The position numbers and the translations under genes were made by a program. The notes beneath the pieces are model-generated. The model saw only the letters and a program-made list of their open reading frames with translations, was not told the DNA's origin and ran no database searches. From positions 1 to 56,574 of IMG/VR virus record IMGVR_UViG_3300020151_001596: a stretch of 56,574 nucleotides of DNA, one strand, 5' to 3'. Source of the DNA: a virus (lineage: Duplodnaviria > Caudoviricetes). Shown in pieces: positions 1-56,574 of this stretch. Position 1 is the first letter of the stretch, and the number at the start of each line of letters is the position of its first letter.

Positions 1-1
1 T

Positions 2-127
2 AAACGTGAATATCATCTTCATGGAATTAAATATACTGAAGACGGATGGAAAGAAGCAAGACGTAATCGTGAAGGTTTGCCTTGGTATAAAACAGCAATG
101 GGTCAAGCAGGTCAAAATAGAAACTAA
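2..127 (+). CDS. 3' end of an upstream gene (partial, hypothetical phage protein)
   Basis: Open frame from position 2 reads KREYHLHGIKYTEDGWKEARRNREGLPWYK...QNRN and stops at TAA 125-127, one base before the next ATG at 129. Confidence 0.6.
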   Translation, partial: KREYHLHGIKYTEDGWKEARRNREGLPWYKTAMGQAGQNRN

Positions 128-128
128 T

Positions 129-659
129 ATGAAGATAGGATTATGTGGAACTATGAGTGTAGGTAAAACTACATTAGTAAATGCTTTAAAAGAATTACCT
201 GAATTTGAAGGATACAATTTTGCTACTGAGCGTTCTAAGTATTTGCGTGATTTAGGAATCCCATTAAATACTGATTCAACATTAAAAGGACAATTTGTAT
301 TTTTAGCTGAACGTTGTGCTGAGTTAATGCATGAAAATATTATTACAGATAGAACAGTAATTGATGTTATGGCATTTACTAAAGCAGCTAAGTCAATTGA
401 ATATTATGAAGCAGAAGCATTTTGTGATGCTGCTTATAAGTTAGTTGAAGAATATGACTATGTATTTTATGTTTCTCCTGAAGGTGTAGATATGGAAGAT
501 AATGGAGTTAGAACTACTGATTTAAAATATAGAGAAACTATTGATAGTATTATTAAATTAATATTATATAGGAGTAATCATAAAATTAAAAAATTGGTTG
601 AATTATCAGGTACTACTGAGGAACGTATTGCAAAAATGACAGAGACAATCTTTGGTTAA
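129..659 (+). CDS. P-loop nucleoside/nucleotide kinase-like protein (AAA_28 / NadR-type)
   Basis: MKIGLCGTMSVGKTT Walker A at the N-terminus, plus ITDRTVID and EDNGVR motifs. The true start is probably ATG 129 rather than 6. Confidence 0.75.
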   Translation: MKIGLCGTMSVGKTTLVNALKELPEFEGYNFATERSKYLRDLGIPLNTDSTLKGQFVFLAERCAELMHENIITDRTVIDVMAFTKAAKSIEYYEAEAFCDAAYKLVEEYDYVFYVSPEGVDMEDNGVRTTDLKYRETIDSIIKLILYRSNHKIKKLVELSGTTEERIAKMTETIFG

Positions 660-664
660 TATTT

Positions 665-1327
665 ATGAGTATGAAATTGTCTGAATTAAAAAAGCAAATC
701 AAAGATAACATATACGAAATTTTATCTGAAGAAAACATAGATGAAGCTACATATGTAGGAGCAGAAGCTGCTGATGATCTTCAAAAAGATCCTAAATTCG
801 CAGCTGCTAAAGATAAAACCACAGCTATTAATACTTTAAAATCTGGTGGTAGTGTTACCTTAGAAGAAGATTCAATTAAAAAATATAAAGTAGGAGATAT
901 ACTTTCTTTTAAAGATGAGGAAGAATGGAAAGTAATGAAGGTAAAAGATAATGTTGGTAAACTTGTTATTAAACCTCATAATGAAAAAGCTAAAGAAGGA
1001 AACGTTAGTTTAGAAATTGATGTTGATTTAGATTATCTTAAAAAGAATCTAAAAGAAAGTGATGATGAAGATAAAGAACCTACTAAAGCTGAACTTGAAA
1101 AAGAAAAAGTAAAAGGTGCTCCTTCTAAATTTAAAGTACCTAATGACCAATTTGAAGACTTTAAAGACAAATTAAAAACTTTAGTTAAAAAAGTAAAAGA
1201 TATGGAAAAAGGAGCTGAGCGTGATAAAAAAATGGCTGCTTTAAAACAATTTATTAAGAAACCAGAATTAATTAAAGCGTTTAAAGAAAGAGACGTTAAA
1301 ATTGATACCGGTGGATTAATTGGATAA
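665..1327 (+). CDS. Charged hypothetical protein, putative internal head protein
   Basis: K/E-rich, with repeated L/I-x-E motifs and a short KYKVGD (KOW/SH3-like) segment. The start may be 671. Confidence 0.55.
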   Translation: MSMKLSELKKQIKDNIYEILSEENIDEATYVGAEAADDLQKDPKFAAAKDKTTAINTLKSGGSVTLEEDSIKKYKVGDILSFKDEEEWKVMKVKDNVGKLVIKPHNEKAKEGNVSLEIDVDLDYLKKNLKESDDEDKEPTKAELEKEKVKGAPSKFKVPNDQFEDFKDKLKTLVKKVKDMEKGAERDKKMAALKQFIKKPELIKAFKERDVKIDTGGLIG

Positions 1328-1328
1328 T

Positions 1329-1670
1329 ATGAAAAATTTTTTATTAACATTAGTTGTGGTTGTTTTAATAGGCATTATAGTCTATGGGTTATTTAATTAC
1401 AAACAAAGCTATTCTTTAGATAAAGATAAACAATATCAAAGAACTATAGATTCTTTAGCAATTGAAATTGGAAAAAAAGATTCAACTATTTCAACTTTAG
1501 ATTCTACTAGAGCTATTTTAGATTCTTTAATTTTAGTTAATAAAAATAAATTAAAAGAAACTGCTAAAGAAGCAGCTAAATATAAACAAGAATATGAAAA
1601 AGAACGCGACCGCCTTAATAATATGTCTGATGATGATATCATCAGCACTTTCACAACAGCGTTTAAGTGA
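1329..1670 (+). CDS. N-terminally anchored membrane coiled-coil protein (i-spanin-like)
   Basis: N-terminal hydrophobic helix FLLTLVVVVLIGIIVYGLF followed by heptad-like sequence; overlaps the next ORF. Confidence 0.55.
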   Translation: MKNFLLTLVVVVLIGIIVYGLFNYKQSYSLDKDKQYQRTIDSLAIEIGKKDSTISTLDSTRAILDSLILVNKNKLKETAKEAAKYKQEYEKERDRLNNMSDDDIISTFTTAFK

Positions 1671-2001
1671 TTCAACTGTAATAGTTCCTATTAAATCCTT
1701 AAAAAATGCTTTATTAGTGAAAGCTGATAGAGATAATCTTAAAAAAGAATTAAAAGTATCTCGTGACTCTATCATTACAATGGGTACAGTAATTCATTTT
1801 CAAGACAGTGCTTTGTTTGTATGTGATACTACTAGAACTGTTTTAGAAAGTAAAATAGGAGATTTAAAAGGTACTATTAAAGCTAAAGACGGACAAATTG
1901 AAGAAAGAAATAAAAAAATATCTGATCTTGAAGGCAAACTTAAAAAAGTAGTTGTTGCTTTAGCATTAGCAAGTATAGGTTTTGTTTTAGCTATTTTATG
2001 A
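1594..2001 (+). CDS. Exported coiled-coil protein with signal peptide and C-terminal TM helix (spanin-like partner)
   Basis: Signal peptide MKKNATALIICLMMISSALS|QQ, a coiled coil, and C-terminal VVVALALASIGFVLAIL; ATGA overlap with terminase. Confidence 0.55.
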   Translation: MKKNATALIICLMMISSALSQQRLSDSTVIVPIKSLKNALLVKADRDNLKKELKVSRDSIITMGTVIHFQDSALFVCDTTRTVLESKIGDLKGTIKAKDGQIEERNKKISDLEGKLKKVVVALALASIGFVLAIL

Positions 2002-3575
2002 GTGAAAATGTAAATTTAAAAGAAGTCATAAGACAGGAGTACATTAAGTGCTTAAATGATCCTGCTCACTTTATGAGGAAATACTGTCACATTCAGCATC
2101 CTCAACGTGGTAGAGTATTATTTAATTTATATCCTTTTCAAGATAAAGTATTACATTTATTTAGAGATAACCCATACTCAATTGTATTAAAATCTCGTCA
2201 GTTAGGTATATCAACATTAGCCGCAGGTTATTCTTTATGGTTAATGTTATTCCAAAAAGACAAAAACGTACTTTGTATTGCAACTAAGCAGGAAACTGCT
2301 AAAAACATGGTTACAAAGGTTAAGTTTATGTTTGATAATTTACCTTCATGGCTTAAAATATCAGCAGATGAACATAACAAATTAACACTACGATTAAGTA
2401 ACGGATCACAAATCAAAGCCACTTCAGCATCAAGTGATGCAGGTCGATCAGAAGCAGTATCTTTGCTAATTGTCGATGAGGCCGCTTTTATTGAACAAAT
2501 TGGAGAAATATGGGCATCAGCACAACAAACATTAGCTACAGGTGGTGGAGCAATTGTACTTTCAACACCGTATGGAACTGGAAATTGGTTTCATAAAACA
2601 TGGGTTTCAGCTGAAAGTGCTGAAAATGATTTTTTACCAATTAAATTACCTTGGTTTGTTCATCCTGAACGAGATGAGGCTTGGAGAAAACGTCAAGATG
2701 AATTATTAGGAGATCCTAGATTAGCATCTCAAGAGTGTGATTGTGATTTTAGTACATCAGGAGATATTGTATTTTATAATGAATGGTTAGATTTTATTAA
2801 AGAAACAACAATACAAGAACCAGTTGAAAGAAGAGGAGCTGACCAAAATTTATGGATATGGGAACCTGCAGATTATACACGTGAGTATATGGTAGTAGCA
2901 GACGTAGCTAGAGGTGATGGTAAGGATTTCTCAACTTTTCATGTGATGGATATAGCAACTAATACTCAAGTTGCTGAATATAAAGGACAAATGTCACCTA
3001 AAGAATTTGGGTATTTTATAGTAGCTATTGCTACTGAATATAACCAAGCTCTTTTAGTAATAGAAAATGCATCTATTGGATGGGCTACTATAGAATCAGT
3101 ATTAGAAAGAGGATATAGAAACATCTATTATTCACTTAAGAGTGATACTTTAACAGTTGATTCGTATTTTAATAAGTATGAAAACAGTGATAATGTTACA
3201 CCAGGATTTACTATGTCGTTAAGAACTAGACCTTTAGTTGTAAATAAGTTCCGAGAATATGTTGGAGACAAATCAGTAACAATTCGCTCAAAAAGGTTAT
3301 TAGAAGAAATGAAAGTATTTATTTGGAAAAATGGTAGACCAGAAGCACAAATTGGTTATAATGACGACTTAGTTATGCCTTTTGGTATTGCTATGTATTT
3401 AAGAGATACATCATTAAAATTCCAACAACAATCTCATGACTTAACAAGAGCAACTTTAAATAATTTTTCAAAAGGTAACACTGGATTTTCTGGTGTATAT
3501 GGAAGTAGTGGTGTTCCTAATCCTTATTCAATCCAAACAGGTACTGGAAATGAGGACATCAGTTGGCTTTTATAA
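1998..3575 (+). CDS. terL: Terminase large subunit (T4 gp17-like)
   Basis: LYPFQ Q-motif, KSRQLGIST Walker A, LLIVDEAAF Walker B, STPYG coupling motif, nuclease motifs ADVARGDGKDFS and YNDDLVM. Confidence 0.95.
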   Translation: MSENVNLKEVIRQEYIKCLNDPAHFMRKYCHIQHPQRGRVLFNLYPFQDKVLHLFRDNPYSIVLKSRQLGISTLAAGYSLWLMLFQKDKNVLCIATKQETAKNMVTKVKFMFDNLPSWLKISADEHNKLTLRLSNGSQIKATSASSDAGRSEAVSLLIVDEAAFIEQIGEIWASAQQTLATGGGAIVLSTPYGTGNWFHKTWVSAESAENDFLPIKLPWFVHPERDEAWRKRQDELLGDPRLASQECDCDFSTSGDIVFYNEWLDFIKETTIQEPVERRGADQNLWIWEPADYTREYMVVADVARGDGKDFSTFHVMDIATNTQVAEYKGQMSPKEFGYFIVAIATEYNQALLVIENASIGWATIESVLERGYRNIYYSLKSDTLTVDSYFNKYENSDNVTPGFTMSLRTRPLVVNKFREYVGDKSVTIRSKRLLEEMKVFIWKNGRPEAQIGYNDDLVMPFGIAMYLRDTSLKFQQQSHDLTRATLNNFSKGNTGFSGVYGSSGVPNPYSIQTGTGNEDISWLL

Positions 3576-3583
3576 TATTTATA
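3575..3583 (+). promoter_or_regulatory. ATATTTATA putative late promoter (before portal)
   Basis: Recurrent intergenic motif, with 16 exact intergenic copies counted by eye. Confidence 0.65.
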
Positions 3584-3593
3584 ACAAACAATA

Positions 3594-5471
3594 ATGGCAA
3601 ACACTAATTTATTTACACGTCTTCAAAGATTATTCTCTACTGATGTTATCATCAGAAACCAAGGAGGTAATGAATTGAAAGTTTTAGACGTTGATAGTAT
3701 ACAACGCTCAGGAGATGTAGCGACAAATTCATTAATGGATAGATTTAATAGAATTTACTCTCCTGCGGCTTCATCTTTATATGGACAGCAAGTAAATATT
3801 AATTATCAATACCTAAGAACGTTTATATACTCGGATTATGATGTAATGGATAATGATGCTATTATTGCTTCAGCACTTGATATTATATCAGAAGAATCTA
3901 CCCTTAGAAATGAAATGGGTGAAGTATTACAGATTAGATCTAATGATGAGGATGTACAACAAATACTTTATAATTTATTTTATGATGTATTAAACGTTGA
4001 ATTTAACTTATGGTCTTGGATTCGCCAAATGTGTAAATATGGTGACTTTTTCCTTAAACTAGAAATTGCTGAAAAATTTGGTGTTTACAATGTTATTCCT
4101 TTTACTGCTTATCATATTGATAGACAAGAAAATTACGATAGAGAACATCCAAATGCTGTAAGATTTAAATATTCACCAGAAGGCATATATGGAGGTAGTT
4201 CAGGATACTATCCTACACCTAACTTAAATGCTCAAAGAGATGAAAAAAATATTTATTTTGAAAACTATGAGATGGCACATTTTCGTTTAATGACGGATGT
4301 TAACTATTTACCTTATGGTCGTTCATATTTAGAGCCTGCTCGTAGAATTTATAAACAGTATGCATTAATGGAAGATGCTATGTTAATTCATAGAATTTCT
4401 CGCTCACCAGATAGACGTATATTTTATATTAATGTTGGTTCTATTCCTCCAAATGAAGTAGAAAATTTCATGCAAAAAACAATTTCTACTATGAAACGTA
4501 CTCCATTAATGGATGAAAAAACAGGTGAGTATAACTTAAAGTATAACCAGCAAAATTTAATGGAAGATTATTATATTCCTGTTAGAGGTAATGATAATTC
4601 AACTAAAATTGAAAACTTAGGTGGATTAAATTATGATGGTATTGCTGATGTTGAGTACTTAAGAAATAAATTGTTTGCTGCTCTTAAAGTACCTAAAGCA
4701 TTTATGGGTTATGATGAAAATTTACAAGGTAAAGCTACATTAGCAGCAGAAGATATTCGTTTTGCTCGTACAATTGATAGATTACAACGTATTATACTTT
4801 CAGAACTATATAAAATTGCTTTAGTACATTTATATACACAAGGTTATACAGCTGATAGTTTAACTAATTTTGAATTATCATTAACTACTCCTTCTATTAT
4901 TTACGATCAAGAACGTATCGCTTTAATGAAGGAAAAAATGGATTTAGCGGCTCAAATGCTTGAAACTAAATTAGTTTCTTCTGACTGGATTTATGAAAAT
5001 GTATTCCACTTCAGCCAAGATCAATATGAGGAAATGAGAGATTTAATAGCTCAAGACCAAAAACGAGCCTTTAGATTTAAACAAATAGGTGAAGAAGGAA
5101 ATGATCCTTTAGAAACAGGCAAATCATATGGTACACCACATGACTTAGCTTCATTATACGGTAGAGGAAGATACTCAGCCAATGAGTTACCTGATGGATA
5201 TGATGAAAAAGCACCATTAGGTAGACCAAAAGAAAAAGTATCTAATATTAATACGCAAGATAACGCGTTTGGTCGTGATAGATTAGGTAGAGATGCTATG
5301 AAAAATGATGACCAAGAAGGATACGGTAGACCTAAAAAAGATGTTTCACCATTAGCTTTAGAAATTAAAGCGAAGAATAAAACATTATTAGAGTCTTTAG
5401 ATAAAAAAATTGTATTTAATAAAACTAATAGTGGAGAATCATTATTAGATGAGTCTAACTTAAAAGAATAA
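3594..5471 (+). CDS. Portal protein (T4 gp20-like)
   Basis: PYGRSYLEPARR, MEDAMLIHRISRSPDRRIFYINVG, MEDYYIPVRG, DVEYLRNKLFAALKVPK, AEDIRFARTI; follows terminase. Confidence 0.93.
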   Translation: MANTNLFTRLQRLFSTDVIIRNQGGNELKVLDVDSIQRSGDVATNSLMDRFNRIYSPAASSLYGQQVNINYQYLRTFIYSDYDVMDNDAIIASALDIISEESTLRNEMGEVLQIRSNDEDVQQILYNLFYDVLNVEFNLWSWIRQMCKYGDFFLKLEIAEKFGVYNVIPFTAYHIDRQENYDREHPNAVRFKYSPEGIYGGSSGYYPTPNLNAQRDEKNIYFENYEMAHFRLMTDVNYLPYGRSYLEPARRIYKQYALMEDAMLIHRISRSPDRRIFYINVGSIPPNEVENFMQKTISTMKRTPLMDEKTGEYNLKYNQQNLMEDYYIPVRGNDNSTKIENLGGLNYDGIADVEYLRNKLFAALKVPKAFMGYDENLQGKATLAAEDIRFARTIDRLQRIILSELYKIALVHLYTQGYTADSLTNFELSLTTPSIIYDQERIALMKEKMDLAAQMLETKLVSSDWIYENVFHFSQDQYEEMRDLIAQDQKRAFRFKQIGEEGNDPLETGKSYGTPHDLASLYGRGRYSANELPDGYDEKAPLGRPKEKVSNINTQDNAFGRDRLGRDAMKNDDQEGYGRPKKDVSPLALEIKAKNKTLLESLDKKIVFNKTNSGESLLDESNLKE

Positions 5472-5481
5472 AAATCTTTAT

Positions 5482-5490
5482 ATATTTATA
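5482..5490 (+). promoter_or_regulatory. ATATTTATA putative late promoter
   Basis: Motif copy 13 nt before ATG 5504. Confidence 0.6.
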
Positions 5491-5503
5491 ACAAAAACTA
5501 GGA

Positions 5504-6361
5504 ATGAATATTAAACATTCTAAATATAAGAATACGGGACTTTTATTTGAACTTTTGGTTAGACAAATTACCGCTGACACTTTATCCGGTAAAGATTCTA
5601 AAGCAACAGGCATATTAAAGAAATATTTTGTTAAAACAGAGTTAGGTAGAGAATATAAACTATATGAATCCTTATCTAAATACAAACATATTACTGAAGG
5701 TAAAGCCGAAACCGTAATTACTACTTTAATTGAATCTTCTAAGGATTTAAATAGAGGTGCTTTAAAAAGACAAAAATACAATCTAATTAATGAAATTCAG
5801 AAGTATTATAATTTAGAAGAGTTTTTTAAAACTAAATTACCTAATTATAAAGCCTATGCTTCATTATATACATTAATAGAAGTGTATAATAGTGAAAACT
5901 TATCTAATCCTGATCAAATTATTTCTAACAAAATTGCTTTATTGGAACATTTGTCTTCTAAACAAGTTCAAAAACAAAAAGTAGAAGATGATTTAATGAC
6001 AGAATTTCAGTCATACGATAAAGACCTTAGAATTTTAACATACAAAGTAATGTTAGAAAAATTCAATGGTAAATATGCTGATTTAAACGATAATCAAAAA
6101 TCAGTTTTAAGAGAATTTATCAACTCAGTTGATTCAACCCCAAAACTAAGAGAATTTTATAATTCTAAAATAGATGAAATTAAGTTACATTTAACTGAAT
6201 TAACTTCTAAAGTTGCAAACAAAGCTACTAAAATTAAGTTACAAGAAATAAAAAATATTATTACTCCTTTAGATAAAGTATCTAAAATTGGTAATGATGA
6301 TTTGGTTAATCTTTTACAATATTACGAATTATTAGAGGAATTAACTAAAATCCATGGGTAA
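5504..6361 (+). CDS. Hypothetical helical head-module protein
   Basis: 285 aa ORF between portal and protease, preceded by the late motif. Confidence 0.65.
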   Translation: MNIKHSKYKNTGLLFELLVRQITADTLSGKDSKATGILKKYFVKTELGREYKLYESLSKYKHITEGKAETVITTLIESSKDLNRGALKRQKYNLINEIQKYYNLEEFFKTKLPNYKAYASLYTLIEVYNSENLSNPDQIISNKIALLEHLSSKQVQKQKVEDDLMTEFQSYDKDLRILTYKVMLEKFNGKYADLNDNQKSVLREFINSVDSTPKLREFYNSKIDEIKLHLTELTSKVANKATKIKLQEIKNIITPLDKVSKIGNDDLVNLLQYYELLEELTKIHG

Positions 6362-7271
6362 TTTTAAGTATAAAATAGCAGAAGCAAAAGAAACCCTTAA
6401 TGCTACAGAAGTAGATCCTACGTTAATACAACGTGTGGAAAAAACTTATGGTCCTGTAGATATGAAATACGATTTTTTTTCTTCTGATTTAAAAACTTAT
6501 TTTAAAACCAAATCTGTAGATCCTAACACAGGAGCTGTTGATAGTCAAGTTATTAAATTAGCCAGTTTTACAGATTCATTAGAAAAACTATATAATGCTA
6601 CTAATGCCTTATCAGCTTTAGTTACATCTCCAGGAGGAAAAGATGATGCTGTAGTTGTTAAGTTATATGATGATTTAAAAACGTTATTTAATTCTTTTAG
6701 AACTCATTTACGTAAATATTATCCTGATCAATATGCTGCTATTAAAGATAAATTAGATGAAATGTCTTCTGTAGGTGGCGGTGCTGGACAAGCAGGTTTT
6801 ACTTCTGGTACAGGAGGTGAAAACTATGCTACTAAATATGCTTTTAGAAAAAAAGTAAAAGAAGATAAAGGTATTACTCCTGGACCAGGTCCAAAAGCAG
6901 GTCCTGAAGGAGTTACTAAAAACAAATATGTTACTGATTACAAATACAAATTAGTTGATAGAAAAGCATTAAATAAAGCAGCTAAAGGTATTGATGTAAA
7001 ACCATTATGGGAAGCAGATTTTGATGTTAACCAATTAGTTAAAGATCAAAATATTACTAACCCAGCAATGGTTGAATGGATTTCAAAAAGAGTTGAAGCT
7101 TTTGATACTTTAGAAAGACAACTAAATCAATTAATACCTATGCTTCAACAAGCTAAAAAAGAAACCATTAGAAAATATAGTCAAAACCCAAGTTTTGCTG
7201 TTATTTATGGTACTGACTTAGCAGCAGAATATCTGCAAGACATTATAGAATTATTTAAACAACCAGAATAA
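6354..7271 (+). CDS. Hypothetical protein, putative internal head protein
   Basis: 305 aa, with modular segments separated by IAE/LDE/VKE/LWE motifs and a Gly-rich linker. Confidence 0.6.
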   Translation: MGNFKYKIAEAKETLNATEVDPTLIQRVEKTYGPVDMKYDFFSSDLKTYFKTKSVDPNTGAVDSQVIKLASFTDSLEKLYNATNALSALVTSPGGKDDAVVVKLYDDLKTLFNSFRTHLRKYYPDQYAAIKDKLDEMSSVGGGAGQAGFTSGTGGENYATKYAFRKKVKEDKGITPGPGPKAGPEGVTKNKYVTDYKYKLVDRKALNKAAKGIDVKPLWEADFDVNQLVKDQNITNPAMVEWISKRVEAFDTLERQLNQLIPMLQQAKKETIRKYSQNPSFAVIYGTDLAAEYLQDIIELFKQPE

Positions 7272-7272
7272 T

Positions 7273-7539
7273 ATGGCAAATATACCAGTAAACGCAACCG
7301 CAATTCCTTTGATACAAGGTCAATCTATAACCGGCTCTTTTGCCGGTTTTGTTGTATGTCCTAATACATCTGCAAGTCCACAAGGAACAGTAGCTCATTT
7401 TAAAGGACTAAAAGACGCAACTAATAGAGAATTAGTAGTATCGGCATCATCATTATATTTTGTTCCTGGATATTATCCTATTTTTGTTACTAGTGCTTCA
7501 TTAGATGCTACTAGTAATAACGTATTATTCTTTACATAA
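7273..7539 (+). CDS. Small beta-rich putative virion (capsid decoration-like) protein
   Basis: 88 aa with TGS/SAS motifs shared with other structural genes. Confidence 0.5.
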   Translation: MANIPVNATAIPLIQGQSITGSFAGFVVCPNTSASPQGTVAHFKGLKDATNRELVVSASSLYFVPGYYPIFVTSASLDATSNNVLFFT

Positions 7540-7551
7540 TATTTATAACAA

Positions 7552-8415
7552 ATGGAAAAAACATTACAACAACAATATATCCTAATTAAAGAGGGTAAAG
7601 GAAATAAAGACGACTTTTTGAAAAGTGCTCGTCGTGTGTTTCCTGAATTAATAGCTCCTTTAACTGATTATAATACAGCTGTTACTATCTTAAAAAGCAG
7701 AAGTATTTTATCAGAAGAAGTAAAACATATTGAAAAGAAAAACTGGTTTAAAATCTTTGAAGCTAATGTAAAAATTGACAACAAAGAAATGGAAAAAGAA
7801 TTAGTTGATCTTGAAACTAAGAATTTTGACTACACAGATAAGAAAAACATTGATAATCTTTATGGTCAAACTTTCTTAATGGGTTACTACACTGAAATGA
7901 AAGATCCTAAAAATGAAGGTAAAACAGTTGACGAGTTAAAAGAAATTGTAGCTAAAAACATGGCTAAAGACGTTAACTACTATCATAAAGAATCTTCATT
8001 TGGTGTTAAAGGAATTGGATATACTCAACCTGAACCTTCTAAAGAGCCTAAAGGTAAACACAAATCAAGTGGATATGGTGATTTAAGTGAAGCAAAACGT
8101 CCTTCAGTATCTGATCATATTAAAGAAGTAGAAAAAAATAGTGCCACTATTGCTTTAGAAGCTAAGTTAAACGCTATTGATGAAGCTATTGAAAAACGTA
8201 AATCTAAATTAGCATTAGCTGAATCAGAAGATTTAGCAGAAATGATTGATAAATCAATGATTAAAGTTCTTAATAAAGAAATTAAAGAACTAGAAAAATA
8301 TAAAGCTAAAACCGAAAAAATATATGAAAAAATGACCGGTAAAGCTAAAGAAGAAGTTATTGATGAAGCATCAACTACAACTGAATCTGATAATTACAAT
8401 CTTAACATTAAATAA
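7552..8415 (+). CDS. Hypothetical charged protein, putative internal head protein
   Basis: K/E-rich with a C-terminal coiled coil and IKE/LSE/IFE/IDE motifs; ATATTTATA at 7539-7547 upstream. Confidence 0.6.
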   Translation: MEKTLQQQYILIKEGKGNKDDFLKSARRVFPELIAPLTDYNTAVTILKSRSILSEEVKHIEKKNWFKIFEANVKIDNKEMEKELVDLETKNFDYTDKKNIDNLYGQTFLMGYYTEMKDPKNEGKTVDELKEIVAKNMAKDVNYYHKESSFGVKGIGYTQPEPSKEPKGKHKSSGYGDLSEAKRPSVSDHIKEVEKNSATIALEAKLNAIDEAIEKRKSKLALAESEDLAEMIDKSMIKVLNKEIKELEKYKAKTEKIYEKMTGKAKEEVIDEASTTTESDNYNLNIK

Positions 8416-8417
8416 TA

Positions 8418-9023
8418 ATGAAACAGGTTTTAATTGAAACTATACCGTTTAATGTGTCTCGTACACAACTACATGAAGGTTTAAAAGCACCATCTGGTAA
8501 TCCTTTAGTTGAAGGTATTTTAGCTACTGCTGAAGTAAAAAACGGTAATGGTAGATATTATCCTAAAGAGTTATGGGAACGTGAGATTGATAAGTATAGT
8601 CAAATAGTTAAAGAAAATAGAGCAACAGGTGAATTAGATCATCCTGAATCCTCTATTATATCTTTAAAAAATGTATCTCATATTATTAGAGAATGCTGGT
8701 GGGATGGAGATAAAGTAATGGGTAAAATAGAAATTTTACCTACTGTATCTGGTAATATATTAAAAGCTCTTATTGACAATAATGTAACTGTAGGTGTATC
8801 ATCTCGTGGTATGGGTTCATTAAAAGAAATAAATGAAGGTACATTAGAAGTACAAGATGATTTTGAATTATTATGCTGGGACTTTGTATCTACTCCTTCA
8901 AATCCAGGATCATATATGCAATTAGTTAGAGAAGGTTTAGATAAATCTACAACTAATTACTCTAAAGTAAATTCTATTATCACAGAAATACTTTGTTCAC
9001 AAGGTAGCTGTCCTATATTTTAA
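8418..9023 (+). CDS. Prohead core protease (T4 gp21-like)
   Basis: KNGNGRYYP, GELDHP (catalytic His), GVSSRGMGS (catalytic Ser), DFVSTPS. Confidence 0.93.
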   Translation: MKQVLIETIPFNVSRTQLHEGLKAPSGNPLVEGILATAEVKNGNGRYYPKELWEREIDKYSQIVKENRATGELDHPESSIISLKNVSHIIRECWWDGDKVMGKIEILPTVSGNILKALIDNNVTVGVSSRGMGSLKEINEGTLEVQDDFELLCWDFVSTPSNPGSYMQLVREGLDKSTTNYSKVNSIITEILCSQGSCPIF

Positions 9024-9052
9024 CCCCTCTTGGAATAGTATTCCTTGATCGA

Positions 9053-9082
9053 CCCTCCCCTAAAAAAGGAGGGTTTCTTTTT
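9053..9082 (+). terminator. Intrinsic terminator after protease
   Basis: CCCTCC ... GGAGGG stem followed by TTTCTTTTT. Confidence 0.75.
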
Positions 9083-9224
9083 CGATTTTGAAATATTTTG
9101 ATATACGTATACCCGACAAATATGCTATTTCTATATAGCATTTAGATTTTAAATATCTATTACGCTTCGAGCAATCTATAATAAGCGTACTTCCAACAAA
9201 AATTATTTGAGGACAAACAACAAA

Positions 9225-10298
9225 ATGGCAAACAGAGACTTATTAAAAGAAGCCATTGCCGATGCTAAAGCTGTTAAGGAAACAGCCATCGCCAATGCAA
9301 AGGCCGCTCTTGAAGAAGCTTTCACCCCCTACTTAAAAGAAAAGTTAGCTGCAAAGTTAGCTGAAATGGATGAAGTGGATGAAGCTAAAGAAGAGATGAC
9401 CGAAATTACCCAACAGGAAAAGGAAAATACATACAATCCCAATTACGGAATGGATGAAGCTAATGAAGCTGAAGACGATGAAGCTGATGAAAAAGTAGAT
9501 GAAGTAGATCTAGAAGAACTTCTAAGAGAATTAGATGAATTAGAAGAAGATGGATTTGGTAAATTTTCATCAGACGGAACTGAAGGATTCAGTGGTGAAG
9601 AAGATGGTGAAAAGAAACTTCAATTGAAAGCTTTAGATGAAGCTGAAGGTGAAGAAGAATTTGAAGATTCTGATGCTGATGGTGTCGAAGATTCAGAAGA
9701 TGAAGAAATTGATCTTGAAAACATGTCTGAAGACGATCTTAAGAATTTCATTGAAGGTGTAATCGCAGACATGGTAGCCTCCGGCGAATTAGAAGGTGGT
9801 GAAGACATGGAAAGCGAAGAAGGTGAAGGAGAAGATGAAGAAGGTGCTGAAGGTGAAATGGAAATGGGTGCTGAAATGATGGCCGAAATGAAGAAAATGA
9901 AAAAAGAAGTAGAAGAAGCTAAAAAAGCTAAAGAAAAAGCTGAAAAAGAATTAAAAGAAGCTTTAGAAACTGTTTCTACTATCAAAACTGAACTTCAAGA
10001 GGTTAATTTATTCAACGCTAAATTACTTTACACTAACAAAATCTTCAAAGCTAAAACCTTAACTGAATCACAAAAAGTTAAAGTGTTAGAAGCTTTTGAT
10101 AAAGCCGCTAGCGTTAAAGAAGCTAAATTAGTTTTCGAAACATTATCATCTGGTTTAACAGCTACTGCTAAAAAGCCAATGAATGAATCGTTAATTAAAA
10201 GTAGTGCTTCTAAACCATCCGGTGTTTCTGAAAAGAAACCTATTATGGAAGCTAATGAACAGGTTACAAGATGGCAAAAATTAGCCGGTATTAAATAA
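9225..10298 (+). CDS. Prohead scaffolding/core protein
   Basis: Very acidic coiled-coil protein between protease and capsid, ending RWQKLAGIK. ATG 9225 is preferred over TTG 9207. Confidence 0.8.
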   Translation: MANRDLLKEAIADAKAVKETAIANAKAALEEAFTPYLKEKLAAKLAEMDEVDEAKEEMTEITQQEKENTYNPNYGMDEANEAEDDEADEKVDEVDLEELLRELDELEEDGFGKFSSDGTEGFSGEEDGEKKLQLKALDEAEGEEEFEDSDADGVEDSEDEEIDLENMSEDDLKNFIEGVIADMVASGELEGGEDMESEEGEGEDEEGAEGEMEMGAEMMAEMKKMKKEVEEAKKAKEKAEKELKEALETVSTIKTELQEVNLFNAKLLYTNKIFKAKTLTESQKVKVLEAFDKAASVKEAKLVFETLSSGLTATAKKPMNESLIKSSASKPSGVSEKKPIMEANEQVTRWQKLAGIK

Positions 10299-10330
10299 TT
10301 TAAAAAAAACAAAAAACAAAAAATAAAACA

Positions 10331-11995
10331 ATGTCACAAGTACAACAATTATTAGAGAGCGCTGCAGGTTCTTGGAAGAGCTTGCAAAGCGACGCAGCCA
10401 AATTGGCCAACAAATGGACCAAAACTGGCTTATTGGAAGGTTTGACCGAGGTTGATAAAAATAATATGTCAATCTTGCTTGAAAACCAAGCTAAACAGTT
10501 AGTAACAGAAGCAAACCAAATTTCTACTAACTCTTATTTCACTAACGGTACCCAAGGTGAGAACTGGGCTGGTATCGCTTTACCTTTGGTTCGTAAGGTA
10601 TTCGGAACTATTGTAGCGAAAGAATTCGTTTCAGTTCAACCTATGAACATGCCTTCAGGTCTTGTATTCTTCTTGGATTTCCAATATGGTAATTATAAGA
10701 CTCCTTTTGGAACAGGTGGATCATTATATGGTGACAGAAACGCTTCTGGTCCATTCCCATTTGCAACTCCTGCTGCTTCTGGTGGTCTTTACAACCCAGC
10801 TAACAAATTCACTTATTCTATTAACACTACTCAATCTGTAGTATCTGCTACTGTAGCTACTGCTTCTTGGGCTGAAGTAAACTTTGATTCTGAATTATCA
10901 GCTTCTATTGCTGCTGGTACTATCAAGAAATTCACAGTTGCTTCTGCTGTTACTACTTTACCTTTCTTTGATGCTGATTCTACTAGAGGTTTCGCCTTAA
11001 CTTCAGGTTCAACGTTCACAGTAGGTAGAGCTTTACCTCAGTTTACTACTTACAACTACACTGCTAACACTATCGCTTTCTTCTTGACTGGTTCAACTGC
11101 TGAAACTAACGGTACTGCTACTTCTGCGGGTTCTGTTGTAACTTATGTTAAAGCTACTTCTGATCAATACAGAGGTGATTTCGAAGAATCTTCTTCTTTC
11201 GCTGTACCTAACGCTCAGAGTGCTACTCAAATTACTATTCCTGAAATCAACGTTAAGATGCAATCTCAAGCCATCACTGCTAAGACTCGTAAGTTGAAAG
11301 CTGTATGGACTCCTGAATTTGCTCAAGATTTAGCTGCTTACCAGAACATCGATGCTGAAGCTGAATTGACTAACATCATGAGCGAGTACATTTCAATGGA
11401 AATTGATTTGGAAATCTTAGATATGTTGATTGAAGATGCTGCTGCTGGTACTGAGTACTGGAGTGCTATTAACAACACCGTGATTACTCCTGGTGCTGCT
11501 GCTCCTTCTACTTTGTCTTCTGGTTACTACAACACTCAAGGTCAATGGTTCCAAACTTTAGGAACTAAGATCCAAAAGTTAAGCAACAAAATTCACCAAT
11601 TAACTTTGCGTGGTGGTGCTAACTTCTTGGTTACTTCTCCTACAGTTGCTACTGTTCTTGAATCAATCCCTGGTTTTGCTTCTACTTCAAACGGTGAAGC
11701 TGAGCAAATGGAGTATGCTTTCGGTGTACAAAAAGTAGGTTCAGTTAATGGTCGTTACAAGGTTTACAAGAACCCTTACATGACTGAAAACGTAATCTTG
11801 TTAGGTTACAAAGGTTCACAATTCTTGGAAACTGGTGCTGTATTTGCTCCTTACATTCCTATGATTATGACTCCTTTGGTGTACGATCCTGATACCTTCA
11901 CTCCACGTAAAGGTCTTTTGACTCGCTACGCTAAGAAGATGTTACGTCCTGAATTCTATGGTAAGATCTATGTTAATGGTTTAAACACCATCTAA
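10331..11995 (+). CDS. Major capsid protein (T4 gp23-like)
   Basis: LPLVRKVF, VSVQPMNMPSGLVFFLDF, AKTRKLKAVWTPEFAQDLAAY, APYIP, FTPRKGLLTRYA; high-expression codon bias (TTC/AAC/TAC). Confidence 0.96.
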   Translation: MSQVQQLLESAAGSWKSLQSDAAKLANKWTKTGLLEGLTEVDKNNMSILLENQAKQLVTEANQISTNSYFTNGTQGENWAGIALPLVRKVFGTIVAKEFVSVQPMNMPSGLVFFLDFQYGNYKTPFGTGGSLYGDRNASGPFPFATPAASGGLYNPANKFTYSINTTQSVVSATVATASWAEVNFDSELSASIAAGTIKKFTVASAVTTLPFFDADSTRGFALTSGSTFTVGRALPQFTTYNYTANTIAFFLTGSTAETNGTATSAGSVVTYVKATSDQYRGDFEESSSFAVPNAQSATQITIPEINVKMQSQAITAKTRKLKAVWTPEFAQDLAAYQNIDAEAELTNIMSEYISMEIDLEILDMLIEDAAAGTEYWSAINNTVITPGAAAPSTLSSGYYNTQGQWFQTLGTKIQKLSNKIHQLTLRGGANFLVTSPTVATVLESIPGFASTSNGEAEQMEYAFGVQKVGSVNGRYKVYKNPYMTENVILLGYKGSQFLETGAVFAPYIPMIMTPLVYDPDTFTPRKGLLTRYAKKMLRPEFYGKIYVNGLNTI

Positions 11996-12027
11996 TATAA
12001 CTTAGAAAGGATAATTTTCTTATAAAG

Positions 12028-12054
12028 AAGCCCCGAGAAATCGGGGCTTTTTTT
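12028..12054 (+). terminator. Intrinsic terminator after capsid gene
   Basis: AAGCCCCGA-GAAA-TCGGGGCTT followed by a T run. Confidence 0.9.
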
Positions 12055-12074
12055 AACTAGTATAGACCTATATA

Positions 12075-12083
12075 ATATTTATA
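12075..12083 (+). promoter_or_regulatory. ATATTTATA putative late promoter for the amidinotransferase-psd-phoH unit
   Basis: TAATATTTATAACAAA, the same context as the copies before portal and 7552. Confidence 0.65.
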
Positions 12084-12112
12084 ACAAATATAGTTACATC
12101 AAATAGATTTTT

Positions 12113-13027
12113 ATGAAAGAGACACCAAGTCAGTTACCAATTCAAAGTTTCGTTATGAACTTTCCTTTCTCATTATCAACAGCAGACCCAAATAATATTT
12201 GGATGCAAGAATTAACCGATGAGGAATTAGCAATTAATAAACCTAAAGCATACAAACAATTTATGGATTTGTATAATTTTGTTGCTGGTGGTGCTATAGT
12301 TAATTTATTACCCTCAGAAGGAAACTTTCAGGATCAAGTATATGTAGCTAATTTAGGTCTTTATTTACCTCATATTAAAAATGAAAACCACATTATTTTA
12401 TCAAATTTTACTTCTGACCCTCGTAAAGGTGAAGAATTAGTTGGAGAAAAATATTTTAACCAAATGGGTTATAAAACAGCAATCTCTCCATATAAATGGG
12501 AAGGTGAAGCTGATTTGAAATATCTTTATGGTAACAAATATATTGGTGGTTATGGTATTCGTTCTAACATCAAAGCCTATGAGTGGATGGAAGAAACTTA
12601 TAACATGGATATTCTTAAAGTAGCTATGGTTGATGAGTATTTGTATCACTTGGATTGTTCTATTTTTGCTTTAAATCAAGATCAGACATTAATTTGTACT
12701 GAATTGTTTGATGAGGAAGAATTACAAATGATTGAAAAAGAAACAGAAATTATTGATATTGATGTTGATGATGCTTTATGTGGATTAACCAATTCAGTAA
12801 GATTAGGTAATATGATTATGTGTGCTTCAAACATTGCTGAATTAAAGAAAACCCATGAATATTATGAGGGTGAGGTTCATAAGATTAAAACATTAGAAAA
12901 AATTTGTTCTGATGCTGGTATGGAACCTGTTATCTTTAATCTTTCAGAATATATGAAATCAGGTGCTATGTTATCTTGTATGATGATGCATTTGAATAGA
13001 GTTGACCATAATAAAACCTTACTATAA
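12113..13027 (+). CDS. Amidinotransferase/guanidino-modifying (pentein) family enzyme, ArgZ/AgrE-like
   Basis: DQVYVAN, RKGE, WEGEAD, YHLDC and C-terminal SEYMKSGAMLSC match the Asp-His-Cys pentein catalytic motifs. Confidence 0.85.
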   Translation: MKETPSQLPIQSFVMNFPFSLSTADPNNIWMQELTDEELAINKPKAYKQFMDLYNFVAGGAIVNLLPSEGNFQDQVYVANLGLYLPHIKNENHIILSNFTSDPRKGEELVGEKYFNQMGYKTAISPYKWEGEADLKYLYGNKYIGGYGIRSNIKAYEWMEETYNMDILKVAMVDEYLYHLDCSIFALNQDQTLICTELFDEEELQMIEKETEIIDIDVDDALCGLTNSVRLGNMIMCASNIAELKKTHEYYEGEVHKIKTLEKICSDAGMEPVIFNLSEYMKSGAMLSCMMMHLNRVDHNKTLL

Positions 13028-13764
13028 TGGCACAAACATTACAAGAGTGGTTAAGTACTGAGGTTAAACAACTTCAAAAAATGCCTGTAGGTGAGTTGTC
13101 TAATACCTTTTTCTTTAGAGACCCAATCCGTCCGAACTTTATTGACTATGAGCATTTTTATTCACCTGCTGATGGAACTATTTTATATCAAAGATTTATT
13201 AAAGATCCTACAGAACCTGTAGTTGAAATTAAGGGTATGAATTATACTCTTCAAGATGTTATGGGTGATGATGAATACAATAAACCATCATTAGTTATTG
13301 GTATATTTATGTCGTTTTATGATGTTCACATCAATCGTATACCTTACGGAGGTCTGCTGTCATATAAACCACTAGACGCGATTCAATCAACTAATAAGCC
13401 AATGTTGGCTACCGAAAAGGATATTTTAAATAAAAAAATTAACCCCGCAAACATGGAGTACTTAAAGTATAACGAGCGTATGTGGAATAAAATTTATTCA
13501 CCTGCCTTAGATTATACTTATTACTTAATTCAAATTGCTGATGAGGATGTAAACGTTATTGCTCCATTTACTATGGACCAAAACGATGTTTTTGCTCAAA
13601 ACGAAAGATTTTCTTTAATTAGATGGGGTTCACAAGTTGATTTGGTGTTACCATTAGATGATAGATATGATTTCGAGTTATGTTTAGATGATGCCATGCA
13701 TGTTAATGCTGGTTTAGACCAACTTGTAAAAATTAACTTTAATGAATACAAAACCAACTCATGA
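13027..13764 (+). CDS. psd: Phosphatidylserine decarboxylase-family pyruvoyl enzyme (substrate uncertain)
   Basis: FFRDP, SPADG, IFMSFYDVHINRIP and the autocleavage motif WG|SQVDL; TAATG coupling to the upstream gene. Confidence 0.85.
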   Translation: MAQTLQEWLSTEVKQLQKMPVGELSNTFFFRDPIRPNFIDYEHFYSPADGTILYQRFIKDPTEPVVEIKGMNYTLQDVMGDDEYNKPSLVIGIFMSFYDVHINRIPYGGLLSYKPLDAIQSTNKPMLATEKDILNKKINPANMEYLKYNERMWNKIYSPALDYTYYLIQIADEDVNVIAPFTMDQNDVFAQNERFSLIRWGSQVDLVLPLDDRYDFELCLDDAMHVNAGLDQLVKINFNEYKTNS

Positions 13765-14437
13765 AGATGTTATCTTCCAAGAAAAACGAAGACCTAAAAA
13801 TCCCATTAAATTTAAATTAAATCTAAACGAGGAACAAAAAGAAGCTAAGTCTAAAATCTTAAATAATACAATTACTTTATTAGCAGGAGCTGCTGGTTCA
13901 GGTAAAACTTTACTTGCTTGCCAAATTGCTTTAGATAAATTGTTTATGAAAGAAATTGATAAGGTAATTATTACTCGACCTACTGTCTCAAAAGAAGAAA
14001 TTGGTTTTTTACCTGGTGATTTAAGAGAAAAAATGGATCCTTGGGTACAACCAATCTACCAAAACATGTATTTACTTTATGATAAAGATAAAGTAGAAAA
14101 ACATATTCAAGCTGGTGATATTGAAATTGTACCTTTATCATTTATGCGTGGTAGAACATTTGTAAACAATTTTGTAATTGTAGATGAAGCACAAAACGTA
14201 ACTCACGAACAAATGCATATGATTGTTACTCGTATTGGTTTAAATTCAAAAATGATTATTTGTGGTGATGATGCTCAAGTGGATTTAAAGAAAAGATCTG
14301 ATTCTGGATTTAAATTTTTATATAAAGGAGCATCAAAAATCAAAAAACTAGAAGCTATTACTTTAAAAACAAATCATAGAGATCCTATTGTAGAGGATTT
14401 ACTTAGATATTACGACGATTCTGCCATCACTATTTAA
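13742..14437 (+). CDS. phoH: PhoH-family ATPase
   Basis: GAAGSGKT, ITRP, IGFLPGDLREK, FMRGRT, DEAQN, TRIG, GDDAQVDL, HRDPIV. Confidence 0.95.
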   Translation: MNTKPTHEDVIFQEKRRPKNPIKFKLNLNEEQKEAKSKILNNTITLLAGAAGSGKTLLACQIALDKLFMKEIDKVIITRPTVSKEEIGFLPGDLREKMDPWVQPIYQNMYLLYDKDKVEKHIQAGDIEIVPLSFMRGRTFVNNFVIVDEAQNVTHEQMHMIVTRIGLNSKMIICGDDAQVDLKKRSDSGFKFLYKGASKIKKLEAITLKTNHRDPIVEDLLRYYDDSAITI

Positions 14438-14481
14438 CGATTTGTCAATTTTTATATATTTATACCCAGCACCGTTATAGT

Positions 14482-14865
14482 ATGTCAGCTGGAATATATA
14501 ATTTATCAATTGAACAAGGAGCAACCTTTGACTTAGAAATAAGATACAAAGATGCTAATGGAGATCCTGTGGATTTAACTGGTTACTCTGGTCGATTACA
14601 AATCAGACAATCAACAGATTCTGCTACTCCATATATTACTTTAAGTAGTTCTTTACAGCCTGATAGAACTGGATTAAATTTTAGTGGTTCAGATAATAAT
14701 AAACCACCAACATCCGGTTCTATTAGTATTTTTATTTCTGCTTACTCCTCTTCATTATTAAGTTTTGGACAAGGAGTATATGATTTAGAAATATATTCTG
14801 GCAGTTATGCTTATAGATTATTACAAGGCGGTGTTCGATTAAGTAAAGAAGTAACAAGATACTAA
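14482..14865 (+). CDS. Small beta-sandwich virion protein (fibre/baseplate adaptor-like)
   Basis: YNLSIEQGATF...PVDLTGY...GVYDLEI...RLLQG pattern typical of phage beta-sandwich adaptors; ATATTTATA at 14456. Confidence 0.6.
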   Translation: MSAGIYNLSIEQGATFDLEIRYKDANGDPVDLTGYSGRLQIRQSTDSATPYITLSSSLQPDRTGLNFSGSDNNKPPTSGSISIFISAYSSSLLSFGQGVYDLEIYSGSYAYRLLQGGVRLSKEVTRY

Positions 14866-14866
14866 A

Positions 14867-15352
14867 ATGGCAAACAATAACGTAGATCCACAACTACCTA
14901 TACTATCAGTAATTGAAGTAGCATCACCAGGACCTATGGGTCCTACAGGTCCTACAGGACCTCCAGGTTCTTTTCCTAGTACTGGTTCCTACTCCTTAAC
15001 AGGTTCAATTAAAATCTCAGGATCATTCCAGTTAGATGGTGAAGTATTTATTACTGGTTCTTTTACTGGTAGTTATTTACATATTCAAGGAACTCCATTA
15101 AATACTTGGACTGTAAATCATAACTTACAAACTGAATTTCCTGTTGTTGTGGTTTATGATTTAAATAAAAAGCAAATCATTCCACAAGAAGTTATTCCTT
15201 TAAATACTTCTAGTATGAAAATTTTCTTCCCAAGAGAAGAATCAGGATATGCTTATTTTTCTATAGGAACTAACTTAGCTATTCCTAACTTTGCAAACAT
15301 ATCAAACTCAGGCTCAAATTTTAACCCATCAATAATTGTATTTGGATTTTAA
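14867..15352 (+). CDS. Fibre protein with short collagen-like stretch
   Basis: GPMGPTGPTGPPG triplets and a TWTVNHNL..P.V.V.D fibre-type domain. Confidence 0.65.
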   Translation: MANNNVDPQLPILSVIEVASPGPMGPTGPTGPPGSFPSTGSYSLTGSIKISGSFQLDGEVFITGSFTGSYLHIQGTPLNTWTVNHNLQTEFPVVVVYDLNKKQIIPQEVIPLNTSSMKIFFPREESGYAYFSIGTNLAIPNFANISNSGSNFNPSIIVFGF

Positions 15353-15368
15353 ATATTTATAAACAACC

Positions 15369-18251
15369 ATGCCAAGAAAAAGACTACCAGAATATATATT
15401 TACTCCTGGTTCATCAAACGCCGGAACAATTAAAGTTCCTTATCGTATTGACACTCACGATTTGTTATTAATAACAAACGTAACAAGAGGAAATACTTTA
15501 TTTTTATTTTCAGATCCTACTACAGGAGCTTCATTATCTTATAATGTAAATGATACAACAACTTTCCCAAATGGTGTTGAAGGTGTTACTACTATTACCT
15601 TAGCTGTTGATACTACAAACGCTTCACCTACTGATGATTTAAGGGTTTATGTTGAAGCAGATATCGTAGAATTTAGACCTTGGGATTTTGGAACAGACGC
15701 TATTGAAAGAATGAGAGTATCAAACCCTCAATCTTTAATAGATGCTGACTTTGAATATGGTATTCAAAATACTAAATGGCAATCAGTAGGTCTGAACACA
15801 GGTGTACCTTCAGCATATGAATTACCTGGTACTGACTTAGGAGCTACTTCTGTATCAAGTTCAGGTGGTTCTACATTCTCAACTATTACTGTTGTGACTT
15901 CAGGTTCACATGGTTTGAATATTGGTTCAGCAGTATCAGTATTTGGATTGTTAAATGATAAAGCAGAAGGTATTTTCGCAGTATTATCTACTCCAAACGT
16001 AACAACATTTACATATGAGGCAAAAGGTTCTATTCCTTTAGGATCTATTGCTACTACTTATACAAACATTCGTCCTGGAGGTTTCTTTTCAGGATCAGCA
16101 TTACCATTAACTACATTTACATCTAATGGTTCTACCCCTTCAATTATTACTTGTACAACAGCTGCACCTCATGGTTTAATGCCTGGTTCACCTTTGCTAG
16201 TATTTGATACAGCTGCTGGTAACCAAGGTTATGAAGGTAACTATTTTGCAGAAACTATTCCTAATGGAACTACTTTTACTTACACAGCAAAACAACAAGT
16301 AACAACTCCTACTTCATCAGCTACTATTAGAGTATATGCTCGTAATGATTCATTCTTTATTCATAGACCATTTGATGGTGGTGTATTAGTAGGTACATTT
16401 ACTCCTTGTTATGGATTAGAAGCTAAACGTCAATCTAAAAGATATTTCCGTTACCAATCAGGTAAAGGTATCTTGTTTAGTACAGGTACCTTATTAGCAT
16501 CTAACTTAGATATTTCATCTGTTTACTCATCAGCATCTATAACTGGTTCAATTTCAAGTTCATTAATTACAGTAACAACAGATATTGAACATGGTTTACA
16601 ACAAGGTACTAAAGTTACTTTATCAAATATTACTTCTTCTAATTACAATGGAGATTATTTAGTAAACAGTATTATTAATGAATTTACTTTTAATGTATCT
16701 TCTTCATTAGTACCATCAGAACCAACAGCATCATTAGGTTTCCAACCACGTGTGTTTATTAAAAACTGGACAGGTGCTATTATTAGAACAGGTATCTATG
16801 ATGACTCAAATGGTTTGTTCTGGGAATATGATGGAACAACTTTATATGTTGTAAAACGTTCTTCTACATTCCAATCAGTAGGTACAATCACAGCAACTCC
16901 TGATTCTTATGCTGTTACGGGTTCTGGTACTCGTTTTACAGACCAAATTAGAGTAGGAGATACAGTAGTAATTAGAGGTATGGCATACAGAGTAACAAGT
17001 ATTCCATCTAATACTGCTTTAACTATTATCCCTGCATACCGTGGTATTAGACAAGCTGCTGGTGTTAAAATGGCTTTAGTTAGAGATTTTAAAGTACCAC
17101 AAAACAAATTTAACTATGATACTATTGATGGTAATGGCACATCAGGATTTAATTTTGATGTAACTAAAATGCAAATGTTAGGTATCCAATATTCATGGTA
17201 TGGTGCTGGATTTGCTGACTTTATGGTAAGAGCAGTTAATGGTAACTTTATAACAGTTCATCGTTTTAAAAACAATAACGTAAATGATGAAGCATATATG
17301 AGAACAGGTAACTTACCTGCTCGTTATGAAGTAGGTAACTATGGTCCTTTATCTAGATTAAGAGTAGCATCTGGTTTATCTGGAAGTTTAAACATTATTG
17401 ATCCTGATACTTTCCCTTCAGCATCAACATCTAACCCTGTAACTTGTGTAATTACAAGTGTACAAGGAGGTACAGTATATAATGAATTAGTTTCTTATAC
17501 AGGAAAATCAGGTAGTTTATTAACTGGAATTCAAAGACCAGCAGTTTACACACCATATATTTCTGGTGCTCCTAGAATTTTTGCAGGATCTACTCCTCAA
17601 AACCACCCAGCCTCATCATCAATCCAAGTATTTGATACAAGTATTACACCAACATTAACTCACTGGGGTTCAGCAGTTATTATGGATGGTGGATTTGATG
17701 AAGACCGTGGTTATCAGTTTAACTTTGCTAGAACTAACGTAACAATTAATGGTAACACAACCAACACAGTATTGTTATTCCGTCTAGCCCCTTCAGTATC
17801 AAATACAATTCCTGGTGATTTGGGAGATAGAGAAGTATTAAATAGATCTCAATTGTTATTAAAACGTTTTGAGGTTACTACTTCACAAAAATGTGAGGTG
17901 TATGGTGTATTGAATCCTACAAATATTCCGTCTAGTACTGTCTATACAAACACTCAAGTGACAAACATTGGTGCTGTAGCAACATCACAACCTTCGTTTT
18001 CACAATACAACCAAAACTTTACTACATCACCTGTAAACGGTGAGTTATTATTCCGTATTACATCTCCTGCCTCTACACAGCTTAAATCTGAAATTGATTT
18101 AACATCTGTAAAAGGTATGAACAACTCAATTATTGGTGGTAGATATACATTCCCTGATGGTCCTGATGTACTAGCGGTTGTAATCACAAACACCTCAGGA
18201 ACTACATGTACCGCAGATTTCTTGTTACAATGGGCTGAAGCACAAGCATAA
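15369..18251 (+). CDS. Large virion structural protein
   Basis: RMRVSNPQSLIDADFEYG, repeated T...HGL..G beta modules, YSWYGAG, HWGSAVIMDGGFD. Recalled as similar to large structural proteins of T4-like aquatic phages. Confidence 0.7.
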   Translation: MPRKRLPEYIFTPGSSNAGTIKVPYRIDTHDLLLITNVTRGNTLFLFSDPTTGASLSYNVNDTTTFPNGVEGVTTITLAVDTTNASPTDDLRVYVEADIVEFRPWDFGTDAIERMRVSNPQSLIDADFEYGIQNTKWQSVGLNTGVPSAYELPGTDLGATSVSSSGGSTFSTITVVTSGSHGLNIGSAVSVFGLLNDKAEGIFAVLSTPNVTTFTYEAKGSIPLGSIATTYTNIRPGGFFSGSALPLTTFTSNGSTPSIITCTTAAPHGLMPGSPLLVFDTAAGNQGYEGNYFAETIPNGTTFTYTAKQQVTTPTSSATIRVYARNDSFFIHRPFDGGVLVGTFTPCYGLEAKRQSKRYFRYQSGKGILFSTGTLLASNLDISSVYSSASITGSISSSLITVTTDIEHGLQQGTKVTLSNITSSNYNGDYLVNSIINEFTFNVSSSLVPSEPTASLGFQPRVFIKNWTGAIIRTGIYDDSNGLFWEYDGTTLYVVKRSSTFQSVGTITATPDSYAVTGSGTRFTDQIRVGDTVVIRGMAYRVTSIPSNTALTIIPAYRGIRQAAGVKMALVRDFKVPQNKFNYDTIDGNGTSGFNFDVTKMQMLGIQYSWYGAGFADFMVRAVNGNFITVHRFKNNNVNDEAYMRTGNLPARYEVGNYGPLSRLRVASGLSGSLNIIDPDTFPSASTSNPVTCVITSVQGGTVYNELVSYTGKSGSLLTGIQRPAVYTPYISGAPRIFAGSTPQNHPASSSIQVFDTSITPTLTHWGSAVIMDGGFDEDRGYQFNFARTNVTINGNTTNTVLLFRLAPSVSNTIPGDLGDREVLNRSQLLLKRFEVTTSQKCEVYGVLNPTNIPSSTVYTNTQVTNIGAVATSQPSFSQYNQNFTTSPVNGELLFRITSPASTQLKSEIDLTSVKGMNNSIIGGRYTFPDGPDVLAVVITNTSGTTCTADFLLQWAEAQA

Positions 18252-18261
18252 AAAATAAAAT

Positions 18262-18870
18262 ATGAAATTATATTCACCTTCCATAACCGGTTCGTTAGAC
18301 GCAGATATTACGGCAGGTACCTTTAGTGTAACTAGAGGTAACACCCCCTTGTTATTTATGACAAGTTTAGGTAACTTAGGTGTTGGTACTAATGCGCCTC
18401 AACGAAGTTTAGATGTAGCCGGTGAAGTATCAGCTACTACTTATTATGGAGATGGTTCTCAATTAACAGGTATTGGTTCTGCTGCTTTCCCTTATACTGG
18501 TTCTGCTACTATTTTAGGTTCAATGGTAATTAATGGTATATTAGCAGCAACAGAAAAATCATTTATTATAGATCACCAAACAAAACCAGGACAAAAACTG
18601 GTTTATGGTGTATTAGAAGGACCAGAACATGCAGTTTATTGTAGAGGTAGAATAACTAATGATATTATTGAATTACCTGAGGATTGGACATGGTTAGTTG
18701 AAGAATCATCAGTTACTGTTCAATTAACTCCCATTGGTCATTTTCAATCAATATATGTTAATGAAATAAAAGATAATAAAGTGTATTTAAAATGTGAGGA
18801 TCATATTGATTGTTACTATTTTATTCAATCAACACGTAAAGATATAAACAAGTTACAAATTATACAATAA
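18262..18870 (+). CDS. Short tail-fibre-like protein with C-terminal chaperone-type domain
   Basis: GNLGVGTNAP..LDVAG and YYGDGSQLTGI fibre motifs; C-terminal KSFIIDH...LEGPE..VY.RG...LPEDW...VQLTPIG. Confidence 0.7.
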   Translation: MKLYSPSITGSLDADITAGTFSVTRGNTPLLFMTSLGNLGVGTNAPQRSLDVAGEVSATTYYGDGSQLTGIGSAAFPYTGSATILGSMVINGILAATEKSFIIDHQTKPGQKLVYGVLEGPEHAVYCRGRITNDIIELPEDWTWLVEESSVTVQLTPIGHFQSIYVNEIKDNKVYLKCEDHIDCYYFIQSTRKDINKLQIIQ

Positions 18871-18873
18871 AAA

Positions 18874-21800
18874 ATGGCAGCGATAAGTTCATCTTATAAT
18901 ATATTTTTCGGGACAGCATCCTGGAATGACCCTTCAATATGGATTGGGGGTATAGTACCTACAGCTAGTGATGATGTGATGATTCAGGGAATGAGATTTA
19001 CAAATAGATCTTTTGATAGCCCTCTTAACACTCAAACCCCACAACAAACAATAGCTTATGGTTTACAATATTGGACAGGTTCTAGAGATATTGCTGTTTA
19101 TCAAGAAACAACAACAGGATCTGGTATAGTTCCTTCAAATGGATTTCCATTTCCTCAAACCGGTTCTTTATTTACTTTTAATAATAGAAATGCATTAATT
19201 AAAATTGACTATAAAGGATACCACTTTTCAGGTTCAGGACAAGGTAGTATGTTTAGAAGTTGTTCTGTAGATACTAATTTTTGGCCTTGGGCATCTGCCT
19301 CATTTCCAAACGATGAACCCTTACCTTCAGATAAAGGTGGATTTATTCCATATGATTATGGATACTTTTACTTCCAACCAGGTGTAATTTCAATATCAGG
19401 TTCAGATCAAGTAGATCTTTTTAGAGTTACCATTCAAAACGGTGGTAAATTACACATACAAGATAGTGCATCTGTTAGATTAAGAAATTATATTCAAGTA
19501 AATGATGGTGAACTAAAAGTATCAGGATCTGTAACTATTGCTTATGATAATCCATGGACAGGTTCAGTTAACGGTCAAATTACAGATTTGAGACAAATGA
19601 CTTACATTTCTCAATCTTGGTATTATTTTTCAACAGTTGAATTTACAGGACCTGAAGTAAGATTAAATACAAGTTTAACATCAAGCGCTTCTGTAGGTGA
19701 TTCTTATTTAACAGTAAAAAACACTTCATCATTTGCAGTAGGTGATTATGTATTTGTTGGAGAAGATGAACCAGCAACACCAAGAAAAGATTATGGGTGG
19801 AGAGATCAACAAAACTATCCATATTATAGTGAACCATCAAGTGAGGATGAGGCTTTTTATGTAGCTGGAAAATCAAATGATAAACTTTATGTTCAAAGAG
19901 TAAATGGTATCTATGCTGAAGTATTAGCTTCTTCAAGTGCTACTCAATGGATTGTAGATGAGGAAAGATTTAATATTGGGGATAAAGTAGTAATTAATAA
20001 CCAAACAGCTACTATTACTAATGTAGAGGATTATGATTTATTATTAAATGATTATGATTTTACACATCCAACGGCTTCATTAGCTAATTATGAAACCTCA
20101 AACCTAAAAGGAGCTCCTCTTAGAGGATGGACATTAATTCCTGGAATAGGAGTTGTTCCTAGACCAAAACAAGAAGGAGCTACTACTGATATTAAATGGA
20201 CTATGGATAAAACCGTAGTTAGAGATAAAGTAAAATATGAGGTTTGGATGTATAACAAACCACCACAAATTACAGGAAGCACCCCAGGAACTAATATTAG
20301 TTATAATAACTTATTCCCAGATAACTACGATAAATTATATGATTCTTTTGGTATTTTTATAAACTCAGAATTAGGTTTTGATGATCAAGCCCAATATGTT
20401 TTTCCATTTGAAAACCAACCTAACTACGCTGGGATGTTCAGAACATACTTGGGAGTTAATGCCTCTAGAGGATATTATTGGTTAACTCCAAGATATGATG
20501 TTGGAGGTACTATTTCAAATAGTTTAGATTTAACAAATTGTGGATTTAAATCACCTAATTATTTAGGATTATATAAATTTGGATTAGAATATTCAAAAGG
20601 ATTTATTAAAGGATATATTAATGATACTTTAGTTGTTGATCAAGTAGCAATAAATGGTGGTACTTGGGGTAGAAATGGATTTTACACATGGGCCACTCCA
20701 ATATTTGTTACTCGTACTAGAGCATATGCTAAATGTCAACGTATTACTTTAAATACAGGTATAACAGCGAGTGTAGGAGATACATTTTATGAAACCGGAG
20801 TAGAATTTGCACATCCAACAGGAAGTCAAGTAATTAAAATAGCATCGGTTGTTACAGATTTATTAGACCATACTAATTTAGCCCATGCTTATGCTGGTAC
20901 TAATGAATACTCTAATTCAGGAAACAATCCTTATATTTATCAAGTATTTGCAGCAGATACTCAAAGTAATTATCTTTATCCTGACCGAAATGTATCCCAA
21001 CTTTTACACCAAGAGTCAAGATATGATCTATATGCTGATTTATTTGCTGGAACAGGATTTCAAAATAAAAATATAACAATAGATTTAATTGTTCCAACAA
21101 CTTTTTCAAATGCTGGATTTACTGAATATTATTATACTTACGGACAACAATTAAACAATCCAATTAACCCTCCCGCTATATCAGGTAGTTTAGATGCTAT
21201 TACATGGTTCCCAATTACCGGAGGTATTGATAATAGACAAAGAATTCACTATGATGGAATTAGAGATTGGAACTTTTCTCCAGTAGTTTATCGTTATATA
21301 AGATTTAATTTTAATGGTAATCCATATCATTCAAACAATAACCATATTAGAAATCTATATGTAAGAAATTTTGCTTCGGGTTCTAATAATCCTAGACTTA
21401 AAGTAACTAATACATCTGATTTTAATGTAGGAGACCATATTGCTGTTTTATCTTCTAACCAAGTTAATACAAATGTATATTCAAATACATCTCATATAAC
21501 TCCATTTATTAATGCTAACTCTAGTTCTCAAGATATATTAGATTATTATCCTGATCACTATACAGTAAAACAAGTATCTGGAAGTTTTATAGTTTTAGAT
21601 AGAATTATAAATAAATATCCACTTGCCAAAGGTTCTATGATTGTAAAATTAAACAGAGGTTTAAGTATTACAGGTTCATGGACTTCTGGCTCATACAGAT
21701 CAGGTGGAGGTATTATATCTGATTTACCAGGTGTTGGATATTATTTAAATAGTATAAAAATAAAAAATGTTGCTTATCAACATTTAAATGTTTCTACCCC

Positions 21801-23196
21801 ATATTGGCCAACTAATAACCAATCAACTCAAGGACACTTAGGAGGAGATGGATTTAAAAAGCTAATTTTCCAAGGAAATTCTATGTACAATACTTGGAAC
21901 GGATTCCAACCAGCAAATCCTTATTGGTTTTGGCAACAAGAAACATGGATTGGATCACCAGTAAGAATGGTTAGACATAATGCTTTCATTAATATGCAAA
22001 GTGGATTAGGAAACTGGGGAAGACAAACTGGAACTAATGGACCTAAAATATTTACAGGAAATGTAATATCAAGTTATTATACAGCCCCTGGTTCCAACAA
22101 CCAACATTATACCTCTATTTCTTACAATATATGGAACGCTGCTGATCAAATGTTTAGTGGAATGGGCCCAGATAATAGTGGTCCATCTTATTATACTGGA
22201 AAACAATATGGTTATGCCGGAAAGTATTTATCTATAAGAAACTATGGTTTATCTATAGGATCTATTCATAACCTATATTATCCGTTATCAACCATTTATG
22301 AAAGAAGAGGTAGTGTAATTATTAGAAATAATGGATTTAGTAATGCATATTATGGAGGAGGAGGAACAGCTTATAGTCCTGATTTTGCATTTGCCGAACA
22401 TATTTGGCCAAAACGTGGTGGATTGGATTTTTCCTCTACTCGTAAAATGACCTTTAGTTCTAACTATGATGCTTATTATCCCTTCTCAATGGGTGATTAT
22501 GTAGAAAATGGTTTACCTAACCAATATTTAAAAAACTTTAATAGATGGGGATATGATATTTGGACAACTACAAAAGGTTATTGGTTACAATATCCTAACT
22601 TAAATTATCTTAAATATTATCCTATTATGATGGAAGCTGGTAGATTAGTTAGACCATACTATTCAATCCTTTCAGCAGGTGCTCAAGTATTGACTAATAC
22701 TACAGCTTCATTTACTATTAATTTTGATTACTATAATAGTATAGAACAAATTACTCAATTGACTGCTTTCCCTTCGCAAAGTATAGATACAAACTTATTT
22801 CCTCAAGATAGAGATGAATGGGTTAAAAAAGGTAATAATGCCGCCGCGTTAACATTGATATTTACTAAAGATGGTAGTAGTATGTTGCCTAATGGTGCTC
22901 CTTTTGAAATTATTCCAAAATCTAAAGATTGGACTTCTTATTCTAAAACATTTAGTTTTGAAGGTAAAGGAGTTTACTATATATCTATCACTAGTGAGGC
23001 ATATAAAGGTCACGTAGGATTTAAAGGATTAGATAGTGTATTTAAATCATTAAGTGCCGATGATGGATTCTTAACATTTAATGCTTTTACCCAGAAAAAC
23101 TTTACTTTAAACGAAGATAAAACAATTAGAAAAGCAACTACTGTATATGGTGCACCTGAATCGAAATTTAGATTAAAAGGAGCAAGATTATATTAA
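18874..23196 (+). CDS. Giant beta-rich virion appendage/receptor-binding-like protein (paralog A)
   Basis: 1440 aa; G8-like N-terminus (W....W.GG.VPTASD), discoidin-like YRYIRF segment, beta-helix-like C-terminal half. Confidence 0.65.
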   Translation: MAAISSSYNIFFGTASWNDPSIWIGGIVPTASDDVMIQGMRFTNRSFDSPLNTQTPQQTIAYGLQYWTGSRDIAVYQETTTGSGIVPSNGFPFPQTGSLFTFNNRNALIKIDYKGYHFSGSGQGSMFRSCSVDTNFWPWASASFPNDEPLPSDKGGFIPYDYGYFYFQPGVISISGSDQVDLFRVTIQNGGKLHIQDSASVRLRNYIQVNDGELKVSGSVTIAYDNPWTGSVNGQITDLRQMTYISQSWYYFSTVEFTGPEVRLNTSLTSSASVGDSYLTVKNTSSFAVGDYVFVGEDEPATPRKDYGWRDQQNYPYYSEPSSEDEAFYVAGKSNDKLYVQRVNGIYAEVLASSSATQWIVDEERFNIGDKVVINNQTATITNVEDYDLLLNDYDFTHPTASLANYETSNLKGAPLRGWTLIPGIGVVPRPKQEGATTDIKWTMDKTVVRDKVKYEVWMYNKPPQITGSTPGTNISYNNLFPDNYDKLYDSFGIFINSELGFDDQAQYVFPFENQPNYAGMFRTYLGVNASRGYYWLTPRYDVGGTISNSLDLTNCGFKSPNYLGLYKFGLEYSKGFIKGYINDTLVVDQVAINGGTWGRNGFYTWATPIFVTRTRAYAKCQRITLNTGITASVGDTFYETGVEFAHPTGSQVIKIASVVTDLLDHTNLAHAYAGTNEYSNSGNNPYIYQVFAADTQSNYLYPDRNVSQLLHQESRYDLYADLFAGTGFQNKNITIDLIVPTTFSNAGFTEYYYTYGQQLNNPINPPAISGSLDAITWFPITGGIDNRQRIHYDGIRDWNFSPVVYRYIRFNFNGNPYHSNNNHIRNLYVRNFASGSNNPRLKVTNTSDFNVGDHIAVLSSNQVNTNVYSNTSHITPFINANSSSQDILDYYPDHYTVKQVSGSFIVLDRIINKYPLAKGSMIVKLNRGLSITGSWTSGSYRSGGGIISDLPGVGYYLNSIKIKNVAYQHLNVSTPYWPTNNQSTQGHLGGDGFKKLIFQGNSMYNTWNGFQPANPYWFWQQETWIGSPVRMVRHNAFINMQSGLGNWGRQTGTNGPKIFTGNVISSYYTAPGSNNQHYTSISYNIWNAADQMFSGMGPDNSGPSYYTGKQYGYAGKYLSIRNYGLSIGSIHNLYYPLSTIYERRGSVIIRNNGFSNAYYGGGGTAYSPDFAFAEHIWPKRGGLDFSSTRKMTFSSNYDAYYPFSMGDYVENGLPNQYLKNFNRWGYDIWTTTKGYWLQYPNLNYLKYYPIMMEAGRLVRPYYSILSAGAQVLTNTTASFTINFDYYNSIEQITQLTAFPSQSIDTNLFPQDRDEWVKKGNNAAALTLIFTKDGSSMLPNGAPFEIIPKSKDWTSYSKTFSFEGKGVYYISITSEAYKGHVGFKGLDSVFKSLSADDGFLTFNAFTQKNFTLNEDKTIRKATTVYGAPESKFRLKGARLY

Positions 23197-23227
23197 TAAG
23201 TCAAAAAGATTAAATATTTATAAAAGT

Positions 23228-23476
23228 ATGAACGATGTAATTAAAATTTTAGGAGAAAGATGGACATATGTTTACTCCGCTATGGGGTATGGTAATTGGG
23301 GTTATAATAAAGATAACTACGAATTTACTTCAAATAATATGGTGTCATTTTCACCAACAGAAATAGATGATAAAATTGCTGAATTAGAAAGCGGTTTAGA
23401 TCCAAAAGATCCTAATAGTGCTGAACTTCAAAACGCAATATTATATTTAAGAAAAATTAAAGATAAAATCGGATAA
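23228..23476 (+). CDS. Small hypothetical protein
   Basis: 82 aa between the two giant paralogs; ATATTTATA at 23214. Confidence 0.55.
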   Translation: MNDVIKILGERWTYVYSAMGYGNWGYNKDNYEFTSNNMVSFSPTEIDDKIAELESGLDPKDPNSAELQNAILYLRKIKDKIG

Positions 23477-23478
23477 TA

Positions 23479-26400
23479 ATGCCAATTAGATACTCAATAT
23501 CAGGTTCATATTTTGGTTCAGCTAGCTGGGACAACCCAGCTATTTGGTATGGAGGTATAGTACCTACAGCTAGTGACCAAGTTTATATCCAAGGTATAAG
23601 AACAACAATTAACAACGCTCCTGCAGGATATTATCCTTGGTTAGGTCAACAAACCCTAATTGTTGCTAATACTGCCTCTTTACCACCTTCAGGCTCAATT
23701 TATACTTACACTGATAGAGATGAAGAAATTAAAATTAATTATTTAGCAATTAGTGCTAGTAATAGATTATTGAGTTGTTCTATTGATACTTCATTTTATT
23801 CTTGGAGTTTAGATATATTCCCTATTACAGAATCTTTACCATCTAGAAAAGGTGGTACTATTCCTAATGGTGCTTCTGTATATTTTAAACCAGGTACTAT
23901 CCTTATTACTTCTAGTATGGTAGTTTCTGCATCTAACGATTATATTAACGATAGATCAGCAATTTACATTTACCAAGGAGGTGCTGTAAGTTTACAAAGT
24001 GGAAGTACTTTATCTGTTTATGGAAGAGTTTATGTTGAAGATGGAGAACTAACAGCAACAGGTTCAGCATTATATAAGTTTGATAGACATAACATAACTT
24101 CGTCTGATGATAACCGTTTAACTTACTTTACAGGTTTAGTAGGAGCTAACTTTCAATATCAAAAGATAGTTTTTGATGGTCCTGAAGTAAGAACTAATAC
24201 AATATTATCTCAAAGTGTAGCTGTAGGTGATACGTTTCTTACAGTAAGTAGCTCTAATGGATTTGAAGTTGGTGACCATATTTTTGTTGGTGTAAATAAT
24301 TTTAGTCAATCTAGAACAGATAACGGATTAACAGGTAGAACTATTGCTGTACCTAGTTCCTCATATGATGAAGTATTTGAAGTAGCTTTTAAAGCTACAG
24401 GTAGTCGTTTATACGTTAAACGTATGAATGGTTTAGAAGGTAATATTTTAGCTACAGCTTCATCTACTCAATTAATAGTAGATGAAAAAAGATTTAAAAC
24501 CGGAGATAAAGTTGTAATTAACGGTCAAGTAAGAACAGTAACATCAGCTTCTACTTATGAATTACAAGTAGCTGATTATGATTTCCAATCAGGTGCAACT
24601 TTAGCTGATTGGGAAACAGATATTACTCGTTCATTCTGGAATAATGACTGGACTTTATATCCTGGTTTAGGATTAGCACAATTTACTACAGTACAATATC
24701 GACATTTGTTTATTAAAAACTTAATGTTAGATGATGTTAAAGTAGAAGCATGGGTTTCTAACTTAAGAAACATAACAAATGGTTCTGGTAGTAGAGCATC
24801 TTATGGTATTCATATTCAAGCTGAACCACAATCAGACTATGATTATACGGGTCCTACATCAACACCAACAGGTTGGCCATTAAGAACATCATTTGTAGTT
24901 GATCCATTTAACGCTAGAATGTTTTTAAGACAAAAATGGGCTGGACATACTTTAAATGATCAAATATATACTAGTAGTTTTGCTCAAGATGGATTTAAAA
25001 AACTTACATTAGAAACAGAAAACGGATTTGTTAGAGCATATGTTAACGATACCTTATTTACTGAAGAAATCATTCGTAGTGGTGGTGCCACATGGGGCCG
25101 TGTAGGTTTGTTTACTGACGGTAATAACTGTGTAGTATGCACTAGATTTAGAGTTTACCGTAAGTGTGAGTTACTAACTTTAGATGCGCCTACAACGGTA
25201 GCTATTGGAGATAAAGTAATAGAAACAGGAGCAGAATATGCTCACAATGCTAATGATCGTGTAATTAAATTATTATCTGTAGTAACAGATCCTGCAGAAC
25301 ACGTTAACTATGCTATGGCATATAGAGGTGCGGCAGATTATACAACAAATAACCCCGCAAGTGCTAGTACAAATATGTCAGGTAGTTTTCCTTATATATT
25401 TGCAAACAATGCTTGGGGTACTACAGCTTCTAAAACACAAGATACTTTCAATTTCTGGAGATTATTACCTGATTATAATAGAAACTATTATGATTATGGT
25501 CAAAACCAATTTACTAGAAGTGTTGTTATTGATTTAGGTCAACCTGTAACATTTAACAATTTTGGTTTTATTGAAGATTATCTTAATGCTGGTCAAAACT
25601 GGACAAGCTCAAGAGGTATTCAAATTTCAGGTAGTAATACTATTACAGGTTCATTTGTAACAGCTTCTGATTGGGTTCCATTAACATCATCATTTATTGA
25701 TGAAAGATGGAGAGCATCAGGCGAAACATTTAGAGGATTTAGAATTGGAGGACCTCATACTTACAGATTTGTAAGAATTGAATGGAATGGTGGTAATACT
25801 AGAGCAGCTTCTCCTGGATACAATAGAATTAGAGGATTACGTTTAAGATATAACGTATCTAATAGTTTACAGTTAAATAATACTTCTGATATGAATATTG
25901 GAGATGAGGTATTAATTATTTCCAAAAACAATACAGCTTATAACTACCGAAATATTTTAGATTACACAAATAATTTATTTGGTACAACAGCAAGTGCTGC
26001 TCAATTTGTAGATCAAATGAAACAACATTATACTATTGCTAACAAGAGCGGTAGTATGATCTATTTAGATAGACCATTTGAAGAAGGTGATATTGAAAAA
26101 GGTGCTCTTGTAGTTAAAGTTAATAGAATAATGAATTTTTCCGGCTCAATGGACTCAGGTTCAGGTAACTGGAAAATGGGTAAAATTTATATTGCGGGAG
26201 GTAACAACTACCTACCAGTAAGAAGAATTAAATTTAATAACGTTGCCTTCCAACACCTTAACTATTACTGGCCCGGTGGAGGTTCATATGATACTTATGC
26301 TTTAAACGGATTTTGTTTTAGAGATCATAATAGAGAAAACTACAATAGTGGTATAACAGGATGTACTACATACAACTGTTTTAACTATGCTGGTTATCCA

Positions 26401-27588
26401 GGATGGTGGTATTACAGAACAGGATATAACTTAAGACATAATGTATTTTCACATATGAATTCAATATTCATTATGGGATCTGAAAACTTTAATGCTGCCC
26501 CTATTATAGTTACTGGTAATGTATTTTATGGATTAAATGGTATTTCGGGTGTTCAACAAAACGCGGCTATGAACTTGTTTAGTTACAATTTTAACATGAC
26601 CTCAGATTGGATTGCTCCTGGTTATAATCCTCGTTCAGTAGCCGGTCAATATGCTAACTATACTACTACTTTAATTATTAAAAGAAACAAAATTTCAGGA
26701 ACAAGAGCTCAATGGTTAGGTCAAAGTTATACTGATAATATTGGTAGCCAACATTTTTATAATGTAGATAGTAATTTAATTGAATATAATGACTATCCAG
26801 GAAGTACTATATACATTTATAACCAAGTAGATAAAGCTCATACTAATCCATTCTTATTACCAAAACGTTTAGGTATGGATGCTAATAGATGGAACGCTTC
26901 TTATTTTCAAAACCAAAACTGGTATCCTCTAATAAACTTAGGTACTTTTGGTACTACAGTAGGTACAGTAGGTAATTATGTTAAAGATTGGAATAGATGG
27001 GGTTATAATAAATGGACTAATAACTATGGTGAATGGATAAAACAACCAAACGATAATTTTTATAAATTCTATAGAAATTCATTAGTTGGTACAGATTACA
27101 AATATCCTTTATTAAACGCAAGTTTCTACTTGGCTGAAGGTGTTTCTGGTAGCTTTGATATAAGCTTTGATTATTATATGGCTAAATCATCTGCAAACTT
27201 AGGTATGAATATGACTTATGCAAGTGGAAGTTTATATATGATTGCTTTAAAAGAAGGATATGAAATGGATAGTATTAGTGGTAGTGCTTATATTTCCGCT
27301 AGAATACCTAAATCTGAAACTCCTATAAACTTTACAAGAACCTATCAACTACAAGGTCCTGGAAACTTTGTAATAGGAATTGGTGGTGCTGATTTCTATA
27401 GTGGATTTGTAGCAATAAATAACGTTTCAAGCCGATTAAATATACCTGATACTGACCAAGCTCAAGTATTTGTTAATAACTTAAATATGAGATACTTTGA
27501 TAAAGGAGATAGATGGGTAGCTAAAACAATGTACACTCAACCAATTAACCAAGCTAAATTTAGATTAAAAGGCGCTAGACTATTCTAA
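23479..27588 (+). CDS. Giant beta-rich virion appendage/receptor-binding-like protein (paralog B)
   Basis: 1369 aa, colinear with 18874..23196 (shared N-terminus, GPEVR.NT, VDE.RF..GDKVVIN, KFRLKGARL C-terminus). Confidence 0.65.
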   Translation: MPIRYSISGSYFGSASWDNPAIWYGGIVPTASDQVYIQGIRTTINNAPAGYYPWLGQQTLIVANTASLPPSGSIYTYTDRDEEIKINYLAISASNRLLSCSIDTSFYSWSLDIFPITESLPSRKGGTIPNGASVYFKPGTILITSSMVVSASNDYINDRSAIYIYQGGAVSLQSGSTLSVYGRVYVEDGELTATGSALYKFDRHNITSSDDNRLTYFTGLVGANFQYQKIVFDGPEVRTNTILSQSVAVGDTFLTVSSSNGFEVGDHIFVGVNNFSQSRTDNGLTGRTIAVPSSSYDEVFEVAFKATGSRLYVKRMNGLEGNILATASSTQLIVDEKRFKTGDKVVINGQVRTVTSASTYELQVADYDFQSGATLADWETDITRSFWNNDWTLYPGLGLAQFTTVQYRHLFIKNLMLDDVKVEAWVSNLRNITNGSGSRASYGIHIQAEPQSDYDYTGPTSTPTGWPLRTSFVVDPFNARMFLRQKWAGHTLNDQIYTSSFAQDGFKKLTLETENGFVRAYVNDTLFTEEIIRSGGATWGRVGLFTDGNNCVVCTRFRVYRKCELLTLDAPTTVAIGDKVIETGAEYAHNANDRVIKLLSVVTDPAEHVNYAMAYRGAADYTTNNPASASTNMSGSFPYIFANNAWGTTASKTQDTFNFWRLLPDYNRNYYDYGQNQFTRSVVIDLGQPVTFNNFGFIEDYLNAGQNWTSSRGIQISGSNTITGSFVTASDWVPLTSSFIDERWRASGETFRGFRIGGPHTYRFVRIEWNGGNTRAASPGYNRIRGLRLRYNVSNSLQLNNTSDMNIGDEVLIISKNNTAYNYRNILDYTNNLFGTTASAAQFVDQMKQHYTIANKSGSMIYLDRPFEEGDIEKGALVVKVNRIMNFSGSMDSGSGNWKMGKIYIAGGNNYLPVRRIKFNNVAFQHLNYYWPGGGSYDTYALNGFCFRDHNRENYNSGITGCTTYNCFNYAGYPGWWYYRTGYNLRHNVFSHMNSIFIMGSENFNAAPIIVTGNVFYGLNGISGVQQNAAMNLFSYNFNMTSDWIAPGYNPRSVAGQYANYTTTLIIKRNKISGTRAQWLGQSYTDNIGSQHFYNVDSNLIEYNDYPGSTIYIYNQVDKAHTNPFLLPKRLGMDANRWNASYFQNQNWYPLINLGTFGTTVGTVGNYVKDWNRWGYNKWTNNYGEWIKQPNDNFYKFYRNSLVGTDYKYPLLNASFYLAEGVSGSFDISFDYYMAKSSANLGMNMTYASGSLYMIALKEGYEMDSISGSAYISARIPKSETPINFTRTYQLQGPGNFVIGIGGADFYSGFVAINNVSSRLNIPDTDQAQVFVNNLNMRYFDKGDRWVAKTMYTQPINQAKFRLKGARLF

Positions 27589-29957
27589 TGGGAAAAGATA
27601 TAAGAATAAAACCCTCATCCAGTATTATCCAATTTTCGGGTAGTACTGGAGAGATTGGAGCTAGTATTGAACTAGATAATGTCGGAAGATTAATACTATC
27701 TTCATCACAAGTTATTATTGGTCCCGGAAACAATGATATATACATTGGTGATGGTACCTCTAGTGCTAATCTTATTTTTGATAGAGATGGTGCTATCAAA
27801 GCTGAATCTGGAAGTGGTGCCCAAATTACTTTAGGTTCAGGTGATTCAAGACTAAACATATCAGGCAGTACAGTTTATATTACTGGTAGTAATGTAGCAA
27901 TTGGACCTTTTAGTTCAAGTTTTGCTAATATTACTAGTGGTTCTATTACAGCAAGTATTAATTCAAACTTTATAACCGCAAGTGTTATAAGCGCAAGTAA
28001 TGCTAGAATTACTAACTTAGTAACTTCTAATTATACTAGTTCTTATATTGCTTTACAACCTGATGGTGCTATTTATTTTAATGATAATACTTTAGCAGTA
28101 GCTGGATTAAAAGCACAAAATTATGTAGATACTGGTTCATTAATTCCTTTTGGAGATACAGCAGGTGATGCTTTTAGAATTTTATCAGCAAGTACAAGTT
28201 GGTTTTTTATAGCATCAGGTTATGATGCAACAGGATCAGTACCACCCTCAACAGGAAGTGTACACTATTTTGGAACAGGTTCAGTATCGGCAAGTGCTTT
28301 TGAATTATTAGGTAATAAAATAAACAGTGTATTAAGTTCTAGTTTATTATTCTATACTATTAATAGTACAATATTTGCCCTTAGTGCATCATTTACTGGA
28401 TCAAGATACAACGGAATTATTTTCCAATCAGGTTCTTATTCAGGTTCAGTTTCAGGTTCTAGTGGTACTTCATTTAATACAATTTTTACATTAGCTGGAG
28501 GTACTAACTACACAGCAAGTTATTTAGATCGTGGTGGTAGTATTTCTTTAGATAACAAAGGAAACATTGTTATTGATAGTGTTTCTGGTAGTGTTTACTT
28601 AGCTAAAGATAAACATGATATCTACATTGGTGATGGTACTAGCTCAGCAAACATAATGTTTGATTTTGATGGTGCTATTAAAGGTGAAGCAGGTAAAAAT
28701 GTAGTTTTAACTATAGGTTCAAGTGATACTACTTTAATTATTACGGGTAGTAGAATTAATTTAGGACCGTTTACAGCATCTTATGCTCAAATATCTGATG
28801 GTAACATTACAGCGAGTGTTGTAAGTTCATCTACATTAATAGGTAATAGTTTATATGTAACATCTTCTGTAAGTGGAGCTAATGCTAGATTTAATACTGG
28901 TAGTTTCGGCTTAATTTCAGGAAGTAGATTAAACTTAAATAATAACAGTGGTATTTTCTTTACAGGTAGCACAGCTACTCCTGGAGCAAGTATTCAATTA
29001 GATAATTTTGGTGATTTAGTACTATCAGCTGTAAGCGGTAACATTAGTATTGGTAACAATACAAACGAAATCTACATTGGTGATGGAACAGGCTCAGCAT
29101 CATTATTGTTTGATACTGGAGGAAATATAAAAACTACTAATGGTAATGCATTATTAATTGGTTCAGCTTCTGCACCTTTATATTTAACAGGTTCAAGTGT
29201 TAATATTCAATCAGGTGGAGGAACAACTACATTTGGTGGTAATATTATATCAATAGGTAATAGCAGTATTACAGGTTCATTTACAGGATCATTTATTGGT
29301 AATGGAGCAGGATTAACTAATTTAAATATATCTTCTTCAAATACATCTGGTTCATTTACTGGTTCATTTGGTGGTACAGGTTCATTAAGATTAGAAACAG
29401 GATCTGTAGGATTATCTTTAGATGTAGCTTCTGATTTCTTAAGATTTTCATCAGGTTCAACTACAAATCTTATAGCCCAACAAGTAGCTGGTACTACAAG
29501 CATGTCTTTTGCTTTTAATACTAGTTCAGCTACAGGTACTACTGGTGCTGCTTTTGATGTAAGAGCAACAGCTATAATTACAAACCCAAATGGTAATAGT
29601 TTTAATGAAAACTTAAGATTACCTGCTGGTGGGAGTGGTTGGTCTTCTATTGTAATGAATGGACCTATTGCAGGATCTGGAAACCAACCTGGAGTATGGT
29701 CAATACTTACTTCACCATCATCATCTGCAACAGGTAGTAATTTAGCAATATATCATGCCGGTACCTCTATTCTTAATATTTATACTTCTAGTTTAGTACA
29801 AATAACATCACCATCAGGAGCAATTTTATCACCAACCCAATCTGCAGTTCCAATATTTAGTGGTTCAGACGGACAATTCCTATTTGGAAATGTTAGTGGA
29901 AACCAAGTAATGTTTGTGTGGATGGCTGGTCGTTGGAGATCAAGTTCATTAGCTTAA
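27588..29957 (+). CDS. Ser/Gly-rich fibre protein with three internal repeats
   Basis: Three I.LDN.G...IYIGDGT.SA...FD..G.IK repeats; TGSFTGSF runs. Confidence 0.65.
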   Translation: MGKDIRIKPSSSIIQFSGSTGEIGASIELDNVGRLILSSSQVIIGPGNNDIYIGDGTSSANLIFDRDGAIKAESGSGAQITLGSGDSRLNISGSTVYITGSNVAIGPFSSSFANITSGSITASINSNFITASVISASNARITNLVTSNYTSSYIALQPDGAIYFNDNTLAVAGLKAQNYVDTGSLIPFGDTAGDAFRILSASTSWFFIASGYDATGSVPPSTGSVHYFGTGSVSASAFELLGNKINSVLSSSLLFYTINSTIFALSASFTGSRYNGIIFQSGSYSGSVSGSSGTSFNTIFTLAGGTNYTASYLDRGGSISLDNKGNIVIDSVSGSVYLAKDKHDIYIGDGTSSANIMFDFDGAIKGEAGKNVVLTIGSSDTTLIITGSRINLGPFTASYAQISDGNITASVVSSSTLIGNSLYVTSSVSGANARFNTGSFGLISGSRLNLNNNSGIFFTGSTATPGASIQLDNFGDLVLSAVSGNISIGNNTNEIYIGDGTGSASLLFDTGGNIKTTNGNALLIGSASAPLYLTGSSVNIQSGGGTTTFGGNIISIGNSSITGSFTGSFIGNGAGLTNLNISSSNTSGSFTGSFGGTGSLRLETGSVGLSLDVASDFLRFSSGSTTNLIAQQVAGTTSMSFAFNTSSATGTTGAAFDVRATAIITNPNGNSFNENLRLPAGGSGWSSIVMNGPIAGSGNQPGVWSILTSPSSSATGSNLAIYHAGTSILNIYTSSLVQITSPSGAILSPTQSAVPIFSGSDGQFLFGNVSGNQVMFVWMAGRWRSSSLA

Positions 29958-29998
29958 ACTATTCTGAACCATTTTAATATTTATAACAGAATATTACT

Positions 29999-31150
29999 AT
30001 GGCAAACATTCCTATTTGGACCGGTACTAGTACTTTCTTCCCTGGAGATACACCTTTTGGATTTTATGATAATGATTTCCAATTTCAACAGGATGCAGAT
30101 AAAGTAGCTAGATTTTGTGCTCAACGTTTGGGTTACCCTTTAGTTGAAGTTGAACTTCAATCCGGATCGTTTTATACTGCATTTGAAGAAGCAGTAACTG
30201 TTTATGGAAACGAATTATATGCTTTTCAAGCACGAGATAATTACTTGTCTTTAGAAGGAGCATCTACCGGTTCAAATCTTAATCAATCTTTAGTTAATCC
30301 TGGTATGGCTTCTATTATTAGAATGTCACAACAATACGCTTCTGAAGCAGGTACTGGTGGTCAAATTGATTGGTACAGTGGTTCAGTTAATTTATCTTCA
30401 AGTGTTCAAGATTATGATTTAAAACAATGGGCTATTGATAATAATGTTACTGGTGGAATTGAAATTAAAAAAATATTTTATGAAAACAAACCAGCAATTT
30501 CTCAATTATATAGTCCTTGGGCTGGTTTAGCTCCGGGTGCTATGAGTGCTGTTGGTTTAACCGGTTTAGCTGGATTCGGCCCCGCAACTAATTTCTTATT
30601 AATGCCTTTAAGTTATGATGTAGCTAATATGCAAGCTATTGAATTAAATAATGACATTAGAATATCTAATTACACTTTTCAATTATCAAATAATAAACTA
30701 AGAATATTTCCTATTCCTGGAGCTGATGATGAAGGAATAAAATTATGGTTTAACTATATTAAAATAGATGATAGAAATAATGCCGCTGTAACCTCAGCCC
30801 CTGGTGTTATTAATAATTTATCTAAAATGCCTTATAGTAATCCAAGATATGCCCAAATCAATTCAGTAGGTAGAAGTTGGATTTTTGAATATGCTTTAGC
30901 ATTATGTAAAGAAATGTTAGGATATATTAGAGGTAAATACACTACAGTCCCAATTCCAGGAGCTGAAGTAACATTAAACCAAAGTGATTTAATAGCCGCA
31001 GCATCATCAGAAAAAGAAGCACTTATTACAAGATTAAGAGAGTATTTAGATTCAACATCACGTCAAGCATTACTTGAAAGAAAAGCAGCAGAGTCAATAG
31101 CTCGTAATACTGAAATACTACAAGTTCCAATGACAATTTATATAGGTTAA
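29999..31150 (+). CDS. Neck/head-tail adaptor protein (T4 gp13-like)
   Basis: RLGYPLVEVEL, WIFEYALALCKEMLGYIRGKY, IPGAEVTLN, PMTIYIG; ATATTTATA at 29977. Confidence 0.8.
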   Translation: MANIPIWTGTSTFFPGDTPFGFYDNDFQFQQDADKVARFCAQRLGYPLVEVELQSGSFYTAFEEAVTVYGNELYAFQARDNYLSLEGASTGSNLNQSLVNPGMASIIRMSQQYASEAGTGGQIDWYSGSVNLSSSVQDYDLKQWAIDNNVTGGIEIKKIFYENKPAISQLYSPWAGLAPGAMSAVGLTGLAGFGPATNFLLMPLSYDVANMQAIELNNDIRISNYTFQLSNNKLRIFPIPGADDEGIKLWFNYIKIDDRNNAAVTSAPGVINNLSKMPYSNPRYAQINSVGRSWIFEYALALCKEMLGYIRGKYTTVPIPGAEVTLNQSDLIAAASSEKEALITRLREYLDSTSRQALLERKAAESIARNTEILQVPMTIYIG

Positions 31151-31151
31151 T

Positions 31152-31673
31152 ATGGCTTTATTTGGTAGTAGTCGTGATGTAAGTTTATTTAGAAATATTA
31201 ACCGTGAGTTGATGGCGGATATTATCTCCCAAGAGGTAGTGTTTTATAAATGTAATATAGCGGAAACTAAAGTAAATATGTATGGTGAGGCATCAAAAGG
31301 AAGAGCATTTGAACCTCCTATTTTATTAAATGCTTTAGTTGAAAGAAATGACCAAACATCACCAATTCAAGATGATGAAGTTGGTTTCGCTTGGCCTATT
31401 ACTTATAGATTTTTAAGAGATGATTTAGTTGATGCTAATATTGTTCCTGAAGTTGGAGATTTTATAATGTATAGAGAAGGTTATTGGGAAATAGATAATA
31501 CAAATGCTAACCAATATTTTGTAGGTAAAGATCCTCAATATCCTTACTATGATGATAAAGGTAATAACCCCTTAAATCCAGGATTAGATGAATTTGGTTA
31601 CAACATTTCAATTATTTGTACTGCTCACTATGTTCCTGCAGACAGATTAAATATAATTAAACAACGATTATAA
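31152..31673 (+). CDS. Head completion/neck protein (gp14-like)
   Basis: Follows the gp13-like gene; NMYGE and PEVGDFI....YWEID motifs. Confidence 0.6.
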   Translation: MALFGSSRDVSLFRNINRELMADIISQEVVFYKCNIAETKVNMYGEASKGRAFEPPILLNALVERNDQTSPIQDDEVGFAWPITYRFLRDDLVDANIVPEVGDFIMYREGYWEIDNTNANQYFVGKDPQYPYYDDKGNNPLNPGLDEFGYNISIICTAHYVPADRLNIIKQRL

Positions 31674-32923
31674 TGCCTAACAACAGAAAACCCATACCAA
31701 AAACACAAAGGGAAATAAGCATATCTCAACAAACTGCTTATAATACTACTCAAGGTAATCCTAATAGTGCTGTACCTGATCCAAAAAATAGGTCACTACA
31801 ACAATCATGGAAAGGAGATACTGTAAAACCATTTAGTGTTGGTATTCAAGATATTGATGAGGCTGTTTTTTATTATTTAGAAAATGTAGTTAAACCTACA
31901 GCAATACACAATGGTGAATCAATTCCTGTTCCTGTATTATATGGTTCTCCTGAAAAATGGAAATCATATCAAAAAGATGGATATTTAAGAGATTTAAAAG
32001 GTAGCTTAATGGCTCCTTTAATTATATTTAAACGTAACAACATTGAAAAAGTTAAAACTGTAGCTAATAAATTAGATGCAAATAACCCTAGTAATTATGG
32101 AATATTTCAAAAACGTTACAGTACAAGAAATGCTTATAGTACTTTTGATGTATTAAATAGTAAAATACCAGAAAAACAATACTATGCTGTAGTTGTTCCT
32201 GATTATATAACTGTAACTTATCAATTTGTAATATTTACTTATTATGTAGAACAATTAAATAAGATAGTAGAAGCAATGGAATACGCTTCTGATGCTTATT
32301 GGGGTAATCCTGAACGTTTTAAATTTCAAGCTAAAATTAAATCTTTTGGATTTCAAACAGAACTAAATGAAAATGCTGAAAGAATAGTTAGAAGTACTTT
32401 TGATGTTGTTTTACATGGTTATATTGTACCTGATATACAACAAAAAGATATAAATGCTATTTCTAAATTTAATAATAAAACAAAAACAACTATATTCTTT
32501 GAATTAGTAGAATCATCAACCCCAACAGATATGTCAAGATTTACATCAACAAGGACCCCAAGTGCGGCCTTTATAGATTCTAATATTGTAGTAGGTACAG
32601 GAACAAGCAGTGGAGGAGGTAGTGTAGATCCAGCTATATTTACTTATTTAGCATCTAACTTCCAAAAAACTGGAGTAGTACAAAATACAACAACTGTTAC
32701 TTTTAGTGTTGGTTGGGCTGTAGCACCATCTGGTTTACCCTCTCCTGATGTAAATAGTTTTACATTTTTCTGTAATGGTAGTTTAATCGAAAAATCAGCA
32801 ATAACTTCATTTACTCAAGCTGCAGGTGTTTCTACATTAGTTGTAAATACTACATCTTTAGGATATACTTTAGCAGTAGGTGATGAAATTGTAGGTATAG
32901 GTAAATTTGAATCTGGAGACTAA
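31673..32923 (+). CDS. Tail terminator/completion protein (gp15-like) with C-terminal beta extension
   Basis: VPVLYGSPEKW, PLI, PDY..V.Y, EQLNKIVE; ~120 aa beta-rich tail after a Gly/Ser linker. Confidence 0.6.
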   Translation: MPNNRKPIPKTQREISISQQTAYNTTQGNPNSAVPDPKNRSLQQSWKGDTVKPFSVGIQDIDEAVFYYLENVVKPTAIHNGESIPVPVLYGSPEKWKSYQKDGYLRDLKGSLMAPLIIFKRNNIEKVKTVANKLDANNPSNYGIFQKRYSTRNAYSTFDVLNSKIPEKQYYAVVVPDYITVTYQFVIFTYYVEQLNKIVEAMEYASDAYWGNPERFKFQAKIKSFGFQTELNENAERIVRSTFDVVLHGYIVPDIQQKDINAISKFNNKTKTTIFFELVESSTPTDMSRFTSTRTPSAAFIDSNIVVGTGTSSGGGSVDPAIFTYLASNFQKTGVVQNTTTVTFSVGWAVAPSGLPSPDVNSFTFFCNGSLIEKSAITSFTQAAGVSTLVVNTTSLGYTLAVGDEIVGIGKFESGD

Positions 32924-33702
32924 TGGCAACAATTAATAGTAAACAATTTTTAGCCCCTCAATCATTAACTGGTTCTCTTACAGGATCAATAACGGGAGAA
33001 ATTACAGGATCAGCTACAGGTTCATTTAGTGGATCTTTTATAGGTAATGGTTCAGGATTAACTAATATTCCTGGTTCTTCAGTAATTGGTATTAGTTCAA
33101 ATAGATTAACAACAGGTTCAGTTACTGCTTCTGTTAACATAGGATTATTTAATACTTTTAGAATAATAAATGATAATGGTATTTTATTTAATGTTGGATC
33201 TTTTGGTAACGTAGGTATATTAACAACAGCCTCATTCTATACATTAGAGGTTTCAGGTTCAGGCAGATTCACAAATGGTGTAAATATTACTGGCTCTGTA
33301 CAAGTATCAGGTTCATTTTCAGCTACTGCAGGTCAATTTACAGGATCATTTGGTATATCAGGTTCAACAAATATTAAATCCTCAGGTTCATCTATATTTT
33401 CAATAGATGGAGTAACAGGAAGATTATTCCAAGTAGATGATGGTACTACAGGTTCATTATTCTCAGTTAATAATGCTTCTGGTTTACCTATTATAAATGC
33501 TACCTCAGATTATATTATTACTATGGGTAGATTTAATAATCCAGGTTTAACAGTTTCAGGTTCAACAATTTATACTCCAACATCATCAACTGCTCCTGTC
33601 CATACAGGTAAAGAGGGTGAATTTAGATTTGTTCGTACAGGTAGTGCTTATTTAATATATGCCTGGGTAGGTGGTGCTTGGAGATCAGGTTCATTAGTTT
33701 AA
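32923..33702 (+). CDS. Ser/Gly-rich fibre protein
   Basis: TGS repeats, GNGSGLTNI, GRLFQV.D..TGSLFSVN..SGLP; C-terminus shared with 27588. Confidence 0.65.
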   Translation: MATINSKQFLAPQSLTGSLTGSITGEITGSATGSFSGSFIGNGSGLTNIPGSSVIGISSNRLTTGSVTASVNIGLFNTFRIINDNGILFNVGSFGNVGILTTASFYTLEVSGSGRFTNGVNITGSVQVSGSFSATAGQFTGSFGISGSTNIKSSGSSIFSIDGVTGRLFQVDDGTTGSLFSVNNASGLPIINATSDYIITMGRFNNPGLTVSGSTIYTPTSSTAPVHTGKEGEFRFVRTGSAYLIYAWVGGAWRSGSLV

Positions 33703-33706
33703 AATT

Positions 33707-34357
33707 ATGGCTTTTACAATAGGTCCTCCATCAATTATAGGTAGTAATTTATTACTTTATTGGGATGCTTCTAATCCTAACTCATATCCAGGAACGGGTA
33801 CTACAATTTATGATCTATCAGGAAATAATAATAATGGAACATTAGTAAATGGAGTATCATATAATTCATCAAATGGTGGTGTATTAGTATTTGATGGAAA
33901 TGATGATTATGTTTTTAGTAATACTCCTAATTTAGCATCTAGTAATTATACTGTAATGGGTGCTGCTAGATATAGTGGTGGTACTAGAGGTAGAATAATT
34001 AACGCTACATCGAATAACTGGTTAATGGGTCATTGGAGTAATTCTACTGAAAATTATTATGCTGAAGGATGGGTATCATCAGTTCAAGCAGGTACTAGTG
34101 ACACTAACTGGAGAATACATGCAAGTAATGGAAACATCTCAGGTGATAGTTATGGATTTTATGTAAACAATAATTTTGTAGTTCAAAACGGTGGTGGTTC
34201 TGCTGGTCCTAATGGTATTACTGTGGGAAGATATGCACCAGGGAATTCAGAATATAGTACAGCTCAATTTAGTTTTTTATTAGTATATGATAGAATACTT
34301 ACAACTACAGAAATGACTCAAATATTTAACTCAAACAGAGGGAGGTTTGGAATATAA
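33707..34357 (+). CDS. LamG/concanavalin A-like lectin domain protein 1
   Basis: L..DA....SYPGTGT...DLSG..NNGTL.NG, FDG.DD, YDR.LT..E..Q.F...RGRFG. Confidence 0.75.
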   Translation: MAFTIGPPSIIGSNLLLYWDASNPNSYPGTGTTIYDLSGNNNNGTLVNGVSYNSSNGGVLVFDGNDDYVFSNTPNLASSNYTVMGAARYSGGTRGRIINATSNNWLMGHWSNSTENYYAEGWVSSVQAGTSDTNWRIHASNGNISGDSYGFYVNNNFVVQNGGGSAGPNGITVGRYAPGNSEYSTAQFSFLLVYDRILTTTEMTQIFNSNRGRFGI

Positions 34358-34360
34358 ATT

Positions 34361-35044
34361 ATGGGACGAATAACAGGAGGAGTTAACATCGGTAGTATAC
34401 CTGGATTAATAACTTATCTTAATGCTGAAGTATTTACTAGCGGAAGCACAAATTGGGATAATTTACTTAACCCTGGAATAAGTACAGGATCATTAGTAAA
34501 TGGACCTACATATACTTCTGGACCTATAGCATCTATTAATTTTGATGGAATTAATGACCATGCAAATATAAACTTACCTAATGCGGGAACATATTCAACT
34601 ATTTCAATTGAAGGATGGATTAGGTGGAATAGCGGAACAGGTATGTTTTTAGGAATGGATGGTTATGATGTATGGACTAATAGTGGTTGTTTAGGATATA
34701 ATAATGGACAAAGTAATGTTGTTGGTATAGATGCAGCCACAGTAAATAGTTTAGGATTAATAGGAAATTGGAAACATTATGTTTTTGTAATAAATTCTAG
34801 TGGATTATTATCACAAAATAAAATATATATTAATAGTATTTCATATACATTAACTCCTGTAGTAGCGGCTGATGGAAACTGTCTTGGAATTTCTACCAAT
34901 TTAAGATTATGTGAGTGGAATAATACAGTTGGTAACTATGCTGGTAATTTATCTTATTCAACCTGTTTAATATATAATAGAGAATTAACTCAAGGAGAAA
35001 TAACAAATAATTTTAACGGTCAAAAATCAATATACGGTCTATAA
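34361..35044 (+). CDS. LamG/concanavalin A-like lectin domain protein 2
   Basis: FDGINDH, SIEGWI, WKHYVF, IYNRELT..EI..NF. Confidence 0.75.
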   Translation: MGRITGGVNIGSIPGLITYLNAEVFTSGSTNWDNLLNPGISTGSLVNGPTYTSGPIASINFDGINDHANINLPNAGTYSTISIEGWIRWNSGTGMFLGMDGYDVWTNSGCLGYNNGQSNVVGIDAATVNSLGLIGNWKHYVFVINSSGLLSQNKIYINSISYTLTPVVAADGNCLGISTNLRLCEWNNTVGNYAGNLSYSTCLIYNRELTQGEITNNFNGQKSIYGL

Positions 35045-35730
35045 TGCCAGCACAATTCGCAAACCCACAAATAGTAACAAACGGACTAATATTTGATTTA
35101 GATGCCGCTGATAAAACATCATATGCTGGTTCAGGAAATACATGGTATGATGTTGCTGGATTTAATAATGGATATGCAGTCAATTTACCCTCTTATTCAA
35201 CTGAAAATGGTGGTTATTTTAACTTTACTACAATTTCTCAATCATTTGATTGTGGCTCAGGTTCAGCAGTAAATATAACTAATAATATTACTTTAGATTC
35301 TTGGGTTTATGTAAATTCATATGTTTTATATGGTGGTATTATTGTGTTTGGATCTAGATTAGGAGAACAATATTCATTAAATACTTATTCCGGAGGTAGA
35401 TTTTTTATAGGTACTAACTGGCCTACAAACTGGCAACAAGGATTTAGTACTATTTTAAATACTAACACTTGGTATAATATAACTGCTACATTTGCTTCTG
35501 GTAACTGGGCGATACATGTTAATGGAGTCCAAAATAGCTCCGGAACTTTTAGTGTCTCTTCATTGTCACCTTATGCTAATTCGTGGTTAGTTATAGGAGA
35601 TAACCAACCCGGAACCAGTGAATGGTTTAATGGTAGAATAGCTAATGTAAAAATATACAATAGAGTTCTTACATCGTTAGAAATTCAACAAAATTATAAT
35701 ACTTTAAAATCAAGGTTTGGTTTATCTTAA
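35044..35730 (+). CDS. LamG/concanavalin A-like lectin domain protein 3
   Basis: IVTNGLIFDLDAA...SY.GSG..W.D, WYNIT.T, FNGRIANVKIYNRVLT..EIQQNY...KSRFGL. Confidence 0.8.
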   Translation: MPAQFANPQIVTNGLIFDLDAADKTSYAGSGNTWYDVAGFNNGYAVNLPSYSTENGGYFNFTTISQSFDCGSGSAVNITNNITLDSWVYVNSYVLYGGIIVFGSRLGEQYSLNTYSGGRFFIGTNWPTNWQQGFSTILNTNTWYNITATFASGNWAIHVNGVQNSSGTFSVSSLSPYANSWLVIGDNQPGTSEWFNGRIANVKIYNRVLTSLEIQQNYNTLKSRFGLS

Positions 35731-35748
35731 TATTTATGATAAACATTT

Positions 35749-36876
35749 ATGGCTGACAATAATAAACTATCAAAACCAGGTTTAATACCATTAAAGGTAG
35801 AAAACCAAGGTAGTTTAATTACAACCCAAGTTAATAAAATTAATTTTACAGGTTCTGGAGTAACAGCATCTGTCGGCCAATTTAATGATTTAACAATATT
35901 AATTACAGGTGGTGGAGGTTCAGGTGTTAGTTCATCATATGCCTTGTCTGCCTCATATGCTCAAACAGCATCTTATTTTTCAGGTAGTATAAGTAATGCA
36001 ATATCAGCATCTTATTCATTGTCTTCATCCAATGCCTTAACAGCATCATATTGGAGTGGAAGTATATTAAACGCTGTAAGTGCCTCATATGCCTTAACTG
36101 CTTCTTATTGGAGTGGAAGTATATTAAATGCTATAAGTTCATCTTATGCTTTAAGTTCATCTAATGCATTAACCGCTTCGTATGCATTAAATGCTTCATC
36201 CTTTCCTTACTCAGGATCAGCTCAAATAACAGGTTCATTAGGTGTTACAGGATCAATTACCGCAACCTCATTTACTGGGTCATTATTAGGCACAGGTTCT
36301 TGGGCTGTATCATCATCCCAATCAATCACATCTTCGTTTGCTATAAACGCTAATAGTGCATCATATGCGTTAAGTAGTTCGTTTGCTATTACCTCATCTT
36401 ACGCTAGAACAGCATCTTATGTAAACCCATTAACTCAATCTTTACTAGTTTCAGGTTCAACTACAATTACAGGATCAACAAATATTAGTGGTGCTTTTAA
36501 TTTAATGGGAGATATTAATGCTTCTTCAACTACAATAATATTAAACTCTCCCTCTATAGCATTACCTGGATTAGCATTCCCTTATACACCTAGTCCAACA
36601 GTAAAAACAGTTTTATTTGATACTTTAAATAATGTTCTATTTGTTACATCATCATTACCTGGTGGAGGTGGGGGAAATGCAACTTATATATCAACAGGTT
36701 CAATAACAGCATCTGTTAACGTAACAGATCTTTTTTTAATCCAATCATCATCTCGTGAATTACTTAAATTTAATAATCAAGGAGTAATGGTAATGGAAGC
36801 TTACTACACTACTCCGACGGCTATAACAGGAGGATTTATATATTCGGCTTCTGGTGATTTTTTTGTAGGATTATAA
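35749..36876 (+). CDS. Fibre protein with ASYA/SAS repeats
   Basis: INFTGSGVTAS, many A.SASYA repeats, FPYSGSAQITGS. Confidence 0.65.
   Translation: MADNNKLSKPGLIPLKVENQGSLITTQVNKINFTGSGVTASVGQFNDLTILITGGGGSGVSSSYALSASYAQTASYFSGSISNAISASYSLSSSNALTASYWSGSILNAVSASYALTASYWSGSILNAISSSYALSSSNALTASYALNASSFPYSGSAQITGSLGVTGSITATSFTGSLLGTGSWAVSSSQSITSSFAINANSASYALSSSFAITSSYARTASYVNPLTQSLLVSGSTTITGSTNISGAFNLMGDINASSTTIILNSPSIALPGLAFPYTPSPTVKTVLFDTLNNVLFVTSSLPGGGGGNATYISTGSITASVNVTDLFLIQSSSRELLKFNNQGVMVMEAYYTTPTAITGGFIYSASGDFFVGL
36032..36148 (+). repeat. In-frame 57-bp tandem duplication
   Basis: ATGCCTTAAC at 36032 and 36089; TATTGGAGTGGAAGTATATTAAA repeated; encodes ALTASYWSGSILNA twice. Confidence 0.85.
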
Positions 36877-36906
36877 TATGTATAACAAACAAATAAATAA
36901 AATATA

Positions 36907-38307
36907 ATGGCAAGTTGGAAAAAAGTCATAGTCTCAGGCAGTGACGCAATATTAAACTCATCAACAGTTAGTACAAATCAAGTAATCACCGCATTACAAT
37001 CAACAACAAAACTATCAGGTTCATTTACTGGTTCATTTGTTGGAGATGGTACGGGTATTACTGGTATTACAGCAACAGGTTTGAATATCCCAGGAACAGT
37101 AACAGAAATTACAAACCAACCCTTTGTAGTATCAGGTTCCGCAGCACTTCAAAAGATTACATTAGCTGATATTACCTCTCAAATTACTGGTTCTGGTTTA
37201 ACTAAAGCAAGTGGTACAGGTAATACAATTATGTTGAATACTTCTTCAGCACATTTTATTACTGGTTCTAGAACTTTACTTTTCGCTTCTGCTTATTTAG
37301 GATATAATAACTCAACAGGTATATTTACTTTTGATAGTGGATCATACGGTACTTTTGCCGCTGGTGCTGGTTTAGCATCAACAAATGGTGTTTTAGCGGT
37401 TAATGCTGGTAATGGTATATCAGTTACTGCTCCAACATCGGATGCAGTAAATTTAGATACAGGTTCAACACATTTCATAGCAGGGGTAGACAATGAAGTA
37501 TTTAAATCCGCTAATTTCGTAGATAGTACTTATATTGATTTTACAGTAACAGCAGGTACATCAGTTACCGCTGTAATTAATTCTAGTAGTATTCAAAATG
37601 GTCACTTAGCAAATAGTGCTATTACCGTAGGTACAACAGGTATTTCTTTAGGAGGTACTGCAACCACAATAGCTGGTATTTCAAGTTTATCAGCAACCAA
37701 CATTACTGGTTCCAACATTTCAGCTTCTGCTACATTAACAGGTACTACAGTATCATCAGCAACAACAGTAACTGCAGGTACTAACTTAATATCAACCGCA
37801 GGTAACGTTACAGCAGCATCAGGATATGTTAGAGCAGGTTCACCAGCAGGTGCTCCTGGTACTCCAGGAGCTGTTGAAGGTGTACTTGGTTACTTTACTT
37901 CAGCAACTGTTGGTACTTTAGGAGTAACAGGTAATGCTACTGTTTCTGGTGATTTAATAGTAAACGGTACTGCCTCATTTATTAATAGTACTAACTTATA
38001 TGTTAAAGACCAATTTATATTATTAAACAGTGGTTCAACAACTTTACAAGATTCTGGTCTTGTAATGGCTTATAGTGCCTCAGGTGTTGGTTCAGCGTTT
38101 TATTTAGATGCCGTTGGTTCTTATGGAAGATTTGGTATTGCATATAATGTATCAGGAACTGCTACAACAGCTACAACAGATTCTTATGTAGTATCAGTTT
38201 CAAGTTCAACAGGTGCTCCTGGTGGAACACCAATATGGGGAGCTGCTGCCGGATATGGTAACATGTATGTTAACTCTTCTGACGAATCAATTTGGATTTA
38301 TTCTTAA
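36907..38307 (+). CDS. Fibre/appendage protein (MASWKKVIVSGS type)
   Basis: SGSFTGSF.GDG, GDL.V.GT...INSTNL.VKD.FILLNSGS; ATATGTATA at 36876. Confidence 0.65.
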   Translation: MASWKKVIVSGSDAILNSSTVSTNQVITALQSTTKLSGSFTGSFVGDGTGITGITATGLNIPGTVTEITNQPFVVSGSAALQKITLADITSQITGSGLTKASGTGNTIMLNTSSAHFITGSRTLLFASAYLGYNNSTGIFTFDSGSYGTFAAGAGLASTNGVLAVNAGNGISVTAPTSDAVNLDTGSTHFIAGVDNEVFKSANFVDSTYIDFTVTAGTSVTAVINSSSIQNGHLANSAITVGTTGISLGGTATTIAGISSLSATNITGSNISASATLTGTTVSSATTVTAGTNLISTAGNVTAASGYVRAGSPAGAPGTPGAVEGVLGYFTSATVGTLGVTGNATVSGDLIVNGTASFINSTNLYVKDQFILLNSGSTTLQDSGLVMAYSASGVGSAFYLDAVGSYGRFGIAYNVSGTATTATTDSYVVSVSSSTGAPGGTPIWGAAAGYGNMYVNSSDESIWIYS

Positions 38308-38318
38308 TACTTTAACAT

Positions 38319-38522
38319 ATGGGTTTTTTTAGTTCTAATTCAGTTCCACCAAATAATGTTGAACCAATACAGGTTAATATGAATGTTAATAATTTAACTA
38401 AAGAAGAGATTGCTTTGTTGATTAATTTGATAAAGCAATCTACCTTTCAAGGAGAGAATATTGAATCTCTCTATAATTTAGTTTTGAAATTGCAAAACCA
38501 GTATTTATCTTTGGATAAATAA
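38319..38522 (+). CDS. Small helical protein, possible fibre assembly chaperone
   Basis: 67 aa, LTKEEI.LL..LIK.S.F.G; resembles the next ORF. Confidence 0.5.
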   Translation: MGFFSSNSVPPNNVEPIQVNMNVNNLTKEEIALLINLIKQSTFQGENIESLYNLVLKLQNQYLSLDK

Positions 38523-38524
38523 TT

Positions 38525-38782
38525 ATGGAATATCCAATAGAACTTACTCTTGATGAAATCACTATAATTCTACAATCTGTAGATGTGGTTTCTATTACCG
38601 GTAGAAATGCTAGATTAGTATCTGCTTTACAAAACAAATTAGATGAAGCGGCCTTTCAAATCCAAATGAATATGCAAATGCAAGAACAAGAGCGTATTCA
38701 AGCAGAACAGGAACGCCAACGTCAACTTGAACTTCTTATTTCAAAAGAAGCAAAGAAAACAAGTAAGACACCTTCTAACTAA
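38525..38782 (+). CDS. Small helical protein, possible fibre assembly chaperone
   Basis: 85 aa, LTLDEI.II......I.G...KL with a Q/E-rich tail. Confidence 0.5.
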   Translation: MEYPIELTLDEITIILQSVDVVSITGRNARLVSALQNKLDEAAFQIQMNMQMQEQERIQAEQERQRQLELLISKEAKKTSKTPSN

Positions 38783-38795
38783 TATGTATTATTGA

Positions 38796-38850
38796 TATTA
38801 TTGGCCCGAAAGGGAAGTGGGCTAGGCAATCCTAGTAACCAACCATAATA
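38796..38850 (+). ncRNA. Candidate structured cis-regulatory RNA (multi-stem junction)
   Basis: CCC-GAAA-GGG hairpin and CTAGG-CAAT-CCTAG hairpin, enclosed by TATTATTGG/CCATAATA; a GC-rich island in an AT-rich spacer. Confidence 0.5.
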
Positions 38851-38856
38851 ATTTTT

Positions 38857-39666
38857 ATGCCAAACTGGAAGAAACTAATATACTCAGGTTCTGCTGCCGT
38901 TTTATCTAACGTAACAGCCTCATCCTATACAGGATCGTTTACAGGTTCATTTTCAGGAACCTTTACATCAGCATCTTTTGCATCCACCGCTTCAATCACC
39001 CTTAATACAGTAACCGGCACTAACTCAACAAACTTAGTATATGGTAACATGGCTGACAATGATCAGTTTCGTATTAGAATAGGAGGCACAGCTACGAATG
39101 GAGGTTTTGTAGAAATAGCAACAGCAGATGATGGTACTGAACCAATACACGTTAGACAGTATACTGGAGTATTTACTTCATTAACAAGGACAGCAACTTT
39201 ACTAGACGGATCAGGAAACACTTCATTCCCAGGAGGAGTTACAGCGACTACATTTACAGGATCATTACTTGGTACAGGTTCATGGGCCGTATCATCATCT
39301 AGAGCAATAACTGCTTCATTTGCTGTATCATCAGTATCTGCTTCTTATGCACCAACAAATCAATTATCTATTAATAACCAAGGAACAAATTATACTTTAG
39401 TATCATCTGATGCTGATAAATTAGTTGAAATGAATGTTGGTAGTCCTAATACTCTTACAGTACCGGATAATGCTTCTGCTCCTATGGTTATTGGAACTCA
39501 AATTATGGTAGTACAACAAAATACAGGTCCTACTACTATAGCACCAGCAGGAGGTGTTACTTTAAATAATGCTGGTGGATTATTAAATTTAGCTAATCAA
39601 TATTCTGCTGCTACTTTAGTAAAACGAGGTGTTGATGAATGGTATGTATTTGGAGATTTAGCATAA
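38857..39666 (+). CDS. Tail fibre-like protein (MPNWKK type)
   Basis: N-terminus paralogous to 36907; TGSF repeats; C-terminal YTLVSSD...LTVP...GTQI...GVTLN...QYS.ATLVK...W.V.GDLA domain. Confidence 0.65.
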   Translation: MPNWKKLIYSGSAAVLSNVTASSYTGSFTGSFSGTFTSASFASTASITLNTVTGTNSTNLVYGNMADNDQFRIRIGGTATNGGFVEIATADDGTEPIHVRQYTGVFTSLTRTATLLDGSGNTSFPGGVTATTFTGSLLGTGSWAVSSSRAITASFAVSSVSASYAPTNQLSINNQGTNYTLVSSDADKLVEMNVGSPNTLTVPDNASAPMVIGTQIMVVQQNTGPTTIAPAGGVTLNNAGGLLNLANQYSAATLVKRGVDEWYVFGDLA

Positions 39667-39667
39667 T

Positions 39668-40012
39668 ATGTTTTCAAGAGCATTTATAGGTATTATAGCA
39701 TCATCTAGAGGAGGAGGAGTAGTTTTAACTCAATCTATTATCTATGATGACCCTAATTACTATCCTGCAGGTTCAGGTCCTGATGCTTGTAATCCAATGC
39801 CTTTACCTCCACCAAACCCACCACCAATGCCTATGCCTATTGATATGTGGTACTCAGGTACAGGAGGTGTTGGGGACTTTATTTATTATGACGCAGCAGG
39901 AACCATTCCAGTTAACGGGTTTTTTGGATGGTGGAAAACAGACATAACAGGTCCTCCTCTTTCAGTACAATTAAGTTTTACTGGAGAAATCATATCAACT
40001 TATTCATGTTAA
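39668..40012 (+). CDS. Small Pro/Gly-rich protein, possible fibre-tip adhesin
   Basis: IGIIASS N-terminus, PMPLPPPNPPPMPMP insert, two Cys including a terminal Cys. Confidence 0.5.
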   Translation: MFSRAFIGIIASSRGGGVVLTQSIIYDDPNYYPAGSGPDACNPMPLPPPNPPPMPMPIDMWYSGTGGVGDFIYYDAAGTIPVNGFFGWWKTDITGPPLSVQLSFTGEIISTYSC

Positions 40013-40051
40013 TTTGGAATTTTAATAATTAATTAATATATTTATAATCAT

Positions 40052-56574: not shown

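What the first reader, a model, noticed from the sequence alone, without database searches (positions are those of the whole stretch)
12075..14437. Late-expressed ArgZ-like enzyme plus soluble pyruvoyl decarboxylase right behind the capsid gene: a possible non-canonical polyamine or amine pathway
Seen in sequence: a pentein enzyme and a PSD-family enzyme are TAATG-coupled, have their own ATATTTATA motif after the capsid terminator, and run into phoH. The PSD keeps FFRDP, SPADG, the His and the G|S cleavage site, but the sequence before FFRDP is polar, where short bacterial PSDs normally carry a hydrophobic membrane anchor. Established knowledge: the motifs D.V..AN / EG..D / YHLD / SE..K.G...C match arginine dihydrolase (ArgZ/AgrE) type enzymes that convert Arg to Orn; T-even capsids package polyamines; some PSD-fold enzymes act on free amino acids. 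Inference: the pair could perform Arg to Orn to putrescine (or Arg to agmatine to putrescine) for DNA condensation, or supply an amine/amidino group for DNA or protein modification. No PS synthase is adjacent, which weakens a lipid role.
Basis: partly seen in the sequence, partly recalled or inferred. Interest (0 to 1): 0.8.

Follow-up and report, generated by a model that had tools for sequence, protein, structure and literature searches.

The report
Phage arginine-to-putrescine enzyme pair
Right behind its capsid gene this uncultured T4-like phage carries two coupled enzymes, an arginine-dihydrolase-like protein and a soluble relative of the lipid enzyme phosphatidylserine decarboxylase, that travel together through phages and bacteria and most likely turn arginine into the DNA-binding amine putrescine by a route I found in no paper.

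Summary
Three overlapping genes (pentein 12113-13027, PSD-like 13027-13764, phoH 13742-14437) follow the capsid gene, a strong hairpin terminator and an ATATTTATA motif shared with the structural genes.

The pentein is nearest to the cyanobacterial arginine dihydrolases ArgZ/AgrE by sequence and by fold, and every catalytic residue I could map is kept. The second protein has the PSD fold, its Gly-Ser self-cleavage site and its His, but no membrane anchor. It belongs to a separate family far from true PSDs, and no PS synthase is found in five near-complete relatives.

The two genes are adjacent in 77 of 80 related phage contigs and in six Bacteroides phages. They are both present but unlinked in about 40 Campylobacter phages. 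They are adjacent in the opposite order in 70 of 80 bacterial-type metagenome loci. There an exporter follows in 53 of 53 loci with room (47 MATE, 6 ABC), which points to a soluble exported product.

Best reading: Arg to Orn to putrescine, unproven. Two PSD-fold enzymes are already known to act on free amino acids (Ao-ADC1, PsiD). The 'late, for packaging' part is lineage-specific, because in the other phages the genes sit among replication genes.

This scan reached the same reading before on related DNA.

The parts
10331..11995 (+). Major capsid protein (gp23 type); context only, upstream neighbour
   Evidence: PF07068 Gp23, E 3.3e-76; phrog_138
12024..12056 (+). Hairpin plus T run: intrinsic-terminator-like site after the capsid gene
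   Evidence: Sequence read; fold energy -20.4 kcal/mol; not listed by the simple scan
12075..12083 (+). ATATTTATA promoter-like motif, 30 nt before the pentein start, shared with structural genes
   Evidence: 20 copies of TATTTATA on + and 1 on -; 13 of 20 within 30 nt upstream of an ORF start. Promoter function is inferred.
12113..13027 (+). Pentein (guanidino-group-modifying) enzyme, ArgZ/AgrE-like, 304 aa. Predicted Cys289 nucleophile (12977-12979), His179/Asp181, Asp74, Asn80, Glu130, Arg104, Arg150
   Evidence: PDB sequence search hits only ArgZ/AgrE. AF2 pLDDT 94.4. Foldseek 6jv0 E 2.3e-22, TM 0.89, rmsd 2.2. The listed residues are invariant in 34 of 34 homologues.
13027..13764 (+). Soluble PSD-fold, presumably pyruvoyl-dependent decarboxylase, 245 aa. 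Predicted self-cleavage between Gly201 and Ser202 (13627-13632), His101, Asp49
   Evidence: PF02666 82.5 bits. All NCBIfam PSD equivalogs far below cut-off. AF2 pLDDT 91.8. VIA Z 13.0 to E. coli PSD, 10.7 PsiD, 10.5 Ao-ADC1. No hydrophobic anchor.
13742..14437 (+). PhoH-like ATPase, overlapping the decarboxylase gene by 23 nt. Same transcription unit here, but not part of the pair elsewhere
   Evidence: PF02562, E 5.5e-64. Follows the pair in the related contigs. Absent next to the pair in bacteria and in SJC03.

Best explanation
The two genes form one metabolic module that makes a small soluble amine from arginine. It is not a lipid enzyme with a companion.

Most likely route:
1. The ArgZ-like pentein hydrolyses the guanidino group of free L-arginine to give L-ornithine (plus CO2 and 2 NH3), through a Cys289 thiouronium intermediate.
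2. The PSD-fold protein cleaves itself between Gly201 and Ser202 to make a pyruvoyl group, and decarboxylates ornithine to putrescine.

In the phage no exporter is present, so the product would build up in the infected cell. There the host could extend it to spermidine, and it would serve DNA replication, translation and neutralisation of packaged DNA. In bacteria the same pair is followed by an exporter, and the product is secreted.

Shown: the folds, the conserved catalytic residues, the lack of an anchor, the linkage, and the exporter association.

Inferred: the substrates, the order of the steps, the product and its use.

My odds: about 0.8 that the module makes a soluble arginine-derived amine, and about 0.45 that the route is exactly Arg to Orn to putrescine.
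For: (1) Pentein identity.
- phmmer against PDB chains finds only ArgZ and AgrE: 6 of 6 hits, E 1e-14 to 1.6e-13. A family profile gives 2.6e-18 to 3.2e-15.
- The AF2 model (pLDDT 94.4) matches ArgZ/AgrE at Foldseek E 1.4e-22 to 3e-20, TM 0.89-0.90 on the ArgZ domain and rmsd 2.2 A. The next family, DDAH, starts at 8.5e-13.
- The window residues that align with ArgZ D65, N71, R90, E93, E118, R139, H168, D170 and C264 are D74, N80, R104, E107, E130, R150, H179, D181 and C289. These are invariant in 34 of 34 homologues of 37-84% identity. PDB entry titles confirm that N71 and C264 are mechanistic residues.
- By my recall of arginine deiminase, the two conserved arginines bind the substrate's alpha-carboxylate. 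That favours arginine over agmatine as the pentein's substrate.

(2) Decarboxylase.
- PF02666, E 4e-23. The model has pLDDT 91.8 and the PSD fold.
- D49, G50, H101 and G201-S202 are conserved in at least 90% of 40 members.
- There is no anchor.
- The family is apart from true PSDs. Only 585 of 1.84 billion representatives score E<=1e-3, 95 of them <=1e-30, and nearly all are about 240 aa and aligned from residue 1. All NCBIfam PSD equivalogs are far below cut-off, the best at 69.9 bits against 183.
- No CDP-alcohol phosphatidyltransferase is found in 5 of 5 related phage genomes, 4 of them at least 90% complete. A true psd control sits next to pssA-plsX-fab.
- Precedents: Ao-ADC1, a PF02666 protein, decarboxylates arginine and has no PSD activity (passages of PMC12904898). 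PsiD decarboxylates tryptophan (PDB entry titles).

(3) Linkage.
- The pentein lies directly upstream of the PSD-like gene in 77 of 80 related IMG/VR loci; the other 3 are cut at a contig end.
- The two genes are adjacent in Bacteroides phage SJC03. tblastn places them about 100 nt apart in DAC16 and DAC23 as well. 6 Bacteroides phage records match each protein.
- Campylobacter phage records match both proteins (40 the pentein, 39 the PSD-like), and in NCTC12673 the genes lie 43 kb apart.
- In 80 bacterial-type metagenome loci (GC 0.41-0.70) the order is reversed, PSD-like then pentein, in 70. 9 of the other 10 have at most 120 nt upstream, and one (L219) has 495 nt and no hit.
- Pairwise identities of the two proteins correlate at r = 0.947 over 74 loci; 0 of 999 permutations reach this value.

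(4) Soluble exported product.
- In 53 of 53 bacterial-type loci with at least 1000 nt downstream, an exporter follows: 47 MATE and 6 ABC exporters. The MATE example scores 194 bits on TIGR00797, against a cut-off of 147.
- In 4 loci of one low-GC lineage a PotD/PotF-like polyamine-binding protein comes next, at 182.7 bits, below the equivalog cut-off of 582.

(5) Complex prediction: weak support that the two proteins touch.
- Median score 0.59, best of 3 controls 0.00. Runs agree in at least 87% of contacts, and the partner's pLDDT is at least 84.
- The mark was reached by 58 of 80 solved complexes and 2 of 110 mismatched pairs. At 0.60 or under it was reached by only 7 of those 80, and by both mismatches that passed. 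My own alignments were used.
Against: - No activity has been measured for any member of either family.
- Both proteins fall far below every curated cut-off for a named function: Arg_dihydro 85.7 bits against 450, DDAH 79.2 against 300. The substrate may therefore differ from ArgZ's.
- By structure the decarboxylase is slightly nearer to E. coli PSD (Z 13.0) than to PsiD (10.7) or Ao-ADC1 (10.5). Nothing in my data shows which amino acid it takes. The known PSD-fold arginine decarboxylase would fit the other order of steps.
- The reading of R104 and R150 as carboxylate binders rests on recall, not on a call. The two ArgZ/AgrE structure papers are not held.
- An exporter next to the pair in bacteria is unusual for plain putrescine supply, and would also fit a secreted guanidino compound.
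- No other polyamine gene (AdoMet_dc, Spermine_synth) is found in 5 of 5 related phage genomes, so the polyamine context in the phage is only inferred.
- In two other phage lineages the genes sit with replication and nucleotide genes, which would also suit a role in DNA chemistry.
- The correlation of identities is expected for any two genes inherited together and does not prove a shared pathway.
Confidence: 0.45

Rival explanations
1. Same product, other order of steps. The PSD-fold enzyme is an arginine decarboxylase (as Ao-ADC1 is) and makes agmatine. The pentein then removes the guanidino group of agmatine, giving putrescine directly, or N-carbamoylputrescine that the host amidohydrolase finishes.
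For: - The only PSD-fold enzyme known to act on a basic amino acid is an arginine decarboxylase (passages of PMC12904898). It is a structural neighbour at Z 10.5.
- In bacteria the decarboxylase gene comes first.
- Agmatine deiminase is also a pentein, and appears further down the fold list: 6b10, E 7e-10.
Against: - The pentein matches ArgZ/AgrE about 10 orders of magnitude better than agmatine deiminase.
- It keeps both arginines that align with ArgZ R90 and R139 in 34 of 34 members. By recall of arginine deiminase these hold the alpha-carboxylate that agmatine lacks.
- In the phage the pentein gene comes first.
Confidence: 0.17
2. The pentein is an amidinotransferase or a plain deiminase. 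Together with the decarboxylase it makes another nitrogen-rich amine: a guanidino-amine, citrulline-derived N-carbamoylputrescine, or an unknown secreted metabolite. In the phage this amine could serve DNA or protein modification, or counter-defence.
For: - Databases name the homologues amidinotransferase or DDAH.
- Amidinotransferases (SxtG, HsvA, AGAT) share the fold at E about 1e-11.
- The exporter coupling in 53 of 53 bacterial loci resembles small biosynthetic clusters for secreted products.
- In SJC03 and NCTC12673 the genes lie among replication and nucleotide genes.
- Relatives of this phage carry a QueD/PTPS-type gene in 4 of 5 genomes. The cultured relative immuto has fully modified guanines (passage of PMC10516641).
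Against: - ArgZ/AgrE are by far the closest, both by sequence and by fold.
- Asn80, the counterpart of ArgZ N71 whose mutation traps the covalent intermediate (PDB entry title), is invariant.
- One close relative (G001) has the pair but no PTPS hit.
- Immuto, with modified DNA, lacks the pair.
- No DNA-transferase partner was found with the pair.
Confidence: 0.2
3. The second protein is a real phosphatidylserine decarboxylase that remodels host membrane lipids during infection, and the pentein is unrelated or modifies a lipid head group.
For: - It passes the Pfam PS_Dcarbxylase threshold.
- E. coli PSD is the best structural match, Z 13.0.
- Public records annotate it so.
- MATE and ABC exporters belong to groups that include lipid flippases (recalled).
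Against: - There is no membrane anchor in the window protein or in 40 of 40 family members, whereas a true short PSD has one.
- All PSD equivalog models are far below cut-off.
- No PS synthase type gene is found in 5 of 5 related phage genomes.
- The family carries an extra stretch of about 50 residues with conserved polar residues N123, E130, N149 and R151.
- It is strictly coupled to an arginine-type enzyme.
- The adjacent transporter is a true MATE by TIGR00797.
Confidence: 0.05

Closest known systems
ArgZ (Synechocystis Sll1336) and AgrE (Anabaena Alr4995) arginine dihydrolases, N-terminal pentein domain (PDB 6juy, 6jv0, 6jv1, 6lrf, 6lrh)
   Same: The fold (TM 0.89-0.90, rmsd 2.2 A). They are the only PDB sequence hits. 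The residues aligned with D65, N71, R90, E93, E118, R139, H168, D170 and C264 are all kept.
   Different: - Only about 22% identity over the structure alignment.
- 85.7 bits against a cut-off of 450 on the NCBIfam model.
- It stands alone at 304 aa, without the C-terminal ornithine cyclodeaminase-like part of the roughly 700-residue ArgZ/AgrE chains.
- It is partnered with a decarboxylase instead.
- It is found in phages and next to exporters in bacteria, not in the cyanobacterial ornithine-ammonia cycle.
Bacterial phosphatidylserine decarboxylase (E. coli Psd, PDB 6l06, 7cnw-7cnz; short PRK05305-type Psd)
   Same: Pfam family PF02666, the fold (Z 13.0), the FxRDP and SPADG motifs, the His and the Gly-Ser self-cleavage site.
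   Different: - No membrane anchor.
- About 50 extra residues with their own conserved polar residues.
- Far below all equivalog cut-offs.
- No PS synthase partner.
- Only 24-28% identity to a true short Psd.
PSD-fold amino-acid decarboxylases: Aspergillus oryzae Ao-ADC1 (arginine; PDB 9jer, 9jf5) and Psilocybe PsiD (tryptophan; PDB 8x4q, 8zia)
   Same: The PSD fold used on a free amino acid. Structural neighbours at Z 10.5 and 10.7. Ao-ADC1 is pyruvoyl-dependent, without PLP and without PSD activity (passages of PMC12904898).
   Different: - Eukaryotic, much longer proteins (chains of 346-382 residues).
- 10-14% identity.
- Ao-ADC1 did not appear in the profile search of PDB sequences.
- They stand without a pentein partner, as far as I read.
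Virus-encoded polyamine enzymes (Li et al. 2023, PNAS, PMC9992855)
   Same: The idea that phages carry their own putrescine-forming enzymes, including pyruvoyl-dependent ornithine and arginine decarboxylases.
   Different: - Those pyruvoyl enzymes derive from AdoMetDC/SpeD, not from PSD.
- In the passages I read, no arginase was found in phage and no agmatine deiminase or NCPAH outside chloroviruses.
- The terms dihydrolase, amidinotransferase, Campylobacter and Bacteroides occur 0 times in the main text.

Membership tests
Pfam PF02666 PS_Dcarbxylase (the fold family) | Score above the gathering cut-off | tested here: met
   82.5 bits against a cut-off of 22, E 4.1e-23
Pfam PF02666 PS_Dcarbxylase (the fold family) | Gly-Ser self-cleavage site with conserved His and Asp for pyruvoyl formation | tested here: met
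   G201-S202, H101 and D49 are present, and conserved in at least 90% of 40 members. The cleavage itself is not testable here.
Bona fide phosphatidylserine decarboxylase (EC 4.1.1.65) | Passes an NCBIfam equivalog model | tested here: not met
   The best is 69.9 bits against a cut-off of 183; 15 of 15 matched models are below cut-off
Bona fide phosphatidylserine decarboxylase (EC 4.1.1.65) | Membrane anchor or hydrophobic N-terminal segment | tested here: not met
   Highest 19-residue hydropathy 0.95, against 2.78 in a psd-pssA control; family maximum 1.79
Bona fide phosphatidylserine decarboxylase (EC 4.1.1.65) | A PS synthase in the same genome or operon | tested here: not met
   PF01066 found in 0 of 5 related phage genomes; the control rang in 13 of 14 genomes. 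A PLD-type PS synthase was not searched for, and the host has its own lipid enzymes.
Bona fide phosphatidylserine decarboxylase (EC 4.1.1.65) | Decarboxylates phosphatidylserine | not testable with these tools
   Needs an assay or psd complementation
Arginine dihydrolase ArgZ/AgrE | Passes NCBIfam NF052232 (domain) or NF052231 (bifunctional) | tested here: not met
   85.7 bits against 450, and 82.8 against 1025
Arginine dihydrolase ArgZ/AgrE | Catalytic Cys, His and Asp, plus the Asn71 and Glu118 counterparts | tested here: met
   C289, H179, D181, N80 and E130 align with them and are invariant in 34 of 34 homologues
Arginine dihydrolase ArgZ/AgrE | Pentein fold closest to ArgZ/AgrE | tested here: met
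   Foldseek E 1.4e-22 to 3e-20, TM 0.89-0.90; the next family starts at 8.5e-13
Arginine dihydrolase ArgZ/AgrE | Fused C-terminal ornithine cyclodeaminase-like domain | tested here: not met
   The protein ends at 304 aa, and the matches cover only the first 230-290 residues of the roughly 700-residue chains
Arginine dihydrolase ArgZ/AgrE | Converts arginine to ornithine | not testable with these tools
   Needs an assay
Dimethylarginine dimethylaminohydrolase (DDAH) | Family models | tested here: inconclusive
   PF19420 31.1 bits against a cut-off of 23, but the NCBIfam DDAH equivalog gives 79.2 against 300. DDAH structures rank well below ArgZ.
Phage polyamine auxiliary metabolic genes | Other polyamine genes in the same genome | tested here: not met
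   PF02675 and PF01564 each found in 0 of 5 related phage genomes. Carboxyspermidine genes were not searched for.

The most novel reading that the evidence does not exclude
The pair is a previously undescribed, self-contained two-enzyme route to putrescine: a stand-alone arginine dihydrolase plus the first ornithine decarboxylase of the PSD fold. The two may work as a physical complex. The module has spread as a mobile unit. Bacteria of widely differing GC content couple it to MATE or ABC exporters to secrete a polyamine, in one lineage next to a PotD-like binding protein and a sensor kinase. Three unrelated phage lineages have captured it without the exporter to raise polyamine levels in the infected cell.
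Probability: 0.4. Interest if true: 0.75.

Novelty: new variant of a known kind. Interest (0 to 1): 0.62.

Why it matters
Polyamines are needed for phage DNA packaging, replication and translation, and the known routes to putrescine are few and well mapped. If this reading is right, four things follow.

- It would add a new route, built from two enzyme families used in an unexpected way.
- It would add a third substrate class to the PSD fold.
- It would correct thousands of 'phosphatidylserine decarboxylase', 'DDAH' and 'amidinotransferase' annotations in phage and metagenome records.
- It would give an auxiliary metabolic gene pair that is abundant in aquatic T4-like phages. More than 2400 PSD-like and 1800 pentein cluster representatives scored E<=1e-5.

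The exporter-linked bacterial version hints at secreted polyamine production or signalling. The pair is directly testable with two small soluble proteins.

Tried and rejected
- A 40-sequence alignment was too divergent for the search for related loci. A smaller alignment returned only the same 80 close loci.
- A distant representative (P0317) found nothing in viral contigs. The SJC03 decarboxylase found one locus, cut before the pentein.
- The genome-contig scan gave only 3 loci: two phage-like contigs binned in MAGs and one true psd.
- The family profile found no convincing member in 401 sampled Bacteroidota genomes. There were 3 hits at E<=1e-15: one is the phage-like contig, and two are weak ones whose genomes lack the pentein. 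The likely host phylum therefore does not look like the recent donor among those searched.
- TGT (PF01702) and IMPDH-family searches in the five related phage genomes were empty. A very distant DpdA3 could be missed.
- The ArgZ and AgrE structure papers are not held and a search for their residue names found nothing. The roles of R90 and R139 rest on recall.
- Literature searches found no paper on this pair, on a PSD-fold ornithine decarboxylase or on a phage arginine dihydrolase. The term sets were: Campylobacter phage / amidinotransferase / phosphatidylserine decarboxylase; phosphatidylserine decarboxylase / bacteriophage / pyruvoyl / polyamine; ornithine decarboxylase / phosphatidylserine decarboxylase / pyruvoyl-dependent / putrescine; arginine dihydrolase / putrescine / phage. 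Supplements of papers were closed and may hold gene lists that name these proteins.
- RNA evidence: contigs from RNA libraries of two studies cover parts of both genes at 85-99% likeness. These are contigs of relatives, they may include DNA, and they cannot show a start, a level or a timing. I do not count them as proof of expression. All shares of words were small (at most 0.17 for RNA runs), so I name no habitat from them.
- Rejected idea, a fused pentein-PSD protein as extra linkage evidence. The long forms among the representatives are inteins or fusions to other domains, not to a pentein.
- Rejected idea, a link to thymidine hypermodification: I found no supporting gene and did not pursue it.

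Full report
**What is there.** The window is an IMG/VR virus record, estimated 35% complete, with about 31% GC. It holds the structural module of a T4-like phage: terminase, portal, prohead protease and gp23-type capsid protein.

Its nearest cultured relative by capsid and phoH DNA is Flavobacterium phage immuto, at 72.9% identity over 31% of the query. A 74%-identical copy of the decarboxylase lies on a contig binned with a Flavobacteriales MAG. A Flavobacteriia-type host is therefore likely, but this is inferred.

After the capsid gene (10331-11995) come the following features:
- a hairpin with a T run at about 12024-12056, -20.4 kcal/mol;
- the motif ATATTTATA at 12075-12083;
- three overlapping genes: a 304-aa pentein (12113-13027), a 245-aa PSD-family protein (13027-13764, joined by TAATG) and phoH (13742-14437, 23-nt overlap).

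TATTTATA stands 20 times on the + strand and once on the - strand. 13 of the 20 lie within 30 nt upstream of an ORF start, in front of the portal gene and other structural genes. The unit therefore probably shares the regulation of the structural genes. That it is 'late' is inferred, not shown.

In immuto the same slot between the capsid gene and phoH holds two other genes, so the pair is a cassette.

**The first enzyme.** Pfam gives only a weak DDAH_eukar match (31.1 bits). NCBIfam ranks arginine dihydrolase, bifunctional ArgZ and DDAH, all far below their cut-offs.

Against all PDB sequences the protein hits only ArgZ and AgrE. The alignment carries the conserved D..V..AN, R.GEE, EG..D, GYG.RS and YHLD motifs and the C-terminal SE..K.G...C.

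With a 34-sequence alignment AlphaFold gave a model of pLDDT 94.4. Foldseek ranks ArgZ/AgrE first (E about 1e-22, TM 0.89-0.90 on the ArgZ domain, rmsd 2.2 A). DDAH follows at 8.5e-13. Amidinotransferases, AstB and agmatine deiminase come later.

Counting along the alignments, window D74, N80, R104, E107, E130, R150, H179, D181 and C289 correspond to ArgZ D65, N71, R90, E93, E118, R139, H168, D170 and C264. All are invariant in the 34 homologues. The PDB entry titles (N71S trapped intermediate, C264S with substrate) confirm two of these as mechanistic residues.

The assignment of the two arginines to the substrate's carboxylate is my recall from arginine deiminase. The ArgZ papers were not available.

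**The second enzyme.** It passes PF02666 (82.5 bits) but fails every PSD equivalog model.

A search of 1.84 billion representatives found only 585 hits at E<=1e-3, 95 of them at <=1e-30. Nearly all are about 240 aa and aligned from residue 1. This is a distinct family rather than ordinary PSDs.

In 40 diverse members the FxRDP, SPADG, KG and YDVH.NR motifs and the RWG|SQ cleavage site are kept. So are family-specific polar residues (N123, E130, N149, R151) in an extra stretch of about 50 residues that a true short PSD lacks.

The model (pLDDT 91.8) has the PSD fold. E. coli PSD scores Z 13.0 (rmsd 4.2, 176 aligned), PsiD 10.7 and Ao-ADC1 10.5.

A true psd, taken from a psd-pssA-plsX-fab operon, has a strongly hydrophobic segment before its FYRDP motif (2.78). 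The window protein (0.95) and the family (maximum 1.79) have none.

No CDP-alcohol phosphatidyltransferase occurs in five related phage genomes.

Passages of PMC12904898 describe Ao-ADC1, a PF02666 protein that decarboxylates arginine, needs no PLP and has no PSD activity. PsiD is the tryptophan counterpart, as PDB entry titles show.

**Linkage.**
- In 80 related IMG/VR loci the order capsid-pentein-PSD-phoH holds in 77; the other 3 are cut at the contig end.
- Among 50,697 phage records the PSD-like protein matches 39 Campylobacter and 6 Bacteroides phage records. The pentein matches 40 Campylobacter, 6 Bacteroides, 1 Ralstonia and 1 Xanthomonas record. Two other family members used as queries found the same 45 records; one of them also gave a single weak hit.
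- In Bacteroides phage SJC03 the genes are adjacent. In NCTC12673 they are 43 kb apart.
- A pentein clade from other metagenomes gave 80 loci with GC 0.41-0.70. In 70 the PSD-like gene lies directly upstream, the opposite order to the phage. 9 of the remaining 10 have at most 120 nt upstream, and one has 495 nt without a hit.
- Flanks of two long loci are ordinary chromosomal genes.
- The window proteins are 48-50% and 49% identical to these bacterial ones. That is closer than to the Bacteroides (40/37%) or Campylobacter (38/41%) phage versions.
- Over 74 loci the pairwise identities of the two proteins correlate at r = 0.947, and 0 of 999 permutations reach it.
- A complex prediction gave weak support only: median 0.59, best control 0.00, contacts agreeing in at least 87%, partner pLDDT at least 84. 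The mark was reached by 58 of 80 solved complexes and 2 of 110 mismatches. At 0.60 or under it was reached by only 7 of the 80, and by both mismatches that passed.

**The exporter.** 53 bacterial-type loci have at least 1000 nt after the pentein.
- 47 carry a MATE transporter there; the example scores 194 bits on TIGR00797, cut-off 147.
- The other 6 carry an ABC exporter with a fused membrane domain.

Two unrelated exporter types in the same place argue that the product leaves the cytoplasm, which suits a small cation. In four loci of one low-GC lineage the next genes are a PotD/PotF-like binding protein (182.7 bits, below cut-off) and a hybrid sensor kinase. This is a hint of polyamines, no more.

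**Reading.** The data fit a two-step module from arginine to a decarboxylated amine. I favour Arg to Orn to putrescine for three reasons. The pentein is ArgZ-like in every mapped residue, including the presumed carboxylate-binding arginines. The decarboxylase family is soluble. PSD-fold enzymes on free amino acids exist.

The reverse order through agmatine, a deiminase or amidinotransferase variant, and a true lipid role are ranked below it, with reasons in the Rival explanations section.

- in SJC03 the pair lies between primase and HNH genes on one side and dCTP-deaminase-like and IMPDH/GMP-reductase-family genes on the other;
- in NCTC12673 the two genes lie next to the gp41 helicase and gp45 clamp, and next to GroES and UvsW;
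- the related phages carry no AdoMetDC or spermidine synthase, so any step beyond putrescine would be the host's.

**Known or new.** The broad virus polyamine survey names no such enzymes in the passages I read, and reports no arginase in phage. Four literature searches found no description of the pair. Paper supplements were closed.

Earlier follow-ups of this scan on related genomes reached the same reading. That is not independent evidence. I re-derived the linkage, the ArgZ likeness, the missing anchor and the exporter link myself.

I class the pair as a new variant of a known kind: a virus-encoded polyamine-type metabolic module built from known folds. Its function is unproven.

Noticed in passing
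window 3575-54978 (for example 3575, 5482, 7539, 12075, 14456, 15353, 29977, 40369, 42906, 44554): An extended motif ATATTTATAAC(A)AA recurs just upstream of many structural genes. 20 copies of TATTTATA lie on the + strand and 1 on the - strand. It is probably this phage group's late-type promoter.
   Followed up: partly
proteins P0244 and P0371 (homologues of window 13027-13764): Some homologues of the decarboxylase are interrupted by a LAGLIDADG-type intein. In Campylobacter phages a homing endonuclease gene overlaps its 3' end.
   Followed up: no
proteins P0248 and P0247: Two long gene calls join the decarboxylase to an ADP-ribosyltransferase exoenzyme domain and to an anti-CBASS Acb1 domain. 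They may be real fusions or read-through gene calls.
   Followed up: no
L001 8838-10317 (Bacteroides phage SJC03): Directly after the pair lie a dCTP-deaminase/dUTPase-like gene and an IMPDH/GMP-reductase-family gene. By recall, Fletchervirus-type Campylobacter phages replace dG by deoxyinosine. Whether carriers of the pair tend to have guanine-replaced DNA is open.
   Followed up: partly
G002-G005 (loci L255-L258), relatives of the window: A QueD/PTPS-family gene is present in 4 of 5 related phage genomes, but not in the closest one, G001. This fits 7-deazaguanine DNA as reported for phage immuto (passage of PMC10516641).
   Followed up: partly
window 11958 joined to 13782, in contigs of runs X2 and X3: One contig in each of two RNA-library runs joins the end of the capsid gene to phoH and skips 1823 bases. 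Relatives without the enzyme cassette therefore seem to exist. The short side is only 38-45 letters and the likeness threshold was 85%.
   Followed up: no
L002 4471-6394 (Flavobacterium phage immuto): The slot between the capsid gene and phoH holds other cargo there: an 89-aa 'tail fiber protein' and a 546-aa hypothetical protein. The slot looks like a hot spot for gene exchange.
   Followed up: no
window 9207-10298: A 363-aa, extremely acidic (Glu/Asp-rich) protein lies between the prohead protease and the capsid gene. It is probably the scaffold. The counterpart in immuto is annotated 'DNA polymerase phi-like'.
   Followed up: no
window 14867-15352: A small ORF carries a collagen-like Gly-Pro-Thr run (GPMGPTGPTGPPG) and weak virion-protein PHROG matches.
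   Followed up: no
L168 note on gp085 (Campylobacter phage NCTC12673): The depositors noted similarity of the PSD-like protein to Saccharopolyspora erythraea SACE_0607 and to ORF 12 of AF210249. By recall, AF210249 is an antibiotic biosynthetic cluster. This is a possible lead to the substrate.
   Followed up: no
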